IMG/VR virus record: IMGVR_UViG_2541046997_000001
Coordinates: 99,307-163,306 of that record
Length of the DNA: 64,000 nt
Source of the DNA: a virus
Taxonomy: Duplodnaviria > Heunggongvirae > Uroviricota > Caudoviricetes
Direction: 5' to 3' (one strand)
Below, one piece after another: positions 1 to 64,000 of this stretch; within the stretch, counting starts at the first letter, position 1; every line of letters starts with the position of its first letter. Under the pieces are notes generated by a model that searched no databases, was not told the origin of the DNA, and saw only the letters and a program-made list of their open reading frames with translations. The position numbers and the translations under genes are program-made.

Positions 1-153
1 ATTCAGCATAAAATCACCTCCTGGTTTCATGCAGACGAAAATATATCGCATGAATTTTAATTAGAGTGATTTTTCTATATAAGTGACGGTTATCATAAAA
101 GTAGTATACAACAAAATTAAAATTAACACAAATAGAAATGGAGGTCTGGTTAA

Positions 154-1287
154 ATGTTAGTTGAAAAAGTCATAAAAATACCGGTATATACTTTCAATTT
201 TAGAATGTATCCGAATAAAGAGCAGAGTGAATTAATAGATAGAATTATTTTGGCTTTACATAAGGCTTGTAATATGGCTGTTTACGATATGTTTGAAAAT
301 AAAATTAACACAATTGAAAAACCAGACCAAAATAACGAAGGGCAAACCGTACATTTTCCGGATGTTAATTCCATGGCAAAGAAACAATATCTTGATGTAC
401 TAAGAAGTAGAAATGAAGATATTAAATTGATCCCGGCGGGTGCTTTGTCGGGTAAGAATGGTGTTTTCTTATCGGATCTATCTAAAAGATTAGATGCTCA
501 GGTAAGTGGAGAAAATGCTAATAAGAAAACAAATGGAAAAGGTGTTAAAAGACCGATTGAAAATAGTAAACCTCCGTATTATTCAAAGAAACATCCAAGA
601 ACTAGTTATACATATCAAGAAACCATGAGTAAAATGAGTTTCAGTGAAGAGAATAAAAACGTAGCATATTTTAATTTAGCTAAAATTGGCAAGGTAAAAA
701 TCAGAGGAATTAAAGGATACTTAAAAAATATCAGATTTGATTGTTTATGCGGAATGGATTTTGAAGAATATGCAAATTTACATAAAACACAACAAGTATT
801 AACAACTGTTAAAAAGGATAATTGCGGAGATTATTTTTTACAGTTGTGTTTAAAGGATGTTTATAAAATCGTAAAAGTTGAAGAAGAGAAAAAAGAAATA
901 GGAATTGATGTTGGTATTTCAACGTTAATGACTTTATCAGATGGTAGAAAATATGATAATCCTAGATTTAAAAATGGTAAAGATGGAAGTGTTCGACAAC
1001 ATCGAGAAATTTTAAATAGACAGTTATCCAGACGGCAAGGGTATAGCAATATAGAATTTCGAGAAAAATTGAGAGAATTAAGAAAAGAGGATATTAATTT
1101 AGAGCCGTCTAAAAGATACATAGAAACAAAAATTAAGAAAGCAAAATTAGAAAGAAAGGTAACCCGGCAAAGAAAGTATCATATGGAGAATATGGTATTG
1201 GAAGTTATAAGAAGATCGAACTTTATTGGAATAGAAACATTGTCGGTAAAGGATATGTATGTCAAGAAAAACAAGAGTGAGAAATGA
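154..1287 (+). CDS. tnpB: TnpB (IS605 OrfB-like RNA-guided nuclease), N-terminal 377-aa segment. The frame is broken at an A5 run near 1270-1285.
   Basis: Has TnpB-like N-terminus and central domain. The ORF ends inside the expected RuvC-II/zinc-finger linker. Confidence 0.8.
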   Translation: MLVEKVIKIPVYTFNFRMYPNKEQSELIDRIILALHKACNMAVYDMFENKINTIEKPDQNNEGQTVHFPDVNSMAKKQYLDVLRSRNEDIKLIPAGALSGKNGVFLSDLSKRLDAQVSGENANKKTNGKGVKRPIENSKPPYYSKKHPRTSYTYQETMSKMSFSEENKNVAYFNLAKIGKVKIRGIKGYLKNIRFDCLCGMDFEEYANLHKTQQVLTTVKKDNCGDYFLQLCLKDVYKIVKVEEEKKEIGIDVGISTLMTLSDGRKYDNPRFKNGKDGSVRQHREILNRQLSRRQGYSNIEFREKLRELRKEDINLEPSKRYIETKIKKAKLERKVTRQRKYHMENMVLEVIRRSNFIGIETLSVKDMYVKKNKSEK

Positions 1288-1558
1288 TAATTTATCTGAT
1301 GCAGCAATGGGAGAAATTCTTACTTTATTGAAAAGAAAAGGTGAAGAATATGGTATTCCGGTTGTTGCGATTGGGCAATATCAAAGATCTACACAGACAT
1401 GTAGTAAGTGTGGTTTTGTAAATGTAAAAACAAAGGACACAAAAATTAGAGGTTGGGTTTGTCCCGAATGTGGGGCAATTCATGATAGAGATGTTAATGC
1501 AGCAATCAATATCTTAAACATGGCTAAAGAGAAAGAATATAAGAAGCAGATAGCTTAA
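1259..1558 (+). pseudogene. tnpB: TnpB C-terminal segment (zinc finger and RuvC-III) in the +1 frame relative to the upstream part.
   Basis: TCSKCG...CPECG zinc finger and DRDVNAAINI motif. It overlaps the upstream ORF by about 29 nt. Restoring the frame needs a 1-nt change in the AAAAA run. Confidence 0.75.
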
Positions 1559-1596
1559 ATACATATATTTAACGGTTGCAGGTTCAACGCCGCCGA

Positions 1597-1639
1597 GTGC
1601 GAATAGTAAATGAACATAAATTATACGGTTCATTCGCAC
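1597..1639 (+). repeat. Imperfect hairpin just 3' of tnpB: IS200/IS605 right-end structure and candidate omega-RNA (reRNA) scaffold.
   Basis: GTGCGAA(1597-1603) pairs with TTCGCAC(1633-1639). TGAAC(1611-1615) pairs with GTTCA(1628-1632). There is a 7-nt bulge and a 12-nt loop. Confidence 0.6.
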
Positions 1640-1768
1640 CAAAGTAGATAAAAGAAATCAGTGAGTAGTAATTATTTATTTATATATACGAAAACAGATA
1701 TTGCTTTTATAACCTTAAAATTATGTAAGTTACATAAAAGAGATGCGTCATATTTGTGTATTTTTGCC

Positions 1769-1866
1769 GATGTAATTTATATGAATATGAGGATTGAAAT
1801 TAATTCATCCGTTAAAGTATGTCTCAATACTTTTGATGTAATTTATATGAATATGAGGATTGAAAT
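1769..1866 (+). repeat. Two identical 32-bp direct repeats (GATGTAATTTATATGAATATGAGGATTGAAAT) flanking a 34-bp unique spacer, resembling a mini-CRISPR array.
   Basis: Copies at 1769-1800 and 1835-1866 are exact. The repeat ends in ATTGAAAT, like type I/III crRNA 5' handles. The spacer length is typical of type I-B. No cas genes lie nearby. Confidence 0.5.
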
Positions 1867-2035
1867 ATTTTCAATGGAAGAACTGCGAGAAATGGAAGCT
1901 GATAATTGGACTCCTTCAAAAAAAGGTTTCAGAATTTTTACAAAAATAAGAATTTGTGTGTTGTTGTAATTTATAACTAAACACATATAGAGAGTTTTGT
2001 GTATAAGTAATAAAAATTAAAAGGAGAAATGAATC

Positions 2036-2668
2036 ATGAAAAAAATTAAGAAAAACTTTGTAATGTTATTTTTAGTTGGAGTTCTATGTGCAAGCACAGG
2101 TTGCTCTATGTTGCAATCTGAGATCAACAATATTAAAGGTGCATTGGTTGGAAATAGTTATCACGTTAATACATATGATAATTATGGCGCAAAGGTGATG
2201 GAAACATCAGGAGACAAGATTAATATATCCGGTAATAAAATTAAATCAAAAAGCTACAATGAAGATGGATCAGAAACTACAAATTATGATTTATCGTCTG
2301 TTATAACAATTACAATTGACGGTAAGGAAATTGAAAGTTGTGGAGATACATGTATTTTTGTACAGGATGGACTAAATAGCGAAGTTGATTTTACCGAAGA
2401 GAGAATTAAAAGTATGACAAATGGATCATTGTCTGATAATACAATCGTAGCTGAATTTGTAAATAAATATAAGAATATGTTTGGAAAGTCGCGAGTGGTC
2501 GTTATTAAGTCGCAGCTCGGACAACCTATTACAGCATACTCAGGAGAAGAAGTATATTGGGAAATTCCGGATGATTTACCAAAGATGACAAAACTTATAA
2601 TTGATGGAAGAGCATTATATATACATAGAGCTAATTTCCAGATTATTGACAAAGAATTATTAAATTAA
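2036..2668 (+). CDS. Putative lipoprotein.
   Basis: Signal peptide with lipobox (LCASTGC). RBS AAGGAGAAAT lies upstream. Confidence 0.65.
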   Translation: MKKIKKNFVMLFLVGVLCASTGCSMLQSEINNIKGALVGNSYHVNTYDNYGAKVMETSGDKINISGNKIKSKSYNEDGSETTNYDLSSVITITIDGKEIESCGDTCIFVQDGLNSEVDFTEERIKSMTNGSLSDNTIVAEFVNKYKNMFGKSRVVVIKSQLGQPITAYSGEEVYWEIPDDLPKMTKLIIDGRALYIHRANFQIIDKELLN

Positions 2669-2683
2669 AAGGAGAAATAAACA

Positions 2684-3085
2684 ATGACAGGATATGATTT
2701 AGTTGCAATTGTAAACTTATTAGAAGATTGCAACAAGAAAGATTATGGTTTTGCATTATATAAGGAAGAATATGAATTACTTAGAACAGAAAACCTAGAA
2801 AATACACTTGTAGTTGTTAATGCAAGAAGTAAAGATAGACGAGTATTGGGAAAAGTAAAAGAGATTTTATCGTTGAAAGAATACGGTAAAAACCCTACGG
2901 CGCAGGTGGTTGGTGTTGCAAATATGGATGCTTATATGAACAGAATAGAGGAAGAACGTGCCAAGAATATTGAAAAAATTAAATACAGAATCGAAAAGAA
3001 AATTGATGATATATTAGATGGTCATAAAGATTTAGATAATCTTTTTAAACAATTAAAAGAATTTGAGAGTGAAAAGGAGAAATAA
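2684..3085 (+). CDS. Hypothetical protein, charged and coiled-coil-like.
   Basis: ORF with a strong RBS (AAAGGAGAAATAAACA). Confidence 0.55.
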   Translation: MTGYDLVAIVNLLEDCNKKDYGFALYKEEYELLRTENLENTLVVVNARSKDRRVLGKVKEILSLKEYGKNPTAQVVGVANMDAYMNRIEEERAKNIEKIKYRIEKKIDDILDGHKDLDNLFKQLKEFESEKEK

Positions 3086-3090
3086 ACAGT

Positions 3091-3273
3091 ATGAATTATC
3101 CATTTTATTGTCCTAAGTGCGAACACAAAGAAATTATTACCATGTCTATGAAGGAATACGTTGGAGAAGGACATATGTGTCCGGAATGTGGAGAAGAAAT
3201 GAAACGAGAAATTGAATCTATGGTTTGTAGAAGCATTGATAAAACAGGTGGCTTTTACAGAAGTTTCAATTAA
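3091..3273 (+). CDS. Small zinc-ribbon protein.
   Basis: CPKC...CPEC motifs. The same RBS as the previous gene lies upstream. Confidence 0.55.
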   Translation: MNYPFYCPKCEHKEIITMSMKEYVGEGHMCPECGEEMKREIESMVCRSIDKTGGFYRSFN

Positions 3274-3279
3274 ATAAAT

Positions 3280-3297
3280 GTGCTGCTACGGTAGCAC
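3280..3297 (+). terminator. Stem-loop after the zinc-ribbon gene: possible terminator or processing site.
   Basis: GTGCTGC-TACG-GTAGCAC hairpin with one G-U pair. The trailing U-tract is weak. Confidence 0.3.
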
Positions 3298-3340
3298 AAA
3301 TAAGGATCATTGGCGCAATGGTATTAAATAAATTTGCAAC

Positions 3341-4243
3341 ATGGGAGAGGGTGCTTTTATAGGAGAAAAACATAATACATATGTGGATTGCGGAGAATAT
3401 TATAAAGGAATTACAAAGCGATATAATGAATTTTATTTTGATAAGGAAGATTATGAATTAGTGTCTAAATATTATTGGGTATTAGATAGTTCCAAAAATG
3501 TTATAACAAAAATTGATGGCAAGAATATTTCAATGCAAAAACTTTTGTTTGGAAATGGTGCTTATAAACATATTGATAACAACAATTCAAATAACAGAAG
3601 AGAAAATATTGTTCCAGTTAAAGGGTTTAAAAATTCTGGGAAAACATATCTATGTGGATATATTGCTGTTTACATGCCGGAACACAAAAGGGCGTTTAAG
3701 GATAACGGGAGCGTATATGAACATATTTTAGTAGCAGAAAAAATGTTAGGAAGAGAACTCAAAGATGGTGAATGTGTACATCACATAGACGGAAATAGAA
3801 CAAATAATTCAGAAGATAATTTAATGGTATTTTCCACCAATAATGATCATATTGCTTGTCATGGTGGCTGTAAAATAATAAAACAAGAAGATGGCGCTTA
3901 TAAGTCAAAACAAAAAAGGTTTAGATATTTTTATAACAATAGAACAAAGGAAGATATAGATAATAATATCGAAGATGTGGGGAGTATAACAATAATTCCA
4001 AGCGGGTATGACATATGCCCTATCTGTAAAAAAAGATTAAAAACCTATAAAGCAAAAATGTGTATAGAATGCAGAAATAAAGAAACGAGAAAAAATATTC
4101 CTTCTAAAGAAGAATTAGAAAAAAATATATATAACATTCCCTTCACTAAAATCGGTGAAATGTATGGTGTTACCGATAATGCAGTAAAAAAGTGGTGTAG
4201 AGGATATGGGCTTCCTTTTAGAAAAAAAGATATGAAGAAATAG
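3341..4243 (+). CDS. HNH homing endonuclease with C-terminal zinc ribbons.
   Basis: HHIDGNRTNNSEDNL...N..H HNH motif, then CPICKK/CIECRNK motifs. Confidence 0.75.
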   Translation: MGEGAFIGEKHNTYVDCGEYYKGITKRYNEFYFDKEDYELVSKYYWVLDSSKNVITKIDGKNISMQKLLFGNGAYKHIDNNNSNNRRENIVPVKGFKNSGKTYLCGYIAVYMPEHKRAFKDNGSVYEHILVAEKMLGRELKDGECVHHIDGNRTNNSEDNLMVFSTNNDHIACHGGCKIIKQEDGAYKSKQKRFRYFYNNRTKEDIDNNIEDVGSITIIPSGYDICPICKKRLKTYKAKMCIECRNKETRKNIPSKEELEKNIYNIPFTKIGEMYGVTDNAVKKWCRGYGLPFRKKDMKK

Positions 4244-4277
4244 AATATCAAACAATATAATCATTTTCACTAAAAGT

Positions 4278-4348
4278 TGTAGATTAGTGTAAATGGTAGC
4301 ACGATGTAGCGTGACACATAAGAAAAGGTTCGAATCCTTTATCTACAA
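4278..4348 (+). tRNA. tRNA-like gene with canonical acceptor, D and T arms but a non-canonical anticodon arm (4-bp stem with 8-nt loop, or 5-bp stem with an A-C mismatch and 6-nt loop). Isotype undetermined.
   Basis: The 7-bp acceptor stem is TGTAGAT/ATCTACA. The D arm is GTGT-AAATGGTA-GCAC. The T arm is AAAGG-TTCGAAT-CCTTT. The anticodon region is ATGT-AGCGTGAC-ACAT. Confidence 0.45.
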
Positions 4349-4381
4349 TCCAAAAATATATAAATGAAAGAGGTGTAAAAA

Positions 4382-4705
4382 ATGAGTAGCTGGACTTATG
4401 TACATGGAACAATTGTAGCTTCTCCTCCAGGAAGGACACAACACGAGAAAAGATATATTCTTGAGACTGTTCTTGATCATCTTCCGGTTGTAACTGGATC
4501 AGAAAGAGATATGGAAGTATATGTGATTCAAAAAAGAGGACATAATAGTTCAAGCGGTAGTGATGAATTTTTCGAGAGAACAAATAATTTAAGAGATTCA
4601 AGAGGAAGAAGAAGCTATAAGCGCGGTTGGTTACATACACAAGATGATTATATTCTTGTTGTTGATGCTGCATTACGTGACAGAGAATTTGAAGATACAT
4701 TTTAA
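4382..4705 (+). CDS. Hypothetical protein.
   Basis: ORF with RBS GAAAGAGGTG. Confidence 0.5.
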   Translation: MSSWTYVHGTIVASPPGRTQHEKRYILETVLDHLPVVTGSERDMEVYVIQKRGHNSSSGSDEFFERTNNLRDSRGRRSYKRGWLHTQDDYILVVDAALRDREFEDTF

Positions 4706-4711
4706 GAATTT

Positions 4712-4930
4712 ATGAAGTGGTTTTGTAGACTATCAAAAAGAGTCTTTGTAAATGATGTGAATGTGAAAATCAAAGGATTTGACAAGCAATATGTTATAGA
4801 TAATCCAGATCCGTTTTTCAACATGAGTGACTTCGATAATGATAATTGGTGTAGTTATTTGATGTGGAAATACGACGGAGATAAGGATGGAAATTTGTTA
4901 AGTGGGAAACCGGTAAATAGAAATGAGTAA
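4712..4930 (+). CDS. Hypothetical protein.
   Basis: ORF only. Confidence 0.4.
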   Translation: MKWFCRLSKRVFVNDVNVKIKGFDKQYVIDNPDPFFNMSDFDNDNWCSYLMWKYDGDKDGNLLSGKPVNRNE

Positions 4931-5095
4931 TTTTATGGAGGTAATTAATTATGGCTAGTGAAGATATAACTTTTTGCATGTCAGATTGCAATAATATGAA
5001 GTGTTTTAGAAATAAGAAACATATTAAATACCCTGAGTTCTCACATAGTTTTGCGTTTTTGGAAAATACGAAAGATTGTATGAAGGTGGTAAAAA

Positions 5096-5500
5096 ATGAG
5101 AAGTCCAAAAGTAAAAAATAAATATAATCTCACAATGAAAAAGATTAATAAACTCAAAGTTGGTGATGAATCTAAAATTAAAGAACCACTATTTTGGAGG
5201 AATAATGTAATAAATGCATGGTGTATTAATAGAATTATCGGGACAGATGATGATGTAAAATATGGAACAGATAACGATATTTGGATTGGCATTTATGATA
5301 AACCATATTATAACAGAAGAGTTCATGTTCGCTGTAGTTGCTATGGGGGAATGTGTTCTTATAAATTTGATAAATTTTTCAGATATGAAGATATCGAATA
5401 TGAAAATGATTTAAAAACCCAGGAAGCGTTGTTGAGAACAGTAAACTATTTGATTGATGAAGGAATTTTGGTGATGGAAAATGGACGAGAAGAAAGTTAG
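5096..5500 (+). CDS. Hypothetical Cys-rich protein. The real start is probably an internal Met near 5138.
   Basis: ORF. Its 5' part overlaps a 58-codon ORF (4951-5127) in another frame. Confidence 0.45.
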   Translation: MRSPKVKNKYNLTMKKINKLKVGDESKIKEPLFWRNNVINAWCINRIIGTDDDVKYGTDNDIWIGIYDKPYYNRRVHVRCSCYGGMCSYKFDKFFRYEDIEYENDLKTQEALLRTVNYLIDEGILVMENGREES

Positions 5501-5721
5501 AGAAGCGATAGAAGATTTTAAGGAATTATCTATCCAAATGCGAGAAAGAGGATTTAATGTGCTTCAAAGCATTCTGTCCTAGTTGTGGACGTGTTGTGGA
5601 GTCTTGTAGAAATAAAAACTGTCACGTATGTACGCAAGTGCTTGATTGGTCTGAATAATATATTCAAGTTCCCTGCGAGTTTTCTTTCGAGTTGACTCGT
5701 GGGGGCTGGGAAAGGTAGAAA

Positions 5722-5940
5722 ATGAAACTATTAGATAAGCTTGAAAAAGATTTAATAAACGTATGTATTATAAGTGGAATAATTGTTTTTATAGGAATAT
5801 TTTTTTTGGGATTTGGAAACGAAAATGTATTTTATAAAATACTTGTTTTATCAATGAAAAGTTTTTTGATTCTAACATCCTTATCTGTAATAAGAATTTT
5901 ATTGCAGGTGTTATTTAAGAGAATGAAGGAGTGGGTATAA
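5722..5940 (+). CDS. Small membrane protein.
   Basis: Two hydrophobic helices. RBS GGGAAAGG lies upstream. Confidence 0.5.
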   Translation: MKLLDKLEKDLINVCIISGIIVFIGIFFLGFGNENVFYKILVLSMKSFLILTSLSVIRILLQVLFKRMKEWV

Positions 5941-6360
5941 ATGCAAGAACTAAAGAAATGCCCGTTTTGTGGACATGAAATTGATGAACAAAAAGACTTA
6001 TATCTGCCTGAGAGAGATTGGCATCCAACATTTTATGACCCAGATAGCGGGGGCGACCCTATATACATACATTGTGAATGTGGATTAGAATTTTCGACAG
6101 GAACACATGATTATGCGGAATTTTTAGAAGCATGGAATAGGAGAGTGAAAGAAAAGAAATTATATACTTGTGAAATCTGCAATACGGATTATACCGATAA
6201 AGAAAAGGCTAAACAATGCGAAAAAGGGCATAAGATGTTAGAGAAAGCAACGCTTGTTACTGGTGTGTATAAACCTATTTCTATGCAACCTAGTGGAGAG
6301 CCTTATAAAATTCGTGTGAAATTTCCGGGAACAGATAAATTTATAGAATACAGAAGATAG
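5941..6360 (+). CDS. Double zinc-ribbon protein with a Lar-like N-terminus, a possible restriction-alleviation protein.
   Basis: N-terminal LKKCPFCGHEID resembles Lar-family proteins. A second CxxC...C pair sits in the middle. Confidence 0.4.
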   Translation: MQELKKCPFCGHEIDEQKDLYLPERDWHPTFYDPDSGGDPIYIHCECGLEFSTGTHDYAEFLEAWNRRVKEKKLYTCEICNTDYTDKEKAKQCEKGHKMLEKATLVTGVYKPISMQPSGEPYKIRVKFPGTDKFIEYRR

Positions 6361-6379
6361 ATTTGTTGGAGGTGGAAGA

Positions 6380-6772
6380 ATGAACGTACTAGAGAAGATC
6401 TTGAAAGAGATAGAAGAGCGTGGTAATATCCAATTTTCATCATATACAAAACCATTAATTGCAGTTGAGGATGTTCTGGAAATCATCCGCTCTCACATGG
6501 ATGAAATCCCAAACTGTGAAGGATGCAGCAGGAGAAAGTGGTATCAAAAAGGATTTGAGGACGGAAAGAAAGATAACGACTGGATTCCGGTAGAAGAGAA
6601 GTTGCCGGAAAAAGAAGTGATTGCACAAAACGTATACAATGAAATGATGATTGGCTATGTATATTATTCAGAAGAAATGGAATGGTATGGATGTGAATCT
6701 GATGATGTTTATCTCAGTAATGTTGTAGCATGGCGGCCACTTCCGGAAACATATAAAAAGCACAGACAATAG
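6380..6772 (+). CDS. Hypothetical protein.
   Basis: ORF with RBS GGAGGTGG. Confidence 0.5.
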   Translation: MNVLEKILKEIEERGNIQFSSYTKPLIAVEDVLEIIRSHMDEIPNCEGCSRRKWYQKGFEDGKKDNDWIPVEEKLPEKEVIAQNVYNEMMIGYVYYSEEMEWYGCESDDVYLSNVVAWRPLPETYKKHRQ

Positions 6773-6915
6773 CCTGTGCAGAACAAAAATAAAGGTGCTT
6801 CCTAGATACCATTATTTTTGATTACATAAATGATTATAACATATATCTTAGTTCATATCAACAGGGGATGTGAGGTAAATGTTATGAAAGAAGAATTTTA
6901 AAGGAGAAATAACAT

Positions 6916-7449
6916 ATGAAAGTTTTAGTTGTAGTAGATATGCAAAATGATTTTGTTACAGGAAGTCTCGGAACAAAAGAAGCCAGAGAAATTGTTCCGA
7001 GTGTAAAGAAAAAAATTGAAAAGTATTTTAATAATGGCGAAGAAATTATTTTTACAAGAGATACTCATTATTCTAATTATTTAGACACTCAAGAAGGAAA
7101 AAATTTACCAGTTGAACATTGTATTCATGGCACGACGGGGTGGAATGTTTTAGAAGGGCTAGAAACTCCTAATTGCCATTATGTAGATAAAAATACATTT
7201 GGTTGGGATCAATGGAAAGAGACGTTAGGAAGGTCTAATTTTGATGAAGTAGAATTAATTGGAGTATGTACTGATATTTGTGTGGTATCAAATGCGTTAT
7301 TAATCAAGGCTTTATTTCCAGAAACTAAAATCACAGTTGATGCGTCATGTTGTGCAGGTGTCACTCCTGAAAAACACAAAGCTGCATTAGAAGTGATGAA
7401 ATCTTGTCAAATTAATGTGATTGGAGAGAAAACTTATGATCAAAATTAA
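6916..7449 (+). CDS. pncA: Nicotinamidase PncA (isochorismatase-family cysteine hydrolase).
   Basis: VVDMQNDF N-terminal motif, metal/substrate motif PVEHCIHGTTGW (PncA WPxHCVxGTxGA), and catalytic Cys in GVCTDICV. Confidence 0.8.
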   Translation: MKVLVVVDMQNDFVTGSLGTKEAREIVPSVKKKIEKYFNNGEEIIFTRDTHYSNYLDTQEGKNLPVEHCIHGTTGWNVLEGLETPNCHYVDKNTFGWDQWKETLGRSNFDEVELIGVCTDICVVSNALLIKALFPETKITVDASCCAGVTPEKHKAALEVMKSCQINVIGEKTYDQN

Positions 7450-8251
7450 TGGAGAAGTAGTAAATACAAAGAAATTCCCAGATGGGACTCTCTTGCTTAA
7501 AGAGGATGTTTCTTATGATTTTAAAAATTATAGAGAAGCAACTATTACATGGTTGTTTGAAAATAATGATGAATTGGTGACATTGATTTATATTGTCAAA
7601 CATCTTAATTCTCATGGTATTACAAATTTGTACTTGAATATGCCTTATATTCCAAACAGTCGTCAAGATCGTGTTAAAACAACAGAGGATGTATTTACAT
7701 TAAAATATTTTGCAGAAGTTATCAATTGGCTGAATTTTGATTCTGTAACAGTATTAGATCCGCATTCATCTGTAAGCGAAGCTCTTATTGATAAAATCGT
7801 AATTAAGCACCCGGACAGGTATGTGTGGGAAGCAATTGAAAGCAAATACATCGGCGGTACAAATAATCTCACAATGTTCTACCCGGACGAAGGAGCTATG
7901 AAACGTTATTCTACAATGTTTGATCTTCCTTATGCTTTTGGTATTAAAAAACGTGATTGGAAAACAGGTGAAATTAAAGGATTAGACGTTTCAGGTATGA
8001 CAGACTTAATCAAAGGAAGAAAGATTTTAATTGTAGACGATATTTCAAGTCGTGGTGGAACATTTTATCATTCAGCTATTAAGTTAAAAGAATTGGGAGC
8101 AAAGGAGATTTATCTATATGTGTCTCATTGTGAAAATACAATCCTCGAAGGAGAATTATTAAGTAGTGGATTAATCGACAGAGTGTTCACAACAAATAGT
8201 ATTTTTACTAAAGAACATGAGAAAGTAGAGGTATTTGAGTATGAAGAGTAA
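7421..8251 (+). CDS. Ribose-phosphate pyrophosphokinase (Prs)-like enzyme, candidate ADPR-pyrophosphate synthetase (Adps) of the NARP1 NAD+ reconstitution pathway. The likely start is ATG 7436.
   Basis: Prs motifs are present: MPYIPNSRQDR, LDPHS, PDEGA and the PRPP loop ILIVDDISSRGGT. The protein is shorter and diverged from housekeeping Prs and sits next to a NAMPT-family gene. Confidence 0.7.
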   Translation: MERKLMIKINGEVVNTKKFPDGTLLLKEDVSYDFKNYREATITWLFENNDELVTLIYIVKHLNSHGITNLYLNMPYIPNSRQDRVKTTEDVFTLKYFAEVINWLNFDSVTVLDPHSSVSEALIDKIVIKHPDRYVWEAIESKYIGGTNNLTMFYPDEGAMKRYSTMFDLPYAFGIKKRDWKTGEIKGLDVSGMTDLIKGRKILIVDDISSRGGTFYHSAIKLKELGAKEIYLYVSHCENTILEGELLSSGLIDRVFTTNSIFTKEHEKVEVFEYEE

Positions 8252-9725
8252 AACGAATCCTATGTTATTAATTGATTTTTATAAAGCAGTTCATGCTGAA
8301 ATGTTACCTAAAAATATTACAAAATCAGTTTCTTATTTTACACCTAGAATGAGTCGTGTAAAGCGGTGGGGCAAGGTAGTAATGTTTGGATTGCAGGGGT
8401 TCATTAAAACATATCTGATTGATTATTTTAATGAAGAATTCTTTGACAAGCCTTTTGAAGAAATTATTTATGAATATAAAAGAATCATGGATGCATCACT
8501 TGGAAAAGATACATATAAAATTGACAAAATTGAGAACCTACATAAATTAGGATATTTACCAATTGAAATTGTAGCATTACCAGAAGGTACAATTGTTCCG
8601 ATGCATGTTCCGATGTTTGGTATTACTAATACACATAAAGATTTTGCATGGCTTCCACAGGCACTCGAAAGTCTAGTTTCAGCAGAAATGTGGCATCCAA
8701 TGTTAGCTGCGACAGTTGGAAAGACATATCGTGACATTGTTAATTATTATTACGATTTAACATGTGATGATGGTATTCCAAAATCGAAAGCTCTTGGTGC
8801 ATTTGATTTCAGAGGAGAAGAGTGTTTAGAATCAGCGGTAAAAGCAGGAGCTGGGTGGTGCTTATCATTTTTAAATACAGCGACCGTTCCAACTATTCCT
8901 TATCTTGAGAAGAATTATTTTTGTGATTGTACAAAAGAAGATGTGGCATATGGAAGTCCGAGTACAGAACATTCGGTTATGTGTAGTAATTATGCAATTG
9001 ATGGAGATGAAATTACATTACTTAGAAGATTACTTACAGAAATTTATCCAAACACAAGTTTCTCTGCTGTTCTTGATTCATATGATTATTGGAATGTTAT
9101 CAATAATATTCTTCCACAATTAAAAACTGAGATTATGAATCATAATGGCTGTATGTTAATGCGCGGAGATTCTGGAGATTGCGTAGAAGTTGTAACAAAA
9201 ACGGTATTTAAATTATGGGATGAATTCGGAGGAACAATCAATAGCAAAGGCTACAAAGTATTAGATCCTCATGTAAAAGCAATTTACGGCGATTCAATTA
9301 CAGTACAGAGGTGCGAAGAAATTTACAAAATTCTTATGGAAAACGGATTTTCATGCTCTAATGTGGCATTGGGGGTTGGTTCGTTTTCGTTTCAGTGTAT
9401 TGAAGAAGACGGATTTTTAAAACCATTTACAAGAGATACTTTCAGTTCATGTATTAAAGCAACATATTGTGAAATTGACGGCAAGCCATTCCCAATTTTT
9501 AAAAATCCAAAAGATGGAGGATTTAAGAAATCCCAGAAAGGATGTTGTAGAGTATATACCCGATGCGATGGAAGCATTTATTATGAGGACGAGCTTACAT
9601 GGGAACAGGCTGTTAACTCTGGGAAACACGGAAATATGTTAATTCCGGTATTTAAAGACGGAGAGTTGTTAAAAGAACAATCGTTAAAAGAAATCAGAGA
9701 CAGGCTACATGGAGGTGAATTTTAA
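8235..9725 (+). CDS. NAMPT-family type II phosphoribosyltransferase, NadV-like. It may be the NARP1 nicotinamide ADPR transferase (Namat).
   Basis: LLIDFYKAVH matches the NAMPT DSYK motif. NITKSVSYFTPR, FGLQGFIKTYL, LPIEIVALPEG, GDSGD, KAIYGDSI and GVGSF all match NAMPT rather than PncB. Confidence 0.8.
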   Translation: MSMKSKTNPMLLIDFYKAVHAEMLPKNITKSVSYFTPRMSRVKRWGKVVMFGLQGFIKTYLIDYFNEEFFDKPFEEIIYEYKRIMDASLGKDTYKIDKIENLHKLGYLPIEIVALPEGTIVPMHVPMFGITNTHKDFAWLPQALESLVSAEMWHPMLAATVGKTYRDIVNYYYDLTCDDGIPKSKALGAFDFRGEECLESAVKAGAGWCLSFLNTATVPTIPYLEKNYFCDCTKEDVAYGSPSTEHSVMCSNYAIDGDEITLLRRLLTEIYPNTSFSAVLDSYDYWNVINNILPQLKTEIMNHNGCMLMRGDSGDCVEVVTKTVFKLWDEFGGTINSKGYKVLDPHVKAIYGDSITVQRCEEIYKILMENGFSCSNVALGVGSFSFQCIEEDGFLKPFTRDTFSSCIKATYCEIDGKPFPIFKNPKDGGFKKSQKGCCRVYTRCDGSIYYEDELTWEQAVNSGKHGNMLIPVFKDGELLKEQSLKEIRDRLHGGEF

Positions 9726-10240
9726 TGCCTATAAAAATTATCAATGGAGATTTGTTTCAATCAGATGCTCGAATCATCGCGCACCAGGTAAACTGTCAAA
9801 AGAAAATGGGATCAGGAGTTGCACTTCAGATTAAGAAGAAATATCCAAATGTATATAATGAGTACATAAAAGTATGTTCAGAAGAAATGATTGGAAAAAT
9901 TCAAGTTGTTCCTATTAATAGCAGATGGAATGGTTATAACACTGGTAGCATTATAATCCCTCAGAGCGAACAATTTATATGTAACATGTTCGCCCAAAAC
10001 AATTATGGATATGATGGTAAACAGTACACAAATATTAATGCATTAAGAAAATGCATGCAATCATTGAGGACTTTGACATTTCTAAAGAATGGGCATTATG
10101 GAAATAAAATTGCAATGCCATATAAAATTGGATGCTGTCGTGGTGGCGCAAATTGGGATGAGGTTTATAAAATGATTGAAGAAATTTTTTCAAACTGTGA
10201 TGTGGAATTATGGAGATTAGGAAAAGAGAGGCGAGATTGA
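9725..10240 (+). CDS. Macro-domain protein (ADP-ribose / ADP-ribose-1''-phosphate binding or hydrolysing).
   Basis: ARIIAHQVNCQKKMGSGVALQIKKKYP resembles the macro-domain core. It lies in the NAD/ADPR gene cluster. Confidence 0.55.
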   Translation: MPIKIINGDLFQSDARIIAHQVNCQKKMGSGVALQIKKKYPNVYNEYIKVCSEEMIGKIQVVPINSRWNGYNTGSIIIPQSEQFICNMFAQNNYGYDGKQYTNINALRKCMQSLRTLTFLKNGHYGNKIAMPYKIGCCRGGANWDEVYKMIEEIFSNCDVELWRLGKERRD

Positions 10241-10241
10241 A

Positions 10242-10991
10242 ATGAATTTTAATGCAAATGAAATTAAAACTGAAATTATTGAATGGATCCAGAAGTTCTT
10301 TAAAGAGAACGGGTGTGGTTGTAAAGCAGTTGTTGGTATTTCAGGAGGAAAGGATTCTACGATTGTTGCTGCACTCTGCATTGAAGCTCTAGGAAAAGAA
10401 AGAGTACTTGGAGTCCTAATGCCAAACGGTAAACAAAAAGATATCGATGTTGCAAAGAAGGTGGTTAGTCATCTCGGAATTGAAAGTATTGAAGTAAATA
10501 TTTTTAATGCAGTGCGTGATATTAAGCATGAAGTGAAGTCCGAATTAAATGATCACTGGAGCAAACAGTCTTCTATCAATCTACCAGCGCGAGTTAGAAT
10601 GGCTACATTATATGCCGTGTCTCAGACTGTAAATGGAAGAGTCGCGAATACATGTAATTTATCTGAAGATTGGATTGGATATAGTACGAGATGGGGAGAT
10701 AGTGTTGGTGATTTCAGCCCATTGTCTAATTTGACTGTTACAGAAGTTAAAGAAGTCGGATATGCACTTGGTCTTCCGAAAGAGTTAATTGAGAAAATTC
10801 CATCAGATGGTCTTTGTGATAAAACAGATGAAGATAATTTAGGATTTACATATGAAGTTCTCGACAAATATATCAGAACAGGTGTAATTAAAGATAAACA
10901 ATTAAAGAAGAAAATTGACCAGATGCACGAAAAGAATTTATTTAAATTACAAATGATGCCATCATTTAGCTTTGATAAAAGCAAGAAATAA
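10242..10991 (+). CDS. nadE: NH3-dependent NAD+ synthetase NadE.
   Basis: PP-loop VVGISGGKDS. NadE-like ...YSTRWGDSVGDFSPLSNLTVTEVKEVGYALGLP. Confidence 0.85.
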   Translation: MNFNANEIKTEIIEWIQKFFKENGCGCKAVVGISGGKDSTIVAALCIEALGKERVLGVLMPNGKQKDIDVAKKVVSHLGIESIEVNIFNAVRDIKHEVKSELNDHWSKQSSINLPARVRMATLYAVSQTVNGRVANTCNLSEDWIGYSTRWGDSVGDFSPLSNLTVTEVKEVGYALGLPKELIEKIPSDGLCDKTDEDNLGFTYEVLDKYIRTGVIKDKQLKKKIDQMHEKNLFKLQMMPSFSFDKSKK

Positions 10992-11011
10992 AATAATGGA
11001 GTGTGTGACAT

Positions 11012-11497
11012 ATGAAAACAGTATATATTGCAGATGACGGAAAAAAATTTGAGGATGAATATGAATGTAGGAATTATGAATTTTGTATTTCACATTCACA
11101 TTTAAAAACAATTGAATTGTACGATAGACATGGTAAAAAATTAACCAATCCTTTAGATGATGAAACATACTTTAATTTTACAAAAATTATTATTAATTCA
11201 GAAGAAGAGTTGACGGATTTATATGATGCAGCAGATTACACAGGATTTACCGGATATTATGATATTAAAAGTAGTGGAACATGGGTGTTTGATCAAGACA
11301 AAGAAAAGTTTATAAAATATGTAAATCTTGCTTTCAACCAAGAGTTGTCAGATAAATATGTAAAAATTTTAAAGCAATATACTACAGAGCGTAATCATGA
11401 ATATGCGGATGATACACTATTGGATCTTTTACAAGATTTAGGATATACGGATGTTGTAGAGGAATATAAAGCAGTAATGAGGGTATGGTATGGATAA
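11012..11497 (+). CDS. Hypothetical protein.
   Basis: ORF only. Confidence 0.5.
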   Translation: MKTVYIADDGKKFEDEYECRNYEFCISHSHLKTIELYDRHGKKLTNPLDDETYFNFTKIIINSEEELTDLYDAADYTGFTGYYDIKSSGTWVFDQDKEKFIKYVNLAFNQELSDKYVKILKQYTTERNHEYADDTLLDLLQDLGYTDVVEEYKAVMRVWYG

Positions 11498-11789
11498 TCG
11501 AAATAGTCATAGTTGGGCTGTTGTAGGATTCGATTTCTATGTAGCTAAAGATATTTTAGAAGAAATTGAACAGTCGTGCGGCAAAACTATAATTAGAAAA
11601 TTTATTGGAAATTATAAAATGAGAACAGAATTTACTGATGGTACAATATTAAGATGGTTTCCTGAAAAAAGATGTAAAGGGGCTAGGTGTGGAAAAATGT
11701 GGTGCGATAAAAATATAGATCAAGAATTTTTGAAATGTGTTATTTTACCATATTACAGTGGTAAATATGAAGATATTATATGGATTTAA
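11490..11789 (+). CDS. Small conserved phage protein (WAVVGFD...CGKT...GKMWCDK family). A paralog lies at 26092.
   Basis: Clear similarity to the 26092-26405 copy. Confidence 0.55.
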   Translation: MDNRNSHSWAVVGFDFYVAKDILEEIEQSCGKTIIRKFIGNYKMRTEFTDGTILRWFPEKRCKGARCGKMWCDKNIDQEFLKCVILPYYSGKYEDIIWI

Positions 11790-11834
11790 AAGATTGGCTT
11801 TATAGGATACGATCAAGAATGGTAGGTATAAATT

Positions 11835-12653
11835 ATGGACAATAGCAATTTAGCGAAGAGAATGAAACAGTATGAAACTGTTTCAAAATCAACTTTAGTA
11901 AGACGTATGCCAGTAATTATTAGGCTTGACGGCAGATCATTTCATACATTTACAAAGGGATTTAAAAGACCATTTGATGATGTATTGGTCAAAACAATGC
12001 AGGAGACTATGAAATATCTTTGCGAGAATATTCAAGGTTGTGTATTGGGATATACGCAGTCTGATGAAATTACTCTTGTATTGGTAGATTATAAAAATTT
12101 AGATTCTCAATCTTGGTTTGATAATGAAGTGCAGAAGATATGTAGTATTGCAGCAAGTATGGCAACTATGGCTTTTAATAAAAATTTTGAACTTTTTTCT
12201 TTGACGATGAGATTAGAAGACTCTGTAGAAAGTAATAAACTTGGTGCAGTATATAAACAAGCAATGAATAAAGGTGCAATGTTTGATGCAAGATGTTTCA
12301 ATATTCCAAAAGAAGAAGTAACTAATAATATTTACTGGAGACAACTTGATGCAACGAGAAATTCTATTCAAATGGTAGGACAAGCTAATTTTTCACATAA
12401 AGAATTACAGAATAAATCATGCAACCAAATTCAAGATATGTTGTTTACACAAAAGGGAATTAATTGGAATGACATTTCTATATATTTAAAAAGAGGAAGT
12501 TGCTGCATTAGAGAGAATTATATTTTTGAAAATTCAAACCTAAATGGAGAGATGTGTGTAGAACGAACTCGTTGGATAATCGACAAAGAAATCCCTATTT
12601 TTAAGGGTGAGAGTAGAGAATATATTGATAGATTGGTATATGTAGGAGAATAA
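11835..12653 (+). CDS. Thg1-like protein (tRNA-His guanylyltransferase family, 3'-5' nucleotidyltransferase for tRNA 5'-end repair).
   Basis: N-terminal MPVIIRLDGRSFHTFTKGF...QSDEITLVL matches the Thg1/TLP catalytic palm motifs. Confidence 0.7.
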   Translation: MDNSNLAKRMKQYETVSKSTLVRRMPVIIRLDGRSFHTFTKGFKRPFDDVLVKTMQETMKYLCENIQGCVLGYTQSDEITLVLVDYKNLDSQSWFDNEVQKICSIAASMATMAFNKNFELFSLTMRLEDSVESNKLGAVYKQAMNKGAMFDARCFNIPKEEVTNNIYWRQLDATRNSIQMVGQANFSHKELQNKSCNQIQDMLFTQKGINWNDISIYLKRGSCCIRENYIFENSNLNGEMCVERTRWIIDKEIPIFKGESREYIDRLVYVGE

Positions 12654-12657
12654 AACT

Positions 12658-13077
12658 GTGATTTCAAAAGGAGAAATAATGAAGAAAAAAGACAGGTATA
12701 AACTACTTTTACATGCAAAAGATCAGTATTCAAAGGATTTTAATCGTGACTATGAGTTTAAGCATTTATCAAAAAATACATTACATAAATTACTAAAGCA
12801 ATACAAGCATTCGTGTATGACTGAATGGAGCTATTGTTGCTATGGATTGTATCAAAATTGTTGGCAGGAACCATATTTTGAAGGAAATTGGGATATGTCT
12901 CAGGAAAGAGTTGACGACGTGATCAGATATGTTATTGATAAAACTGCTAAGATCTGCAGAAAAGATAGCAGAATCTTGTATTGCAAAGATAATAATGAGA
13001 TAAACATTGTAATTGTGGCAAGAGATGTATGCAAAAATGATTACTTGATTACATTTACAAATGAGGAAATGGAATGA
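12658..13077 (+). CDS. Hypothetical protein.
   Basis: ORF with RBS AAAGGAGAAATA. Confidence 0.5.
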   Translation: MISKGEIMKKKDRYKLLLHAKDQYSKDFNRDYEFKHLSKNTLHKLLKQYKHSCMTEWSYCCYGLYQNCWQEPYFEGNWDMSQERVDDVIRYVIDKTAKICRKDSRILYCKDNNEINIVIVARDVCKNDYLITFTNEEME

Positions 13078-13418
13078 TGAATGTAATTGTTTTAAGTAAA
13101 AGAGAACCGAATATAATTGATGTAGAATACTGGTGCGAAATTACGGAATATCTGGATGAATACATTAGGAAAAATTATGGTAAGTTTAATCATTATTTTA
13201 GATGTTACATATATGACTGCAGAAGCCGGTACAATAATACAATAGCGATTCGTATGCCAGGATCAACAATTGGATGCATTCAGTTTGACGACGAAAATGT
13301 AATTACAGAATGTTGTATTTATGATGATGTAATATCTAAGAGTAGATGTTTTTCTGAAGACATCAATGAACGACTAAAACGGTTTGTTGGAAGAACATTG
13401 AAATTTCAAGAAGAATAG
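13074..13418 (+). CDS. Hypothetical protein.
   Basis: ORF that overlaps the previous stop (ATGA). Confidence 0.5.
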   Translation: MMNVIVLSKREPNIIDVEYWCEITEYLDEYIRKNYGKFNHYFRCYIYDCRSRYNNTIAIRMPGSTIGCIQFDDENVITECCIYDDVISKSRCFSEDINERLKRFVGRTLKFQEE

Positions 13419-13740
13419 AGGTAAAAAATATTAATACGTATAAAATTAGAGATGCAATTTTTGTCAATTTTGAAACTGGTAAGAAAATAAATGTAGATAA
13501 TGCTTCTGTGTCGATTGAAAATGAAGAAATAGATTGTAATAATAATCAGTCAAATTACAAAAATATGAATCTCAAGGATAAAACTTTCGTATGCGAACTT
13601 GCATATATCAATAAGAAGAAATTGTACGAAGTGTTATATGGGACTACAAATAATTACAGGCGATTGCATGGTGGACATGCATTGCGAGAAGTCACTAGAA
13701 GAAGATACATAATGAAACATAGAAGATAAGTGAATAAAAA

Positions 13741-13778
13741 AGACACACATCTCCGCGACCAAACTTTGATGTGTGTCT
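13741..13778. promoter_or_regulatory. Perfect 11-bp inverted repeat (AGACACACATC / GATGTGTGTCT) with a GC-rich 16-nt loop, in a roughly 470-bp gene-poor gap.
   Basis: Directly visible. An A-run lies upstream, so it would act as an intrinsic terminator on the minus strand only. Confidence 0.4.
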
Positions 13779-13886
13779 GTAAACACAAATACATTGAACA
13801 ATTTGGAATTCAATGCAACTACTATATTACATATCTTTTTATGCTAAGTCAAGCATTGGTTTCCAAATTTAGAAAATTAAATATAG

Positions 13887-14729
13887 GTGGGAGTGATAAT
13901 TATCGGAGAGTACAAGCCAATAAATTTTACATATTATGATCCGAGAACCAGCATTTTTAAATCTGGGAAAAGTGACAGAGAAAGTATTTCTGTTTACAAG
14001 TGTAATAATTGCGAAAATTGCGATGCTTATAAGCGTAAATGTTGTGTGATGCTGAGTAGGTTATTATGGCGGCATAAGTGTCCTTACGGCACAATTGAAA
14101 AGAAAGAAGGTTTTACAAAAGCAGCACGCAAATGTGGATATTTATTAAGTGAATATGAGGGGAAATACGGATATGTTAAATATGAGTTAAAACCATTAAA
14201 TTTTGTATGTGAAATTGGAGATTATGTTTATCTTGGATTGCCACATCTTAATGGATATAATAATCCGATTCGAAATAGTGATTTCTTTGTAGATGATGAC
14301 ATGATTAAGAAAGAAGATTTTACACCTGAATTTATTGTGGAACTTATTAAATATAGACCATGTGCGCTCATGGGTGGAGAAATTTCTTCTTATCAGAAAG
14401 AATATGTCCCAAAGTTTTGTGACCAACTAAAAAGATTCATGCCAGACATGTATAAGAAAGTTTATGAAATTTATCCAGGCATTGAACAGATGGTTGAGAG
14501 TATTGACTATACAGGGAAAAGAGCAAAGTTAACGACGCTTCTTCCCGGAGAAGTTAAACTATCGACAGATATTCTTGAATGGGATGGTGAATTATTACAT
14601 GGGAAAGGTAAACAAATTTCATTTTGGAAACTAAGCAATGAAGAAGTAACCATCATTCCAAATGAAAAAACAATGGTGACAATTTGTGATAATTCAACTG
14701 TGACTGAAGAAACAGAATTTGAAGAATAA
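13887..14729 (+). CDS. Hypothetical protein.
   Basis: 280-aa ORF. Confidence 0.5.
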   Translation: MGVIIIGEYKPINFTYYDPRTSIFKSGKSDRESISVYKCNNCENCDAYKRKCCVMLSRLLWRHKCPYGTIEKKEGFTKAARKCGYLLSEYEGKYGYVKYELKPLNFVCEIGDYVYLGLPHLNGYNNPIRNSDFFVDDDMIKKEDFTPEFIVELIKYRPCALMGGEISSYQKEYVPKFCDQLKRFMPDMYKKVYEIYPGIEQMVESIDYTGKRAKLTTLLPGEVKLSTDILEWDGELLHGKGKQISFWKLSNEEVTIIPNEKTMVTICDNSTVTEETEFEE

Positions 14730-14907
14730 GGGGAGAATAAGATGAAATGTCATAAATGTGGAAATTCAAAAATAGAGAAAGAAGATAATTTTTGTGTTGC
14801 ATGTGGAGCAAAACTTAAGAAAACATGCAATTGTTGGGTAATAAAAAAGAAGAACTACAATTGTGGAGAAAATAGTTGTCCAGGATACAAAATATTAATA
14901 AATAGAG

Positions 14908-15258
14908 GTGTTTAAAATAAAGCATAAAGTTGGAGATAGAGTTAGAATTCGTCCTGATTTAAGAACAGATATTAATTACGAAGGAGTCGAAGCCGTAGAC
15001 GAAATGTGTACTATGCAAGGACAGATTATGAAAATCAGTGAAGTATGCACAGAGAATAAATATTATCTTATGGAAGAAGATCATGGGGATTTCTTGTGGA
15101 CGGACGAAATGTTTGATAGTTCCATGACAAATGGAGAAATGATTCGTTCAATGTCAGATGAGGAATTAGCTGATTGGTTAGTAGAGGTGTATAAGAATAC
15201 GAAAACATTTGATGAGATATATGATTGGCTAAAAGAAGGATGGTGTGAAGGTGAATAA
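14908..15258 (+). CDS. Hypothetical protein.
   Basis: ORF only. Confidence 0.45.
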   Translation: MFKIKHKVGDRVRIRPDLRTDINYEGVEAVDEMCTMQGQIMKISEVCTENKYYLMEEDHGDFLWTDEMFDSSMTNGEMIRSMSDEELADWLVEVYKNTKTFDEIYDWLKEGWCEGE

Positions 15259-15466
15259 AGAAGCGTATAAAAAAGCAACACGACTAAACGATGATATTTG
15301 GTTGATTAATTATCATTTAAGCAAAGCAAAAGAAGACAAAACATGGATTACAATTTCAACACCATTTAGAAAAGATGAACTTCTTTCTTCAAGATTCCAA
15401 AGAGAATTAATTGAGTGGTTAGAGAAAAAGATGGCTGAATATCAGAAAGAATTTGACGAGTTATAA
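15245..15466 (+). CDS. Hypothetical protein.
   Basis: ORF only. Confidence 0.4.
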   Translation: MKVNKEAYKKATRLNDDIWLINYHLSKAKEDKTWITISTPFRKDELLSSRFQRELIEWLEKKMAEYQKEFDEL

Positions 15467-15772
15467 GATATGAGGTGCGAAATAAATGGAAGATAAACAT
15501 GACGAGTATTCGCTAGAAACGGATGATATTAAGTTCATTTGGGGCAAGAAATCATGAACTGATTTATCTGATTCGGGTGCAAATCTATATACAATGAATG
15601 ATATTAATATTGTGTATGAAAAGGAAAACAACAAATACGTTCTTGGAATTGAAACAGCCTATATATTTGAAAATCATGCCGCAGAATGTAGTTACCTTAA
15701 AGATTGTTTGGCAGCATTTACAAAATACATGGATGATAACAGATTGAAAAAGAATGAGCCATATCGATTTTT

Positions 15773-16048
15773 ATGAATGATCTTTGTACAAATATGAGAG
15801 CTGATAGTATCGGAGAATTATATACAAACTTTAAAATTTTTGTAGATGGATTTTGTAATCAAGACATAGATACACATGTATGCGAATATTGCGATACTGG
15901 ACTTCCTTTGGCATTTGGCAGAACAAATTCGCAACAGATTTCTATCAGACATCAAAACGAATTAATTGCTTGTGCTTACGATAAAAAAGTAGCAGCAGGA
16001 AAAATTAAATATTGTCCTATGTGCGGTAAGAAATTGAAAGAGGAATAA
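15773..16048 (+). CDS. Zinc-ribbon protein.
   Basis: CEYC...CPMCGKK motifs. Confidence 0.45.
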   Translation: MNDLCTNMRADSIGELYTNFKIFVDGFCNQDIDTHVCEYCDTGLPLAFGRTNSQQISIRHQNELIACAYDKKVAAGKIKYCPMCGKKLKEE

Positions 16049-16109
16049 AACGAATAATGGATAAGTTATCAAATGAAAACTGGATTTCAAACAGACTGGA
16101 GGAACAAAA

Positions 16110-16391
16110 GTGAAACCAAAACTTGGTAGAAAAGTATACTGCATTTATGAAACAGGAATCATGGTTGATTATGTTGGTTATGTAGGGAAAGATAGCTTTA
16201 TAGTTGATAGTTATGGGGTTTGTAAAGAATCAGATAGCTGGGAATGGGATTATGATTTATATGGTGAAAAATGGTTCACAAGTTTGTCTAAAGCTAAAAA
16301 GAAACTAATTGATATGTATAAAGATAAATATGAAAACAAATTAAAAATAGTGAAAATTGCAGATGATTGGTATGCGCTTGAGTTTTGTTAA
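16110..16391 (+). CDS. Hypothetical protein.
   Basis: ORF only. Confidence 0.45.
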   Translation: MKPKLGRKVYCIYETGIMVDYVGYVGKDSFIVDSYGVCKESDSWEWDYDLYGEKWFTSLSKAKKKLIDMYKDKYENKLKIVKIADDWYALEFC

Positions 16392-16414
16392 TATGGGAGA
16401 AGGTGGTATAGAAA

Positions 16415-16693
16415 ATGAATAAAGATTGGGCTTCAGTTAAAAAGATTGGGCTCCCAGAATTAGAAGAAGTTTCAACAACTAATTTCAGTTCTGTATATAA
16501 AAGCAAAGAAGTTCTAATTCAAACCAAACGAGGCGAGCGATTTGTGGCATATTGTAGAAAAGAAATGTACGCGAATAAGAAATGGAAAGATGAAGTTTAT
16601 TGGTTTATATATGGAACAGGCGGAAGAAAAATGAAAGTTATGAGTAAGGTAATTGCTTGGATGGAATTACCGAAGAAGTATGAAGGAGAATAG
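16415..16693 (+). CDS. Hypothetical protein.
   Basis: ORF only. Confidence 0.45.
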   Translation: MNKDWASVKKIGLPELEEVSTTNFSSVYKSKEVLIQTKRGERFVAYCRKEMYANKKWKDEVYWFIYGTGGRKMKVMSKVIAWMELPKKYEGE

Positions 16694-17336
16694 TACAGTG
16701 AATAAATATTTAAGTATTATTACAAACTTTGGGTGTCATTATACATGTCCGTATTGCATTGTAAAAGAAAACGATTTAAAGATCCCTAAAACAACTATTG
16801 AAGGTCTTCACAAGTTGCTGCCTGATATTAATAAATATTGTTGTGATATTATCTCTGTTTCGGGAGGTGGCGATCCGTTACATAATTACAAAGAAAACAA
16901 AGATTGGTGGGAGGCACTTTTTAAAAAAGCTGATTCATATCATTTGCCAATAGAGATTCATACATCTTACATTGATAATTTAGGAGTGAACGAATTAGCA
17001 GCCAAAACAAAACGAATGGTATATCATCTTAGAGATTTTTCGCAACTTAAAAAAATTAAAAAGTTTGGAAATGAAATCATTCGTGTTGTATATGTCGTGA
17101 CGAAGGATTTTACATTACAACAGTTGATGGATATAAGTATGTTTGTTAAGAATTCAGATTGTGTTGATGAATTGAGTTTTAGACAGATGGTAAATTCGGA
17201 TTATCAGGAAGAACATTATTTAGAAGATTACTTGAAATTAGGGCATAAGAAATTATGGTACTATATTGAGCAAAATGATTACAATCTATATTATGCGGAG
17301 AATAAAATTTATACAAGTTTTGAAGAGTTTAATTAG
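16653..17336 (+). CDS. Small radical-SAM enzyme (single 4Fe-4S cluster; NrdG/QueE-like activase fold). The likely start is near 16680-16700.
   Basis: CHYTCPYC (CX3CX2C) motif and glycine-rich ISVSGGGDPL SAM motif. Confidence 0.6.
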   Translation: MLGWNYRRSMKENSTVNKYLSIITNFGCHYTCPYCIVKENDLKIPKTTIEGLHKLLPDINKYCCDIISVSGGGDPLHNYKENKDWWEALFKKADSYHLPIEIHTSYIDNLGVNELAAKTKRMVYHLRDFSQLKKIKKFGNEIIRVVYVVTKDFTLQQLMDISMFVKNSDCVDELSFRQMVNSDYQEEHYLEDYLKLGHKKLWYYIEQNDYNLYYAENKIYTSFEEFN

Positions 17337-17598
17337 TGATGTGGATTTAAGGAGAGAACAAGAATACATTAAGAATTTTTTTGAAGAGTTAACGGATAAA
17401 GAGTTTATGCAGATGCTTGATGAATATGGAAATAATCTAATATTACCTACAAAACAAATTTATTCGGAGTTGGTTAAGGAAGGATTTTATGATTAAAGAA
17501 TTTTGTTTAGCATGGGAGAAAAGTAAAGACAAGCTTGAGAAGTATTTCAGAAATATACAAGACAGGACGAATATGATGAGTACAGAAATTTAGTTGGA

Positions 17599-17868
17599 TT
17601 GCTATTTGATATTGTTATTAATCCTGAATTTGGAGGTTGGGATACTAACAAATTTGATACAAAAAATATTTTGACAATTGATGACGGAGATTATCAAGGA
17701 GCAGAAATTTTTATTTTGCATAAGGATGTGTACCAGCCAGATATTGAAGATTATGTATATACAAATACATATTATGGTTCATGCAGTGGATGTGACGCAT
17801 TACTTGGAATTAATGAGTATGAAGATGGTGTCTCGAGTGATTCGCAAGTGAACGATTACATGGATTGA
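17599..17868 (+). CDS. Hypothetical protein.
   Basis: ORF only. Confidence 0.4.
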   Translation: MLFDIVINPEFGGWDTNKFDTKNILTIDDGDYQGAEIFILHKDVYQPDIEDYVYTNTYYGSCSGCDALLGINEYEDGVSSDSQVNDYMD

Positions 17869-18276
17869 TGTCTACACCTTTTACAGAAATGTCATTACAT
17901 GATTAATAAGGAGGAATAAGAAATGACGTTTGAAAAATTACAGCAAATTATAGAAGAAAATAGTATTCCACATAAAGCGACAGTGGATGGGAATGTTGTG
18001 AAACAGAGATGGATGGTGTTTATTATGAAGCTGAAGAAAATAGATTGATTTTTACGCAAAAAGGCGATGTACATGATGAATGGTTTGGTCAAAATGGAGT
18101 TTATATTTTAAATGGACTTAATAAAAAATGCCAAGGATGTAAATATTTATCAAGATATTGTTGCGAATTAAAAAGAATTTATGATCAGAATACATTTGGC
18201 GATGGTTATATTGGTAACAAAGATACATCGGATTGTAAAGATTTTGAGAACTAAATAATAATGAAATGTCTGTTTC

Positions 18277-18654
18277 ATGCGAGGTGAAAATATGAAGATA
18301 GAAGAGAATAAACTTGTAAAAGTATTTTGGAAAAGTCCAAGATTTTCTAATAAATTAAGAATAAAAGGAGCAAAAGGAATAATTTTGGATTCGATTGAAG
18401 TTGTGGAATGCGAACGTGGTATTTCAAATTTTCCTCATTATATAAGTGTAGAGGATAATGGCGATATTTTAATTACGCCGATTGACACACAGGGTATTTA
18501 TTTTGTGACTGCTGAAAGAGCAATTAATGCGGATGTATTAGAGATTAAAGCAGAAGATTATATTCAACATTACGCAACAATGGGCGGAACTTATGAATTC
18601 GTTTTGAAGGAAAAAATTGATAATAATTCCGACGATTTCTTAAAGGTATTTTGA
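18277..18654 (+). CDS. Hypothetical protein.
   Basis: ORF only. Confidence 0.45.
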   Translation: MRGENMKIEENKLVKVFWKSPRFSNKLRIKGAKGIILDSIEVVECERGISNFPHYISVEDNGDILITPIDTQGIYFVTAERAINADVLEIKAEDYIQHYATMGGTYEFVLKEKIDNNSDDFLKVF

Positions 18655-18666
18655 AGGAGAGTATAT

Positions 18667-18927
18667 ATGGGAAGTTTTGAAGATATTTTTGGAGACTATT
18701 TTGAAGCCTATAAGACCACATCACAATATAAAGATAGTTCTAAAATGGAAATTATGTTTCGCCGTCAGGAATTCGAAAAGAACTTAGATGATATGTGGCT
18801 CAATTATAGCAAAGGTATGGTTGCACAGTTAGTTAATTACAATAAGCAACTAGACAGTATTAAGAGTTGCGGTTTAAAAGTGTTAAGGAACTCATCTGGG
18901 AAACATAAGATTATTGTTCCGAAATAA
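18667..18927 (+). CDS. Hypothetical protein.
   Basis: ORF with RBS GAAGGAGAG. Confidence 0.45.
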   Translation: MGSFEDIFGDYFEAYKTTSQYKDSSKMEIMFRRQEFEKNLDDMWLNYSKGMVAQLVNYNKQLDSIKSCGLKVLRNSSGKHKIIVPK

Positions 18928-19248
18928 AATACAATTTTCAAATAGTGGGTTGAGGTAATTTTTGTTTTGAAAAGGACAGAAAAAATATTGTTAGTTCTGA
19001 AGTGTTTTACGAATTATCAGAGAAAGAACTTAAAAAAATAAAATCAGAATCAATAGCGGCCGGCAGAAAAGATGTCGCAGAGTATATCTTCTATGCGCTC
19101 TCAAACTATATTTATGAGCTGAATATTGGTGGAGTTAATAGTTTTATGCATGAGTTAATACCGTTTTTGAAAAGAAAATCAGGTGGTATTAGAAATCATG
19201 GCATATATGATTTTTTTTGACTGGTGTGAAAAGGAGAGAAAATAAAAT

Positions 19249-19569
19249 ATGAAACATTATTTATATTATGTTGGTATGAAATACAAAAGAAGTGGCTCAA
19301 ACAAATGGAATTATGTGCAAACACATATTATTGCAACAAAAGAAAACGTTGAGAAAAGTATCAAAATGATTATCAGGAACTGTATAGACGACGATCCATC
19401 GAATAAATTTAAAGATTATAAATATCTTAAAATTAAAAAAGCATCGAATAAAGAGATTGAGAGTAGTATTCAAAATGAAAATTTTTTATGTCGTGCAGAC
19501 AGGACTAAAGTATTTCATATTCCAAAGTCTTTATTGCTATACGACTTAGGAAAGAAATATGAAGAGTAA
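19249..19569 (+). CDS. Hypothetical protein.
   Basis: ORF with RBS AAAGGAGAG. Confidence 0.45.
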   Translation: MKHYLYYVGMKYKRSGSNKWNYVQTHIIATKENVEKSIKMIIRNCIDDDPSNKFKDYKYLKIKKASNKEIESSIQNENFLCRADRTKVFHIPKSLLLYDLGKKYEE

Positions 19570-19722
19570 AATTAATTAGTTATATGGTTTCAAAGACAAC
19601 AGAATTTGAATTAAGTAAGTGAGAATTAAATTGTGAGATTTGCTCATATGAAGTAGTCAGTAATATGTCTAATCCAGTTTACTTTGCCATGAAATTAAAT
19701 AAAGAATAAGAGGGAATAAAAA

Positions 19723-19968
19723 ATGAAATATAGTGTAGAAACAACAAAAAATGGTTATGTAGAAACCTTAGAAGTGAATGGAAAAGAATATAAAAAGACT
19801 TGGTGTGAATCTGGTTATGGCGAAAAATCTTCTGATAAAGATTTTTGTGAACAGTTAGAACAAGATGGTTTCGACAATGAAGTTTTTTTAGATGAAGTAT
19901 ATGATGAAATAGATGTATCTCTTTTCGCATACAATTTTAAAGATATTGAGCAGAATTTATATTTTTAA
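19723..19968 (+). CDS. Hypothetical acidic protein.
   Basis: ORF with RBS AGAGGGAATA. Confidence 0.45.
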   Translation: MKYSVETTKNGYVETLEVNGKEYKKTWCESGYGEKSSDKDFCEQLEQDGFDNEVFLDEVYDEIDVSLFAYNFKDIEQNLYF

Positions 19969-20024
19969 ATTATAATTTTTTGATATAAGAGGAAATTAGT
20001 TATATCGAATTGAGATAAGTTCTG

Positions 20025-20474
20025 ATGTTCTCAAACGATAGAAATTTATTGACGGTCATGAATCGTATAAAATTGGAAGGACGTAATATTGTGCAGGTAT
20101 TAGCAGAAACAGAATATCAAGATTTATATAGGATTACAGATGGTGTGCTGCTTGTTATAAATAAATTTAAACCGATTGATTATGGGGAAGACAAGTATGT
20201 TTCGCTGTATGATCCAAAAGTTAAATCATACAACAAAGGATGCCAGAAACAGTTAAAGATTCTGAAAGAAGATTATTATTCAAAGTATGAAGACGTAACA
20301 GTGTATCAAGGAACTGTTTTATATTATGGAAGACCTGTTGAATTGGCTCGTAAGGATGAATGGAATTATCAAATTAAAACAACAGGCGAATCATTAAGTG
20401 GTGATTTTGATGAAGTTACAGAATTACTAACGAGTATTATAAAAATTATAGATAAGGAGCAAGAAAATGATTGA
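20025..20474 (+). CDS. Hypothetical protein.
   Basis: ORF only. Confidence 0.45.
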   Translation: MFSNDRNLLTVMNRIKLEGRNIVQVLAETEYQDLYRITDGVLLVINKFKPIDYGEDKYVSLYDPKVKSYNKGCQKQLKILKEDYYSKYEDVTVYQGTVLYYGRPVELARKDEWNYQIKTTGESLSGDFDEVTELLTSIIKIIDKEQEND

Positions 20475-20865
20475 ATTTGAAAATGTAAATTTCGAAGAAT
20501 TAAAACACATGGATTTGGAAGAAGCAAAAGAAATTGTGAAACAATTTGATGAAGTCACATGGTTAGAAGATGTTGGCTGTGAGTTTAATGGTGAAAGATA
20601 TGGCACTGAAGCATTATTAGAGTCTGATTGGGATGATGGTGGCAAATATCAGTATAAAGAAGAGTATGGTTTACTTTGTAAACTAGATAATGATTATACA
20701 GTAATTGAAAAATATGATGTTTGTGTAGTGAACGATATTACTAGAAGTGGTTCGTATTTTTCTGAATATGATTATGAAAACGAATTTAGAGTTGAGCAGA
20801 TTATTGAAAAGGTAATTCCAGAAGTTGTAATTCCTGAACATACAGTGGTTACAATTGGAGAGTAA
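20467..20865 (+). CDS. Hypothetical acidic protein.
   Basis: ORF only. Confidence 0.45.
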   Translation: MIEFENVNFEELKHMDLEEAKEIVKQFDEVTWLEDVGCEFNGERYGTEALLESDWDDGGKYQYKEEYGLLCKLDNDYTVIEKYDVCVVNDITRSGSYFSEYDYENEFRVEQIIEKVIPEVVIPEHTVVTIGE

Positions 20866-21017
20866 GAGCGAATAATAAATTGTAGATCTACAAGATAAAA
20901 TATATTTTTCATTTGAATCAGATCAGTTGCAAATGGTCTTATTACATAGATATTTAAGAAAGGATAAATGAGCAATCCTAGGTAGAATGTGTGATCACAC
21001 CTCTTATGTAGAGGTAA

Positions 21018-22748
21018 ATGGTAGAAAATAAGGATAAAAAATATAATTCAGATAAACAGTGGGAACTTGTAAATTTTTGTGAATTTGATAAGTATGCAGC
21101 AAAGAGCTACTGTGCGATTCACAATGTAGATGAAAGTTTGAATCTTGGTGATATTACTAAGGTTGATGAAACAAAACTTGATGATTTCAATATGATTTGT
21201 GGAGGCTCACCGTGCCAGGATTTCAGTGTGGCTGGCAAACAAAAAGGTTCTGTGTGGACTTGTAAAGAATGTGGACATGAATATAACCCATTAACCGTTC
21301 ATTGGAGTGAAAGAGATAAATGTCCAAATTGTAAAAGTGAAAATATTGAAAAAACAAGATCATCTCTTCTTGTAGAATATTTAAGAGTTGTTAGAGCAAA
21401 TAAACCGAATTTTGGGATTTATGAGAATGTAAAAAATATTGTTGGAAAACAGTTTAAAGATACAACTTTTAAACTTTTTACTGATGAATTAGAAGAGTAT
21501 GGATATAACGTATATTGGAAAGTGCTCAATGCTAAAAATTATGGAATTCCACAAAACAGAGAACGTGTATATCTAATCTTTATCAAAAAAGATTTAGATA
21601 ATGGTAAATTTAAATTTCCGGAACCATTTGATAATGGATTAAGATTGAAAGATTTATTGGAAGATGAAGTCGATGAGAAATTCTATATCTCTGATGAGAA
21701 AACAAAAAAATTTATTAAAAACTTGAATACAAACGGTTCAGATAATGTTGATATGGATTCACCTAAATTTATTGGGAATGTAAATCGAGAAGATTTTGGA
21801 ACAGGATATGCCGGAGGCGTATGGGACGATAGTCATATTAGTCCTACTTTAACGACTATGCAAGGTGGAGGAAGGCAGCCACATGTTATTACAGGAATTG
21901 ATAAGTCATATAACAATCCAAAACTCATTGAAACAGCTAATTGTATTACATCACGAGAAGATAGGGGCATTTCAAATAGAAAATCTGAAGGTACAGCAGT
22001 TCTAAAAATTGGAAATATCAACCCGTCAGGTAATGGTATGAACGGGTCTGTTTATTCAGAAGATGGATTATCACCAACATTAACTACGAATAAAGGTGAA
22101 GGAAATAAAGTTGCAATCAAACAAGCAACTAAACAAGGATATATTGAATGTGAAGTTGGTGGTGTTGCAGATTTGTCTTATCCAGATAGTAAAACAAGAA
22201 GAGGTCGAGTTCAAGATAATGGAAACACTTGTCCAACTATTACAGCAACAGAAACAGGAATTTGTAGAATTGAACCAAAAGAAAGGTTTTTTAAACAAGC
22301 TATTGATACATTAAATGAAAACGATTGTGAACCAGGTGACACAATTAATGCTTTTAATAAACATGTTGATAAAAGCGGATATTCTCCAACATTGACTACA
22401 AGACCAGAAGGGTTTAAAACAGCAATTCTGCCTGTTACAGACAATATTAGAATTCGCAAGTTGACACCAAAAGAAACTTTTAGGCTCATGGGATTCTCTG
22501 ATAAAGATTTTGATGCTGCACAGAATGCAGGAATCTCAAACAGCCAATTGTATAAACAGGCAGGAAACTCGATTGTAGTAGATGTTCTTTATTACATATA
22601 TGTAGAGCTGTATAAAGCTATGCCATATTTATTCGATGATCTGAAATTGAGTAGTTTCTTTTCAGGAATTGGTGCTTTTGAGATTGCGCTTGATAGATTA
22701 TATAAAGGTATCAATGCCGGAAATTTTATGAATCCACAGACAGAGTAA
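21018..22748 (+). CDS. Multispecific DNA (cytosine-5)-methyltransferase of the Bacillus-phage SPR/phi3T type. Motif I is located at the C-terminus.
   Basis: ELVNFCEFDKYA (motif II/III), GGSPCQDFSVAG (IV), ENVKNIVG (VI), QNRERVYLIF (VIII), four SPTLTT-type target-recognition-domain (TRD) repeats, RKLTPKETFRLMGF (IX), GNSIVVDV (X), and then FFSGIGAFEIAL (motif I) as the last ~35 residues. A zinc ribbon (CKECG...CPNCK) is inserted between motifs IV and VI. Confidence 0.85.
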   Translation: MVENKDKKYNSDKQWELVNFCEFDKYAAKSYCAIHNVDESLNLGDITKVDETKLDDFNMICGGSPCQDFSVAGKQKGSVWTCKECGHEYNPLTVHWSERDKCPNCKSENIEKTRSSLLVEYLRVVRANKPNFGIYENVKNIVGKQFKDTTFKLFTDELEEYGYNVYWKVLNAKNYGIPQNRERVYLIFIKKDLDNGKFKFPEPFDNGLRLKDLLEDEVDEKFYISDEKTKKFIKNLNTNGSDNVDMDSPKFIGNVNREDFGTGYAGGVWDDSHISPTLTTMQGGGRQPHVITGIDKSYNNPKLIETANCITSREDRGISNRKSEGTAVLKIGNINPSGNGMNGSVYSEDGLSPTLTTNKGEGNKVAIKQATKQGYIECEVGGVADLSYPDSKTRRGRVQDNGNTCPTITATETGICRIEPKERFFKQAIDTLNENDCEPGDTINAFNKHVDKSGYSPTLTTRPEGFKTAILPVTDNIRIRKLTPKETFRLMGFSDKDFDAAQNAGISNSQLYKQAGNSIVVDVLYYIYVELYKAMPYLFDDLKLSSFFSGIGAFEIALDRLYKGINAGNFMNPQTE

Positions 22749-22750
22749 AA

Positions 22751-23076
22751 TCTGTTTGTGGAGAAAATAAATTTTTTAATTTATCAGATGTTTGTATAAA
22801 TGATAAAGGAAAAGTAAATAAAAATCCACAAATAACATATGGATATGCTCCTACAATTGTTGCTGAATTTCATGGAAATTTACCAAAAGTTATAGATGTA
22901 TATTGTCTGAAGTACCAGAGAACTGAATATGCAAAAAAAATTAGAAAAGAATATGAAGCAGGAAATATCAAAGAACGTAGATGTAATATGAGAGAATATA
23001 CATTTAGAACGGATGGACGCAGCAATACAATAACAACTGTTCAAAAGGATAATTATATTGCAGAAATAGTGGAATG
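22751..23076 (+). pseudogene. Out-of-frame remnant of a second, tandem C5-MTase (TRD-like TFRTDGRSNTITT fragment) with no start codon.
   Basis: A protein-like frame with no ATG lies directly after the motif-I segment of the upstream ORF. Confidence 0.35.
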
Positions 23077-23251
23077 AAACTCACGTTTCAAATGGAGAAG
23101 AAAATGATAGAAATTAAGATCAATAAAGTTGTCGATGCTTTAATCGAAATGAACAAATTTATGCGTACTGATTATAAAACAACTTGGGAAAAATATACCC
23201 ATGAGTTTATTACAAGTCAATTTACATGGGAAGAAGTGGAGAATGAATTAA

Positions 23252-23593
23252 GTGCAAGGAGCATGTAGTAATCAAATCGTAAAATGTATTATCTATACGA
23301 GTGATATAGAAATTGGAATAAATAAATTATTAGAAATTGAAAACGAGAAAAACGAATCTGGAATTGAAACTGTATTTAAACGTATTTCGAAATCAGCTTA
23401 TATCCGTTCAGAAATAAGATTTAGTGACGGTGAAGAGTGGATCATAGTTAATCCTAATAACGGAGCAAGAGGGTATAGATGGAGAAAAGCGTGGGTTGAT
23501 GCTAGTAATACGACAATTTCTCAATTGTATTTGTATATTGTTCCGTATGGAGATGGATATCAATGGGAAGATTATAAACTTTTTAATTTGTAA
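23252..23593 (+). CDS. Hypothetical protein.
   Basis: ORF only. Confidence 0.4.
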   Translation: MQGACSNQIVKCIIYTSDIEIGINKLLEIENEKNESGIETVFKRISKSAYIRSEIRFSDGEEWIIVNPNNGARGYRWRKAWVDASNTTISQLYLYIVPYGDGYQWEDYKLFNL

Positions 23594-23631
23594 CAGTATA
23601 AAGAAAAATTTGTTTTTTATTTGGAGGGACA

Positions 23632-23886
23632 ATGATGATTAAGACATTAAAAGATACAGTACAATTGATGAACAGCGAAGATTATAGAGATCGGTTTATC
23701 GCTGAATATAAACAGCTTGTAATTAGATATAAAGGATTAATGAATATGTTGGATAAATGGGATAGTGGAGAGTTAGATTTTAAACCAACTTGTCCAAGAA
23801 GTACATATAATATGCAGATTAAAGCAATGACAGAATATATTGCTGTGCTTGAAGCGAGAGCAGTTATGGAAGGAATTGTATTATAA
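23632..23886 (+). CDS. Hypothetical protein.
   Basis: ORF with RBS GGAGGGACA. Confidence 0.45.
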   Translation: MMIKTLKDTVQLMNSEDYRDRFIAEYKQLVIRYKGLMNMLDKWDSGELDFKPTCPRSTYNMQIKAMTEYIAVLEARAVMEGIVL

Positions 23887-24074
23887 AAAAGAATATATAA
23901 GTATATGGAAATGAAATTTAAAAATGGAAACAGTATTGAAAGTATGCCGTATAAGAAAACTAAACGGAGTGTAAGAGGAAGAAGACTGAATGATAAAGAG
24001 AGTAAACTTATGCCAGAATTAGAAATCATAAATGCAGAAAAAAGAATAGATGATTTTATGGAGTATTTAAAATT

Positions 24075-24566
24075 ATGAGCAAATCATTAAAGTTTTGTAA
24101 AAGAATTGCGTCCGATAAATTCAGATCATCTTTTGCCGATAGGAATTGGACAGATGCAATTGAAATTGATTCAGAAAAATTTTTTACAAACGTATTAAAA
24201 AATCGTAGGAGCTGGCTTATTCGAAAAGAACTTGAAGATGGACAGAATATCGATATTACAATCAATTTAACAATTAATCCGGAGGAAAAATTTGATTATT
24301 TCACATCAGCTAGTAGTGTACATGACGGAACACTTCTGTCTGAATTAGAACTTATTAATGATTGTATATATAATGTAATTTTAGGCAAAACATATAACAA
24401 AAATATAGGTGAACCAAAGAGTAATGATACAGTTCATTATACCGTTGGAAATCTGGTCGTATTGAATGAATATGATATGAATCATAATAAATTTTGCTCA
24501 AAAGATAAACCTTTTTTGTGTGAAAGGACAACAGTGTTATTGCCGATTAGAATGAATTTAAAATAA
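24075..24566 (+). CDS. Hypothetical protein.
   Basis: ORF only. Confidence 0.45.
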   Translation: MSKSLKFCKRIASDKFRSSFADRNWTDAIEIDSEKFFTNVLKNRRSWLIRKELEDGQNIDITINLTINPEEKFDYFTSASSVHDGTLLSELELINDCIYNVILGKTYNKNIGEPKSNDTVHYTVGNLVVLNEYDMNHNKFCSKDKPFLCERTTVLLPIRMNLK

Positions 24567-24659
24567 TGAATTTTGTAAAAGAGAATATATAAATAGTAAT
24601 TATAAAAACAGAAGAAAGGATAAATGTTCACTTGTGAGTAAAGCTGCGCGGCTACTAAG

Positions 24660-25670
24660 GTGAAATTAAAATTGAAAAATTATATTCCCCAAAAGGCAAG
24701 CTCGATTGAAGAGTTAATCAAAGATTGTCCCCAAAATCAAGTTATTCTGGATAATCTAATAAGATCGTGGGCGATTATTAATAGTCCTAAATATAAAAAA
24801 ATATTGTGTAGTATTTCAGGTGGATCTGACAGCGATATTATGTTGGATATTGTTTGGAGATGTGATAAAGACAACAAGGTTGATTTCGTTTGGTTTGATA
24901 CTGGACTTGAATATCAAGCGACAAAAGACCATTTGGAATATCTTGAGAGAAAATATAATATAAAATTTATTCGCAAAAAAGCAATTAAGCCTATTCCTAC
25001 AAGTTGTAAGAAGTATGGACAACCTTTTATCTCGAAGAATGTAAGTGAGTATATGTCAAGATTACAGAAGCATGGATTTAAATGGGAAAATGAAAAATTT
25101 GATGTTTTGATACAGAAATACCCAAAATGCAAATCTGCTTTATCATGGTGGTGCAATGAGAATGGAGATAAATCTTCGTTTAATATATCAAGGAATAAGT
25201 ATCTAAAGGAATTTATAGTTAAAAATCCACCTAAATTTAAAATCTCAAATAAGTGTTGTGCATATGCAAAGAAAAAAATATCTCATAACATGATTAAAAA
25301 TAATGGATATGATCTTAATATTTTTGGAGTCAGAAAATCAGAGGGAGGCGCTAGATCGGCAGCTTATAAAAACTGTTTTGATGATACAGATGACGACTAT
25401 GATAATTACAGACCTATTTTCTGGTACAAAGATCAAGATAAAATTGATTATGAAAATGCGTATGGGATTACACATAGTAAATGTTATACAGAATATGGTT
25501 TGAAAAGAACTGGATGTGTAGGATGTCCATTTGGAAGAGATTTTGAATTTGAATTAAATGTAGTAAATAACTATGAGTCAAAATTACATAAGGCTGTTTG
25601 TAATATATTCAAAGATTCTTATGAGTATACAAGAAAATACAAAGCGTTTGTTGAGAATATGAAAGGTTAA
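24660..25670 (+). CDS. PAPS-reductase-like PP-loop protein (phage IbrA/DndC-like family). It starts with GTG.
   Basis: CSISGGSDSD PP-loop motif. C-terminal Cys cluster CVGCPFG. Confidence 0.65.
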   Translation: MKLKLKNYIPQKASSIEELIKDCPQNQVILDNLIRSWAIINSPKYKKILCSISGGSDSDIMLDIVWRCDKDNKVDFVWFDTGLEYQATKDHLEYLERKYNIKFIRKKAIKPIPTSCKKYGQPFISKNVSEYMSRLQKHGFKWENEKFDVLIQKYPKCKSALSWWCNENGDKSSFNISRNKYLKEFIVKNPPKFKISNKCCAYAKKKISHNMIKNNGYDLNIFGVRKSEGGARSAAYKNCFDDTDDDYDNYRPIFWYKDQDKIDYENAYGITHSKCYTEYGLKRTGCVGCPFGRDFEFELNVVNNYESKLHKAVCNIFKDSYEYTRKYKAFVENMKG

Positions 25671-25691
25671 TTTTAAGAGAGAGGTGAGATT

Positions 25692-26084
25692 ATGAGTCAA
25701 TGGACACATGTAAATGCAAGTTTTCGCTTAAATAGTATTGGTAAAATACCAGATGAAGAAATTATTGACATTTTTGGAAAGCAAGTTGATTACAAAGGTA
25801 TGGGTAATATTGAATACGATGAAAATTATGAAGTAAAGAATAAAGAAAAGTATCTTCCAATTGGATCAGAAGGAACATTGGAAATGAGTATTTGGCATAA
25901 TCCAGATAAATCATGTATGGCTTCAACAACTGTTTCAGTATTTGGTGATTTAAGAAATTATGGAAGTTTTGATGAAATTGAAGAATGGTTCAATAAGTGC
26001 TGCGATAAGTTTTGGGTAAGACAAGCGGTTTGCCAGGTTGAAGTTGAGGGACTTGGAACAAAGGTATTTCGAAATAAGGAGTGA
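25692..26084 (+). CDS. Hypothetical protein.
   Basis: ORF with RBS AGAGGTGAG. Confidence 0.5.
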   Translation: MSQWTHVNASFRLNSIGKIPDEEIIDIFGKQVDYKGMGNIEYDENYEVKNKEKYLPIGSEGTLEMSIWHNPDKSCMASTTVSVFGDLRNYGSFDEIEEWFNKCCDKFWVRQAVCQVEVEGLGTKVFRNKE

Positions 26085-26091
26085 ATTATAA

Positions 26092-26405
26092 ATGATGAAT
26101 AAGAATATTGCTAATAAGTGGGCTGTTGTTGGTTTTGATTATAATATAGCGATCGACATTATGTCAGGAATTGAGAAAACCTGTGGGAAAACGGTTTCTA
26201 AAAAGTTTCAGAGTAAAAATGCATTAACTCTAACGACAGAATTTGCAGATGGGACTAAGTTATTCTGGGTGAGAGCATCAGAATCATCCATAGGGTTTAG
26301 GTTTGGAAAAATGTGGTGTGATAAAAAGATTAACAAAGATATTTTTTAATTTACTGATTGCGCCATGTTATTTCGGAAAGTATGAAGATATTATTTGGGT
26401 GTAAT
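26092..26405 (+). pseudogene. Paralog of the 11490-11789 gene, frameshifted at a T6 run (~26326-26331). The C-terminal FGKYEDIIWV continues in the +1 frame to 26405.
   Basis: WAVVGFD...CGKT...GKMWCDK in frame, then ...IAPCYFGKYEDIIWV* in the +1 frame. This matches copy 1 (ILPYYSGKYEDIIWI*). Confidence 0.55.
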
Positions 26406-26447
26406 AAAGTAATGAAAGAATAGTTTCGTTCAAAATGAAGTGATAGT

Positions 26448-26966
26448 ATGACAGATTATCAGAGGCAGTTAGTAACTGACAATCATAATTTGATCTATAG
26501 ATTTTTACAGAAAGAAAAATTAAATATGGAAGATTGGTATGATTTGGCTGCAATTGGAATGTGTAAAGCAGCAAAAACATTTAATGAAGGAACGTCCAAA
26601 TTTTCTACATATGCATTTAAATGTATGTTTAATGAAGTGTATAGCGAAAAAAGAAAAGAATTAAATAAGAGAACAATTCCAGAAGGCAAGATTCTTTATT
26701 ACAACACTGAGTATGAGGATGGATCTGGAAATAAAGTAGAATTTATTGAAAAAAAAAAACAATCGGATTACAACGTTGAGAGCGACTGTATTCATAAAGT
26801 TACTTTAAAAAATGCATTTAATAAAATCAAAGAAAAACATAAACCTATCATCTCATTATTTTTACAAGGATATAAACAAGTAGAAATAATGAAAATTGTT
26901 GGATGTTCCCAGCCACAAGTTTCGAGAGTAATGAAAAGATTTGTAGATGAATATGTGAGATGTTGA
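26448..26966 (+). CDS. Sigma-70-family sigma factor (regions 2 and 4 only), a phage late or middle sigma.
   Basis: Region 2-like DLAAIGMCKAAKTF...STYAFKCM. C-terminal HTH QVEIMKIVGCSQPQVSRVMKR. Confidence 0.7.
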   Translation: MTDYQRQLVTDNHNLIYRFLQKEKLNMEDWYDLAAIGMCKAAKTFNEGTSKFSTYAFKCMFNEVYSEKRKELNKRTIPEGKILYYNTEYEDGSGNKVEFIEKKKQSDYNVESDCIHKVTLKNAFNKIKEKHKPIISLFLQGYKQVEIMKIVGCSQPQVSRVMKRFVDEYVRC

Positions 26967-26984
26967 GATAAGGAGAATCAATTT

Positions 26985-27545
26985 ATGCCAATAGTAAGAA
27001 GTGTAGATGGTGCACATATTGAATATACAATACCATCTAATATTAAGAATTTGATTACAAATGATTTTTTGAATGAATTTTTATATCAACTTATTCGAAT
27101 TACTGGAATATCACCGTATGACTTCGCAGATGAAGGAATAGAATATCTGTCAGGAACCTGTGGTTGGGATACTGCATTTGGAAAGGCTTGTATTAACACA
27201 GAAAATAAGAAATTATTTGACTATAGAAATTCATTAGAATGGTATGATTCAGATATTTTTGATTCAGAAATAATTTGGATTTTAATCGAAAAGAAACTTA
27301 TCCTCGGATATAGGGCTGATATTATCAAAAGAGAAATTGATGTTAAATTTGAAGATTTAGAAGTATGTGATAAATGTGGAAAGTTAATGAGAAAAGATAT
27401 TCTTATTAAAAATGGAGAAGAATATATATGTCCACATTGTAAAGATGTAGATAATGGTGATACATATGGAAATGGTACATCTGATTATTACAGAGAAACC
27501 TGCATAGAAGTAGATGAATATTATAGGAGAACTAAAGATGAGTAA
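26985..27545 (+). CDS. Hypothetical protein with C-terminal zinc ribbon.
   Basis: CDKCG...CPHCK motifs. RBS AAGGAGAATC. Confidence 0.5.
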   Translation: MPIVRSVDGAHIEYTIPSNIKNLITNDFLNEFLYQLIRITGISPYDFADEGIEYLSGTCGWDTAFGKACINTENKKLFDYRNSLEWYDSDIFDSEIIWILIEKKLILGYRADIIKREIDVKFEDLEVCDKCGKLMRKDILIKNGEEYICPHCKDVDNGDTYGNGTSDYYRETCIEVDEYYRRTKDE

Positions 27546-27906
27546 GAATCTATTATGTGATGAGCACTTTCTAAATCGAGGATACAAAAAATACGACAAA
27601 ACACAATTCCAGAGATCAGATATATATTTGTATAATTTTCAAAAAAGATTTGATGATGAAAAAGGCAAGAAATATTTTATTGATGTACACAAAATATCGA
27701 ACGAATGGATGTCGGAACACGATAAAAGTAAAGAGTGGTACAAGCCGTTTCAATATACATATTCTTGTCAGTTATATAAGAAAGATACTCATACACCTGT
27801 AAATATGGAATTCTTTTCAGATTGGACAATTGAACAGGTAGAAGAATTTGTGGAAAGTTTATTTCAAAATGGAGAATTAGATTATTATGAAAGGTGGGAT
27901 GAATAA
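27514..27906 (+). CDS. Hypothetical protein.
   Basis: ORF only. Confidence 0.45.
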   Translation: MNIIGELKMSKNLLCDEHFLNRGYKKYDKTQFQRSDIYLYNFQKRFDDEKGKKYFIDVHKISNEWMSEHDKSKEWYKPFQYTYSCQLYKKDTHTPVNMEFFSDWTIEQVEEFVESLFQNGELDYYERWDE

Positions 27907-28175
27907 TGAAAAAATTATCTGAGGAAGATTTAAACACAATTAAACAATACAATGAAAAGCTATAGGACTTATATCTGATTGTTGAAAATGGATGTCAGTC
28001 TGATATTACGATTGAAGATATGACGGAATGTATGGAGTATATTTGTTCTTTATTAAAAAATAATATGGATATGACTACACATAAACATAAGGTTTATAAA
28101 GAGATGGATATATTAAAAAATATTATTTGTCATCAAGCAGCTAAGATTATTCAATTAGAGAATGGAGGTAAATAA
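27906..28175 (+). CDS. 89-codon reading frame interrupted by a single in-frame TAG (27963-27965). It may be a 19-aa ORF followed by a 51-aa ORF, or an amber read-through gene.
   Basis: ATG overlaps the previous TAA (TAATG). The same frame stays open and protein-like to 28175. Otherwise 250 bp carry no gene. Confidence 0.3.
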
Positions 28176-28497
28176 GAATATGATAATTGTATGTAATAAA
28201 AAAGCAATGGTTCCTATGAAAAACATTCATCCTGGACAAGTGTTTCGTTACAATGAAAAATACTATGTGAAAATTGCAAATACAAATTTTGGTATAGAAA
28301 AGGAGCGTGCTGTAGATTTATTGGATGGATTTATTTATGATGAATCATTTTTTGATTCAGATGTGTATAAAGTAGATGCTGAATTACATACGACAGACAA
28401 TCCTAGAGACAACAGGACAGTCAAAACGAACACTAAAGACAACAGAACAATCAAAACGAACAGTGATTTAAAAGAGAACTTTTATTCAGGAGAATAA
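28162..28497 (+). CDS. Hypothetical protein. The likely start is ATG 28180.
   Basis: RBS GGAGGTAAATAAGAAT before ATG 28180. Confidence 0.5.
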   Translation: MEVNKNMIIVCNKKAMVPMKNIHPGQVFRYNEKYYVKIANTNFGIEKERAVDLLDGFIYDESFFDSDVYKVDAELHTTDNPRDNRTVKTNTKDNRTIKTNSDLKENFYSGE

Positions 28498-28502
28498 AGA
28501 GT

Positions 28503-28796
28503 ATGTATAATAAATTCATTGATAAGCAAAAACTGGCAGAGCAGTTTGTAAAAGAAACAGGATTTTCTCCTGGACAAATTGGAGTTGGATACATTGACGA
28601 TTTGATCGATAAACAGCCGGTAGCTTTTGACATGGATATTGTTATTGAGCAATTACGATTATACGCAGCATTAAATGGAAAATATATTTGCGGAGATAAT
28701 TCAATTGATGAAACTGTTTATATTCCGGTTAATATTGCTATTGAGATTGTAAAGTTATGTGGAATTAGAGATTCGTATAGGTTTCTTAGAAAGTAG
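28503..28796 (+). CDS. Hypothetical protein.
   Basis: ORF only. Confidence 0.45.
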   Translation: MYNKFIDKQKLAEQFVKETGFSPGQIGVGYIDDLIDKQPVAFDMDIVIEQLRLYAALNGKYICGDNSIDETVYIPVNIAIEIVKLCGIRDSYRFLRK

Positions 28797-28803
28797 GTGA
28801 AAT

Positions 28804-29556
28804 ATGAAACAGGGATTTGAGAAAAGATTTAAAAATGGAGACATTGTTTATTGGTGTCACAGTGAGGGGAATGGAAGATATACAGTAAAATATGGAATGG
28901 TAGATGAGCAGTTTTCTGATGCGGTTGTGATTGATTATTTAACTGCAAGGGAAAGAAGATTAGTAAATGGAATCCCAATTGATGAGTTTGAGAGCGAAAC
29001 AAAATACAAGAAACTTCCAAAAGATTGGACATATGATACTAGGTTATTTGAAATTACACATTCTGGTTTAACAGACGAAGAAATTTCATTTCTTATCGAT
29101 TTCAAGAAACCAGAAATGATTAAGAAAGGATATGATTTTGGATATTTGGTAAAGGATTGTACAATTTTCCACGGCGTAATTGAAAATGAAATTACAAAAG
29201 AAGGATATAGAATTGTAAAGAAATATCCTATGTGGCAGCATCATATTGATCATGTTTCAATTCGTCCTGATAAAGTCTGTTTTACATATGAAGAAGCAAA
29301 ATCCGAAGTAGATGAGAATGTGAAAGAGTTTGAAAGACAGCTTACACTTACGGATTATGAATGGTCAGTAGAACATATTTGTAAGAATTTAGATATTTTT
29401 AAAGCCATTCATAATTTAGACGAAAGAGATATTGATGCTTATAGAGAATTTATCCTTGGTATGGACAATGTAGAGAATATTGAGACTAGAGTTTATCAGG
29501 GATATATTCAATGGAAATATGAAGATAAGAAAAGATGGAATTATATTGAGATCTGA
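28804..29556 (+). CDS. Hypothetical protein.
   Basis: 250-aa ORF. Confidence 0.5.
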   Translation: MKQGFEKRFKNGDIVYWCHSEGNGRYTVKYGMVDEQFSDAVVIDYLTARERRLVNGIPIDEFESETKYKKLPKDWTYDTRLFEITHSGLTDEEISFLIDFKKPEMIKKGYDFGYLVKDCTIFHGVIENEITKEGYRIVKKYPMWQHHIDHVSIRPDKVCFTYEEAKSEVDENVKEFERQLTLTDYEWSVEHICKNLDIFKAIHNLDERDIDAYREFILGMDNVENIETRVYQGYIQWKYEDKKRWNYIEI

Positions 29557-29769
29557 GGTGAATAAATAAAGAAGTCCAATGAAGTCTCTCGAAGACAGTT
29601 TTCAGAATATGGTCAGTCGTGGTTTAGCAAACGGTATGCATGTTGGGCGAACAATCACAATGGATGGTCTAAAATGAAAAAGAAAAACCGAAGAATGTTT
29701 AAATCAAAATTAAGGCAAGAACAAAATAAAGAGATAAGAGAAATACTTGAAGAAATGGAGAGTTAAATT

Positions 29770-30012
29770 ATGAAAAAAGTTGAAGAAAAATACTATTGTG
29801 ATCTATGCGGCAAAGAGTGTGAACATACACCGGATTATGTATTGCCGGAACTATCCGTTGGATCTTTTCAAAGTGTAACAACTAATTCTAAGCAAAAAGA
29901 TTTATGCCTTAAATGTGAAAAAGAAGTTGCTTATATTTTGAATTTGATCAAGAGTAAAAAAATGGATAGTAATCCTATGTCAAATATGATTTTGGAAATT
30001 ATTACAAAATAA
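29770..30012 (+). CDS. Zinc-ribbon protein.
   Basis: CDLCGKEC...CLKC motifs. Confidence 0.45.
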   Translation: MKKVEEKYYCDLCGKECEHTPDYVLPELSVGSFQSVTTNSKQKDLCLKCEKEVAYILNLIKSKKMDSNPMSNMILEIITK

Positions 30013-30047
30013 ATTCTTGGTTTTATGCTGTAACGGGAGGGTGAAGA

Positions 30048-30380
30048 ATGTTTAAAATTATTTTTATTGTTATGTCATGGATATTAGTTGGATTTATTTC
30101 ATGGTTATTTTTGATGTTTAGTTACTTAAGAAAAAGCAAATATGATCCTAGAGTTTTAAAAAATTTCGAAATAGGAGAAGACCTTGGACTTTCTATATTG
30201 AGTGGTTGGTTTGCGCCAATGATTATATTGCTTTGTTGTATGACATATAAATTTGAATCGCAAAAATATAATTTTTATAAATGGGTATATGATATTCTTT
30301 ACAGAATAGCAAACATTGGGGTGAATAAAACATCAAATAATGAAGAAAAGGAGGGGTCAGACAAAGATAAAATTGTATAA
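30048..30380 (+). CDS. Membrane protein (2-3 TM helices).
   Basis: Hydrophobic segments. RBS GGGAGGGTGAAG. Confidence 0.5.
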   Translation: MFKIIFIVMSWILVGFISWLFLMFSYLRKSKYDPRVLKNFEIGEDLGLSILSGWFAPMIILLCCMTYKFESQKYNFYKWVYDILYRIANIGVNKTSNNEEKEGSDKDKIV

Positions 30381-30795
30381 GTTATATTTCTATTTATCTT
30401 ATCGATTAAGATATGAATCTACATATTTGGAATTAAAATACTACTTAGATCAGGTGCTGAAAAATAAAAAAGATAGTTGGGTGAATTACACAACGAGATA
30501 TAATCGTGGAATTGGTAAAACTGTTTCAGTGGCTAGACTATCAGCAAAATATGATATTCCTGTATTTGTCAAAAATAACATGTGTAAGAGGTTTATAGAA
30601 GAGGACGTGCCGAAATATCTACCTCAATATTTTAAAAAGAGAAAACCAAAAGCAATTGTAGTAGAATATAGAGATAGACATTTAAAAGGTTGTAGATACG
30701 AAGTGGGATTAATTGACGAACCGCTTAGTTTAAACGATATAGATAATATTGAAACATGGTGTTGTGACAAATTAGCGGGATATGTAAGAGAATAA
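30340..30795 (+). CDS. Hypothetical protein.
   Basis: ORF only. Confidence 0.4.
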   Translation: MKKRRGQTKIKLYKLYFYLSYRLRYESTYLELKYYLDQVLKNKKDSWVNYTTRYNRGIGKTVSVARLSAKYDIPVFVKNNMCKRFIEEDVPKYLPQYFKKRKPKAIVVEYRDRHLKGCRYEVGLIDEPLSLNDIDNIETWCCDKLAGYVRE

Positions 30796-30881
30796 ATATT
30801 TGAGTCTTTGAAGGCTTTATTATTTTTTGACTCACATTGTTATAGTGATTATAAAACAAATAGAATAGGAGGGATAGAAGA

Positions 30882-31430
30882 ATGAAGGAAGATTTTTATA
30901 AAGCAAAGACGGCTTATGAACTATGTAAAGAGATGTGCAGTGGAATTGGAGTAGAAATTGTTAAATCATCTGTATACGAAGATAATAATAACATTGAAAT
31001 TTCCAGTTACGAAATTTTAGCAAGAAATAAAGTAATCCGAATCTTTTTTAGTGATGGTACACAGGAGAAAGTCATTTGTGACGACAAAGATGAGTTTGAT
31101 TTACGGAGAGGTTTGTTCGTTGCTTTATCAAAAAAGATGTATAAAGAGAAATATACATTAGAAGGAATCGAGCATATGGCAACTGAATTATCTTATCAGA
31201 AGAAATATGTAAAGATGGTCAATAAAGCAATTAAAGATCATAACAGAAAACTTGTCGAAGAAGAGAATAAGAAACATGAAGAAGCGTTACAGAAGAGATT
31301 AGCTTATGAGAGAAAAGTAAAACGCGATAAAAAGAAGCGTGAGAGGATGATTAACATTCAAAAAGAAGCGTATGTACGCGCCATGAAAGAAATTGGCGAT
31401 TTACATAAAGAAAAAGAAAAAGGAGAGTAA
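30882..31430 (+). CDS. Hypothetical protein with a basic coiled-coil C-terminus.
   Basis: ORF with RBS AGGAGGGATAG. Confidence 0.5.
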   Translation: MKEDFYKAKTAYELCKEMCSGIGVEIVKSSVYEDNNNIEISSYEILARNKVIRIFFSDGTQEKVICDDKDEFDLRRGLFVALSKKMYKEKYTLEGIEHMATELSYQKKYVKMVNKAIKDHNRKLVEEENKKHEEALQKRLAYERKVKRDKKKRERMINIQKEAYVRAMKEIGDLHKEKEKGE

Positions 31431-31602
31431 AGACATGTGGGTAGTATTTTTACTTGCAGCAATGGGATTTGCGATCGCAACTTTGTTGGTGGTTTACATC
31501 GGTAATAAAGTTATTAATGCGATGAAAAGAGATGATGAAAAATTAAATAAGGACATCAGTAAAGAAAAAACAAATGAAAAGGAGAAAGAAAAACATGAGT
31601 AA
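31393..31602 (+). CDS. Small membrane protein. The likely start is ATG 31436.
   Basis: Single TM helix (VVFLLAAMGFAIATLLVVYIG). Confidence 0.45.
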   Translation: MAIYIKKKKKESKDMWVVFLLAAMGFAIATLLVVYIGNKVINAMKRDDEKLNKDISKEKTNEKEKEKHE

Positions 31603-32458
31603 AAAAGGATTGGTAGTAGGAATTGTTGTAGTCGCATCGGTTGTAGGAGGCTTCTTTACAGTTAAATCGTTTAAGAAAATTGATACTGGAAAAGTTGGAG
31701 TTGTGTATTCTATGAAAGGCGGCGTTAAGGATGAAACGTTAAGTCAAGGGTATCATTTTATTAATCCATTTTTAAAAGTAAAAGAATTTACAATTGGAAA
31801 TGAACAATTGATTCTTTCTAAAGATAAAAGAGAAGGTAGCGAAGGTGATGATTCATTTAAAGTAGCAACATCTGATGATGCAAGTATTTCAATTAGTTTT
31901 CAAATGTCATACAGATATAGACCAGAAGAAGTTGTTGATACATATAAAAAGTTTAAGGGAATGAATGGAGAGGATATTGTTGAGCAAAGAGTGAAAACAG
32001 TGTTAAAATCAAAAATCTCTGAAATCACGACGGATTACAGTATGATGCAAATCTATAGTGGGAACAGATCTGAGATTAACAATAAGCTAACTGATTATCT
32101 AAATAAAGAGTTTACACAGTCATTTGGAGTCGAGGTTCTTGACGCTTCTATTATTGATGTACATCCTGACGATAAGCTGAAAGAATCCATTGATGCGAGA
32201 GTAAAGGCTCTCCAAGAAAAACAACAAGCAGAGGCAGAGCAGGAGAAAGTAAAAGTGCAGAAAGAAACTGAAAGAATCCAGGCTGAAGCTGATGCACAAA
32301 TTGAGGTTACGAAAGCAAAAGCAGAGGCAGAAGCGAATAGATTAAAATCTGAATCTATTACAGACGAGTTAATTCGAATGAAAGAAGCCGAAGCAAGATT
32401 ACAGCACGGATGGGTGACTACCCAGGGCGCAAATGCAGTTGTGAAAGACGGTGAATAA
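31574..32458 (+). CDS. SPFH/band-7 (stomatin/prohibitin/HflKC-like) membrane protein with a C-terminal coiled coil.
   Basis: N-terminal TM helix. SPFH core KVGVVYSMKGGVKDETLSQGYHFINPFLKVKEF. Ala/Glu/Gln-rich coiled coil. Confidence 0.7.
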   Translation: MKRRKKNMSKKGLVVGIVVVASVVGGFFTVKSFKKIDTGKVGVVYSMKGGVKDETLSQGYHFINPFLKVKEFTIGNEQLILSKDKREGSEGDDSFKVATSDDASISISFQMSYRYRPEEVVDTYKKFKGMNGEDIVEQRVKTVLKSKISEITTDYSMMQIYSGNRSEINNKLTDYLNKEFTQSFGVEVLDASIIDVHPDDKLKESIDARVKALQEKQQAEAEQEKVKVQKETERIQAEADAQIEVTKAKAEAEANRLKSESITDELIRMKEAEARLQHGWVTTQGANAVVKDGE

Positions 32459-32632
32459 TATGATTAATTTATTATTTGATATTGCAAGCTGCATAATAAT
32501 GTTGGCAATAATTCTTGTAATAATTGGATTTATCACGTTATTTATTGGATATATTTATGAAGATGTAAATAATAAATTTGACGGTATTTTCCATAGAATT
32601 TCAGATACATTGGAAAGAATGTTATAAATTTA

Positions 32633-32662
32633 GCTGCATATGGTGTCACAGCTATATGCAGC
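32633..32662. terminator. Perfect 9-bp-stem hairpin (GCTGCATAT-12nt-ATATGCAGC) after the SPFH/membrane module: candidate terminator or operator.
   Basis: Directly visible. The flanks are AT-rich, but a clean U-tract is absent. Confidence 0.35.
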
Positions 32663-32913
32663 ATTTAGAAAAATAATAAGATGAAACTTTCGTTTCATAG
32701 GGGGTGGATAAAGAAATGAGTAGTAATAAAACATTAGAAAATGTCGAGTTACACCAAGAAAATGACGAATACTATTTAACTTTAACATATAACGAAAAAC
32801 TTGGAGATAAATAAAAAAGAAAACCCATTTTACATAAGGATACCAAAGAAAAAGAAGATGACGTCAAAAGATGTTGAGTGTGAATTGATAAATGATAAAA
32901 GGGAGGAATTGAC

Positions 32914-33312
32914 ATGAAATCAATGTATGCAGAGTCAAAGTATCTAGTTATTAATGAAGAAATTTTTATTTATATTTATGGCGACAAACTGAGATATATA
33001 GATAACAAAGGAGAAAATTTTGAAGTTGTAAAAGATATCGATGTAGACAATATTAGGAGAATGATCTTAAAAGGGGAGATACCAAATTCTGAAATCAAAA
33101 AAACTTTTTTTAAAAGAGAAATATTCTGTTTTCAAAAACAAAATAAAATTTTAAAAAAGAAAGTTAAAGATATTAAAAGTGCACATATTCGTTATACGTA
33201 CAAAAGAGACAAGGGGATCTTTTCATTCGCCGAGTTAAAGAAAAGATTATCTACAAAAGAATATGAGGAGTTTTGGAGAGATAAGTTAGAAAAATATGAA
33301 TTGTATTTATAA
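32914..33312 (+). CDS. Hypothetical protein.
   Basis: ORF with RBS AAAGGGAGGAAT. Confidence 0.5.
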   Translation: MKSMYAESKYLVINEEIFIYIYGDKLRYIDNKGENFEVVKDIDVDNIRRMILKGEIPNSEIKKTFFKREIFCFQKQNKILKKKVKDIKSAHIRYTYKRDKGIFSFAELKKRLSTKEYEEFWRDKLEKYELYL

Positions 33313-33330
33313 ATAAGGGGCGTAAGTAAT

Positions 33331-33858
33331 ATGGCAAAACCATCTGGATTAGATTTTAGCAATGTAAGACATGTAAGAGTTTGGCACGAGCAGTTTGAAG
33401 CAATTAAAGATAAAGCAGAATTTTTGATTGTAGAAGATAAGTCAAATGGTAAATGTGTATCGTTTACAAGAGACCATGATGAAGAATCTAAGCCAAACCA
33501 ATCATATTTAGAATTAAAAAAGATATTAGAAGATACCATAGAAATTGTAAAAAAACTAGAAAAGAAGAAGGAGAATAAAATTATGAGTAGCGAAAAATTT
33601 ATTAGTTTGTGTAAAGAAAATGTAGTGGAGTATTTTAATGAACATTCAGATAAAACAGATAATGTACTTATCACACAAGAAGATGTATACGTGGTTTGGT
33701 ACTGTAAGAGCTTGCAGAATCATAAAGCATTATTAAGCACAAATATTTCTGACGGTATGTATTATGAGCTTACATATAATGGAGACAAAAACGAGTTATA
33801 TTTGGATGCTTATAAAAAATGGCAGAATGTAAAGATTGATTTAAATGATGAGGAGTAA
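33331..33858 (+). CDS. Hypothetical protein.
   Basis: ORF only. Confidence 0.5.
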   Translation: MAKPSGLDFSNVRHVRVWHEQFEAIKDKAEFLIVEDKSNGKCVSFTRDHDEESKPNQSYLELKKILEDTIEIVKKLEKKKENKIMSSEKFISLCKENVVEYFNEHSDKTDNVLITQEDVYVVWYCKSLQNHKALLSTNISDGMYYELTYNGDKNELYLDAYKKWQNVKIDLNDEE

Positions 33859-33864
33859 TAAAGT

Positions 33865-34350
33865 ATGGAGAATAACATTACGGTAAATATGGAGAATCTT
33901 TCTGAAAAAGAAAGATGTCAGTTGATGAAGTTGATTCAGAAATCAAATGAATCAAAAAGGGAGGTGTGGAAACCTGAAAGTAATGAAGCATATTTTTATA
34001 TATCTGGATGTGGTGTAATTAGTAGCCGTAGGTGGATAAATAATAATGATACAAATAATAAATATTATGAAATCGGTAATTGTTTTAAAACAAAAGAAGA
34101 GGCGGAGTTTGCTTTAGAGAAAAGAAGAGTTGAAGTTGAACTACAGCGTTTTGCAGAAGAGAATAATGAATGTGAAACAGGTGTAAGATATTTTATATCA
34201 TATAATCTGGATTCAGAAATCACAGTTGATCAGGTTTACGGCGTAAGACTTAAAGGCATTTATTTTTCATCCAAAGAAGTTGCAGAAAATGCAATTTGGG
34301 CTATTGGAAAAGGACGTTTAAAGAAATATTATTTAGGGATTGAGGAGTGA
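33865..34350 (+). CDS. Hypothetical protein.
   Basis: ORF only. Confidence 0.5.
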   Translation: MENNITVNMENLSEKERCQLMKLIQKSNESKREVWKPESNEAYFYISGCGVISSRRWINNNDTNNKYYEIGNCFKTKEEAEFALEKRRVEVELQRFAEENNECETGVRYFISYNLDSEITVDQVYGVRLKGIYFSSKEVAENAIWAIGKGRLKKYYLGIEE

Positions 34351-34562
34351 TTATGAAAAAGAGTTTTAAAATTACTGGTTTACCGGCATTGATTACAATA
34401 GCTATTATCTATTCAACACAATGTTTACTTGTATGTGGAATAGCGAAACTATTGACGTTAATGTTACATATAGATTTTAATTTGGAATTAACAGTTGTAA
34501 CATTTGTAGTATGCAAAGCACTACAGATTATTGGATATTTTGCTGGATTTAGATGGGAATAA
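34347..34562 (+). CDS. Small membrane protein.
   Basis: Two TM helices. Confidence 0.45.
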   Translation: MIMKKSFKITGLPALITIAIIYSTQCLLVCGIAKLLTLMLHIDFNLELTVVTFVVCKALQIIGYFAGFRWE

Positions 34563-34596
34563 AAATTTAGTTTCATTATAAAAGAGAAGGGATAAT

Positions 34597-34887
34597 ATGA
34601 AAATAGGAAAATTATTAAATAAAGCTTACAAAAATGGTGGATATATTCGAATGATTGACGGTCGTAAAAAAGGAGCTATTAGATATTCAAGAGCATGTGG
34701 AACTTTTGCTGAGGCAGATTATAAAACGGGTTCATTTATTTATAATGAAAATCAAAAACATAAGCCTGTTTATATAAATAATATAATGTTGCAATCTAAA
34801 GAATGGGAATATATACCTATGCCATGTAATTGTAGTTGTTGTGATATTTATAAAAAAGAATTAGTAGAGAAATATAATAATAGGTAA
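34597..34887 (+). CDS. Hypothetical protein.
   Basis: ORF only. Confidence 0.45.
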   Translation: MKIGKLLNKAYKNGGYIRMIDGRKKGAIRYSRACGTFAEADYKTGSFIYNENQKHKPVYINNIMLQSKEWEYIPMPCNCSCCDIYKKELVEKYNNR

Positions 34888-34892
34888 AGAGT

Positions 34893-35921
34893 ATGAATTT
34901 GAAACAAATTAAAGAAACGATAGAGAAACAAGAATATGATTTCTTAAAAGAGAATGAGCACTTAGGTAACAATATTATTTTACTTACGCTTGGCGGTAGC
35001 CACGCATATGGAATGGATAAAGAAGACAGTGATTTAGACGTAAGAGGAGTTGCACTAAATAGCAAAGAGGAAATTCTTCTTGGAAAAGACTTTGAACAGG
35101 TTGTAGAGATTGATACAGATACAACAGTTTATTCATTCAACAAAATTTTACAATTGTTAAAATCAAATAATCCCAACACTATTGAAATTTTAGGATGTAA
35201 ACCTGAACATTATTTATATTTGTCTGATGTTGGAAGAGAATTATTGAATAATAGAAAAATGTTCTTATCCAAGATTTGTATTAATTCTTTTGCAGGATAC
35301 GCTTCAAGTCAATTAAGGCGTATGGAGAACAAAGCTGCTAGATTAGTTGGACAGGCACAAAACGAAGAGTACATTTTAAAATCAATCAATAATGCAAGCT
35401 ATGACTTTAAAAACCGTTACTTCCCAATGAATGATGGATCACTCAATCTTTATACAGATAAAGCAGTGCAGGAAGGTTATGACACTGAAATTTTTATGGA
35501 TATTGATTTAAAGCATTATCCGCTAAGAGATTGGACTGGTATGTGGAATGAGATGAAGGCTATTGTAAGTAGTTATAACAAAATTGGTAGGCGAAACGAA
35601 AAAGCAATGAACAAGGACAAACTTGGAAAGCATATGGCTCATTTGATCAGATTATACATGATGTGTATTGACATTCTTGAAAAAGAAGAAATCATTACTT
35701 ATCGAGAAAACGAACATGATTTACTTATGAGCATACGAAACGGAGAATATTTAGATAATAACAGACAGCCAATCTCTTCATTTTATGACTTACTAAATGA
35801 ATATGAAAAACGATTCGATTACGCTAAAGAAAATACTTCGTTGCCAAATGTGCCGGACTACAAGAGAATCGAAGAGTTTAAAATGTATGTAAATGAACGA
35901 ATTGTGAAAGGAGATATTTAA
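34893..35921 (+). CDS. Predicted nucleotidyltransferase (Pol-beta-superfamily NTase fold).
   Basis: GGSHAYGMDKEDSDLDVRGV matches the GS-x9-13-[DE]h[DE]h NTase signature. Confidence 0.5.
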   Translation: MNLKQIKETIEKQEYDFLKENEHLGNNIILLTLGGSHAYGMDKEDSDLDVRGVALNSKEEILLGKDFEQVVEIDTDTTVYSFNKILQLLKSNNPNTIEILGCKPEHYLYLSDVGRELLNNRKMFLSKICINSFAGYASSQLRRMENKAARLVGQAQNEEYILKSINNASYDFKNRYFPMNDGSLNLYTDKAVQEGYDTEIFMDIDLKHYPLRDWTGMWNEMKAIVSSYNKIGRRNEKAMNKDKLGKHMAHLIRLYMMCIDILEKEEIITYRENEHDLLMSIRNGEYLDNNRQPISSFYDLLNEYEKRFDYAKENTSLPNVPDYKRIEEFKMYVNERIVKGDI

Positions 35922-36856
35922 TGGAAGTTTCTGAAAAACTAAAAGAACGTTTCTGTAAAGATTGTAACATCCCGTTACGACTATACAAAGAACCATATTT
36001 TATGGACAGACTTCAATTATACGATAGTTATTATAACGCATTGGATAAATGGAATATTTTTGTAAGAGAATTAGATAAATATAAGTGTGAGCAAGATTAT
36101 CTTGAAGAATATAATCGAGTAAAAAATGCAGCGATAAATGATATCAAAATTTCTGATGGATACAAGAGATTCAACGAAGAAGATATGAATAAATACACCG
36201 TAAAATACAAGGATCTCCCAGGTAAAGATATTTTCAAAACGTCAAATAATGGAAAGCTATTTATCAGTATTGATATGAGAAAAGCTAATTTTTCTGCATT
36301 GAAATTCTATAATAGAAGTATTTTTGACAATGCAGATACATGGGAAAAATTTATTGAAAGATATACAGAGGATAAGCATATTGTAAATAGCAAATATATT
36401 AGACAAGTTATTTTAGGAAACTGTAACCCAAAACGGCAAGTGACTTATGAAAAATATTTAATGGGGCTTGTATTAGAAGTTCTTATTGATGAATTAGGAT
36501 ATTCCGCTAGTGATATTGCGTTTTTCTCTAATGATGAAATTGTTATTGATATAGGAAAATATGAAGACTGTATAAGAAAGAGGGAGTTAATAGAATGGCA
36601 AATTAAAGGATACTTCAACATTCCATTTAGAATTGAACTATTTTATTTACGCAAAATTACCGGAACAAATGGATATTATAAGGAAATTGTAAAAAATATT
36701 ATTGAAAGAGAATATGAATTTAAATGTTTAAACAATTATACATTACCATTTGTGCTGAGAAAGTTTAATGAAGAAGAAATTACTGAAAACGATAAAGTAT
36801 TTTATCATGAAGGATTACTATCGAAATTTATTGAGATTCCAGAAATTGGAATTTAG
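35921..36856 (+). CDS. Hypothetical protein that is translationally coupled to the NTase gene.
   Basis: ATG overlaps the previous stop (TAATGG). Confidence 0.5.
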   Translation: MEVSEKLKERFCKDCNIPLRLYKEPYFMDRLQLYDSYYNALDKWNIFVRELDKYKCEQDYLEEYNRVKNAAINDIKISDGYKRFNEEDMNKYTVKYKDLPGKDIFKTSNNGKLFISIDMRKANFSALKFYNRSIFDNADTWEKFIERYTEDKHIVNSKYIRQVILGNCNPKRQVTYEKYLMGLVLEVLIDELGYSASDIAFFSNDEIVIDIGKYEDCIRKRELIEWQIKGYFNIPFRIELFYLRKITGTNGYYKEIVKNIIEREYEFKCLNNYTLPFVLRKFNEEEITENDKVFYHEGLLSKFIEIPEIGI

Positions 36857-36867
36857 CAGGTAGGAAC

Positions 36868-37196
36868 ATGACAAATGCAGATTATATAAAAGAACAGTTG
36901 ACAAGATTAAGTGATAGAGAACTTGCAGCAATTGTATATGAATATTTTGGAATGAAAACATCTGGGAGAAACGTCCTAAAATTCTTAAGACAGCTTGGAG
37001 AGCATTTGACAAGTGGGCTAGTAGTGTTGGTAATAATACAAATATTGTTAAAGACGATGGTTCTATTCCATCCATTTGGACATGGGAAAGATGGCGTATG
37101 TTAAATGGAAAGTGGGAGAATAAAGGAAGGACAATAGAGGTAGCTTTACAAGTTTGGCTAACAATGAAATATAACAAGGAGGAATGGAGAGAATGA
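36868..37196 (+). pseudogene. Small gene apparently split by a -1 frameshift near 36945-36965 (T4/A4 runs). The C-terminal half continues in another frame to a TGA that overlaps the next gene's ATG.
   Basis: Frame A gives MTNADYIKEQLTRLSDRELAAIVYEYFGMK. Frame C gives WEKRPKILKTAWRAFDKWASSVGNN...KEEWRE* and ends with ATGA coupling to the DHH gene. Confidence 0.35.
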
Positions 37197-38107
37197 TTAA
37201 ATTATTCACACACCGGGATTTAGATGGAATTGGTTGTGCGGTTCTGGCACAATTGACATTTGGTAAAAATGTAGATATTACATATTGTAACTATGATGAA
37301 GTAGATTTGTTAGTGAGAGAATATATTTCTAAGATGGACAAAGAACATGATACATGCTTTATTACAGACATCAGCATTAAGGATGATTTGGCTTCTGAGA
37401 TTGATAGAGGATATAAAAATAATTTCAAATTATTTGATCATCACAAAACAGCATTAGATCTTAATAAGTATGACTGGTGTGTTGTCGAAACAATGAATAA
37501 CAAAAAAGGACTGCAAACATGTGGCACAGAGTTATTTTATGAATACTTGATTGCACACAAATATCTAAAAGCAGATGTAAAAGACTTTGTAAAACTTGTA
37601 ACCAATTATGATACTTGGAGATGGACAGAAATTGGGAATATGGGTCTTATTTCTAAGAAAATGAATGACTTACTCTACTTATATGGAAGAGATGAATTCG
37701 TAAAATGGTGTTTGGATAAATTCAAAAGTAGAAAATCATTCTTAAGGTTTGACAAAGAAGACGAATTATTATTACAGTTCAACCAAAAAGAAATTGATAA
37801 ATACATTGATTCAAAAGAAAAAGAAATGATTATTAGCTGCGATGGAGAATATAAATATGGAGTCGTCTTTGCAGAAAAATACTTTAGTGAACTAGGAAAT
37901 GAGTTGTGTACTAGGAATCCGAATTTAGATTATGTTGCGATGGTAAATGTTGGTACATACTCAATCTCTTATAGGACGATTAAAGAGAATATTGACGTTG
38001 GTCAGGTCGCTAAGAGATATGGCGGTGGAGGACACCAAAAAGCTGCGGGATCAGATTTTCATAATCATATAGTTACACAGTTTATTAACAATATTTTTGA
38101 AGGATAA
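37184..38107 (+). CDS. DHH-DHHA1 phosphoesterase (NrnA-like nanoRNase / pAp or cyclic-dinucleotide phosphodiesterase family). The likely start is ATG 37194.
   Basis: THRDLDGIGCAVLA (motif I), LFDHH (DHH motif), and C-terminal GGGHQKAAGS (DHHA1 motif). Confidence 0.75.
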   Translation: MERMIKLFTHRDLDGIGCAVLAQLTFGKNVDITYCNYDEVDLLVREYISKMDKEHDTCFITDISIKDDLASEIDRGYKNNFKLFDHHKTALDLNKYDWCVVETMNNKKGLQTCGTELFYEYLIAHKYLKADVKDFVKLVTNYDTWRWTEIGNMGLISKKMNDLLYLYGRDEFVKWCLDKFKSRKSFLRFDKEDELLLQFNQKEIDKYIDSKEKEMIISCDGEYKYGVVFAEKYFSELGNELCTRNPNLDYVAMVNVGTYSISYRTIKENIDVGQVAKRYGGGGHQKAAGSDFHNHIVTQFINNIFEG

Positions 38108-38128
38108 AGTGAATAAAGGAGAAGCAAA

Positions 38129-38542
38129 ATGAAAGTATTTTTGGGTGGAACATGTTCTGGTAGAAAATGGAGAGATGAATTAATTCCGTTATTAAAATGT
38201 GAGTATTATAATCCGATTGTAAAAAATTGGAGTGAAAAAGATAGGATAAGAGAAGTAAAAGAAAGAGAAAATGCAGATATAATTTTATATACAGTTACAA
38301 GTGGAATTAGGGGAGTGTATTCTATTGCGGAAGTCGTAGACGACAGTAATAAAAGATCTGATAAAACTATATTTTGTAATTTATATTCAAATGGGGAAAA
38401 GCATTTAACAGGATATAGAAAACAAATGGCTCATAGTTTGGCGGCGACAGAAAATTTAATTTCACAGAATGGAGTTAAAGTTTTTCACGATTTAAAATTT
38501 GTTGCAGAATATATTAATTCATTATGCGGAAAGGTGGAGTAA
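38129..38542 (+). CDS. Nucleoside 2-deoxyribosyltransferase-like (DUF4406/DUF1937-like) small flavodoxin-fold protein.
   Basis: N-terminal KVFLGGTCSG...W and mid ADIILYTV pattern, typical of Rcl/NDT-like proteins. A weak call. Confidence 0.35.
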   Translation: MKVFLGGTCSGRKWRDELIPLLKCEYYNPIVKNWSEKDRIREVKERENADIILYTVTSGIRGVYSIAEVVDDSNKRSDKTIFCNLYSNGEKHLTGYRKQMAHSLAATENLISQNGVKVFHDLKFVAEYINSLCGKVE

Positions 38543-38548
38543 AAAAGT

Positions 38549-38830
38549 ATGATAATACTAAATATTATCATGTGTCATTTGATTGGCGATTATGTTTTGC
38601 AATGTGACTTTATTGCAAAGACAAAAGGTCAGAATTGGTATCACTTATTTGTACATTGTTTCCTATATTGCGTTCCGTTTTACATTATATTTGGATTTGA
38701 ATGGAAGTTATTGATTTTGTTTGTTTCGCATTTAGTAGTAGATGTTGGAAAAGCAAGGTATAAAAAAATTGGATATATAGAAGATCAGATATGGCATTAC
38801 TATTTTGCAACTGTTTATTTAATCCCATGA
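38549..38830 (+). CDS. Small membrane protein.
   Basis: Hydrophobic helices. Confidence 0.45.
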   Translation: MIILNIIMCHLIGDYVLQCDFIAKTKGQNWYHLFVHCFLYCVPFYIIFGFEWKLLILFVSHLVVDVGKARYKKIGYIEDQIWHYYFATVYLIP

Positions 38831-38873
38831 TAGTTGATTATAATTATATTTTTATGGAGAATAAGAAAGAAAT

Positions 38874-39599
38874 ATGAAATTAACAAGAGAAGAAGCAATA
38901 TCATGGCACAGAAAAATGTGGAATTGGATTGCAGATAGGATTGAAGAAGAAAAGACATGTCAGAATATTGCTGATTTAAAAGAAGAGTATTGCGAACAGA
39001 ATAATTTTACAATAAGAAATGGGTGTTTTTGTTGTGAATATGCAAATGAGAATTGTTACAATTGTCCACTAAACTGGGATAGCAATCTTGCGGAATACAT
39101 GTGCGAACAAAAATACGAAGAAGACGACGATAGGGGGTTATATTCCTTATGTTGTGAGGTGAAGAATGATTGGAAACGACAAGCAAAATTAGCAAGAGAG
39201 ATTGCCAGCATACAAGAGAAAGAAGTAAATAACGAGAACAGACTTACTTATATAACAGAGTTAGGTGCTTGTTTAGACAAAGATAGTGAATGTCCTACGT
39301 GTAGTATTTGTTGGAATTGTAATATTCCAGTAAAAGAATGTCCATACATATACGATGCAATAGAAAAACTTGCAGAATATGAGGACACAGAGTTATCTCC
39401 TAGGCAGGTATTGCAGTTAAAGGGACGTAATATAGAAAAGAAACCAGATATTGAAGGTGATGGATGTGATCAAGAAGGAAATCTGATTTATGATACATGG
39501 ATATGTCCAAGCTGTAATGAGTATTATGAAATTGATTACGATGAATACGATTTTTGTCCGAAATGCGGACAACGGATTGACAGGAGGGAATTACATTAA
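38874..39599 (+). CDS. Cys-rich (multi zinc-ribbon) protein.
   Basis: Many CxxC pairs. Confidence 0.5.
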   Translation: MKLTREEAISWHRKMWNWIADRIEEEKTCQNIADLKEEYCEQNNFTIRNGCFCCEYANENCYNCPLNWDSNLAEYMCEQKYEEDDDRGLYSLCCEVKNDWKRQAKLAREIASIQEKEVNNENRLTYITELGACLDKDSECPTCSICWNCNIPVKECPYIYDAIEKLAEYEDTELSPRQVLQLKGRNIEKKPDIEGDGCDQEGNLIYDTWICPSCNEYYEIDYDEYDFCPKCGQRIDRRELH

Positions 39600-39812
39600 A
39601 TGGAATTTATTATTTCTCATATTATTCACGCCGTAGCTCACATCGTAGGGTTTGTGGCGGGATTCACATTAGCACTCCTATATGATAACAGGTATAAATT
39701 AAAAAAGAATAAATATAATGAGTGTTCTGAATGTAGGTGGAATGTAATGAATGGTGGTACTTGTTATGAAGTAAAAGAATCATGCTATCAATTTATAAAG
39801 GCAAACAAATAA
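39600..39812 (+). CDS. Small membrane/zinc-ribbon protein.
   Basis: ORF only. Confidence 0.4.
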   Translation: MEFIISHIIHAVAHIVGFVAGFTLALLYDNRYKLKKNKYNECSECRWNVMNGGTCYEVKESCYQFIKANK

Positions 39813-39825
39813 TGAGGAGAATCAT

Positions 39826-40299
39826 ATGACGAAGAAAGAAGAATTAATCAGAGATTACGAGGCATTGAAGGAAAATTGTATTGCGTTAACATTATGGATT
39901 CATATGCCGACAGGAGAAATAGAAACTATTACAAATCCAAACGTAGTAGAGAAAATGAAATATGTAGAAAAAACTTATACTGATGAATTGGTTCATACAA
40001 ATTGTCTTGATATTTATATTGAATCATGGGAGTTTAAGCAGCATGAAAAGCAAATTACATTTGGACAAGCTTGTGATTTGATGAAATATTCTGGAGTGAA
40101 AATCAAAAGACCAGAATGGGAAGAAAAAGAATATGCTTATTATCTAAATTCAAAAAGTAGAAGGAGGGTAGCGAGAGAATTATTTGGAGAGAACAATATC
40201 AAAGAGGGTTATCTAAAAGATTCTAAAGATAAAGCAACAGAGCTTTGGATCCCAACATTATATGAATCAGTTGCAAATGACTATTCTGTAGTAATGTAA
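39826..40299 (+). CDS. Hypothetical protein.
   Basis: ORF with RBS GAGGAGAATC. Confidence 0.5.
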   Translation: MTKKEELIRDYEALKENCIALTLWIHMPTGEIETITNPNVVEKMKYVEKTYTDELVHTNCLDIYIESWEFKQHEKQITFGQACDLMKYSGVKIKRPEWEEKEYAYYLNSKSRRRVARELFGENNIKEGYLKDSKDKATELWIPTLYESVANDYSVVM

Positions 40300-40522
40300 T
40301 TTTTTTGATCATCTTGTTCTAATTACTCTAAAACAAATAGCATATCAAATCTTTATAGTTTAGAAAAATTCAAAGTAGAAATTGAATATTTATAGTGAAA
40401 AATTTACTGAGCAAGTTCAGTAGTTTCTTAAGTGCACCCAAAATCGGGGGTTTATATAGATTTTACATAGAGCAACTCTATATTCCGGCTGAAATTCAGT
40501 CGTTCATATATACAAAAATTTA

Positions 40523-41755
40523 ATGTACAGAAGGAGATTTTATTTTATGAATTTTGAAATGACAGGAAAACTTAGTATCTCAAAGGAAACAGAGAAATTT
40601 AAACCGTGGGAAGAAAAAACATATGATTCAGGATGGGTAAAAAGAAGACTTTTGTTCAATGTGACTTGTGGAGACAACAGACATATGTTAGCAGTTGATG
40701 ATGGTTCATTCGAAGATGGACACGGAGATGTTTATACATTTACAAAAGCAACAGTAGATGAATCTGGAAATAAAAAGAAAGGTGAATCTATTACAATTCC
40801 TTTTAAAGAAAGACTTACTTCTCCAAAGATTGCTGAAGTTGCTGAATTTAAAAAATATGTTTTTGATCTGGAGAAACCAGGAAGAAGATATGGGCTAGAG
40901 AAAGCGGCTGAAAGATTAAAAGAGGGAAGGAACCTTACAGATGAAGAACTTAAAGATTTGGGACTTGAGAATGAGTCCGAAGTTACAGAGGCATTAGAAA
41001 AAAGTAGAAAGAAACGTCACGAGTTTATTACAAAGTGGGATTACGCAGAATTTATTAAGAAGGTAATTGATAGCGGGAAGTATTCTGATGCAAAATTCTT
41101 TATTCGTGGAAATGGAGAGTATTCATACTCTGAAAATAACGAAAGAGTATATGAATCATATGTGCCTAATCGTATTTATCTTGCAGCGGACGATGCAGAA
41201 GAGAGTTCAACTGCAACAGTAAACATCCTGTTCAATGGTGAAAGTCTTGATACGATGAGCGCAGACGAGAAGAAAAAATATTATGTGAATGGCTGGATGA
41301 TGGAATACGACAACAATAGAAGAGGCAATATTCCAGTTCCGGTTACTGTAACAATTCCGCTTCCATCAGAAGATACAGACCAAAAAGCAAAACGCAGAGT
41401 AGAGTCACTGAAGCATAAATTTACAGTAGAAGATGAGTCTATTAAAGAGTATGGCGTTGTAGTAAACATGTTAAATGGTGCTCAGAAAACAGAAATCACA
41501 GAGGACATGCTTACAGATGAACAGAGAGACGACCTTGAATGTGGTCTTATTACAATGGATGACATTAGAGCAGAACTTGGGGGAAGTATTTATGGCGAAC
41601 GAATTCGTGAATACGAATTTGTAAAACCAGCAAGAGGATTTACAAAAGGAAGACAGGACACTGTTTACACAGTAGAAGACATGGTTATCAGACCAATCGA
41701 AGAAACTCTTCCAGATGGAGTAGAAGACTTATTCGATGATGACGATGATCTTTAA
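40523..41755 (+). CDS. Putative ssDNA-binding protein with an acidic C-terminal tail. The likely start is ATG 40548.
   Basis: C-terminal DLFDDDDDL tail as in SSBs. Sits at the head of the replication module. The OB fold is not verifiable by eye. Confidence 0.35.
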   Translation: MYRRRFYFMNFEMTGKLSISKETEKFKPWEEKTYDSGWVKRRLLFNVTCGDNRHMLAVDDGSFEDGHGDVYTFTKATVDESGNKKKGESITIPFKERLTSPKIAEVAEFKKYVFDLEKPGRRYGLEKAAERLKEGRNLTDEELKDLGLENESEVTEALEKSRKKRHEFITKWDYAEFIKKVIDSGKYSDAKFFIRGNGEYSYSENNERVYESYVPNRIYLAADDAEESSTATVNILFNGESLDTMSADEKKKYYVNGWMMEYDNNRRGNIPVPVTVTIPLPSEDTDQKAKRRVESLKHKFTVEDESIKEYGVVVNMLNGAQKTEITEDMLTDEQRDDLECGLITMDDIRAELGGSIYGERIREYEFVKPARGFTKGRQDTVYTVEDMVIRPIEETLPDGVEDLFDDDDDL

Positions 41756-41758
41756 GAT

Positions 41759-41778
41759 AGAGGGCGAATTTGCCCTCT
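41759..41778 (+). terminator. GC-rich hairpin (AGAGGGC-GAATTT-GCCCTCT) after the SSB-like gene.
   Basis: 7-bp GC-rich stem. The downstream sequence is TTAAAT. Confidence 0.45.
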
Positions 41779-41797
41779 TAAATCGAGGAGATAAGGT

Positions 41798-43048
41798 GTG
41801 AGTTTAATTGATGAAAGAAAATGGTCTGTTTATATTCATACGACTCCAAGCAATAAGAAATATATTGGAATTACTTCAAAATCACCAAAGGCACGATGGA
41901 AGAATGGAAATGGTTATAGAAACAATAATCATTTTACAAATGCAATCAAAAAATATGGTTGGGACAATATAGCGCATGAAGTTGTCGCTAATAATCTGAC
42001 GGAAACAGAAGCGATGGATATGGAGAAAAGGCTTATAAAAGAATACGACACAATGAATCCAGATAAAGGATACAACAGAACATCTGGAGGAGAAGTTGGG
42101 AAAAAGTTATCTCCTGAATTAATTGAAGCGCAAAGACGATTGGCAAAAAAGATGTGGGAAAATGAAGATTTTAAAAAGAAAATGTCTGAGTTGTCAAAAA
42201 GTAGAGTTGGAGATAAAAATCCTAATTACGGCAACCATAAATTAGCAGGGAAAAATAATCCTAATTATGGCAAGAAGATGTCGGATGAAACCAAAAAGAA
42301 GATAAAAGACTCTAAAAAGAATCTGTCTGATGAAACAAGAAGAAAACTAAGTATAGCTGCAAAATCAAGAATGACACCAGAGTTTAAAGAATATTTAAGA
42401 CAAATTCATATTGGGATGAAACATTCTACTGAGTCAAGAAAGAAAATGTCGGTTTCTCAAAAAAATAGATGGACACCTGAATTAAGAAAAGAGTTTGGTG
42501 AAAAATTTATTGGTGAAAAGAACCCCAATTACGGAAAACATATGTCAGAAGAAAATAAAAAAATATTACGTGAAAAATTGTCAGGTGAAAATAGTGTATG
42601 GTTTGGTAAAAAGCATACAGAAGAGGAAAAGAAAAAGATGCATGATTCGAGTCCTTTGAAGAAATCAGTTATTCAGTTGGATCTAAATGGAAAATATTTG
42701 AATGAGTATAGTAGTTACACATATGCGGCAAAAGCAGTGAATGGAAAAGAAAGTAGCATAAGTGAATGCTGTAGGGGTCATGCAGCTTCAGCATATGGAT
42801 ATTTGTGGGTTAATAAAGATGAATATGATAAAAATAAAATTTATAAAAAAAATAAACCAAAACATACAAAAGAAGTAGTTCAATTAGATGAAAATAAAGA
42901 AGTTATAAATACATTCGACACTGTAGCACTTGCTGCGAAGAGTATAGATCGTAAACCACAAAATTTAGGACATGCATGTAAAACTGGATACAAATGCGGT
43001 GGATATTATTGGATGTATATGAGTGATTATAAATTAAAAGGAGAATAA
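41798..43048 (+). CDS. GIY-YIG homing endonuclease (I-TevI/Seg-like) with NUMOD3 repeats. It starts with GTG.
   Basis: VYIHTTPSNKKYIGIT...R...E GIY-YIG core, repeated NPNYGxxM/KxSxETKKK NUMOD3 motifs, and a C-terminal DNA-binding module. Confidence 0.8.
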   Translation: MSLIDERKWSVYIHTTPSNKKYIGITSKSPKARWKNGNGYRNNNHFTNAIKKYGWDNIAHEVVANNLTETEAMDMEKRLIKEYDTMNPDKGYNRTSGGEVGKKLSPELIEAQRRLAKKMWENEDFKKKMSELSKSRVGDKNPNYGNHKLAGKNNPNYGKKMSDETKKKIKDSKKNLSDETRRKLSIAAKSRMTPEFKEYLRQIHIGMKHSTESRKKMSVSQKNRWTPELRKEFGEKFIGEKNPNYGKHMSEENKKILREKLSGENSVWFGKKHTEEEKKKMHDSSPLKKSVIQLDLNGKYLNEYSSYTYAAKAVNGKESSISECCRGHAASAYGYLWVNKDEYDKNKIYKKNKPKHTKEVVQLDENKEVINTFDTVALAAKSIDRKPQNLGHACKTGYKCGGYYWMYMSDYKLKGE

Positions 43049-43050
43049 AA

Positions 43051-44178
43051 ATGGCATTTAAAAAACCAACAGTAAAAAGATCAGCAACAGATATTAGTAA
43101 AATCACAGGATTTATTATGGGCGTTCGTAAATTTGGTAAAACAACTTTATGGGCTGATATGATTAATGAAAAATTTGGAGATCCAGAAATGGGACTTTTA
43201 GTTTCATGTGGTATGGAGCATGGTACAAATATGATTGATAATATCAACACGACTCATATCAATACATATAAAGAAATGGACGAATTGAAAAAATGGCTTA
43301 TTTCAGAAAAGGGTAAGGAGCACAAAATTCAAATGGTTTGTTTTGACAGTGCCGAAGAATTTTTTAGCATTTTTGAGTCGGAAACAATTAGACGATCTAA
43401 CATTGAGAATAAAAAAACTGTTAAATCTATTAAGGCAGCATATGGTGGTTACACAAATGGAGAAAAAGAATGTGCAAAAATCGTGAAAGATTTCCTTAAT
43501 GAATTGTATAACAGTGGAATTATCCCGTGGATGATTGGACATAGCAAATTAAAAACAGTAAAAGATAAAGCATCTTTGGACGAGGAAGGTTTCCAGAAAC
43601 TTGGTTCTTCTTTAATCGCGGATTATGAAGCTGCGATCGCAGATTGTTTTGATATTGCTGTAACGGGATTAATTGATAGAGAAATTGAAGAGCGAGGTGA
43701 CGGAGATTCTATTAAAAGATATGTAAAGGAAACCGAAAGAAGGCTATATTTTAGATCGAATGAGATTGTGGAAGCGGGAGGAAGATTAAAAGATTTAACT
43801 GTTCCAGAATATATCCCATTTGATAAGCCAAATATGGCAAAAGATTTCATTGAAACCGTGGAAAATGCGTTAAAAGCCGGAAGAAAACCATTAGAAAATA
43901 TACCTGTCGCACCTGTAAACGAAAAACCAGTTGTCAAAGTACAGGAAGAAAATATTGATGAAGTACCTTTCGAGGAAGATATTTTAGATGAAACGTTTTC
44001 AGAAAGTGAAACTGTTTCTGAATATCCGGATAATCTTGATGCAGTGATCAGAAAAATGTTTAAAGAATGTACGGATCCAGAATTAAAATCTTCAGTAAGA
44101 GAAGTGATTTCTGAGTATGGTAAATTGAATGATGTTGACAGAGAAGGACTTGAGAAAATTTACGATATGATGAAATAG
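43051..44178 (+). CDS. AAA_24/Sak4-like RecA-fold ATPase with an acidic C-terminus.
   Basis: Walker A GVRKFGKTT near the N-terminus. Walker B-like VCFDSAEE. Confidence 0.55.
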   Translation: MAFKKPTVKRSATDISKITGFIMGVRKFGKTTLWADMINEKFGDPEMGLLVSCGMEHGTNMIDNINTTHINTYKEMDELKKWLISEKGKEHKIQMVCFDSAEEFFSIFESETIRRSNIENKKTVKSIKAAYGGYTNGEKECAKIVKDFLNELYNSGIIPWMIGHSKLKTVKDKASLDEEGFQKLGSSLIADYEAAIADCFDIAVTGLIDREIEERGDGDSIKRYVKETERRLYFRSNEIVEAGGRLKDLTVPEYIPFDKPNMAKDFIETVENALKAGRKPLENIPVAPVNEKPVVKVQEENIDEVPFEEDILDETFSESETVSEYPDNLDAVIRKMFKECTDPELKSSVREVISEYGKLNDVDREGLEKIYDMMK

Positions 44179-44187
44179 GAGAAATAG

Positions 44188-44688
44188 ATGTTAGTTAAGT
44201 GCAGAAAGTGTGGGAATAAAGTAGAACGCAGCAATGCATTTAAGGTAGTAGTGGGTGGGAAGAACACCTACTACTGCAATAAAGACGAATATAATGAAAT
44301 TTTAAAATATAGAGAATTGAAGGATACAACATATTCATACATCAATAATATATTCGGGTACAAGGTTACAAATACAAGTCTTTACAAAGAAGTAAATGAG
44401 ATTGTTGATGTATTTGGATATGAGTTACTTATTTCTTATTTGAATGAAAATGAATCGTATTTATCATCAGTTATGCAAGGAAAAGATTTCCCAAAAGAAT
44501 ATGGGAAGATTAGGTATTTTGCAGCCATATTGAAAAATTCATTGGTTGATTATGAAAATATCTCAGATAAAAATGATAAAAAATATGAAAAATATATTGA
44601 GTATGATTTACCGGAAATGAAATTTAAGAGAAAGAAAAATAAAAGAAGTTTATCTGAAATTGAGACGGAAGTTGGTGGTTGGTTATAG
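44188..44688 (+). CDS. Hypothetical protein with an N-terminal zinc ribbon, a possible helicase-loader or accessory protein.
   Basis: CRKCGNK...YYCNKDE motifs. Its position lies between the ATPase and the helicase. Confidence 0.45.
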   Translation: MLVKCRKCGNKVERSNAFKVVVGGKNTYYCNKDEYNEILKYRELKDTTYSYINNIFGYKVTNTSLYKEVNEIVDVFGYELLISYLNENESYLSSVMQGKDFPKEYGKIRYFAAILKNSLVDYENISDKNDKKYEKYIEYDLPEMKFKRKKNKRSLSEIETEVGGWL

Positions 44689-46238
44689 ATATCGAATTTA
44701 TTACAGGAGTAAAAGAAAAATATCCAGCATCACTTTTAAAGGGAAGAATAGAAATCGAAGGAAACGTAATTAGCTGCTTTTTTAAAGACATGCTGTTACT
44801 GGATGACACCACATTTAAAAAAGAAGATTTTGTAACTAAGGACGGAAGATTTTATTTTTGTATGCTTGAATTATTACGAAAAAAAGGATTCTATTCACTG
44901 GATGAAATTACCATTTTATCAAACCTAAAACCTGAGATCATAGAACGTTTTGAAGATATGGGTGGTTGGGAAACTATACAGCATCAGATTGACATTATTA
45001 ATACTCAAAATTTTGATATATATGTTGACATTATGTATAGAGAAAATATTTTATTACATATGCATGATGACGGTTTTAATCTGCTAAAGACAATAGACAT
45101 CAATGGAAAACAGATAACTCCAATTGCACTTTTCAGAAAAATGTCGGCTGAAGAAGTGACAGACTGGTACGAAGCAAGACTTAGTTCATATGGTACGGGA
45201 TATTCAAGCAAAATTATTGAGGAAGAAGAAATTGATTTTGATGATGAATTCATTGATTCATGTAGCAGCGGGGAAGAAAATGGTGTCCCGTTTGATATAG
45301 CTGGGTATGACAAAAATGGTGAAGAAATTAATTGCTTTCCATTTTTATCAAGACAAACAATGGGGTTGTTAGAAGGTACATTTACTATGATGGGAGGATT
45401 CTCCAGTGCCGGTAAATCTACTTGGTGGGTTACAGTAATCATGGCTCTACTTTATTATGACAGAAAAGTATTGATTATTTCAAACGAGGAAAATATCAAG
45501 AAATTTAAAATCAAATTCATGGTATGGCTGCTTGGCAAAAGAAATCGGTATTTTAAGCTTACAAAAAAGAAAATGGGATCCGGTGATATTAGTAAAGAAA
45601 GTAGAGAGCAATTATCAGATGTTCAGAAATTTTGGAGAGAAAATTATAAAGGAAAAGTAAAGTTTATTGCAATCAGCGATGCGGACATGAGCATTGTTAA
45701 AAAGAAAATTCGTGAGAACGTATTAAGATACGGATACGATACAGTTTTGTATGACACATTTAAAATTCAGGATGGAGACTTTCAAGGACAAAGACAAGAT
45801 TTATCTCTCGTAAGAGATAGCCGTGAACTGGATAAAATGGCAAAAAAATACGGCATTATCATGTTGGCATCCGTCCAATTGGCAGAATATATGAAAGGCA
45901 AGCTATTTTTAGATAGCTCAGTATTGTCGAACTCAAAACAGATTAAGGAAGTGCTTGAGAACCTTTTCTTAATGAGAACAGTATATGATGAGGAACTTGA
46001 TGAAAAAAGTAAATACTACTGTAAACCATTTAGATTAAAAAAAGTGAATGATAAATGGATTGAAGAAGAATATAAGCCGGATCGAAATGCTGTGTGGAGA
46101 GCGTTATTTGTTGAGAAAACAAGAAGCGGATCAAACTCTTCTGATACAGGAGTTGGATATTTGCTCAAATTTTCAGGAGATCATTGTATTTTTAGAGAAG
46201 TTGCACAGGCACGATTTAAACACGGTGAAATAAGATAA
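44679..46238 (+). CDS. dnaB: DnaB-family replicative DNA helicase.
   Basis: Walker A GGFSSAGKST in the C-terminal RecA-like domain, and the DnaB-like arrangement. Confidence 0.75.
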   Translation: MVIDIEFITGVKEKYPASLLKGRIEIEGNVISCFFKDMLLLDDTTFKKEDFVTKDGRFYFCMLELLRKKGFYSLDEITILSNLKPEIIERFEDMGGWETIQHQIDIINTQNFDIYVDIMYRENILLHMHDDGFNLLKTIDINGKQITPIALFRKMSAEEVTDWYEARLSSYGTGYSSKIIEEEEIDFDDEFIDSCSSGEENGVPFDIAGYDKNGEEINCFPFLSRQTMGLLEGTFTMMGGFSSAGKSTWWVTVIMALLYYDRKVLIISNEENIKKFKIKFMVWLLGKRNRYFKLTKKKMGSGDISKESREQLSDVQKFWRENYKGKVKFIAISDADMSIVKKKIRENVLRYGYDTVLYDTFKIQDGDFQGQRQDLSLVRDSRELDKMAKKYGIIMLASVQLAEYMKGKLFLDSSVLSNSKQIKEVLENLFLMRTVYDEELDEKSKYYCKPFRLKKVNDKWIEEEYKPDRNAVWRALFVEKTRSGSNSSDTGVGYLLKFSGDHCIFREVAQARFKHGEIR

Positions 46239-46255
46239 GAAACTTGGAGTGATAT

Positions 46256-47290
46256 ATGCTTGAAGATATTAAGAAGGAATTGTTAAACAATCCAGAAAAG
46301 ATAAAAGAAGTATTAGAATATTTTGGATTTAGAAACATTGTAATTCGAAATACATATATGCATTTTGGTAGAGATGACAACCCAAAATCTTCAAAAAAAT
46401 CCATATCTATTAAATTAGAAAATAATAAATTTCTGTATATTCACGATTATCCAAAAGCGGTACAAAAAGATTTTTTCTCATACATTATGGAAGAAAAGCA
46501 TGTTGATTTTTCAGATGTTTTAAATGAAGTAAAAAGAGTATTAAATATTTCTAATTATTATGAACATTTTGAAAAACGAGGAGTTTTTGGTGGATTTTAT
46601 GAAAAGATTTATAAAAGGAATTCTGGGAAGAATTTCACTTATGACGAAACAATTTTGGATGAATATCAGCCGTTTTGCAATCAAAAATTTCTGAAAGATA
46701 ATATATCGCTCGAAGCTCAAAGATATTTTGGGATTAGATATGATGTAGAATCTCAAGGAATTGTTATCCCGATTTATGATCAAGTTGGTCAAATTATCGG
46801 TGTAAAAGAGCGTTTTAATTATGACATTGAAGATGGAGAAATGAAGTATTTTTACAGTGTTCCATGCAGTATGTCACAGACTCTGTATGGATATTCTCAC
46901 AACTATAGTATTCTGACGAACGGAATCGTATATATTTTTGAAGCTGAGAAATCAGTGATGCAATGTTATACGTATGGAATAAGGAACTGCGTTGCTTTAG
47001 GGAGCGGAACAATAAGTAAAAAGCAGTGCCAAATGATTCTTGAGCTAAATCCAAAGAAGGTTATTTTTATGCACGATGCTGGATTTGAACTTGAGTCGAT
47101 AAACAGAAATATTATGCTGTTAAAAACGTATTCGAGATTCTCGGAAATGGAAGTCGGATACTGGAATTACTTTGATAAAGGATATAGAGATAAAGTTTCT
47201 CCGTCAGATATGGGGAAAGATACCTTACAACACATTATACAAAATGAAATTAAAATGATAGGAGATGATGACATCGACGAAGAACTATAA
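46256..47290 (+). CDS. Toprim-domain DNA primase (DnaG-like, lacking a recognisable zinc finger).
   Basis: Toprim-like VYIFEAEKS...FMHDAGFE. Its position follows the helicase. Confidence 0.5.
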   Translation: MLEDIKKELLNNPEKIKEVLEYFGFRNIVIRNTYMHFGRDDNPKSSKKSISIKLENNKFLYIHDYPKAVQKDFFSYIMEEKHVDFSDVLNEVKRVLNISNYYEHFEKRGVFGGFYEKIYKRNSGKNFTYDETILDEYQPFCNQKFLKDNISLEAQRYFGIRYDVESQGIVIPIYDQVGQIIGVKERFNYDIEDGEMKYFYSVPCSMSQTLYGYSHNYSILTNGIVYIFEAEKSVMQCYTYGIRNCVALGSGTISKKQCQMILELNPKKVIFMHDAGFELESINRNIMLLKTYSRFSEMEVGYWNYFDKGYRDKVSPSDMGKDTLQHIIQNEIKMIGDDDIDEEL

Positions 47291-48875
47291 AGTATTGAAT
47301 GATTGTAGACAAATGTATGAAGACGAGGTGTTTGATGTAATTCTTGAACAAAGAGGAATTACAAATCCGGAACACTTTTTTAATCCAACAGAAGATGATT
47401 TGCTTCCACTGGATAGTTTGTTTCGGATCGAAGATGCATTTAGAAGAGTTGATAAGGCTATAAAAGAAGACGAAAAGATTTCTATATTATTTGATACAGA
47501 CTTGGACGGAACGTCATCTGGGGCGATTATCACTCGATATTTAAAAAACTTTACAAGCAATATTAAGACGTATATTGATGAAGGGAAGCAGCATGGTCTT
47601 ATTGGACAAGATATTGAAAAATTTCATGATGTTGATTTGTTGATAATTGTGGATAGTCTTGATAAAGATGAAAGCCAATACAAGAAACTGCACGAATCCG
47701 GAACCGATATTATTATATTAGATCATCACGCGATAAAGGAAATAATCCCGTATGATAAATACGCAATTCTAGTGTCTTCGCAAAGAAATTATGGTAATCC
47801 TCAACTATCTGGTGCGGGAGTAACATGGAAGTTTTGTAAATATATGGATGAACAGTATTTGACAGGGTACGCGGATGAATTAGCCGATCTTGCTGCATGC
47901 GGGTTAGTTGGAGATATGATGGATATGACCGTTATGGAGAATAGATACATTGTATCGAAAGGTTTGTCTAAAATTTATAATCCGGCAATTAAAAAGATTG
48001 TAGGTGGATTTGAGTTTAATAGTAACGCCATTTCGTTCAGTGTCGCTCCCATTATAAATGCAAGTAATAGAATTGGGAAAAATGATATTGCTATGAAGGC
48101 ATTCATAGAAGATGATAATAAGATTCTTCTAAAATATATGAGAGAACTAAAGAAGTGTAAAGAACTGCAAAATGAAGAAGTAGACAGGATTTTGCCTAAT
48201 GCAATTCAATCATGTGAAGAACAGAAAGATAAAAAAATGATAGTCGTGTTTATAAATACAGATTATGGGATCAGTGGATTATTAGGGAATAAACTCCTTG
48301 AAAAATATCAACGACCTATTTTGATTTTAAAAGATTGCGGAGATACATACAAAGGTTCTATGAGAGCAACCGGAGTTGATGACTTTAGAAAAATTTGTAA
48401 CGAAAGCGGTTTAGCAAAAGCAGACGGACATGAATTGGCTAGTGGTATTGAGATAAAAAAAGAACTGTTAAATGAATTTACATTATATATAGAAGAAACT
48501 CTTTCAGAATTAAAAAGTGATTCTGTTGTGGATGTAGATATTCAGCTCGATATTTCTGATATTACGAGAAAAATGGTGGATCTGATTAAAAGCATCGATA
48601 AAATTTCCGGAGCAAATTTCAAGCCTATTAAAGTTTATATTAATAATATCTATGATTATGAGATCGGTAATATGAGTGATTATAAGCATCTAACCATAAA
48701 ACCGAATGATTATCTTCTTATTATAAAGTGGAACTATAATGGTTCATTTGACGTAATGGAAGATCATAGTTTAGTTAATGACGAATTGAAGGTCGTTGGA
48801 ACGGTTGATTCTGGTTTCTTAGGTAGAAAGTTTGTATTAAAAGTAGTCTGTGATGAGATTGAAGAGGTGGAATAA
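47265..48875 (+). CDS. RecJ-like DHH-family ssDNA exonuclease.
   Basis: ILFDTDLDGTSSG (motif I), DLLIIVD (motif II), ILDHH (motif III), and ADGHELASG (DHHA1 motif). Confidence 0.7.
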   Translation: MMTSTKNYKVLNDCRQMYEDEVFDVILEQRGITNPEHFFNPTEDDLLPLDSLFRIEDAFRRVDKAIKEDEKISILFDTDLDGTSSGAIITRYLKNFTSNIKTYIDEGKQHGLIGQDIEKFHDVDLLIIVDSLDKDESQYKKLHESGTDIIILDHHAIKEIIPYDKYAILVSSQRNYGNPQLSGAGVTWKFCKYMDEQYLTGYADELADLAACGLVGDMMDMTVMENRYIVSKGLSKIYNPAIKKIVGGFEFNSNAISFSVAPIINASNRIGKNDIAMKAFIEDDNKILLKYMRELKKCKELQNEEVDRILPNAIQSCEEQKDKKMIVVFINTDYGISGLLGNKLLEKYQRPILILKDCGDTYKGSMRATGVDDFRKICNESGLAKADGHELASGIEIKKELLNEFTLYIEETLSELKSDSVVDVDIQLDISDITRKMVDLIKSIDKISGANFKPIKVYINNIYDYEIGNMSDYKHLTIKPNDYLLIIKWNYNGSFDVMEDHSLVNDELKVVGTVDSGFLGRKFVLKVVCDEIEEVE

Positions 48876-51800
48876 ATGAACTATAAAAATTTGATAGAAA
48901 AAATTATTCCAACCCTAACATTTAAGTTTCCGTATTCAGTTGATGATTATGCTGAAAATTTATACTTAGAAAATTATCATTGTCATAAAGATTTCAGTAA
49001 CGTAAGTACGGCAGATTGTGCTGAATCAATTGAAAATTACGCAAATAGAATTCATCAATTTGGAACAAAGTGTTTATTTTCTGGAGACCATGGTTCCCAA
49101 GGCAATCAGTTCTATGTATATAAAGTTGCAGAAAATGAAAAATTGAAATACATACATTCTTGTGAAGCATATTGGGTAAAAGACAGAAAAGAAAAAGATC
49201 GAGCAAATTGCCATATGGTTATTGCTGCGAAGAATGCGGAAGGGCGAGAAGATATAAACTATGCGTTGTCTATTGCAAATGAAGATGGGTATTATTATAA
49301 ACCAAGAATTGATTTAGAGTTGCTTTTTAATATCCCAAAAGACAATGTAATTGTAACTTCAGCATGTATATCTGGATGGAATTATGAGGATGCTGAAGAA
49401 ATCTGGCTAAAAATACATGATTATTTTGGCGATAATTTTTTCCTTGAAATACAATATCATAATACGGAAAAGCAAAAACGTTTAAATGAAAGAATTTTAT
49501 CTCTAGCAAAAAAGTATAATATTCAAATTATTTGTGGGTTGGACAGTCATTATGTAAAAGATGAAAATTCTGTTAAAAGAGATCAGATTTTAAAATATAA
49601 AGATATATCTTATCCAGATGAGTATGGATGGTATATGGATTATCCAGACACAAAAACAGTAATTTGCAGATTAAAAGAACAAGGAGTTTTATCAGATGAA
49701 GAAATCATGAGATCCATTATGAATACAAACGTATTTGTTTCTGAATGCGATGAAATTGTCCTTGATAGAACGTTCAAGATCCCAAGTGTTTGCAAAGGCA
49801 AAACTTACGAAGAAAAATGCAGAGTATATAAGAATCTTCTAAATGCTGCCTATGCAAAAGAAAAAGAAAAATCAAAAGAAAAAGCAAATGGAATTCGATA
49901 TGAAGCGAAAGAAGTAATAGAATCTAATGTTGTTGATTACTTTTTGACAAGTCAAAGAATAGTGCATGATGCAGTTAATAACGAAGGTGGAATTTTGACC
50001 AGAACGTCCAGAGGAAGCGCTGCTTCATTCATTACAAATAAGCTACTTGGATTAACAACGGTCGATAGATTCAATGCAGATATACCGATTTATCCTGAAA
50101 GATTCCTAACAAAAGAACGTGTACTTGCAGGTCAAATGCCCGATATTGATTTGAATGTTTCAGCTCAGGAACCATTTGTAAGAGCTACAAAAAAGCTATT
50201 AGGAGAACATGGTTGTTATCCGTTGATGGCTATAGAAAAATTAAAAGAAAAAGCAGCGTGGCAATTGTACGCGGGAGTAAATGATGTTAGTCCGGAAGAC
50301 GCTAATAAAATTTCGAAATATCTTGATGAGTATAATAAAGCATTAAAATACGCTGAAGATGATGAGAAAGATGATATCCATGTCGAAGACTTTATTCCAA
50401 ATGAATATGTAGAATTATTTAAAAGAAGTAATGAGTATCAAGGAATTACAATAAATTTAAAGGTTCATGCTTGTGGTCACTTTATTTTTGATGGAGATAT
50501 CAGAAGAGAGGTGGGATTAATCAGTGCTGTATCTGAAACAACTGGAAAGAGAACTTTATGTGCTGCTATTGAAGGTGGAATGCTGGATGAATTTGGATAT
50601 GTAAAAGAAGACTTTCTCATTGTAGACAGTGTGTCTCTTACATACAAATTCTTTAATGCAATAGGAAGAGAAGTTCCTACATTTGATGAACTAAGACATA
50701 TGATTGACGGGGATAAACTGACATGGGATATCTATGAAAAAGGGATCACTTGTTGCATTAATCAATGTGAAAAAGAAGCTACTACAAATAGAGTAAAGAA
50801 ATATAAACCCAAAACTTTAGCGGAGTTAAGTAGTTTCATTGCAGCTATTAGACCAGGGTTTGCTTCGCTTTTAAGTACGTTTTTGAATAGAGAATATTAT
50901 ACAACAGGTGAGTCTAAAATTGATGAGTTATTACAAGATACTGCTCATTTTATGATTTACCAAGAATCAATTATGAAAGTTTTATCATTTCTTAAATTGG
51001 AAATGGGGGAAACATATGGAGTAATTAAATCTATTTCAAAGAAGAAATTAAAAGGCGAAAAAAAGAAAAACTTACTTAATGATTTGACGGATTCCTGGAT
51101 AGAAGAGTTTCATAATAAAAATAATTTCAATAATGTTTGGAATGTAATTGAAGACTCTGCCAGATACGCATTTAATGCTCCTCATGCTTACAGTATGGGA
51201 GGGGACAGTGCATATCAGGCGTGGTTCAAGGCACATTATACAGCAACGTTTTATGAGGTGGCGATTAACCACTATCAAGAAAAGGGAAATAAAGATAAAA
51301 TCGACGCACTCATTAAAGAAGCAATTAAGTTTTTTGGCTATAAATTTGGTGACTATGAATTTGGGGTAGATAATAGAAGAGTTGTTATAGATGAAGAAAA
51401 TAAAATTATTTATCCAAATTTATCTAAGATAAAAGGATTTGGAGAAGGCGTTGCGGAGGCTTTGTATAATATTGGAAAACAAGATTACGAAAATTTTATA
51501 GAAGTAATTTCAGCGGCTCTTAAAAATTCTATTAGTAAGACTATTTTGAAAAATCTTATTAAGATAAAGTATTTCAAAAAATACGGAGATGTCAACACTC
51601 TTTTAGCCACTTTTAAATATTATAACCTATTAAAAGGAGGGGAGACCAAAGTAATTTCTAAAGAAAAGGCAATGGATAATAATTTAACTTTTGATTTGCT
51701 CAATAAATATGGAAATGAAACGGAAAAACAATTCAATAAAATTGATTCAAAAGGGTTACTAAATGAATTGACAAATACGATTGAGTACAAACCTTTGACA

Positions 51801-52166
51801 GTAAAAGAAGAATTAGACAATCAAAAAGATATTCTTGATATCATTACATATATAAATCCAAAAGTTAGCAAAAGATTATACTATGTCGATATTTTGGATG
51901 AAAAGAAAACGGTTACAAATATTTCTTTATATGAGATATACAGTGGGAAAACACGTAAAGTCAAGATGTGGACAAGTCAATTTTCAAGAAATCCATTTTC
52001 AGAAAAAGACTTATTAAATATACATGTCATTGAAAAGAAGCATAAGAAAGAGTCTACAGGAGAAATAAACCCAAAGACAGGAAAGAAAATCTATGCAGAT
52101 GTTCCAGACAAATTTGAATACTGGTTGAAAGCTTACACAATAAAAAGAGAGGATGATAATTTATAA
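48876..52166 (+). CDS. dnaE: DNA polymerase III alpha-subunit family (DnaE-type) replicative polymerase with an N-terminal PHP domain.
   Basis: PHP motifs NYHCHKDFS...DHG. 1096 aa with palm/fingers-like regions typical of DnaE. Confidence 0.8.
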   Translation: MNYKNLIEKIIPTLTFKFPYSVDDYAENLYLENYHCHKDFSNVSTADCAESIENYANRIHQFGTKCLFSGDHGSQGNQFYVYKVAENEKLKYIHSCEAYWVKDRKEKDRANCHMVIAAKNAEGREDINYALSIANEDGYYYKPRIDLELLFNIPKDNVIVTSACISGWNYEDAEEIWLKIHDYFGDNFFLEIQYHNTEKQKRLNERILSLAKKYNIQIICGLDSHYVKDENSVKRDQILKYKDISYPDEYGWYMDYPDTKTVICRLKEQGVLSDEEIMRSIMNTNVFVSECDEIVLDRTFKIPSVCKGKTYEEKCRVYKNLLNAAYAKEKEKSKEKANGIRYEAKEVIESNVVDYFLTSQRIVHDAVNNEGGILTRTSRGSAASFITNKLLGLTTVDRFNADIPIYPERFLTKERVLAGQMPDIDLNVSAQEPFVRATKKLLGEHGCYPLMAIEKLKEKAAWQLYAGVNDVSPEDANKISKYLDEYNKALKYAEDDEKDDIHVEDFIPNEYVELFKRSNEYQGITINLKVHACGHFIFDGDIRREVGLISAVSETTGKRTLCAAIEGGMLDEFGYVKEDFLIVDSVSLTYKFFNAIGREVPTFDELRHMIDGDKLTWDIYEKGITCCINQCEKEATTNRVKKYKPKTLAELSSFIAAIRPGFASLLSTFLNREYYTTGESKIDELLQDTAHFMIYQESIMKVLSFLKLEMGETYGVIKSISKKKLKGEKKKNLLNDLTDSWIEEFHNKNNFNNVWNVIEDSARYAFNAPHAYSMGGDSAYQAWFKAHYTATFYEVAINHYQEKGNKDKIDALIKEAIKFFGYKFGDYEFGVDNRRVVIDEENKIIYPNLSKIKGFGEGVAEALYNIGKQDYENFIEVISAALKNSISKTILKNLIKIKYFKKYGDVNTLLATFKYYNLLKGGETKVISKEKAMDNNLTFDLLNKYGNETEKQFNKIDSKGLLNELTNTIEYKPLTVKEELDNQKDILDIITYINPKVSKRLYYVDILDEKKTVTNISLYEIYSGKTRKVKMWTSQFSRNPFSEKDLLNIHVIEKKHKKESTGEINPKTGKKIYADVPDKFEYWLKAYTIKREDDNL

Positions 52167-52179
52167 AATATTATTACAC

Positions 52180-52224
52180 TGCAGCACAATTAAAAGAACT
52201 TGTATCTCATATGGTTGTGCTGCA
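52180..52224. promoter_or_regulatory. 10-bp perfect inverted repeat (TGCAGCACAA ... TTGTGCTGCA) spanning the start codon of the next gene.
   Basis: Arms at 52180-52189 and 52215-52224. The ATG at 52211 would lie in the stem. Confidence 0.35.
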
Positions 52225-52693
52225 CACAGGCAATGAGCAAAAAAATAAACATATCTTAGATTATTTTGATCAGAAAGGAATCAAGCATAAATCAAAAGCA
52301 CTAAAAACGGGAGATTATAGTTTTATGATTGAAACGTGTCCGGAATTAGGATTTATGAAAGATACTTATTTTACAGATGAACTGTGTATTGAGAGGAAAA
52401 ATTCTATTGGAGAATTGGCAGGGAATATCAAAGAAAAGGATGAACGATTCTTTAAGGAATTAAATCGTATGATAAATATTAAAAATTCGTATCTTTTAAT
52501 AGAAAATAATTCTTTGGATGACATTATTGAACATCGTTATGATTCACAATATAACGAATTAGCTTTCATAAGAAGATTGCTTGGAATACAAAAGACTGCA
52601 AATTTATATGTAAATTTCGTTAAGAAAGAGAACATGGGATTTATTATTTATGAGATTTGCTATGGCGCATTAATGAATCATATTTTGAAATAA
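52211..52693 (+). CDS. ERCC4-type (XPF/Mus81/Hef-like) nuclease-domain protein.
   Basis: GDYSF ... ELCIERKNSIGELAGN matches the ERCC4 GDY...ERK..DL signature. Confidence 0.5.
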   Translation: MVVLHTGNEQKNKHILDYFDQKGIKHKSKALKTGDYSFMIETCPELGFMKDTYFTDELCIERKNSIGELAGNIKEKDERFFKELNRMINIKNSYLLIENNSLDDIIEHRYDSQYNELAFIRRLLGIQKTANLYVNFVKKENMGFIIYEICYGALMNHILK

Positions 52694-52708
52694 AAGGAGT
52701 TAACAATC

Positions 52709-52978
52709 ATGAATAAATTTCAAATATATCTATTTGTTGGGGGTTTAATTCTTATTGTTTTGTATGTTGTAGGAGTAATTTTGGACTCCATTACTACAGC
52801 AAAAAGAAACCAAACTTATCAAGAATATGTAGAAACTATTCGGAATCAAAATTCACTACTTATAGAAGATATAAATGTAAGCAATAAGATTTTAGAATTA
52901 CTTTTAAATAAGATGTGTGAAGATAAAAAAGAAAATGACACTTATGAGGAGGAAGAGAAAAATGAAGAAAATGCTTGA
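52709..52978 (+). CDS. Small membrane protein.
   Basis: N-terminal TM helix. RBS AAAGGAGTTAAC. Confidence 0.5.
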   Translation: MNKFQIYLFVGGLILIVLYVVGVILDSITTAKRNQTYQEYVETIRNQNSLLIEDINVSNKILELLLNKMCEDKKENDTYEEEEKNEENA

Positions 52979-53270
52979 TGAATTAAGAAAAATTGTTAGT
53001 AGCGATTGTGATTTTACAGTAGATATTAATCCGGTTGATTTCCGGGTTAATATTTCAAGAGAAATATGGGAGAGTAATGCTTTTTCTGTAGTATATTCCG
53101 GTATGTCTGAATCGCCATTTTTAGATGTCGATGATCAATGTGAGGAATTACAGTATGCTTTAAATTTACATATGATTAAAAATATTTTAAATATTATGAA
53201 TTGGATGGAAGAAAATCTTGATGAAATTAAACAATGCATTTGTGTATGCGGAAAGGCGGTGCAATTTTAG
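52917..53270 (+). CDS. Hypothetical protein. The likely start is ATG 52962.
   Basis: ORF only. Confidence 0.45.
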   Translation: MKIKKKMTLMRRKRKMKKMLDELRKIVSSDCDFTVDINPVDFRVNISREIWESNAFSVVYSGMSESPFLDVDDQCEELQYALNLHMIKNILNIMNWMEENLDEIKQCICVCGKAVQF

Positions 53271-53483
53271 TTGATTACAACTACGAGACAAGCTATTGCA
53301 GCTTTACAGAAAATTGAAAAAGAAAGTGGAGAAAAATTTTTAGTAGTAGTAGATGATTATGACAATGAGTATCAGATTGAATATGTTAAAAGACATAATT
53401 TACATTCTGATAATCCATATGATTTTTGTCATGCTCTAAAAATTAAAGGAAACCATATGGGTTGTATTAAAAGAGGTGTTTAA
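53271..53483 (+). CDS. Hypothetical protein.
   Basis: ORF only. Confidence 0.4.
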   Translation: MITTTRQAIAALQKIEKESGEKFLVVVDDYDNEYQIEYVKRHNLHSDNPYDFCHALKIKGNHMGCIKRGV

Positions 53484-54327
53484 TATGAAGTCGTGCAAAG
53501 AATATGCTAGTGAATGCAAAGAGCAATTAAAAAAAGCAATTGAAATAAAGAAGAGATTGTTATACAGACAACCTGTCTTGGCGGTCGTACAGATTGGGGA
53601 TGATGCGGCGAGTTCTTCTTATATAAAAGGAAAGCTTAAAGATTGTGAAGATGTTGGAATGGTTTGTAAACACATTCATTTAGAAGAAAATGAAAATGAT
53701 ACATATAGTGTCTCGAAGATTTTATTAGAACTAAGTGAAGATGTTGATTATGACGGGATTATTCTTCAACTTCCTATTCCTGATAAATTCGACTTACTTG
53801 TTTTACAAAATTGTATCTCACCAGAAAAAGATGTGGATGGATTTAGAAAAGATAGTATGTTTGATCCATGCACTCCAAAAGGAGTTATTGGTTGGTTAGA
53901 CAATAACAAATATGATTATGAAGGCAAAAAAGCAATTGTAATCGGGAGAAGTAATATCGTAGGAAAACCACTCGTTAATATGCTTATCGAAAAAGGAGCT
54001 ACGGTTACAAGTTGTAACAGTATGACTAAAGATTTAAAAGATTACACAGGTAATGCGGATTTAATTATTTCAGCTATCGGGAAACCTAAATATTTTTCAA
54101 GTTCATATTTTTACACAAATCAAGTAATTGTAGATGTAGGAATTAATAGAGATGAAAATGGGAAATTGTGTGGGGACATTGATTATGATGATGTTCGTAG
54201 ATGGGGGAATACATATGTGACACCTGTTCCGGGTGGAGTAGGTTTGCTTACGAGAGTAGCATTGCTACAAAACACATTTGAAGCTTACCGAAGAAAAATT
54301 GAAGGAGAATTATTGTATGAAAATTAA
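53476..54327 (+). CDS. folD: Bifunctional methylene-THF dehydrogenase / methenyl-THF cyclohydrolase FolD.
   Basis: LAVVQIGDDAASSSYIKGK, IGRSNIVGKP and PVPGGVGLLT motifs. Confidence 0.85.
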   Translation: MFNMKSCKEYASECKEQLKKAIEIKKRLLYRQPVLAVVQIGDDAASSSYIKGKLKDCEDVGMVCKHIHLEENENDTYSVSKILLELSEDVDYDGIILQLPIPDKFDLLVLQNCISPEKDVDGFRKDSMFDPCTPKGVIGWLDNNKYDYEGKKAIVIGRSNIVGKPLVNMLIEKGATVTSCNSMTKDLKDYTGNADLIISAIGKPKYFSSSYFYTNQVIVDVGINRDENGKLCGDIDYDDVRRWGNTYVTPVPGGVGLLTRVALLQNTFEAYRRKIEGELLYEN

Positions 54328-54556
54328 GTTAAATAAAATTACAGATATTAATTATTTTTCATCATCGTGTTCTAAGTATTATTCAGAAGTGATTATGACA
54401 AAACAAGATCGACAAATTATTGATGCGAAAAGTTTATTGGGACTATATAGCTTAGATTTATTAAGACCAATTGATGTAGTTATCGAAACAGATGATAAAG
54501 ACGTTGAAAATAATTTTTATGATTTTATTAGCCAATGGAAAGTTGAGGAAGCATAA
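54317..54556 (+). CDS. HPr-fold (PTS phosphocarrier-like) small protein that lacks the active-site His motif.
   Basis: IIDAKSLLGLYSLDLLRPIDVVIETDDKD aligns with HPr ...NAKSIMGVMSLGV..G..ITI..DGADE. There is no HARPA motif. The ATG overlaps the FolD stop (ATGAAAATTAA). Confidence 0.4.
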   Translation: MKIKLNKITDINYFSSSCSKYYSEVIMTKQDRQIIDAKSLLGLYSLDLLRPIDVVIETDDKDVENNFYDFISQWKVEEA

Positions 54557-55252
54557 ATGGAAATGAGAAATACTGAAGTTTGGGGATTTAAACACGCTAT
54601 TAGAGGAATGAGACAACCTATGAATAGCCATCACAAATCAGATAGCGGATATTGTAATGAGCTGGAATTTGATTGTCCGAAATGTGTTCTTTCTGAGAAC
54701 TGCCTTATGAAGAGAGATGATAATCAGATGTTCCCATTTGTGATCGGGGAAAATGATATGAATTTAGCCCAGCGATTAATTAAAGGTGGAACAGAACATA
54801 GAAAGTTTTTACGTCAGATTATGGCATCGGTAGATATTACAGCTCCGTTATTCTGGTGGAAAGAGTTTGATACCTATAAAATTGGTACTACTGCCAATAG
54901 TACAAGTACCATGCATAAGTTAGCCTCAACATCTATTACAACGGATTGCTTTGAGTTAAGTGATTATACTAAAAAAGATAAATTTTTTCTAAATTTTATT
55001 AATCACTTGGAAGAGCTAAGAAAACAATATTTAGAATCCAAAAATAAAACTATTTGGAAGACATTAATTGAAGAACTCCCTGAATCATGGTTACAAACAA
55101 GAACAGTAACTATGAATTATGAAAATTTAAGGAATATGTACTTCCAAAGAAAAAATCATAAATTAACCGAATGGTCAGAAATATTTATTGAGTGGGTAGA
55201 TACATTACCATATGCAGCTGAATTAATCAAATATACAGGAGGTGATAGGTAA
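54557..55252 (+). CDS. ThyX-fold (flavin-dependent thymidylate-synthase family) protein with a non-canonical active site.
   Basis: Aligns with ThyX around APLFWWKEF (ThyX APIFVARQWF) and TV..N.ENLR...H..EWSEI. The ThyX RHRxxxxxxxS signature is replaced by TYKIGTTANST. The FAD-binding His position reads LRQ. Confidence 0.55.
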   Translation: MEMRNTEVWGFKHAIRGMRQPMNSHHKSDSGYCNELEFDCPKCVLSENCLMKRDDNQMFPFVIGENDMNLAQRLIKGGTEHRKFLRQIMASVDITAPLFWWKEFDTYKIGTTANSTSTMHKLASTSITTDCFELSDYTKKDKFFLNFINHLEELRKQYLESKNKTIWKTLIEELPESWLQTRTVTMNYENLRNMYFQRKNHKLTEWSEIFIEWVDTLPYAAELIKYTGGDR

Positions 55253-55804
55253 ATGTTAGTTCTTATGGGTAAGACAGCAAGCGGGAAGGATACAGTTTTG
55301 AATAGACTTGTAAAAGAGCATGGGTATAAAAAAATTGTGACCTATACCACAAGACCTAAACGAAAAAAGGAAATTCAAGATGTAACATATCATTTTATCA
55401 GTGAAAATGAATTTAAAGAGAAAATAGAATCTGGATTCTTTTTGGAATATAAAGAACATCATTCTTCACAAGGAACATGGTATTACGGTTCTGCAAAAGA
55501 AGATTATGAAAAATCCGATGAAAAAACTTTGATTATTTTGACTCCAGATGGATATCGAGATTTTTTAAGAGAATATCCTAATATGGATCATACATCAATT
55601 TACTTATATTCCAACAACAAAACTCTTGAGAATAGACTTATTAAACGAGGAGATGATCCTAAAGAGGCAAAAAGAAGATTGGATTCAGACAATAAAGACT
55701 TTAAATGTGCTCAAGATTGGGCTGATAAGATTGTTTACAATAATGAAAATAATTCGGTTGATGATGTGGTAAATAAAATTTTAGAGTATGTAAACGCAAG
55801 GTAA
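55253..55804 (+). CDS. Guanylate-kinase-family (d)NMP kinase.
   Basis: P-loop GKTASGKDT, TYTTRPKRKKEIQDVTYHFIS and FFLEYKEH...WYYGS match GMP-kinase motifs. Confidence 0.7.
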   Translation: MLVLMGKTASGKDTVLNRLVKEHGYKKIVTYTTRPKRKKEIQDVTYHFISENEFKEKIESGFFLEYKEHHSSQGTWYYGSAKEDYEKSDEKTLIILTPDGYRDFLREYPNMDHTSIYLYSNNKTLENRLIKRGDDPKEAKRRLDSDNKDFKCAQDWADKIVYNNENNSVDDVVNKILEYVNAR

Positions 55805-55860
55805 TTATTCGTGCTGCACAATGCATGAAATAAAAAATATTATACTAGGAGGAAAAATTA

Positions 55861-58083
55861 TTGAAGGTAATTAAAAGAGATGGTAGAACGGTAGAATTTA
55901 ACAAGGACAAGATTAAAAACGCTATTTTGAAAGCATACAATGATATAGATAAAAATAGCGAAAATAATAATGCAAAGGCAAAGGCTTCAGAAATCGCCAA
56001 TCATATTTCCAATATGGGCAAAGATATGTGTGTTGAGGATATTCAGGATATTGTAGAAGAAAAACTTATGGCTTCCAACAGAAAAGATGTGGCAAGGGCA
56101 TATATTTTATATAGGAATAATCGAACAAAAATTCGTGAAAATAAAACGCAGCTTATGAAAGAAATTTCAGAGAAGCTTATGGCATCAAATGTCCAGAATC
56201 AAAATGCAAATGTTGATGAAAAATCTTTTGGAGGCAGGATTGGCGAAGCAAGTGATGCTGTACTAAAAAAATATGCATTAGATAATTGTATGTCTGAAAT
56301 GGCAAAAGAAAATCATATTAATAATGAAATTTATATTCATGATTTAAATAGCTATGCAATTGGAATGCATAACTGCTTAAGCATTCCGTTTGACAAACTA
56401 CTTGCAAGAGGATTTAATACCAGACAAACAGACGTTAGACCAGCAAATTCTGTAAATACTGCATTTCAATTGGTCGCAGTGATTTTTCAATTACAATCAC
56501 TCATGCAGTTTGGCGGAGTATCTGCAACACACATTGATTGGACAATGGTTCCATATGTTAGAAAGAGTTTTAGAAAGCATTATATTAATGGATTAAAATA
56601 TATCGAAGAGATCAATGATGCAAATCTTTTTAATCATATTCCAGAAGATGCCGGGATTGAAGATGGAGAATATAAACTTTATGATAAAGCATTCGAGTAT
56701 GCAATGGATATGACTGAAAAAGAAGTGTATCAAGCCGTAGAAGGCTTATACCATAATCTAAATACGCTTCAATCACGTTCTGGTAATCAACTCCCATTTA
56801 CTTCTATCAATTATGGAACTTGTACATTGCCTGAAGGAAGAATGGTTATTAAGGCGTTGCTAGAAGTTTCTATTAATGGTATTGGGAAATTACATAAAAC
56901 ATCTGTTTTCCCATGCGGAATTTTTCAATGTATGAATGGTGTAAATAGAAAACCAGGTGAACCAAATTATGATTTATTTAAATTGGCATTACGATCAACG
57001 GCACAAAGGTTGTATCCGAACTATGCTAATGTGGATTGGAGTGGAAATGAAGGGTACGACAAAAACGACCCGAAAACATATTTTAGTACAATGGGTTGTA
57101 GAACAGCAAACGGATGGGATATTAATGGATTTGGACAATTAAAAGATGGTAGAGGTAATATTTGTCCGGTAACGATTATTTTGCCAACATTAGCTATGAA
57201 AGCAAAAGAACTTGCAAATCAGTGGAGTGTTGAACCAAACAAAGCAACCGAAAGCGATGTAATTGATTCTTTTATGGGATTATTGGAAGAAAAAATTTAT
57301 GAAGCTAAAGATATGTTAATTGAAAGATTTCAGTTAATTTGTCAACAATCATCTGATTCAGCAAAGTTCATGTATGAAAATGGAGTTATGGAAGGTTATG
57401 ATGGAAAGAATATTTACTCCGCACTAAAACATGGAACGCTCGCAGTAGGACAACTTGGTTTAGCAGAAACACTTCAAATTCTGATTGGGTGTGATCATAC
57501 AACAAAAAAAGGAATGGATCTTGCTAAACAGATCGAACAATTATTTAAAGATAAATGTTCAGATTTTAAGGAAGAATATTCTCTTAACTTTGGGGTTTAC
57601 TATACTCCGGCAGAAAATTTATGCTTTACAGCAATGAAGAAATTCAAAGAAAAATACGGCGTAATTCCAAATGTGTCAGATAAAGAATTTTTTACGAATA
57701 GCATTCATGTTCCTGTTTGGAAATCTATGACACCTATGGAAAAGATTGACATTGAATCACAATTAACTGGATATAGTTCTGCTGGTTGTATTACATATGT
57801 AGAACTTGAAGGAAGTGTAAAAAACAACATCGACGCATTAGAGACGATTGTTAATTACGCAATGGACAAAGATATTCCATATTTTGCAGTCAACGTACCA
57901 AACGATATGTGTACCAATTGTGGATATTGTGATGATATTAATAATACATGTCCTATGTGCGGATGTGGAGAAATCAGAAGATTGCGAAGAGTAACCGGGT
58001 ACTTAACAGGAGATTATAAAACAGCATTTAATATTGGAAAACAACAAGAAGTTGAAATGCGTGTGAAACATCAGAAATTTTAA
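55861..58083 (+). CDS. nrdD: Anaerobic ribonucleoside-triphosphate reductase NrdD (class III RNR). It starts with TTG.
   Basis: N-terminal ATP cone (VIKRDGRTVEFNKDKI), C-terminal zinc ribbon CTNCG...CPMCGC, and glycyl-radical motif RRVTGYL. Confidence 0.9.
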   Translation: MKVIKRDGRTVEFNKDKIKNAILKAYNDIDKNSENNNAKAKASEIANHISNMGKDMCVEDIQDIVEEKLMASNRKDVARAYILYRNNRTKIRENKTQLMKEISEKLMASNVQNQNANVDEKSFGGRIGEASDAVLKKYALDNCMSEMAKENHINNEIYIHDLNSYAIGMHNCLSIPFDKLLARGFNTRQTDVRPANSVNTAFQLVAVIFQLQSLMQFGGVSATHIDWTMVPYVRKSFRKHYINGLKYIEEINDANLFNHIPEDAGIEDGEYKLYDKAFEYAMDMTEKEVYQAVEGLYHNLNTLQSRSGNQLPFTSINYGTCTLPEGRMVIKALLEVSINGIGKLHKTSVFPCGIFQCMNGVNRKPGEPNYDLFKLALRSTAQRLYPNYANVDWSGNEGYDKNDPKTYFSTMGCRTANGWDINGFGQLKDGRGNICPVTIILPTLAMKAKELANQWSVEPNKATESDVIDSFMGLLEEKIYEAKDMLIERFQLICQQSSDSAKFMYENGVMEGYDGKNIYSALKHGTLAVGQLGLAETLQILIGCDHTTKKGMDLAKQIEQLFKDKCSDFKEEYSLNFGVYYTPAENLCFTAMKKFKEKYGVIPNVSDKEFFTNSIHVPVWKSMTPMEKIDIESQLTGYSSAGCITYVELEGSVKNNIDALETIVNYAMDKDIPYFAVNVPNDMCTNCGYCDDINNTCPMCGCGEIRRLRRVTGYLTGDYKTAFNIGKQQEVEMRVKHQKF

Positions 58084-58150
58084 TATCTCAAAAGAGAATA
58101 AATAATCATAACAAATTATTACGATTATTTATTGAAAAGGAGATATTAAA

Positions 58151-59209
58151 ATGACGACAACAGAAGAAACAACAAAAAGAGGAAAGAAAATGTATGAAAA
58201 TGCAACCGCTCATATTGGAAGAACATATGGGTGGTTGACCATCAAAGATGTTGATTATGAAATGACAGAAGAGCATAACTGTAACGGTAAACACTATGGA
58301 GCATATGTTGTATGTGAATGTAGGTGCGGCAATATAAAATCTTATAGACTAAATTCATTAAAGACAGGACATACGTATTCATGCGGATGCTCTAAATTTG
58401 ATAATCCTAAAATGGGAGATAATTTAACTGGTCAAAAATTTGGAAGATTGACAGTAATTAAAAGAGATATAGATAGAGATAAAAAATTAGTTCAAGAAGG
58501 TAAATCTGGAAATGCTCACTGGCTATGTCAATGTGATTGCGGAAATCCTGAACTACGTAGTGTTACGGGTTATCAATTGAAAAGTGGCAAAACTCAATCG
58601 TGTGGTTGTTATGCTTCTGAAAAAATAGCAGAAAGGAACAAAAAGTACTCTACAAAGGTAAATCGGATTAAGGAAAACAAAGATACGATTATATTATATG
58701 ACGATAATAATAATGAATGTATTATCGACAAAGAAGATTATGATGTTTTGAAAAACTGGTATTGGAGAAAAACTGAAAAACGTGGCGAAATTGATAAAGG
58801 ATATTGGATAACAAATTCAAAAATAGATGATAAATATGAAACATCCGTGGTCTTTATTCATCAAATTGTTGCAGAAATTAAATATGGTGAATATAACAGA
58901 AAAGAAGTAATGCCTGATCATTTATCAAGAGATACTAACGATAATCGAAAATGCAATATATATTTAAAAAGTAATATGGGTAATTGTAAAAACAGAAGTT
59001 TAAGCAAGGCAAATAGTTCTGGGAAAACAGGTGTTTCATTTGATAAAAGTACGAATGCATGGGTGGCTTTAATAACTGTTAATTACAAAACAAAATATCT
59101 TGGGAAATATAAACGTTTTGAAGATGCTGTTGCCGCTAGAAAAGAGGCAGAATTGAAATACGGATTTACGTGTGATGATGTTGTCGCTGAATATGATGAG
59201 GTGAGTTAA
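58151..59209 (+). CDS. HNH homing endonuclease with an AP2 DNA-binding domain and two N-terminal Cys-rich repeats, inserted between nrdD and nrdG.
   Basis: HQIVAEIKYGEY...DHLSRDTNDNRKCN (HNH motif). AP2-like SGKTGVSFDKSTNAWVALITVNYKTKYLGKYKRFEDAVAARKEAELKYG. Confidence 0.75.
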   Translation: MTTTEETTKRGKKMYENATAHIGRTYGWLTIKDVDYEMTEEHNCNGKHYGAYVVCECRCGNIKSYRLNSLKTGHTYSCGCSKFDNPKMGDNLTGQKFGRLTVIKRDIDRDKKLVQEGKSGNAHWLCQCDCGNPELRSVTGYQLKSGKTQSCGCYASEKIAERNKKYSTKVNRIKENKDTIILYDDNNNECIIDKEDYDVLKNWYWRKTEKRGEIDKGYWITNSKIDDKYETSVVFIHQIVAEIKYGEYNRKEVMPDHLSRDTNDNRKCNIYLKSNMGNCKNRSLSKANSSGKTGVSFDKSTNAWVALITVNYKTKYLGKYKRFEDAVAARKEAELKYGFTCDDVVAEYDEVS

Positions 59210-59854
59210 GTGAATTATTTGAAAATAGAAAAAGAAAATGTTTTAAACGGGTTTGGCATTCGTGTTGTTTTATGGTGTTCTGGATGTGATCATCACTGTC
59301 GGAATTGTCAGAATCCTATTACTTGGAATCCGAATGACGGAGTTCAATTTGACGAATCGGCAAAAAAAGAAATATTAGATGAGTTGTCTAAAGACTATAT
59401 TTCCGGTATTACATTTACTGGTGGCGATCCATTATATTCACAAAACCTTAAAGACGTTTTGGATTTGATTACAGATTTACGTTCAAAATATCCAATAAGT
59501 AGAAAAATAGATACAATATATAGAGAAAATGATAACTTCAAATACAATATATTGATTAAAAACTCAGATGAAATCCGTCTTTCATGTCAAGAAAAAACAA
59601 TCTGGTTATATTCCGGATATACATGGGAACAGATTATGTATCCAGTTGTTACAGACGATTTTAATCCCGAACGAGACAAAATTTTAAAAATGCGTCAAGA
59701 CATTGTGAAACAGTGTGATGTACTTGTAGATGGAAGATATGAAGAAGACAAACGAGATGTTACATATCATTGGGCTGGCAGCACAAACCAAAGAGTCATT
59801 GACGTGCAAGAAACGTTAAAACAAGGAAAGGTGATCTTGTGGGAGAATCAGTAA
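59210..59854 (+). CDS. nrdG: Anaerobic RNR activating protein NrdG (radical SAM).
   Basis: CSGCDHHCRNC cluster motif and ITFTGGDPL. Confidence 0.85.
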   Translation: MNYLKIEKENVLNGFGIRVVLWCSGCDHHCRNCQNPITWNPNDGVQFDESAKKEILDELSKDYISGITFTGGDPLYSQNLKDVLDLITDLRSKYPISRKIDTIYRENDNFKYNILIKNSDEIRLSCQEKTIWLYSGYTWEQIMYPVVTDDFNPERDKILKMRQDIVKQCDVLVDGRYEEDKRDVTYHWAGSTNQRVIDVQETLKQGKVILWENQ

Positions 59855-60114
59855 AACTGAAAGATACTGTTTACTATGCAAGGATAATTCCTACGGTTGG
59901 CATATTTGATGTATGCCAACTCGTTATAAGAACAGTAGAGAATAATTATTTTGTAGGATGTGATAAAACAGACAAACATGCTTATTTATTACATTTTAAT
60001 GATTTAAATAAAACCGTTTTTACAAATAGAAAACAGGCATTAGATGTTGTTCTTACAGCAGAGAAGAATAATAAAAATAAAATATATAAAGAAATATTAT
60101 ACGAGGAGTATTAA
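59839..60114 (+). CDS. Hypothetical protein.
   Basis: ORF only. Confidence 0.45.
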   Translation: MGESVKLKDTVYYARIIPTVGIFDVCQLVIRTVENNYFVGCDKTDKHAYLLHFNDLNKTVFTNRKQALDVVLTAEKNNKNKIYKEILYEEY

Positions 60115-60220
60115 AACATGAATACATTGATTGGATTTTTAATTGGAATGTTTGTAGGTACACTTTTGGCGATTGTTGTTGTGGCATTATGTGTTGCGGC
60201 AGGAACCAGAGATGATTTAG

Positions 60221-60970
60221 ATGATCTATATTATAATTCAAAAGAATCAGAAAATATTAATAACAGTGGAAGAGGTGAGTAGTAAAATGGCGTATCTCAC
60301 GAGATATAAAGGCACATATAGATTAATGGCTCACATTGATCAAAATACAAATGATTATCCAAGAGACGATAAAGGCAATATTGATTCGGATGATATCTAT
60401 ATTAAATGTGCTTATGGGAATCAAATTTATCATTATGGACATTCCACATTGGTTGCATACATTCCTTCTACTGGAAGAGGGCATAATATCCTATTAGCGT
60501 TAGGTAAAGAGCTGTGCGGAAATGAAGAAAGGATCCCATATGATGAACTGTATTTATTATTAGAGCAGCAGGGTACTGTTTGGGACATTGTAGAAAATGA
60601 TAAAGAAATTGAGTTTAAGTTTTCTGCAAAAGACATTGAATTAATTGCAAAATATTTAAAACCACAAACCAGTGGCGCAAATATTAGTCCATTCAGCACT
60701 AAGAATTTACCTAAAAGAAAGTATGAAATACCTAGTGATGATTTGAAAAAATATAAGGATATAATCAGTAGAATTCCCGAAGGTAACATTCTTATCATAA
60801 AGAACATTACAAGCAAATTTTTGGGCGAAATTCTTACGAAAGACAAAGAATATAGACGAATAAATATAAAAGCTGATATGAAAAAGAAAATGCTTAAAAG
60901 TAAAGAATATATACATTACATTGGTAAATGGGGTGAATATATTAAATTCTTAAAGGAGAGGATTGAATGA
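60221..60970 (+). CDS. Hypothetical protein. The likely start is ATG 60287.
   Basis: RBS GGAAGAGGTGAG before ATG 60287. Confidence 0.5.
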   Translation: MIYIIIQKNQKILITVEEVSSKMAYLTRYKGTYRLMAHIDQNTNDYPRDDKGNIDSDDIYIKCAYGNQIYHYGHSTLVAYIPSTGRGHNILLALGKELCGNEERIPYDELYLLLEQQGTVWDIVENDKEIEFKFSAKDIELIAKYLKPQTSGANISPFSTKNLPKRKYEIPSDDLKKYKDIISRIPEGNILIIKNITSKFLGEILTKDKEYRRINIKADMKKKMLKSKEYIHYIGKWGEYIKFLKERIE

Positions 60971-61281
60971 AAGAATACGAATTACATAAAAATTGCACTC
61001 ATGAAATCTTAATCAAGAATGGATTTAAAAAATATGGACAAGTTTATCGACTGAATGTTCCTTTGTATGAATATAAAAATTATCCAACTGTATCGGTTGA
61101 ATTTCAAGTTAGTTTTCCAAATACATTCGAATACGAAGTAGTTGACAATAATTCAGAAAATATTTATGTGTCATTTTACAACCCAACAGAAGCAGATAAA
61201 AAGAATAATTTAGTATTGAAAAAGGTAAAAAGAAATTTAAAAAAGAAGTTAAAAGAATTTATTAAACTAGAAATTATTTAG
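60967..61281 (+). CDS. Hypothetical protein.
   Basis: ATG overlaps the upstream stop (ATGA). Confidence 0.5.
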   Translation: MKEYELHKNCTHEILIKNGFKKYGQVYRLNVPLYEYKNYPTVSVEFQVSFPNTFEYEVVDNNSENIYVSFYNPTEADKKNNLVLKKVKRNLKKKLKEFIKLEII

Positions 61282-61295
61282 GAGGTATAAAACAA

Positions 61296-61802
61296 ATGAA
61301 ACGAATTGCAAAATTTCAGAAAGTAAGTTACGAGCAGTTTACAGAAGGATGGATCGATACTTTTGGTGCTACCAATGCAGAAGAAATCAAGACGATTTAC
61401 GATCATATCAAACTTCCAAAGCGTGCTACTTCAGGATCGGCAGGATATGATTTCTGTTCTACTGTTGCAGCAACTTTACAACCAGGAGAAATGTTAAAAA
61501 TTCCAACAGGAATTCGATGTGAAATTACTGATGGATGGGTATTAAAATGTTATCCAAGAAGTAGCCTTGGATTCAAATACTGTCTTAACTTAGTAAATCA
61601 AGCGGGTATTATCGATAGTGACTATTTCTTCTCGGATAATGAAGGGCATATTTTTATGAAATTTAAAAACAATGGAAATATGGTTGTGAATATTAATGAA
61701 GGTGATAAAATTGCTCAAGGAATCTTCGTGGAATATGGAATTACAGTCGATGATAATGTAATGGACGTGAGAAATGGAGGTATAGGGAGTACTGGTGTCT
61801 AA
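61296..61802 (+). CDS. dut: dUTPase (dUTP pyrophosphatase / dCTP deaminase-dUTPase superfamily).
   Basis: SAGYDF, PRSSL and GIIDSDYF motifs. Confidence 0.7.
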   Translation: MKRIAKFQKVSYEQFTEGWIDTFGATNAEEIKTIYDHIKLPKRATSGSAGYDFCSTVAATLQPGEMLKIPTGIRCEITDGWVLKCYPRSSLGFKYCLNLVNQAGIIDSDYFFSDNEGHIFMKFKNNGNMVVNINEGDKIAQGIFVEYGITVDDNVMDVRNGGIGSTGV

Positions 61803-62661
61803 AAATTGTAAAAAAGTTTTTAAATACGATTGTAATTGGAATAAAATTTTAGAGTATGATTCTGTTAATGAATGTGTTAAAGAGTTAAAAGTTTCTCCAT
61901 CTACACTTTCTAATATAAGCAAATATAAAAAGACTAAAGATGGGTTTTATTATATTATACAGCCATATCACCCAACTTATAAAATAGTAAAATGTGCCAA
62001 TTGTGAAAATCCTGTTAAGGTTTTTAAATCAAGATATGAAAATAGAGAAAAAATTTTCTGTAGTAAAATTTGTGAATCAGACTATAAAATTAAACACCCG
62101 CATTTAAACGCAGTTTGCTCATTTTGTGGAAAGCCAATTCATAAGAAAGAAAGTCAGATTAATAGAAGCAATAGATTGTATTGTTCTAAAGAATGTTTGA
62201 TTCAAGATAAAAGGGGTATTATGAGCGGTTCTAATAATCATCAATTTGGGCTTAAGGGAAGCCTAAACTCATCTTGGATTTCTGATGAAAGAATCTCTTT
62301 TTATGGATATAAATTGATTAGAGACTTAAAACATCCATTTAGAAATAATGATGATTTTGTATTTGAACATCGTTTAGTAGCAGAAAAATATCTTTTAAAT
62401 AATGAGAACAGTATAAAAATAGACGAAAAATTTTATTTGAAACTAGAATATGTTGTACATCACTTAGATTTTAATAGACAAAATAATAGTTTGGAAAATC
62501 TTTTGGTTATGAAGAGATCGAATCATACATCGCTACATGTAAATATGCGTACTGAGCAGGATTTTAAAACATATTGCGATGACTATCATGTATCCTTTGA
62601 TCTTGTAATGAAAAACCATAATTACAATATTGAACATTATAATTATAAAAAAATAGCATGA
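61795..62661 (+). CDS. HNH homing endonuclease with N-terminal zinc fingers.
   Basis: Repeated CxxC...C units. HHLDFNRQNNSLENLLVMKRSNH (HNH motif). Confidence 0.7.
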   Translation: MSKNCKKVFKYDCNWNKILEYDSVNECVKELKVSPSTLSNISKYKKTKDGFYYIIQPYHPTYKIVKCANCENPVKVFKSRYENREKIFCSKICESDYKIKHPHLNAVCSFCGKPIHKKESQINRSNRLYCSKECLIQDKRGIMSGSNNHQFGLKGSLNSSWISDERISFYGYKLIRDLKHPFRNNDDFVFEHRLVAEKYLLNNENSIKIDEKFYLKLEYVVHHLDFNRQNNSLENLLVMKRSNHTSLHVNMRTEQDFKTYCDDYHVSFDLVMKNHNYNIEHYNYKKIA

Positions 62662-62705
62662 GAAACGGTGGTTTCGGAAGTACAGGAAAATAACGGAGAA
62701 AATAT

Positions 62706-62891
62706 ATGGAGATATTATTGATTTTAGTAATATCAGCCATAATTACTTATTTATTATTTTATTTTACGGGCGGCGCAGAAATCCTATTAGATGAGTTGGT
62801 ATATTTTTTAATTACAGATATTTTTATCTCTCTTTTTCTGATAGGATTTTACGCTCTGTTCATAGGTAATTGGTTGATGAAAATTGTATAA
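62706..62891 (+). CDS. Small membrane protein.
   Basis: Two TM helices. Confidence 0.45.
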   Translation: MEILLILVISAIITYLLFYFTGGAEILLDELVYFLITDIFISLFLIGFYALFIGNWLMKIV

Positions 62892-62920
62892 ATAACAAAG
62901 GGTATATAAGGAGATAAAAA

Positions 62921-64000
62921 GTGAATAAAACGGAAAGAATCAAAGAATTGACAAAAATGCTAAATGAATACAGAAATGCGTATTATAACGAATCAGAGTC
63001 AATTATATCCGATTATGAGTACGATAAACTATATGACGAACTGGAAAAGTTAGAGAATGAAACTGGACTTTCATTCGCAAATTCACCTACAAAAACAGTT
63101 GGTTTTGAAGTGAAATCTGAGTTAGAAAAAGTCAAACATACTCATCCAATGCTTTCTCTTGACAAAACTAAATCAGTAGACGACCTAAGAAAATTTGCAG
63201 GAGATAAGGATTGTATTTTGAGTCTGAAGATGGACGGATTGACTTGCCTTTTGACATACGAAAACGGGGTGTTAGTACAGGCAGAAACTCGTGGCAATGG
63301 TGATGTCGGAGAGGTAATCACACATGATGCAAATGTGTTTGAAAATATTCCTCTTACAATTGAGTATAAAGGTCATTTCGAAATTGAAGGCGAAGCGATT
63401 ATTACATATGACGATTTTGAGAAAATTAATAAATCTCTTCCAGAGGATAAGAAATATAAGAATCCGAGAAATTTAGTTTCGGGATCTGTACGACAGTTAG
63501 ATAGCCGAGTTGCAGCACAACGACATATTAAATTTGTTACATGGAAAGTACCAACAGAAGTACCAGAAGGAATTTGTTCAAATTCATTTTTACATAGATT
63601 AATGTATACAAAAGACCTTGGGTTTGAAATTGTTCCACTTTTTACATATTCAGGCAAAAGTAGTGATAAAGAAAATCTTCCAGAAATGATTGAATCTTTA
63701 AAATCAAAAGCGCATGATTACGGCTATCCTATCGACGGCTTAGTCATGACGTATAACGATATTCAGCATGGTGAATCATTAGGTCTTACTGGACATCATC
63801 CAAAACACTCCGTTGCTTATAAATTTTACGATGAAGAATTTGAAACGACATTAAATAATATCGAATGGACAATGGGCAAAAGTGGCTGTTTAACTCCAAC
63901 GGCTGTATTTGAACCAGTGGAGATTGATGGAACTATAGTGGAACGTGCTTCATTACATAATATGAGTATTTTTAAGGATTTGGAATTATCATATGGAGAT
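62921..64000 (+). CDS. ligA: NAD+-dependent DNA ligase LigA, N-terminal ~360 aa. It starts with GTG and the gene continues beyond the window.
   Basis: By manual translation: Ia domain ...ISDYEYDKLYDEL, adenylation motif LKMDGL (KxDG), ETRGNGDVGEV, EIEGEA, PRNLVSGSVRQLD and ASLHN. RBS AAGGAGATAAAAA lies upstream. Confidence 0.9.
   Translation, partial: MNKTERIKELTKMLNEYRNAYYNESESIISDYEYDKLYDELEKLENETGLSFANSPTKTVGFEVKSELEKVKHTHPMLSLDKTKSVDDLRKFAGDKDCILSLKMDGLTCLLTYENGVLVQAETRGNGDVGEVITHDANVFENIPLTIEYKGHFEIEGEAIITYDDFEKINKSLPEDKKYKNPRNLVSGSVRQLDSRVAAQRHIKFVTWKVPTEVPEGICSNSFLHRLMYTKDLGFEIVPLFTYSGKSSDKENLPEMIESLKSKAHDYGYPIDGLVMTYNDIQHGESLGLTGHHPKHSVAYKFYDEEFETTLNNIEWTMGKSGCLTPTAVFEPVEIDGTIVERASLHNMSIFKDLELSYGD

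What the first reader, a model, noticed from the sequence alone, without database searches (positions are those of the whole stretch)
6916..10991. Phage NAD+ island: PncA, Prs-like (candidate Adps), NAMPT-like (candidate Namat or NadV), macro domain, NadE
Five consecutive genes encode a nicotinamidase, a diverged ribose-phosphate pyrophosphokinase homolog, a NAMPT-family transferase, a macro-domain protein and NAD synthetase. A Prs-homolog next to a NAMPT-homolog is the architecture of the NAD+ reconstitution pathway NARP1 (ADPR-PP synthetase plus nicotinamide ADPR transferase), which phages use to rebuild NAD+ from ADPR and nicotinamide after NAD-depleting defences such as Thoeris, DSR or SIR2. 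In this island the pair sits inside a larger module that also carries the Preiss-Handler end enzymes (PncA, NadE) and an ADPR-handling macro domain. This suggests a multi-route NAD+ and ADP-ribose counter-defence cassette that is broader than the two-gene systems described so far. The roles of PncA (which consumes nicotinamide) and of the macro domain (ADPR-1''-P or ADP-ribosyl removal) are not obvious and are worth testing.
Basis: partly seen in the sequence, partly recalled or inferred. Interest (0 to 1): 0.75.

Follow-up and report, generated by a model that had tools for sequence, protein, structure and literature searches.

The report
Nicotinate-type phage NAD+ rebuilding operon
This gut-phage operon belongs to the known NARP1 family that rebuilds NAD+ after bacterial defences destroy it, but sequence evidence suggests an undescribed four-enzyme version that works through nicotinic acid instead of nicotinamide, plus an optional, already-known phosphatase add-on.

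Summary
The five ORFs exist as reported and form one tightly packed + strand operon. The Prs-like and NAMPT-like proteins are NARP1 relatives, 45% and 44% identical to the characterised SPbetaL1 Adps and Namat. The macro protein is a homolog of Adpp, the ADPR-1''-phosphate phosphatase of the already published NARP1-AP extension.

The new part is PncA and NadE. Across about 220 related loci from three collections they are the conserved partners, in the order PncA-Adps-Namat-NadE. Macro is an optional cassette flanked by a 13-bp repeat.

Every Namat linked to PncA/NadE has lost the Asp that binds the nicotinamide amide (SPbetaL1 D215, human NAMPT D219, the substrate-specificity residue). It is Ala or Ser, and A242S, H187G and S239G accompany it. 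Every Asp-type Namat examined lacks PncA and NadE. The adenine-clamp residues and the Adps motifs are retained.

Best reading, a deamidated NARP1:
- PncA: nicotinamide to nicotinate.
- Adps: ADPR to ADPR-PP.
- Remodelled Namat: ADPR-PP plus nicotinate to NaAD.
- NadE: NaAD to NAD+.

No paper in the searchable library describes this. All activities are inferred from sequence.

The parts
6916..7449 (+). PncA-type nicotinamidase, 177 aa. Predicted reaction: nicotinamide to nicotinate plus NH3.
   Evidence: PF00857 E=1.6e-28. The best solved relative is P. horikoshii pyrazinamidase/nicotinamidase 1im5. Residues aligned to its catalytic and metal sites are present: D8, K92, Cys in TDIC, and D49/H51/H68. 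A homolog is present in nearly all Ala/Ser215-class loci.
7436..8251 (+). Adps homolog (ADPR-pyrophosphate synthetase), 272 aa from ATG 7436. The ORF opens at TTG 7421.
   Evidence: 45% identical to the characterised SPbetaL1 Adps. PHROG 619 E=2e-69. Below the cut-offs of all NCBIfam Prs models. Best true Prs in the PDB scores only 61 bits. It carries Adps-type motifs (DDISSRGGT, KKRDWKTGEI, HCEN) where B. subtilis Prs has DDIIDTAGT, DKRRPRPN, THPV.
8235..9725 (+). Namat-like transferase with a remodelled base pocket, 496 aa. Predicted nicotinate ADPR transferase: ADPR-PP plus nicotinate to NaAD.
   Evidence: 390 bits to the SPbetaL1 Namat structures 9w5w/9w5x and about 149 bits to human NAMPT. 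The catalytic core is kept. Pocket residues are changed.
8880..8882 (+). Codon for Ala216, which replaces SPbetaL1 Namat D215 (human NAMPT D219), the Asp that hydrogen-bonds the nicotinamide amide.
   Evidence: Alignments. This position is Ala or Ser in every PncA/NadE-linked homolog and Asp or Glu in every homolog without them.
8961..8963 (+). Codon for Ser243, which replaces SPbetaL1 A242 (human A244), another residue of the nicotinamide pocket.
   Evidence: Ser in all Ala/Ser215-class proteins and Ala in all Asp-class proteins.
9378..9437 (+). Selectivity-clamp helix motif GSFSFQ-C-IEEDGFLKP-FTRD. The position-3 aromatic (F384) and TRD are kept. Position 7 is Cys, and there is a 9-residue insertion (9399-9425) relative to the canonical GSx.x.x.TRD.
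   Evidence: The motif definition comes from PMC12774641.
9725..10240 (+). Macro-domain Adpp homolog, 171 aa. Predicted ADPR-1''-phosphate phosphatase. This is an optional cassette.
   Evidence: 27% identical over its full length to the characterised Vibrio phage Gary Adpp (E=9e-12). E=1e-16 to another NARP1-linked macro protein. Poa1p, DarG and TARG1 are the closest solved relatives. Gln sits at the position of the DarG Lys. The gene is absent from 99%-identical relatives L007 and L037.
9716..9728 (+). Left copy of the 13-bp direct repeat TGAATTTTAATGC that brackets the macro gene.
   Evidence: two exact copies in the window, 0.02 expected by chance.
10243..10255 (+). Right copy of the 13-bp direct repeat TGAATTTTAATGC.
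   Evidence: The junction in the macro-less relatives is consistent with loss or gain between the two copies.
10242..10991 (+). Single-domain NH3-dependent NAD+ synthetase NadE, 249 aa. Predicted reaction: NaAD plus NH3 plus ATP to NAD+.
   Evidence: PF02540 E=4.6e-54. TIGR00552 scores 183.8 bits against a cut-off of 63.65. All best solved relatives are NH3-dependent NAD synthetases. A homolog is present in nearly all Ala/Ser215-class loci.

Best explanation
The operon is a NARP1-family NAD+ reconstitution module that runs through the deamidated pyridine. When a host defence NADase splits NAD+ into ADP-ribose and nicotinamide, four steps follow:
1. PncA deamidates nicotinamide to nicotinate and releases NH3.
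2. Adps pyrophosphorylates ADP-ribose to ADPR-PP, using ATP.
3. The Namat-like enzyme joins nicotinate to ADPR-PP and so makes nicotinate adenine dinucleotide (NaAD) directly. Its adenine clamp is kept, but its nicotinamide-amide site has been remodelled (Asp to Ala, Ala to Ser, His to Gly, Ser to Gly).
4. NadE amidates NaAD to NAD+, using NH3 and ATP.

The macro protein (Adpp) is an optional front end. It converts ADPR-1''-phosphate, the product of RES-type NAD+ phosphorolysis, into ADP-ribose, as in NARP1-AP.

Shown here: gene content, homology, residue states, synteny and covariation. Inferred: every enzymatic activity, and the anti-defence role.
For: 1. NARP1 ancestry. Adps is 45% identical to SPbetaL1 Adps, which acts on ADPR and gave no measurable product in the Prs-type assay. 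Namat is 44% identical to SPbetaL1 Namat, at 390 bits against about 149 bits for human NAMPT.

2. Pocket change. SPbetaL1 D215 hydrogen-bonds nicotinamide, and D215A lowers NAD+ synthesis 8-fold. Its human equivalent D219 defines NAMPT substrate specificity. D219S is listed as 'switch the substrate affinity' and D219A as 'loss of activity'. The window has Ala there.

3. Covariation.
- IMG/VR relatives of the window: 76 of 77 have Ala215 and all 77 have Ser242, and nearly all sit in PncA-Adps-Namat-NadE.
- IMG/VR relatives of SPbetaL1: 37 loci with Asp/Glu215 plus Ala242 have no PncA and no NadE. All 15 loci with Ala/Ser215 plus Ser242 have NadE, and 14 of them have PncA.
- Dereplicated at 90% identity: 26 of 27 against 0 of 20, Fisher p=2e-12.
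- Genome collection: 80 of 80 have Ala215/Ser242, and 48 of 52 well-flanked loci carry the four-gene module.
- Phass-1 lineage, about 31% identical to the window protein: Phass-1 and its 11 relatives all show the same pocket changes and the four genes.

4. Focus of the change. Only 9 of about 490 columns separate the two classes. Four of them map to human H191, G217, D219 and A244, which are known pocket positions.

5. ADPR-PP use is probably kept. R40 and F392 are invariant in the class. The R40A/F392G double mutant loses ADPR-PP-driven NAD+ synthesis but keeps PRPP chemistry. The Phass-1 lineage keeps a fully canonical clamp, GAYTYQYVTRD. Adps motifs do not differ between the classes.

6. 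No PncB or NadD/NMNAT in the window. PncA keeps its catalytic and metal residues. NadE is the NH3-dependent type.

7. NadE and PncA are rare in phages overall: 51 and 14 of 50,697 records, against 2,044 records with a Namat/Nampt homolog.
Against: - No biochemistry exists for this clade. The nicotinate preference is inferred from a residue whose role was shown in human NAMPT and SPbetaL1 Namat, and I read this in a review table and a structural paper, not in the original 2006 study.
- The Ala/Ser215 class is essentially one deep clade plus the Phass-1 lineage. The perfect association therefore reflects only one to three evolutionary events, and the Fisher p-value overstates independence.
- In the window clade the clamp is altered (Tyr396 to Cys plus a 9-residue insertion), so ADPR-PP use is not guaranteed.
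- A few loci lack PncA or NadE (L023; 4 of 52), so host enzymes can apparently substitute.
- Absence of PncA or NadE was scored only within about 7 kb and by tblastn at E<=1e-4.
- Why a phage would prefer the longer, more ATP-costly route is unexplained.
Confidence: 0.55

Rival explanations
1. Canonical NARP1-AP plus independent helpers. The Namat-like enzyme still joins nicotinamide to ADPR-PP. PncA and NadE work separately and boost the host's own Preiss-Handler salvage through host PncB and NadD. The operon would then provide two parallel routes.
For: All five families are present. SPbetaL1 D215A retains some activity, about 8-fold lower. Hosts normally carry PncB, NadD and NadE (established knowledge of the Preiss-Handler pathway). 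A few loci lack PncA or NadE.
Against: The nicotinamide-binding Asp is lost in every PncA/NadE-linked Namat and kept in every other one, and three further pocket residues change with it. A phage-encoded PncA would compete with a nicotinamide-using Namat for its substrate. The fixed PncA-Adps-Namat-NadE order across deep divergence argues for one pathway.
Confidence: 0.13
2. A PRPP-based Preiss-Handler shortcut. The Prs-like protein is a true PRPP synthetase. The NAMPT-like protein has become a nicotinate phosphoribosyltransferase that makes NaMN. Host NadD makes NaAD, and phage NadE finishes the synthesis. ADP-ribose is not a substrate.
For: The pocket change fits nicotinate use equally well in this model. 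SPbetaL1 Namat can use PRPP in vitro. The window-clade clamp is altered at position 7 and carries an insertion. NCBIfam names the protein family 'nicotinate phosphoribosyltransferase'.
Against: The Prs-like protein sits with Adps, not Prs. It is 45% identical to SPbetaL1 Adps, scores below all Prs cut-offs, and carries Adps-type motifs that are identical in both classes. Clamp residues R40 and F392 are needed for ADPR-PP but not for PRPP chemistry, and they are invariant. The Phass-1 lineage has a fully canonical clamp. An ADPR-1''-P phosphatase in the operon makes sense only if ADP-ribose is the substrate.
Confidence: 0.15
3. A general NAD+-boosting auxiliary metabolic module with no link to defence. 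It would raise NAD+ in NAD-limited anaerobic hosts during replication of a large phage.
For: The window is a nucleotide-metabolism and replication region containing NrdD/NrdG, FolD, Pol III alpha and a PAPS-reductase-like protein. No defence context was tested.
Against: NARP1 chemistry starts from ADP-ribose, which is reported to be scarce unless an NADase has acted. The presence/absence polymorphism of Adpp between near-identical phages is typical of arms-race genes. Homologous operons are experimentally anti-defence.
Confidence: 0.1

Closest known systems
NARP1 (Adps + Namat; Osterman et al. 2024, bioRxiv 10.1101/2024.02.11.579819)
   Same: An adjacent Adps homolog and Namat homolog, 45% and 44% identical to the characterised SPbetaL1 pair. 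The catalytic core is kept (F189, R192, H245, R306, D308 equivalents), as are clamp residues R40, F392, T398, R399 and D400. It is phage-encoded.
   Different: The nicotinamide-amide-binding Asp215 is Ala and A242 is Ser. H187 and S239 are Gly. The clamp has Cys at position 7 and a 9-residue insertion. The pair is always embedded between a nicotinamidase and an NAD synthetase, which canonical NARP1 loci lack.
NARP1-AP (Adps + macro-domain Adpp + Namat; Osterman et al. 2026, bioRxiv 10.64898/2026.01.28.702374)
   Same: A macro-domain protein homologous to the tested Gary Adpp lies inside the operon. It is an optional accessory, reported in 15% of NARP1 phages there and found in a minority of loci here.
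   Different: The gene order is Namat-macro-NadE, not Adps-macro-Namat. Identity to Gary Adpp is only 27%. It accompanies the PncA/NadE variant and not the canonical pair.
Preiss-Handler NAD+ salvage (PncA, PncB, NadD, NadE)
   Same: The first enzyme (PncA) and the last (NadE) are present, with intact catalytic signatures.
   Different: The middle enzymes PncB and NadD are absent from the window. An Adps/Namat pair stands between PncA and NadE, and it could bypass both by making NaAD in one transfer.
Human NAMPT D219S substrate-switch mutant (Khan et al. 2006, as cited in PMC4919578 and PMC7096376)
   Same: The same position is changed to Ser or Ala. Neighbouring pocket positions H191, G217 and A244 are also changed.
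   Different: This is a natural, fixed state in a phage clade, in a Namat (ADPR-PP) background and not a PRPP enzyme. Its activity has not been measured.
NARP2 (Nampt + Nmnat) and NARP3 (PnuC + NadR)
   Same: All are phage pathways that restore NAD+.
   Different: There is no Nmnat, NadR or PnuC in the window. The transferase is much closer to Namat than to Nampt.

Membership tests
NARP1 | A Prs-family protein of the Adps clade encoded next to a Namat homolog | tested here: met
   The genes are adjacent and overlapping. 45% identity to SPbetaL1 Adps, against 61 bits to the best true Prs. Adps-type motifs are present.
NARP1 | Conserved Nampt-like catalytic core in Namat (F189, R192, catalytic His, R306, D308) | tested here: met
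   F190, R193, H246, R310 and the following Asp are conserved.
NARP1 | Nicotinamide recognition by Asp215 in the Namat pocket | tested here: not met
   Ala216 in the window. Ala or Ser in all PncA/NadE-linked homologs.
NARP1 | Selectivity-clamp helix motif GSx.x.x.TRD with aromatics at positions 3 and 7, plus a stacking Arg/Lys/Tyr in the clamp loop | tested here: inconclusive
   Position 3 (Phe), the loop Arg and TRD are kept. Position 7 is Cys, followed by a 9-residue insertion. The Phass-1 lineage meets the motif fully.
NARP1 | Activities: ADPR plus ATP to ADPR-PP, and ADPR-PP plus nicotinamide to NAD+ | not testable with these tools
   This needs purified proteins and LC-MS.
NARP1-AP | A Poa1p-like macro-domain protein (Adpp) encoded within the NARP1 operon | tested here: met
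   The macro ORF lies between Namat and NadE. Full-length homology to Gary Adpp, E=9e-12. Poa1p is among the solved relatives.
NARP1-AP | ADPR-1''-phosphate phosphatase activity and rescue from aRES | not testable with these tools
   This needs an enzyme assay and a plaque assay.
DarG-type DNA ADP-ribosyl glycohydrolase (anti-DarT) | A catalytic Lys in the PTKKHW segment of the macro domain. The residue's identity is from my memory of the DarG literature. | tested here: not met
   The window has AQNNY at this position, so Gln aligns with the Lys. The NCBIfam DarG model scores 69 bits against a cut-off of 250.
NARP2 | A Nampt-clade transferase plus an Nmnat in the same genome, with no Adps | tested here: not met
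   Adps is present. No ORF in the 64-kb window has the (H/T)xGH nucleotidyltransferase motif. The rest of the genome was not seen.
Complete Preiss-Handler pathway | PncA, PncB (NAPRTase), NadD and NadE all encoded | tested here: not met
   PncA and NadE are present. No PncB or NadD was detected in the window.

The most novel reading that the evidence does not exclude
This would be a previously undescribed phage NAD+ reconstitution pathway, a 'deamido-NARP1'. Its key step would be a new enzymatic reaction: a nicotinate ADP-ribose transferase that forms NaAD directly from ADPR-PP and nicotinate. A phage nicotinamidase would feed that step and a phage NAD synthetase would complete it. The module is widespread in large phages associated with gut and rumen Clostridia.
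Probability: 0.5. Interest if true: 0.85.

Novelty: new variant of a known kind. Interest (0 to 1): 0.78.

Why it matters
NAD+ depletion is one of the most common bacterial anti-phage strategies, and NARP1 is the main known phage answer to it. If this reading holds, four things follow:
- It adds a fourth biochemical solution beside NARP1, NARP2 and NARP3.
- It predicts a new enzyme activity, making NaAD from ADPR-PP and nicotinate.
- It gives a simple sequence rule, Asp versus Ala/Ser at one pocket position, for telling the two kinds of Namat apart in annotation pipelines. At present those pipelines would call all of them NARP1 or 'nicotinate/nicotinamide phosphoribosyltransferase'.
- It shows that phages of gut Clostridia, which are poorly represented among cultured phages, use a different route from the Bacillus, E. 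coli and Vibrio models.

It also offers a natural experiment on how NAMPT-family enzymes switch their pyridine substrate.

Tried and rejected
- Megablast of the island against 50,697 phage records found nothing. Protein-level searches were needed.
- NARP3 was checked as a possible prior description. It is PnuC plus NadR and is unrelated.
- Full-text searches found no prior description. There was no paper with NARP1 plus NadE or NARP1 plus nicotinamidase, and NARP1 plus nicotinic acid returned only the NARP3 paper. The Iyer/Aravind 2022 survey does not mention NadE, PncA or nicotinamidase.
- The macro protein as a DarG-like DNA de-ADP-ribosylase was rejected. Gln sits at the Lys position, and the protein is closer to the Adpp set.
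- A hidden NadD or NMNAT in the window was ruled out. No ORF has the (H/T)xGH motif in a plausible context.
- An attempt to Pfam-scan the whole window as concatenated ORFs was abandoned because the printed sequences were truncated. Ten large ORFs were scanned instead.
- The ARAGORN tRNA-Ile hit inside the Namat ORF was judged a false positive.
- The 139-aa protein occupying the macro position in the Phass-1 lineage was tested as a possible HAD phosphatase. It has no Pfam hit and only a weak match to a PDB 'hypothetical protein', so this is unresolved.
- Structure prediction was not run. At 44% identity to a solved Namat the residue mapping is unambiguous, and the tools cannot dock ligands.

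Full report
OBSERVATION.
- 6916-7449: isochorismatase-fold nicotinamidase (PF00857, 1.6e-28).
- 7436-8251: Prs-family protein (PHROG 619, 2e-69). It scores below the curated cut-off of every NCBIfam ribose-phosphate diphosphokinase model.
- 8235-9725: NAMPT-family protein (PHROG 448, 1.5e-156).
- 9725-10240: macro domain (PF01661, 1.8e-6; PHROG 335 'phosphatase', 1.5e-39).
- 10242-10991: single-domain NAD synthetase (PF02540, 4.6e-54).
The genes overlap or abut, and a good ribosome-binding site precedes the first ATG. This is one operon. A simple promoter/terminator scan found no more sites than shuffled sequence gives and was not informative.

WHAT THE CORE PAIR IS.
The Prs-like protein's best annotated phage relative is the SPbetaL1 protein, at 45% identity. 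Osterman et al. purified that protein and showed that it pyrophosphorylates ADP-ribose and gives no measurable product in the Prs-type assay. The best true Prs in the PDB reaches only 61 bits.

The NAMPT-like protein scores 390 bits against 9w5w/9w5x and about 149 bits against human NAMPT. I confirmed that 9w5x is identical in sequence to the SPbetaL1 gene product, so these are the Namat crystal structures. The pair is therefore a NARP1-type Adps/Namat pair and not Prs/NadV.

THE MACRO GENE IS ALREADY EXPLAINED.
A January 2026 preprint showed that 15% of NARP1 phages carry a Poa1p-like macro protein, Adpp, in the operon. Adpp dephosphorylates ADPR-1''-phosphate, the product of RES-domain (aRES) NAD+ phosphorolysis, so that NARP1 can use it. 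The extended pathway is called NARP1-AP.
- The window's macro protein aligns over its full length with the tested Vibrio phage Gary Adpp (27% identity, E=9e-12). The Gary sequence came from that paper's Table S1.
- It also aligns with another NARP1-linked macro protein (E=1e-16).
- It shares the AHQxNC, (A/G)QxNYGYDG and IGCxxGGxW segments with them.
- It has Gln where the DarG macro domain has the Lys of PTKKHW, and it scores far below the DarG model cut-off. An anti-DarT role is therefore unlikely.

PncA AND NadE ARE THE CONSERVED PARTNERS; MACRO IS THE ACCESSORY.
NadE and PncA-like genes are rare in sequenced phages: 51 and 14 of 50,697 records. Adps/Prs homologs are found in 1,454 records and Namat/Nampt homologs in 2,044. 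The close hits are human-gut phage contigs and Phage Phass-1.
- MT835544, whose Namat is 62% and Adps 45% identical to the window's, has Adps-(small ORF)-Namat-macro-NadE-PncA.
- Phass-1 has PncA-Adps-Namat-(139-aa ORF)-NadE.
- 74 IMG/VR loci have Namat 73-99% identical to the window's. Nearly all show PncA-Adps-Namat-[macro]-NadE, while Adps, PncA and NadE have diverged to 38-70% identity.
- In 80 loci from GTDB species genomes, 48 of the 52 with enough flank carry PncA-Adps-Namat-NadE and only 2 carry macro. These are mostly Lachnospiraceae, Ruminococcus and other Clostridia MAGs, plus isolates such as Pseudoruminococcus massiliensis and Filifactor villosus.
- Macro is missing from phages whose Namat is 99% identical to the window's (L007, L037). 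In the window it is bracketed by an exact 13-bp direct repeat at 9716-9728 and 10243-10255, with 0.02 copies expected by chance. It behaves as a gain/loss cassette.

THE KEY FINDING: A REMODELLED BASE POCKET THAT TRACKS PncA/NadE.
In the SPbetaL1 Namat structures, nicotinamide is held by F189, R192, D215, A242 and R306, with D13' and Y15' from the partner subunit. D215 makes the hydrogen bond to nicotinamide, and D215A lowers NAD+ synthesis about 8-fold. The human equivalent, D219, is described as fundamental in defining NAMPT substrate specificity. D219S is listed as switching substrate affinity and D219A as losing activity (the residue mapping is confirmed).

The window protein has Ala at this position (A216, codon 8880-8882) and Ser in place of A242 (S243, 8961-8963). 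The pattern is absolute in every set examined:
- Window relatives: 76 of 77 have Ala215 (one is truncated) and 77 of 77 have Ser242.
- Loci retrieved independently with SPbetaL1 Namat: the 37 with Asp/Glu215 plus Ala242 have Adps where the locus is not truncated, but never PncA or NadE within 7 kb. The 15 with Ala or Ser215 plus Ser242 all have NadE, and 14 have PncA. The exception is a 9-kb contig.
- Genome collection: 80 of 80 have Ala215/Ser242.
- After dereplication at 90% identity the table is 26 of 27 against 0 of 20, Fisher p=2e-12.
- Only 9 of about 490 alignment columns cleanly separate the classes. They are SPbetaL1 positions 97, 172, 185, 187, 213, 215, 239, 242 and 304. H187, G213, D215 and A242 correspond to human H191, G217, D219 and A244, which are known nicotinamide/inhibitor-pocket positions.

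The change is therefore concentrated on the part of the enzyme that reads the amide group.

IS ADPR-PP STILL THE OTHER SUBSTRATE?
Probably. Lan et al. showed that the adenine clamp (R40 in the loop; F392 and Y396 in the helix motif GSx.x.x.TRD) is needed for ADPR-PP-driven NAD+ synthesis but not for PRPP chemistry. R40A/F392G is the most damaging combination.
- R40 and F392 are invariant in the Ala215 class.
- T398, R399 and D400 are invariant in the window's viral relatives.
- The window clade does carry Cys at the Y396 position and a 9-residue insertion (IEEDGFLKP, 9399-9425), so its clamp is a variant.
- The Phass-1 lineage (Phass-1 plus 11 further loci) is about 31% identical to the window protein. 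It has the same four pocket changes (G187, A215, G239, S242) and the same four-gene module, and it keeps a fully canonical clamp, GAYTYQYVTRD.
- The partner Adps proteins of the two classes share all the motifs that set Adps apart from Prs. They differ consistently at only one column.
- An ADPR-1''-P phosphatase in the operon makes sense only if ADP-ribose is the input.

THE FLANKING ENZYMES LOOK ACTIVE.
PncA aligns best to the P. horikoshii nicotinamidase. It keeps the Asp/Lys/Cys catalytic residues and the Asp/His/His metal site. NadE's best solved relatives are all NH3-dependent NAD synthetases. No PncB and no NadD/NMNAT-type nucleotidyltransferase is encoded in the 64-kb window.

MECHANISM PROPOSED.
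A defence NADase yields ADP-ribose plus nicotinamide. An RES enzyme instead yields ADPR-1''-P, which Adpp converts to ADP-ribose. The steps then are:
1. PncA converts nicotinamide to nicotinate plus NH3.
2. Adps makes ADPR-PP.
3. The remodelled Namat transfers nicotinate onto ADPR-PP and so gives NaAD.
4. NadE uses NH3 and ATP to give NAD+.

This bypasses PncB and NadD in a single transfer. The NH3 released in the first step is what the last step needs.

Why a phage would take the longer route is speculation on my part. Possible reasons:
- The extra ATP-driven, irreversible step.
- Hosts whose own PncA quickly removes nicotinamide.
- Better retention of the charged nicotinate in the cell.
- NaAD being a poorer substrate for the defence NADase.
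None of these was tested.

RIVALS.
(a) Canonical NARP1-AP plus independent boosters of host Preiss-Handler salvage. This does not explain the strict loss of the amide-binding Asp, and the phage PncA would compete with its own Namat for nicotinamide.
(b) A PRPP route, with a true Prs, a nicotinate phosphoribosyltransferase, host NadD and phage NadE. It fits the pocket change. It does not fit the Adps-type partner, the conserved adenine clamp or the Adpp gene.
(c) A general metabolic booster. This is possible but is not favoured by the arms-race-like macro polymorphism or by the experimental anti-defence role of homologous operons.

CAVEATS.
- The Ala/Ser215 proteins form one deep clade plus the Phass-1 branch in a neighbour-joining tree. 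The covariation rests on very few independent events, and the p-value overstates independence. What is informative is that the association survives divergence down to about 31-41% identity, gene-order changes (PncA upstream or downstream), and repeated gain or loss of macro.
- Loci were retrieved by peptide-pattern scans, which is not an exhaustive survey.
- Absence of a gene was scored within about 7 kb only.
- The D219S evidence comes from reviews, not the primary paper.
- MAG taxonomy of large phage-like contigs is an unreliable guide to host.
- All activities are inferred.

PRIOR KNOWLEDGE AND NOVELTY.
NARP1, NARP1-AP, NARP2, NARP3 and the RyDEP add-on are published. In the searchable library no paper combines NARP1 with NadE or with nicotinamidase, and the only paper combining it with nicotinic acid is the NARP3 paper. 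That August 2026 paper compares only NARP1, NARP2 and NARP3. I therefore rate the island as a new variant of a known kind. The Adps/Namat/Adpp part is known. The PncA-Namat(Ala215)-NadE logic and the predicted NaAD-forming transfer are not.

CONTEXT.
The window is a one-strand early/metabolic region of a large phage. Close relatives lie on 100-170-kb contigs. It contains an IS605 OrfB-type transposase, a C5 DNA methylase, a PAPS-reductase-like protein, RlaP, a DnaB-like helicase, Pol III alpha, FolD and anaerobic ribonucleotide reductase NrdD/NrdG. This is consistent with an anaerobic Clostridia host.

Noticed in passing
window 9716-9728 and 10243-10255: An exact 13-bp direct repeat, TGAATTTTAATGC, brackets the macro gene. 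It spans the Namat stop/macro start junction and the start of NadE. Relatives whose Namat is 99% identical lack exactly this gene. This suggests gain or loss by short-homology recombination.
   Followed up: yes
window 9330-9399: ARAGORN calls a tRNA-Ile (anticodon AAT) inside the Namat-like coding sequence, on the same strand. It is probably a false positive, since it lies in a conserved ORF and has an unusual anticodon.
   Followed up: partly
L003 5784-6203 (Phage Phass-1, minus strand) and L213-L217: In the Phass-1 lineage a 139-aa protein sits between Namat and NadE, where the window has macro. It contains a DxDxT-like segment (FDFDDTV) reminiscent of HAD phosphatases. It has no Pfam hit and only a weak match to PDB 2obb, a 'hypothetical protein' (E=4e-4). 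It could be a non-homologous substitute for Adpp.
   Followed up: partly
L119-L124 (IMG/VR): One sub-lineage of the PncA/NadE-linked Namat has Ser, not Ala, at the D215 position. That is the same change as the human D219S substrate-switch mutant. Its clamp insertion is also different (GAFCFSAVIEPDGHMVVVTRD).
   Followed up: partly
window 5941-6360 and 6380-6772: Just upstream of the operon lie a Lar-like restriction-alleviation protein (PF14354, 1.2e-8) and a DUF551 protein. Another candidate counter-defence gene therefore sits next to the NAD+ module.
   Followed up: no
window 11835-12653 and 34893-35921: A Thg1-like tRNA-His guanylyltransferase (PF04446, 1.3e-33; PHROG 4717, 6.5e-91) lies downstream of the operon. 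An RlaP RNA-repair nucleotidyltransferase (PF10127, 3.8e-21) lies further on. They may form a phage tRNA/RNA repair toolkit.
   Followed up: no
window 154-1287: An IS605 OrfB-type (TnpB-like) transposase ORF (PF01385, 5.5e-13) sits at the start of the window, inside a phage genome.
   Followed up: no
window 53476-54327, 55861-58083, 59210-59854: FolD (methylene-THF dehydrogenase/cyclohydrolase), anaerobic ribonucleotide reductase NrdD and its radical-SAM activase are encoded here. They point to an anaerobic host and to heavy investment in nucleotide supply.
   Followed up: partly
L003 (Phage Phass-1, OQ749652.1): The most divergent carrier of the four-gene module belongs to the TAG-recoded 'code 15' phage clade and encodes a suppressor tRNA-Sup-CTA. 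The module therefore crosses phage lineages with different genetic codes.
   Followed up: no
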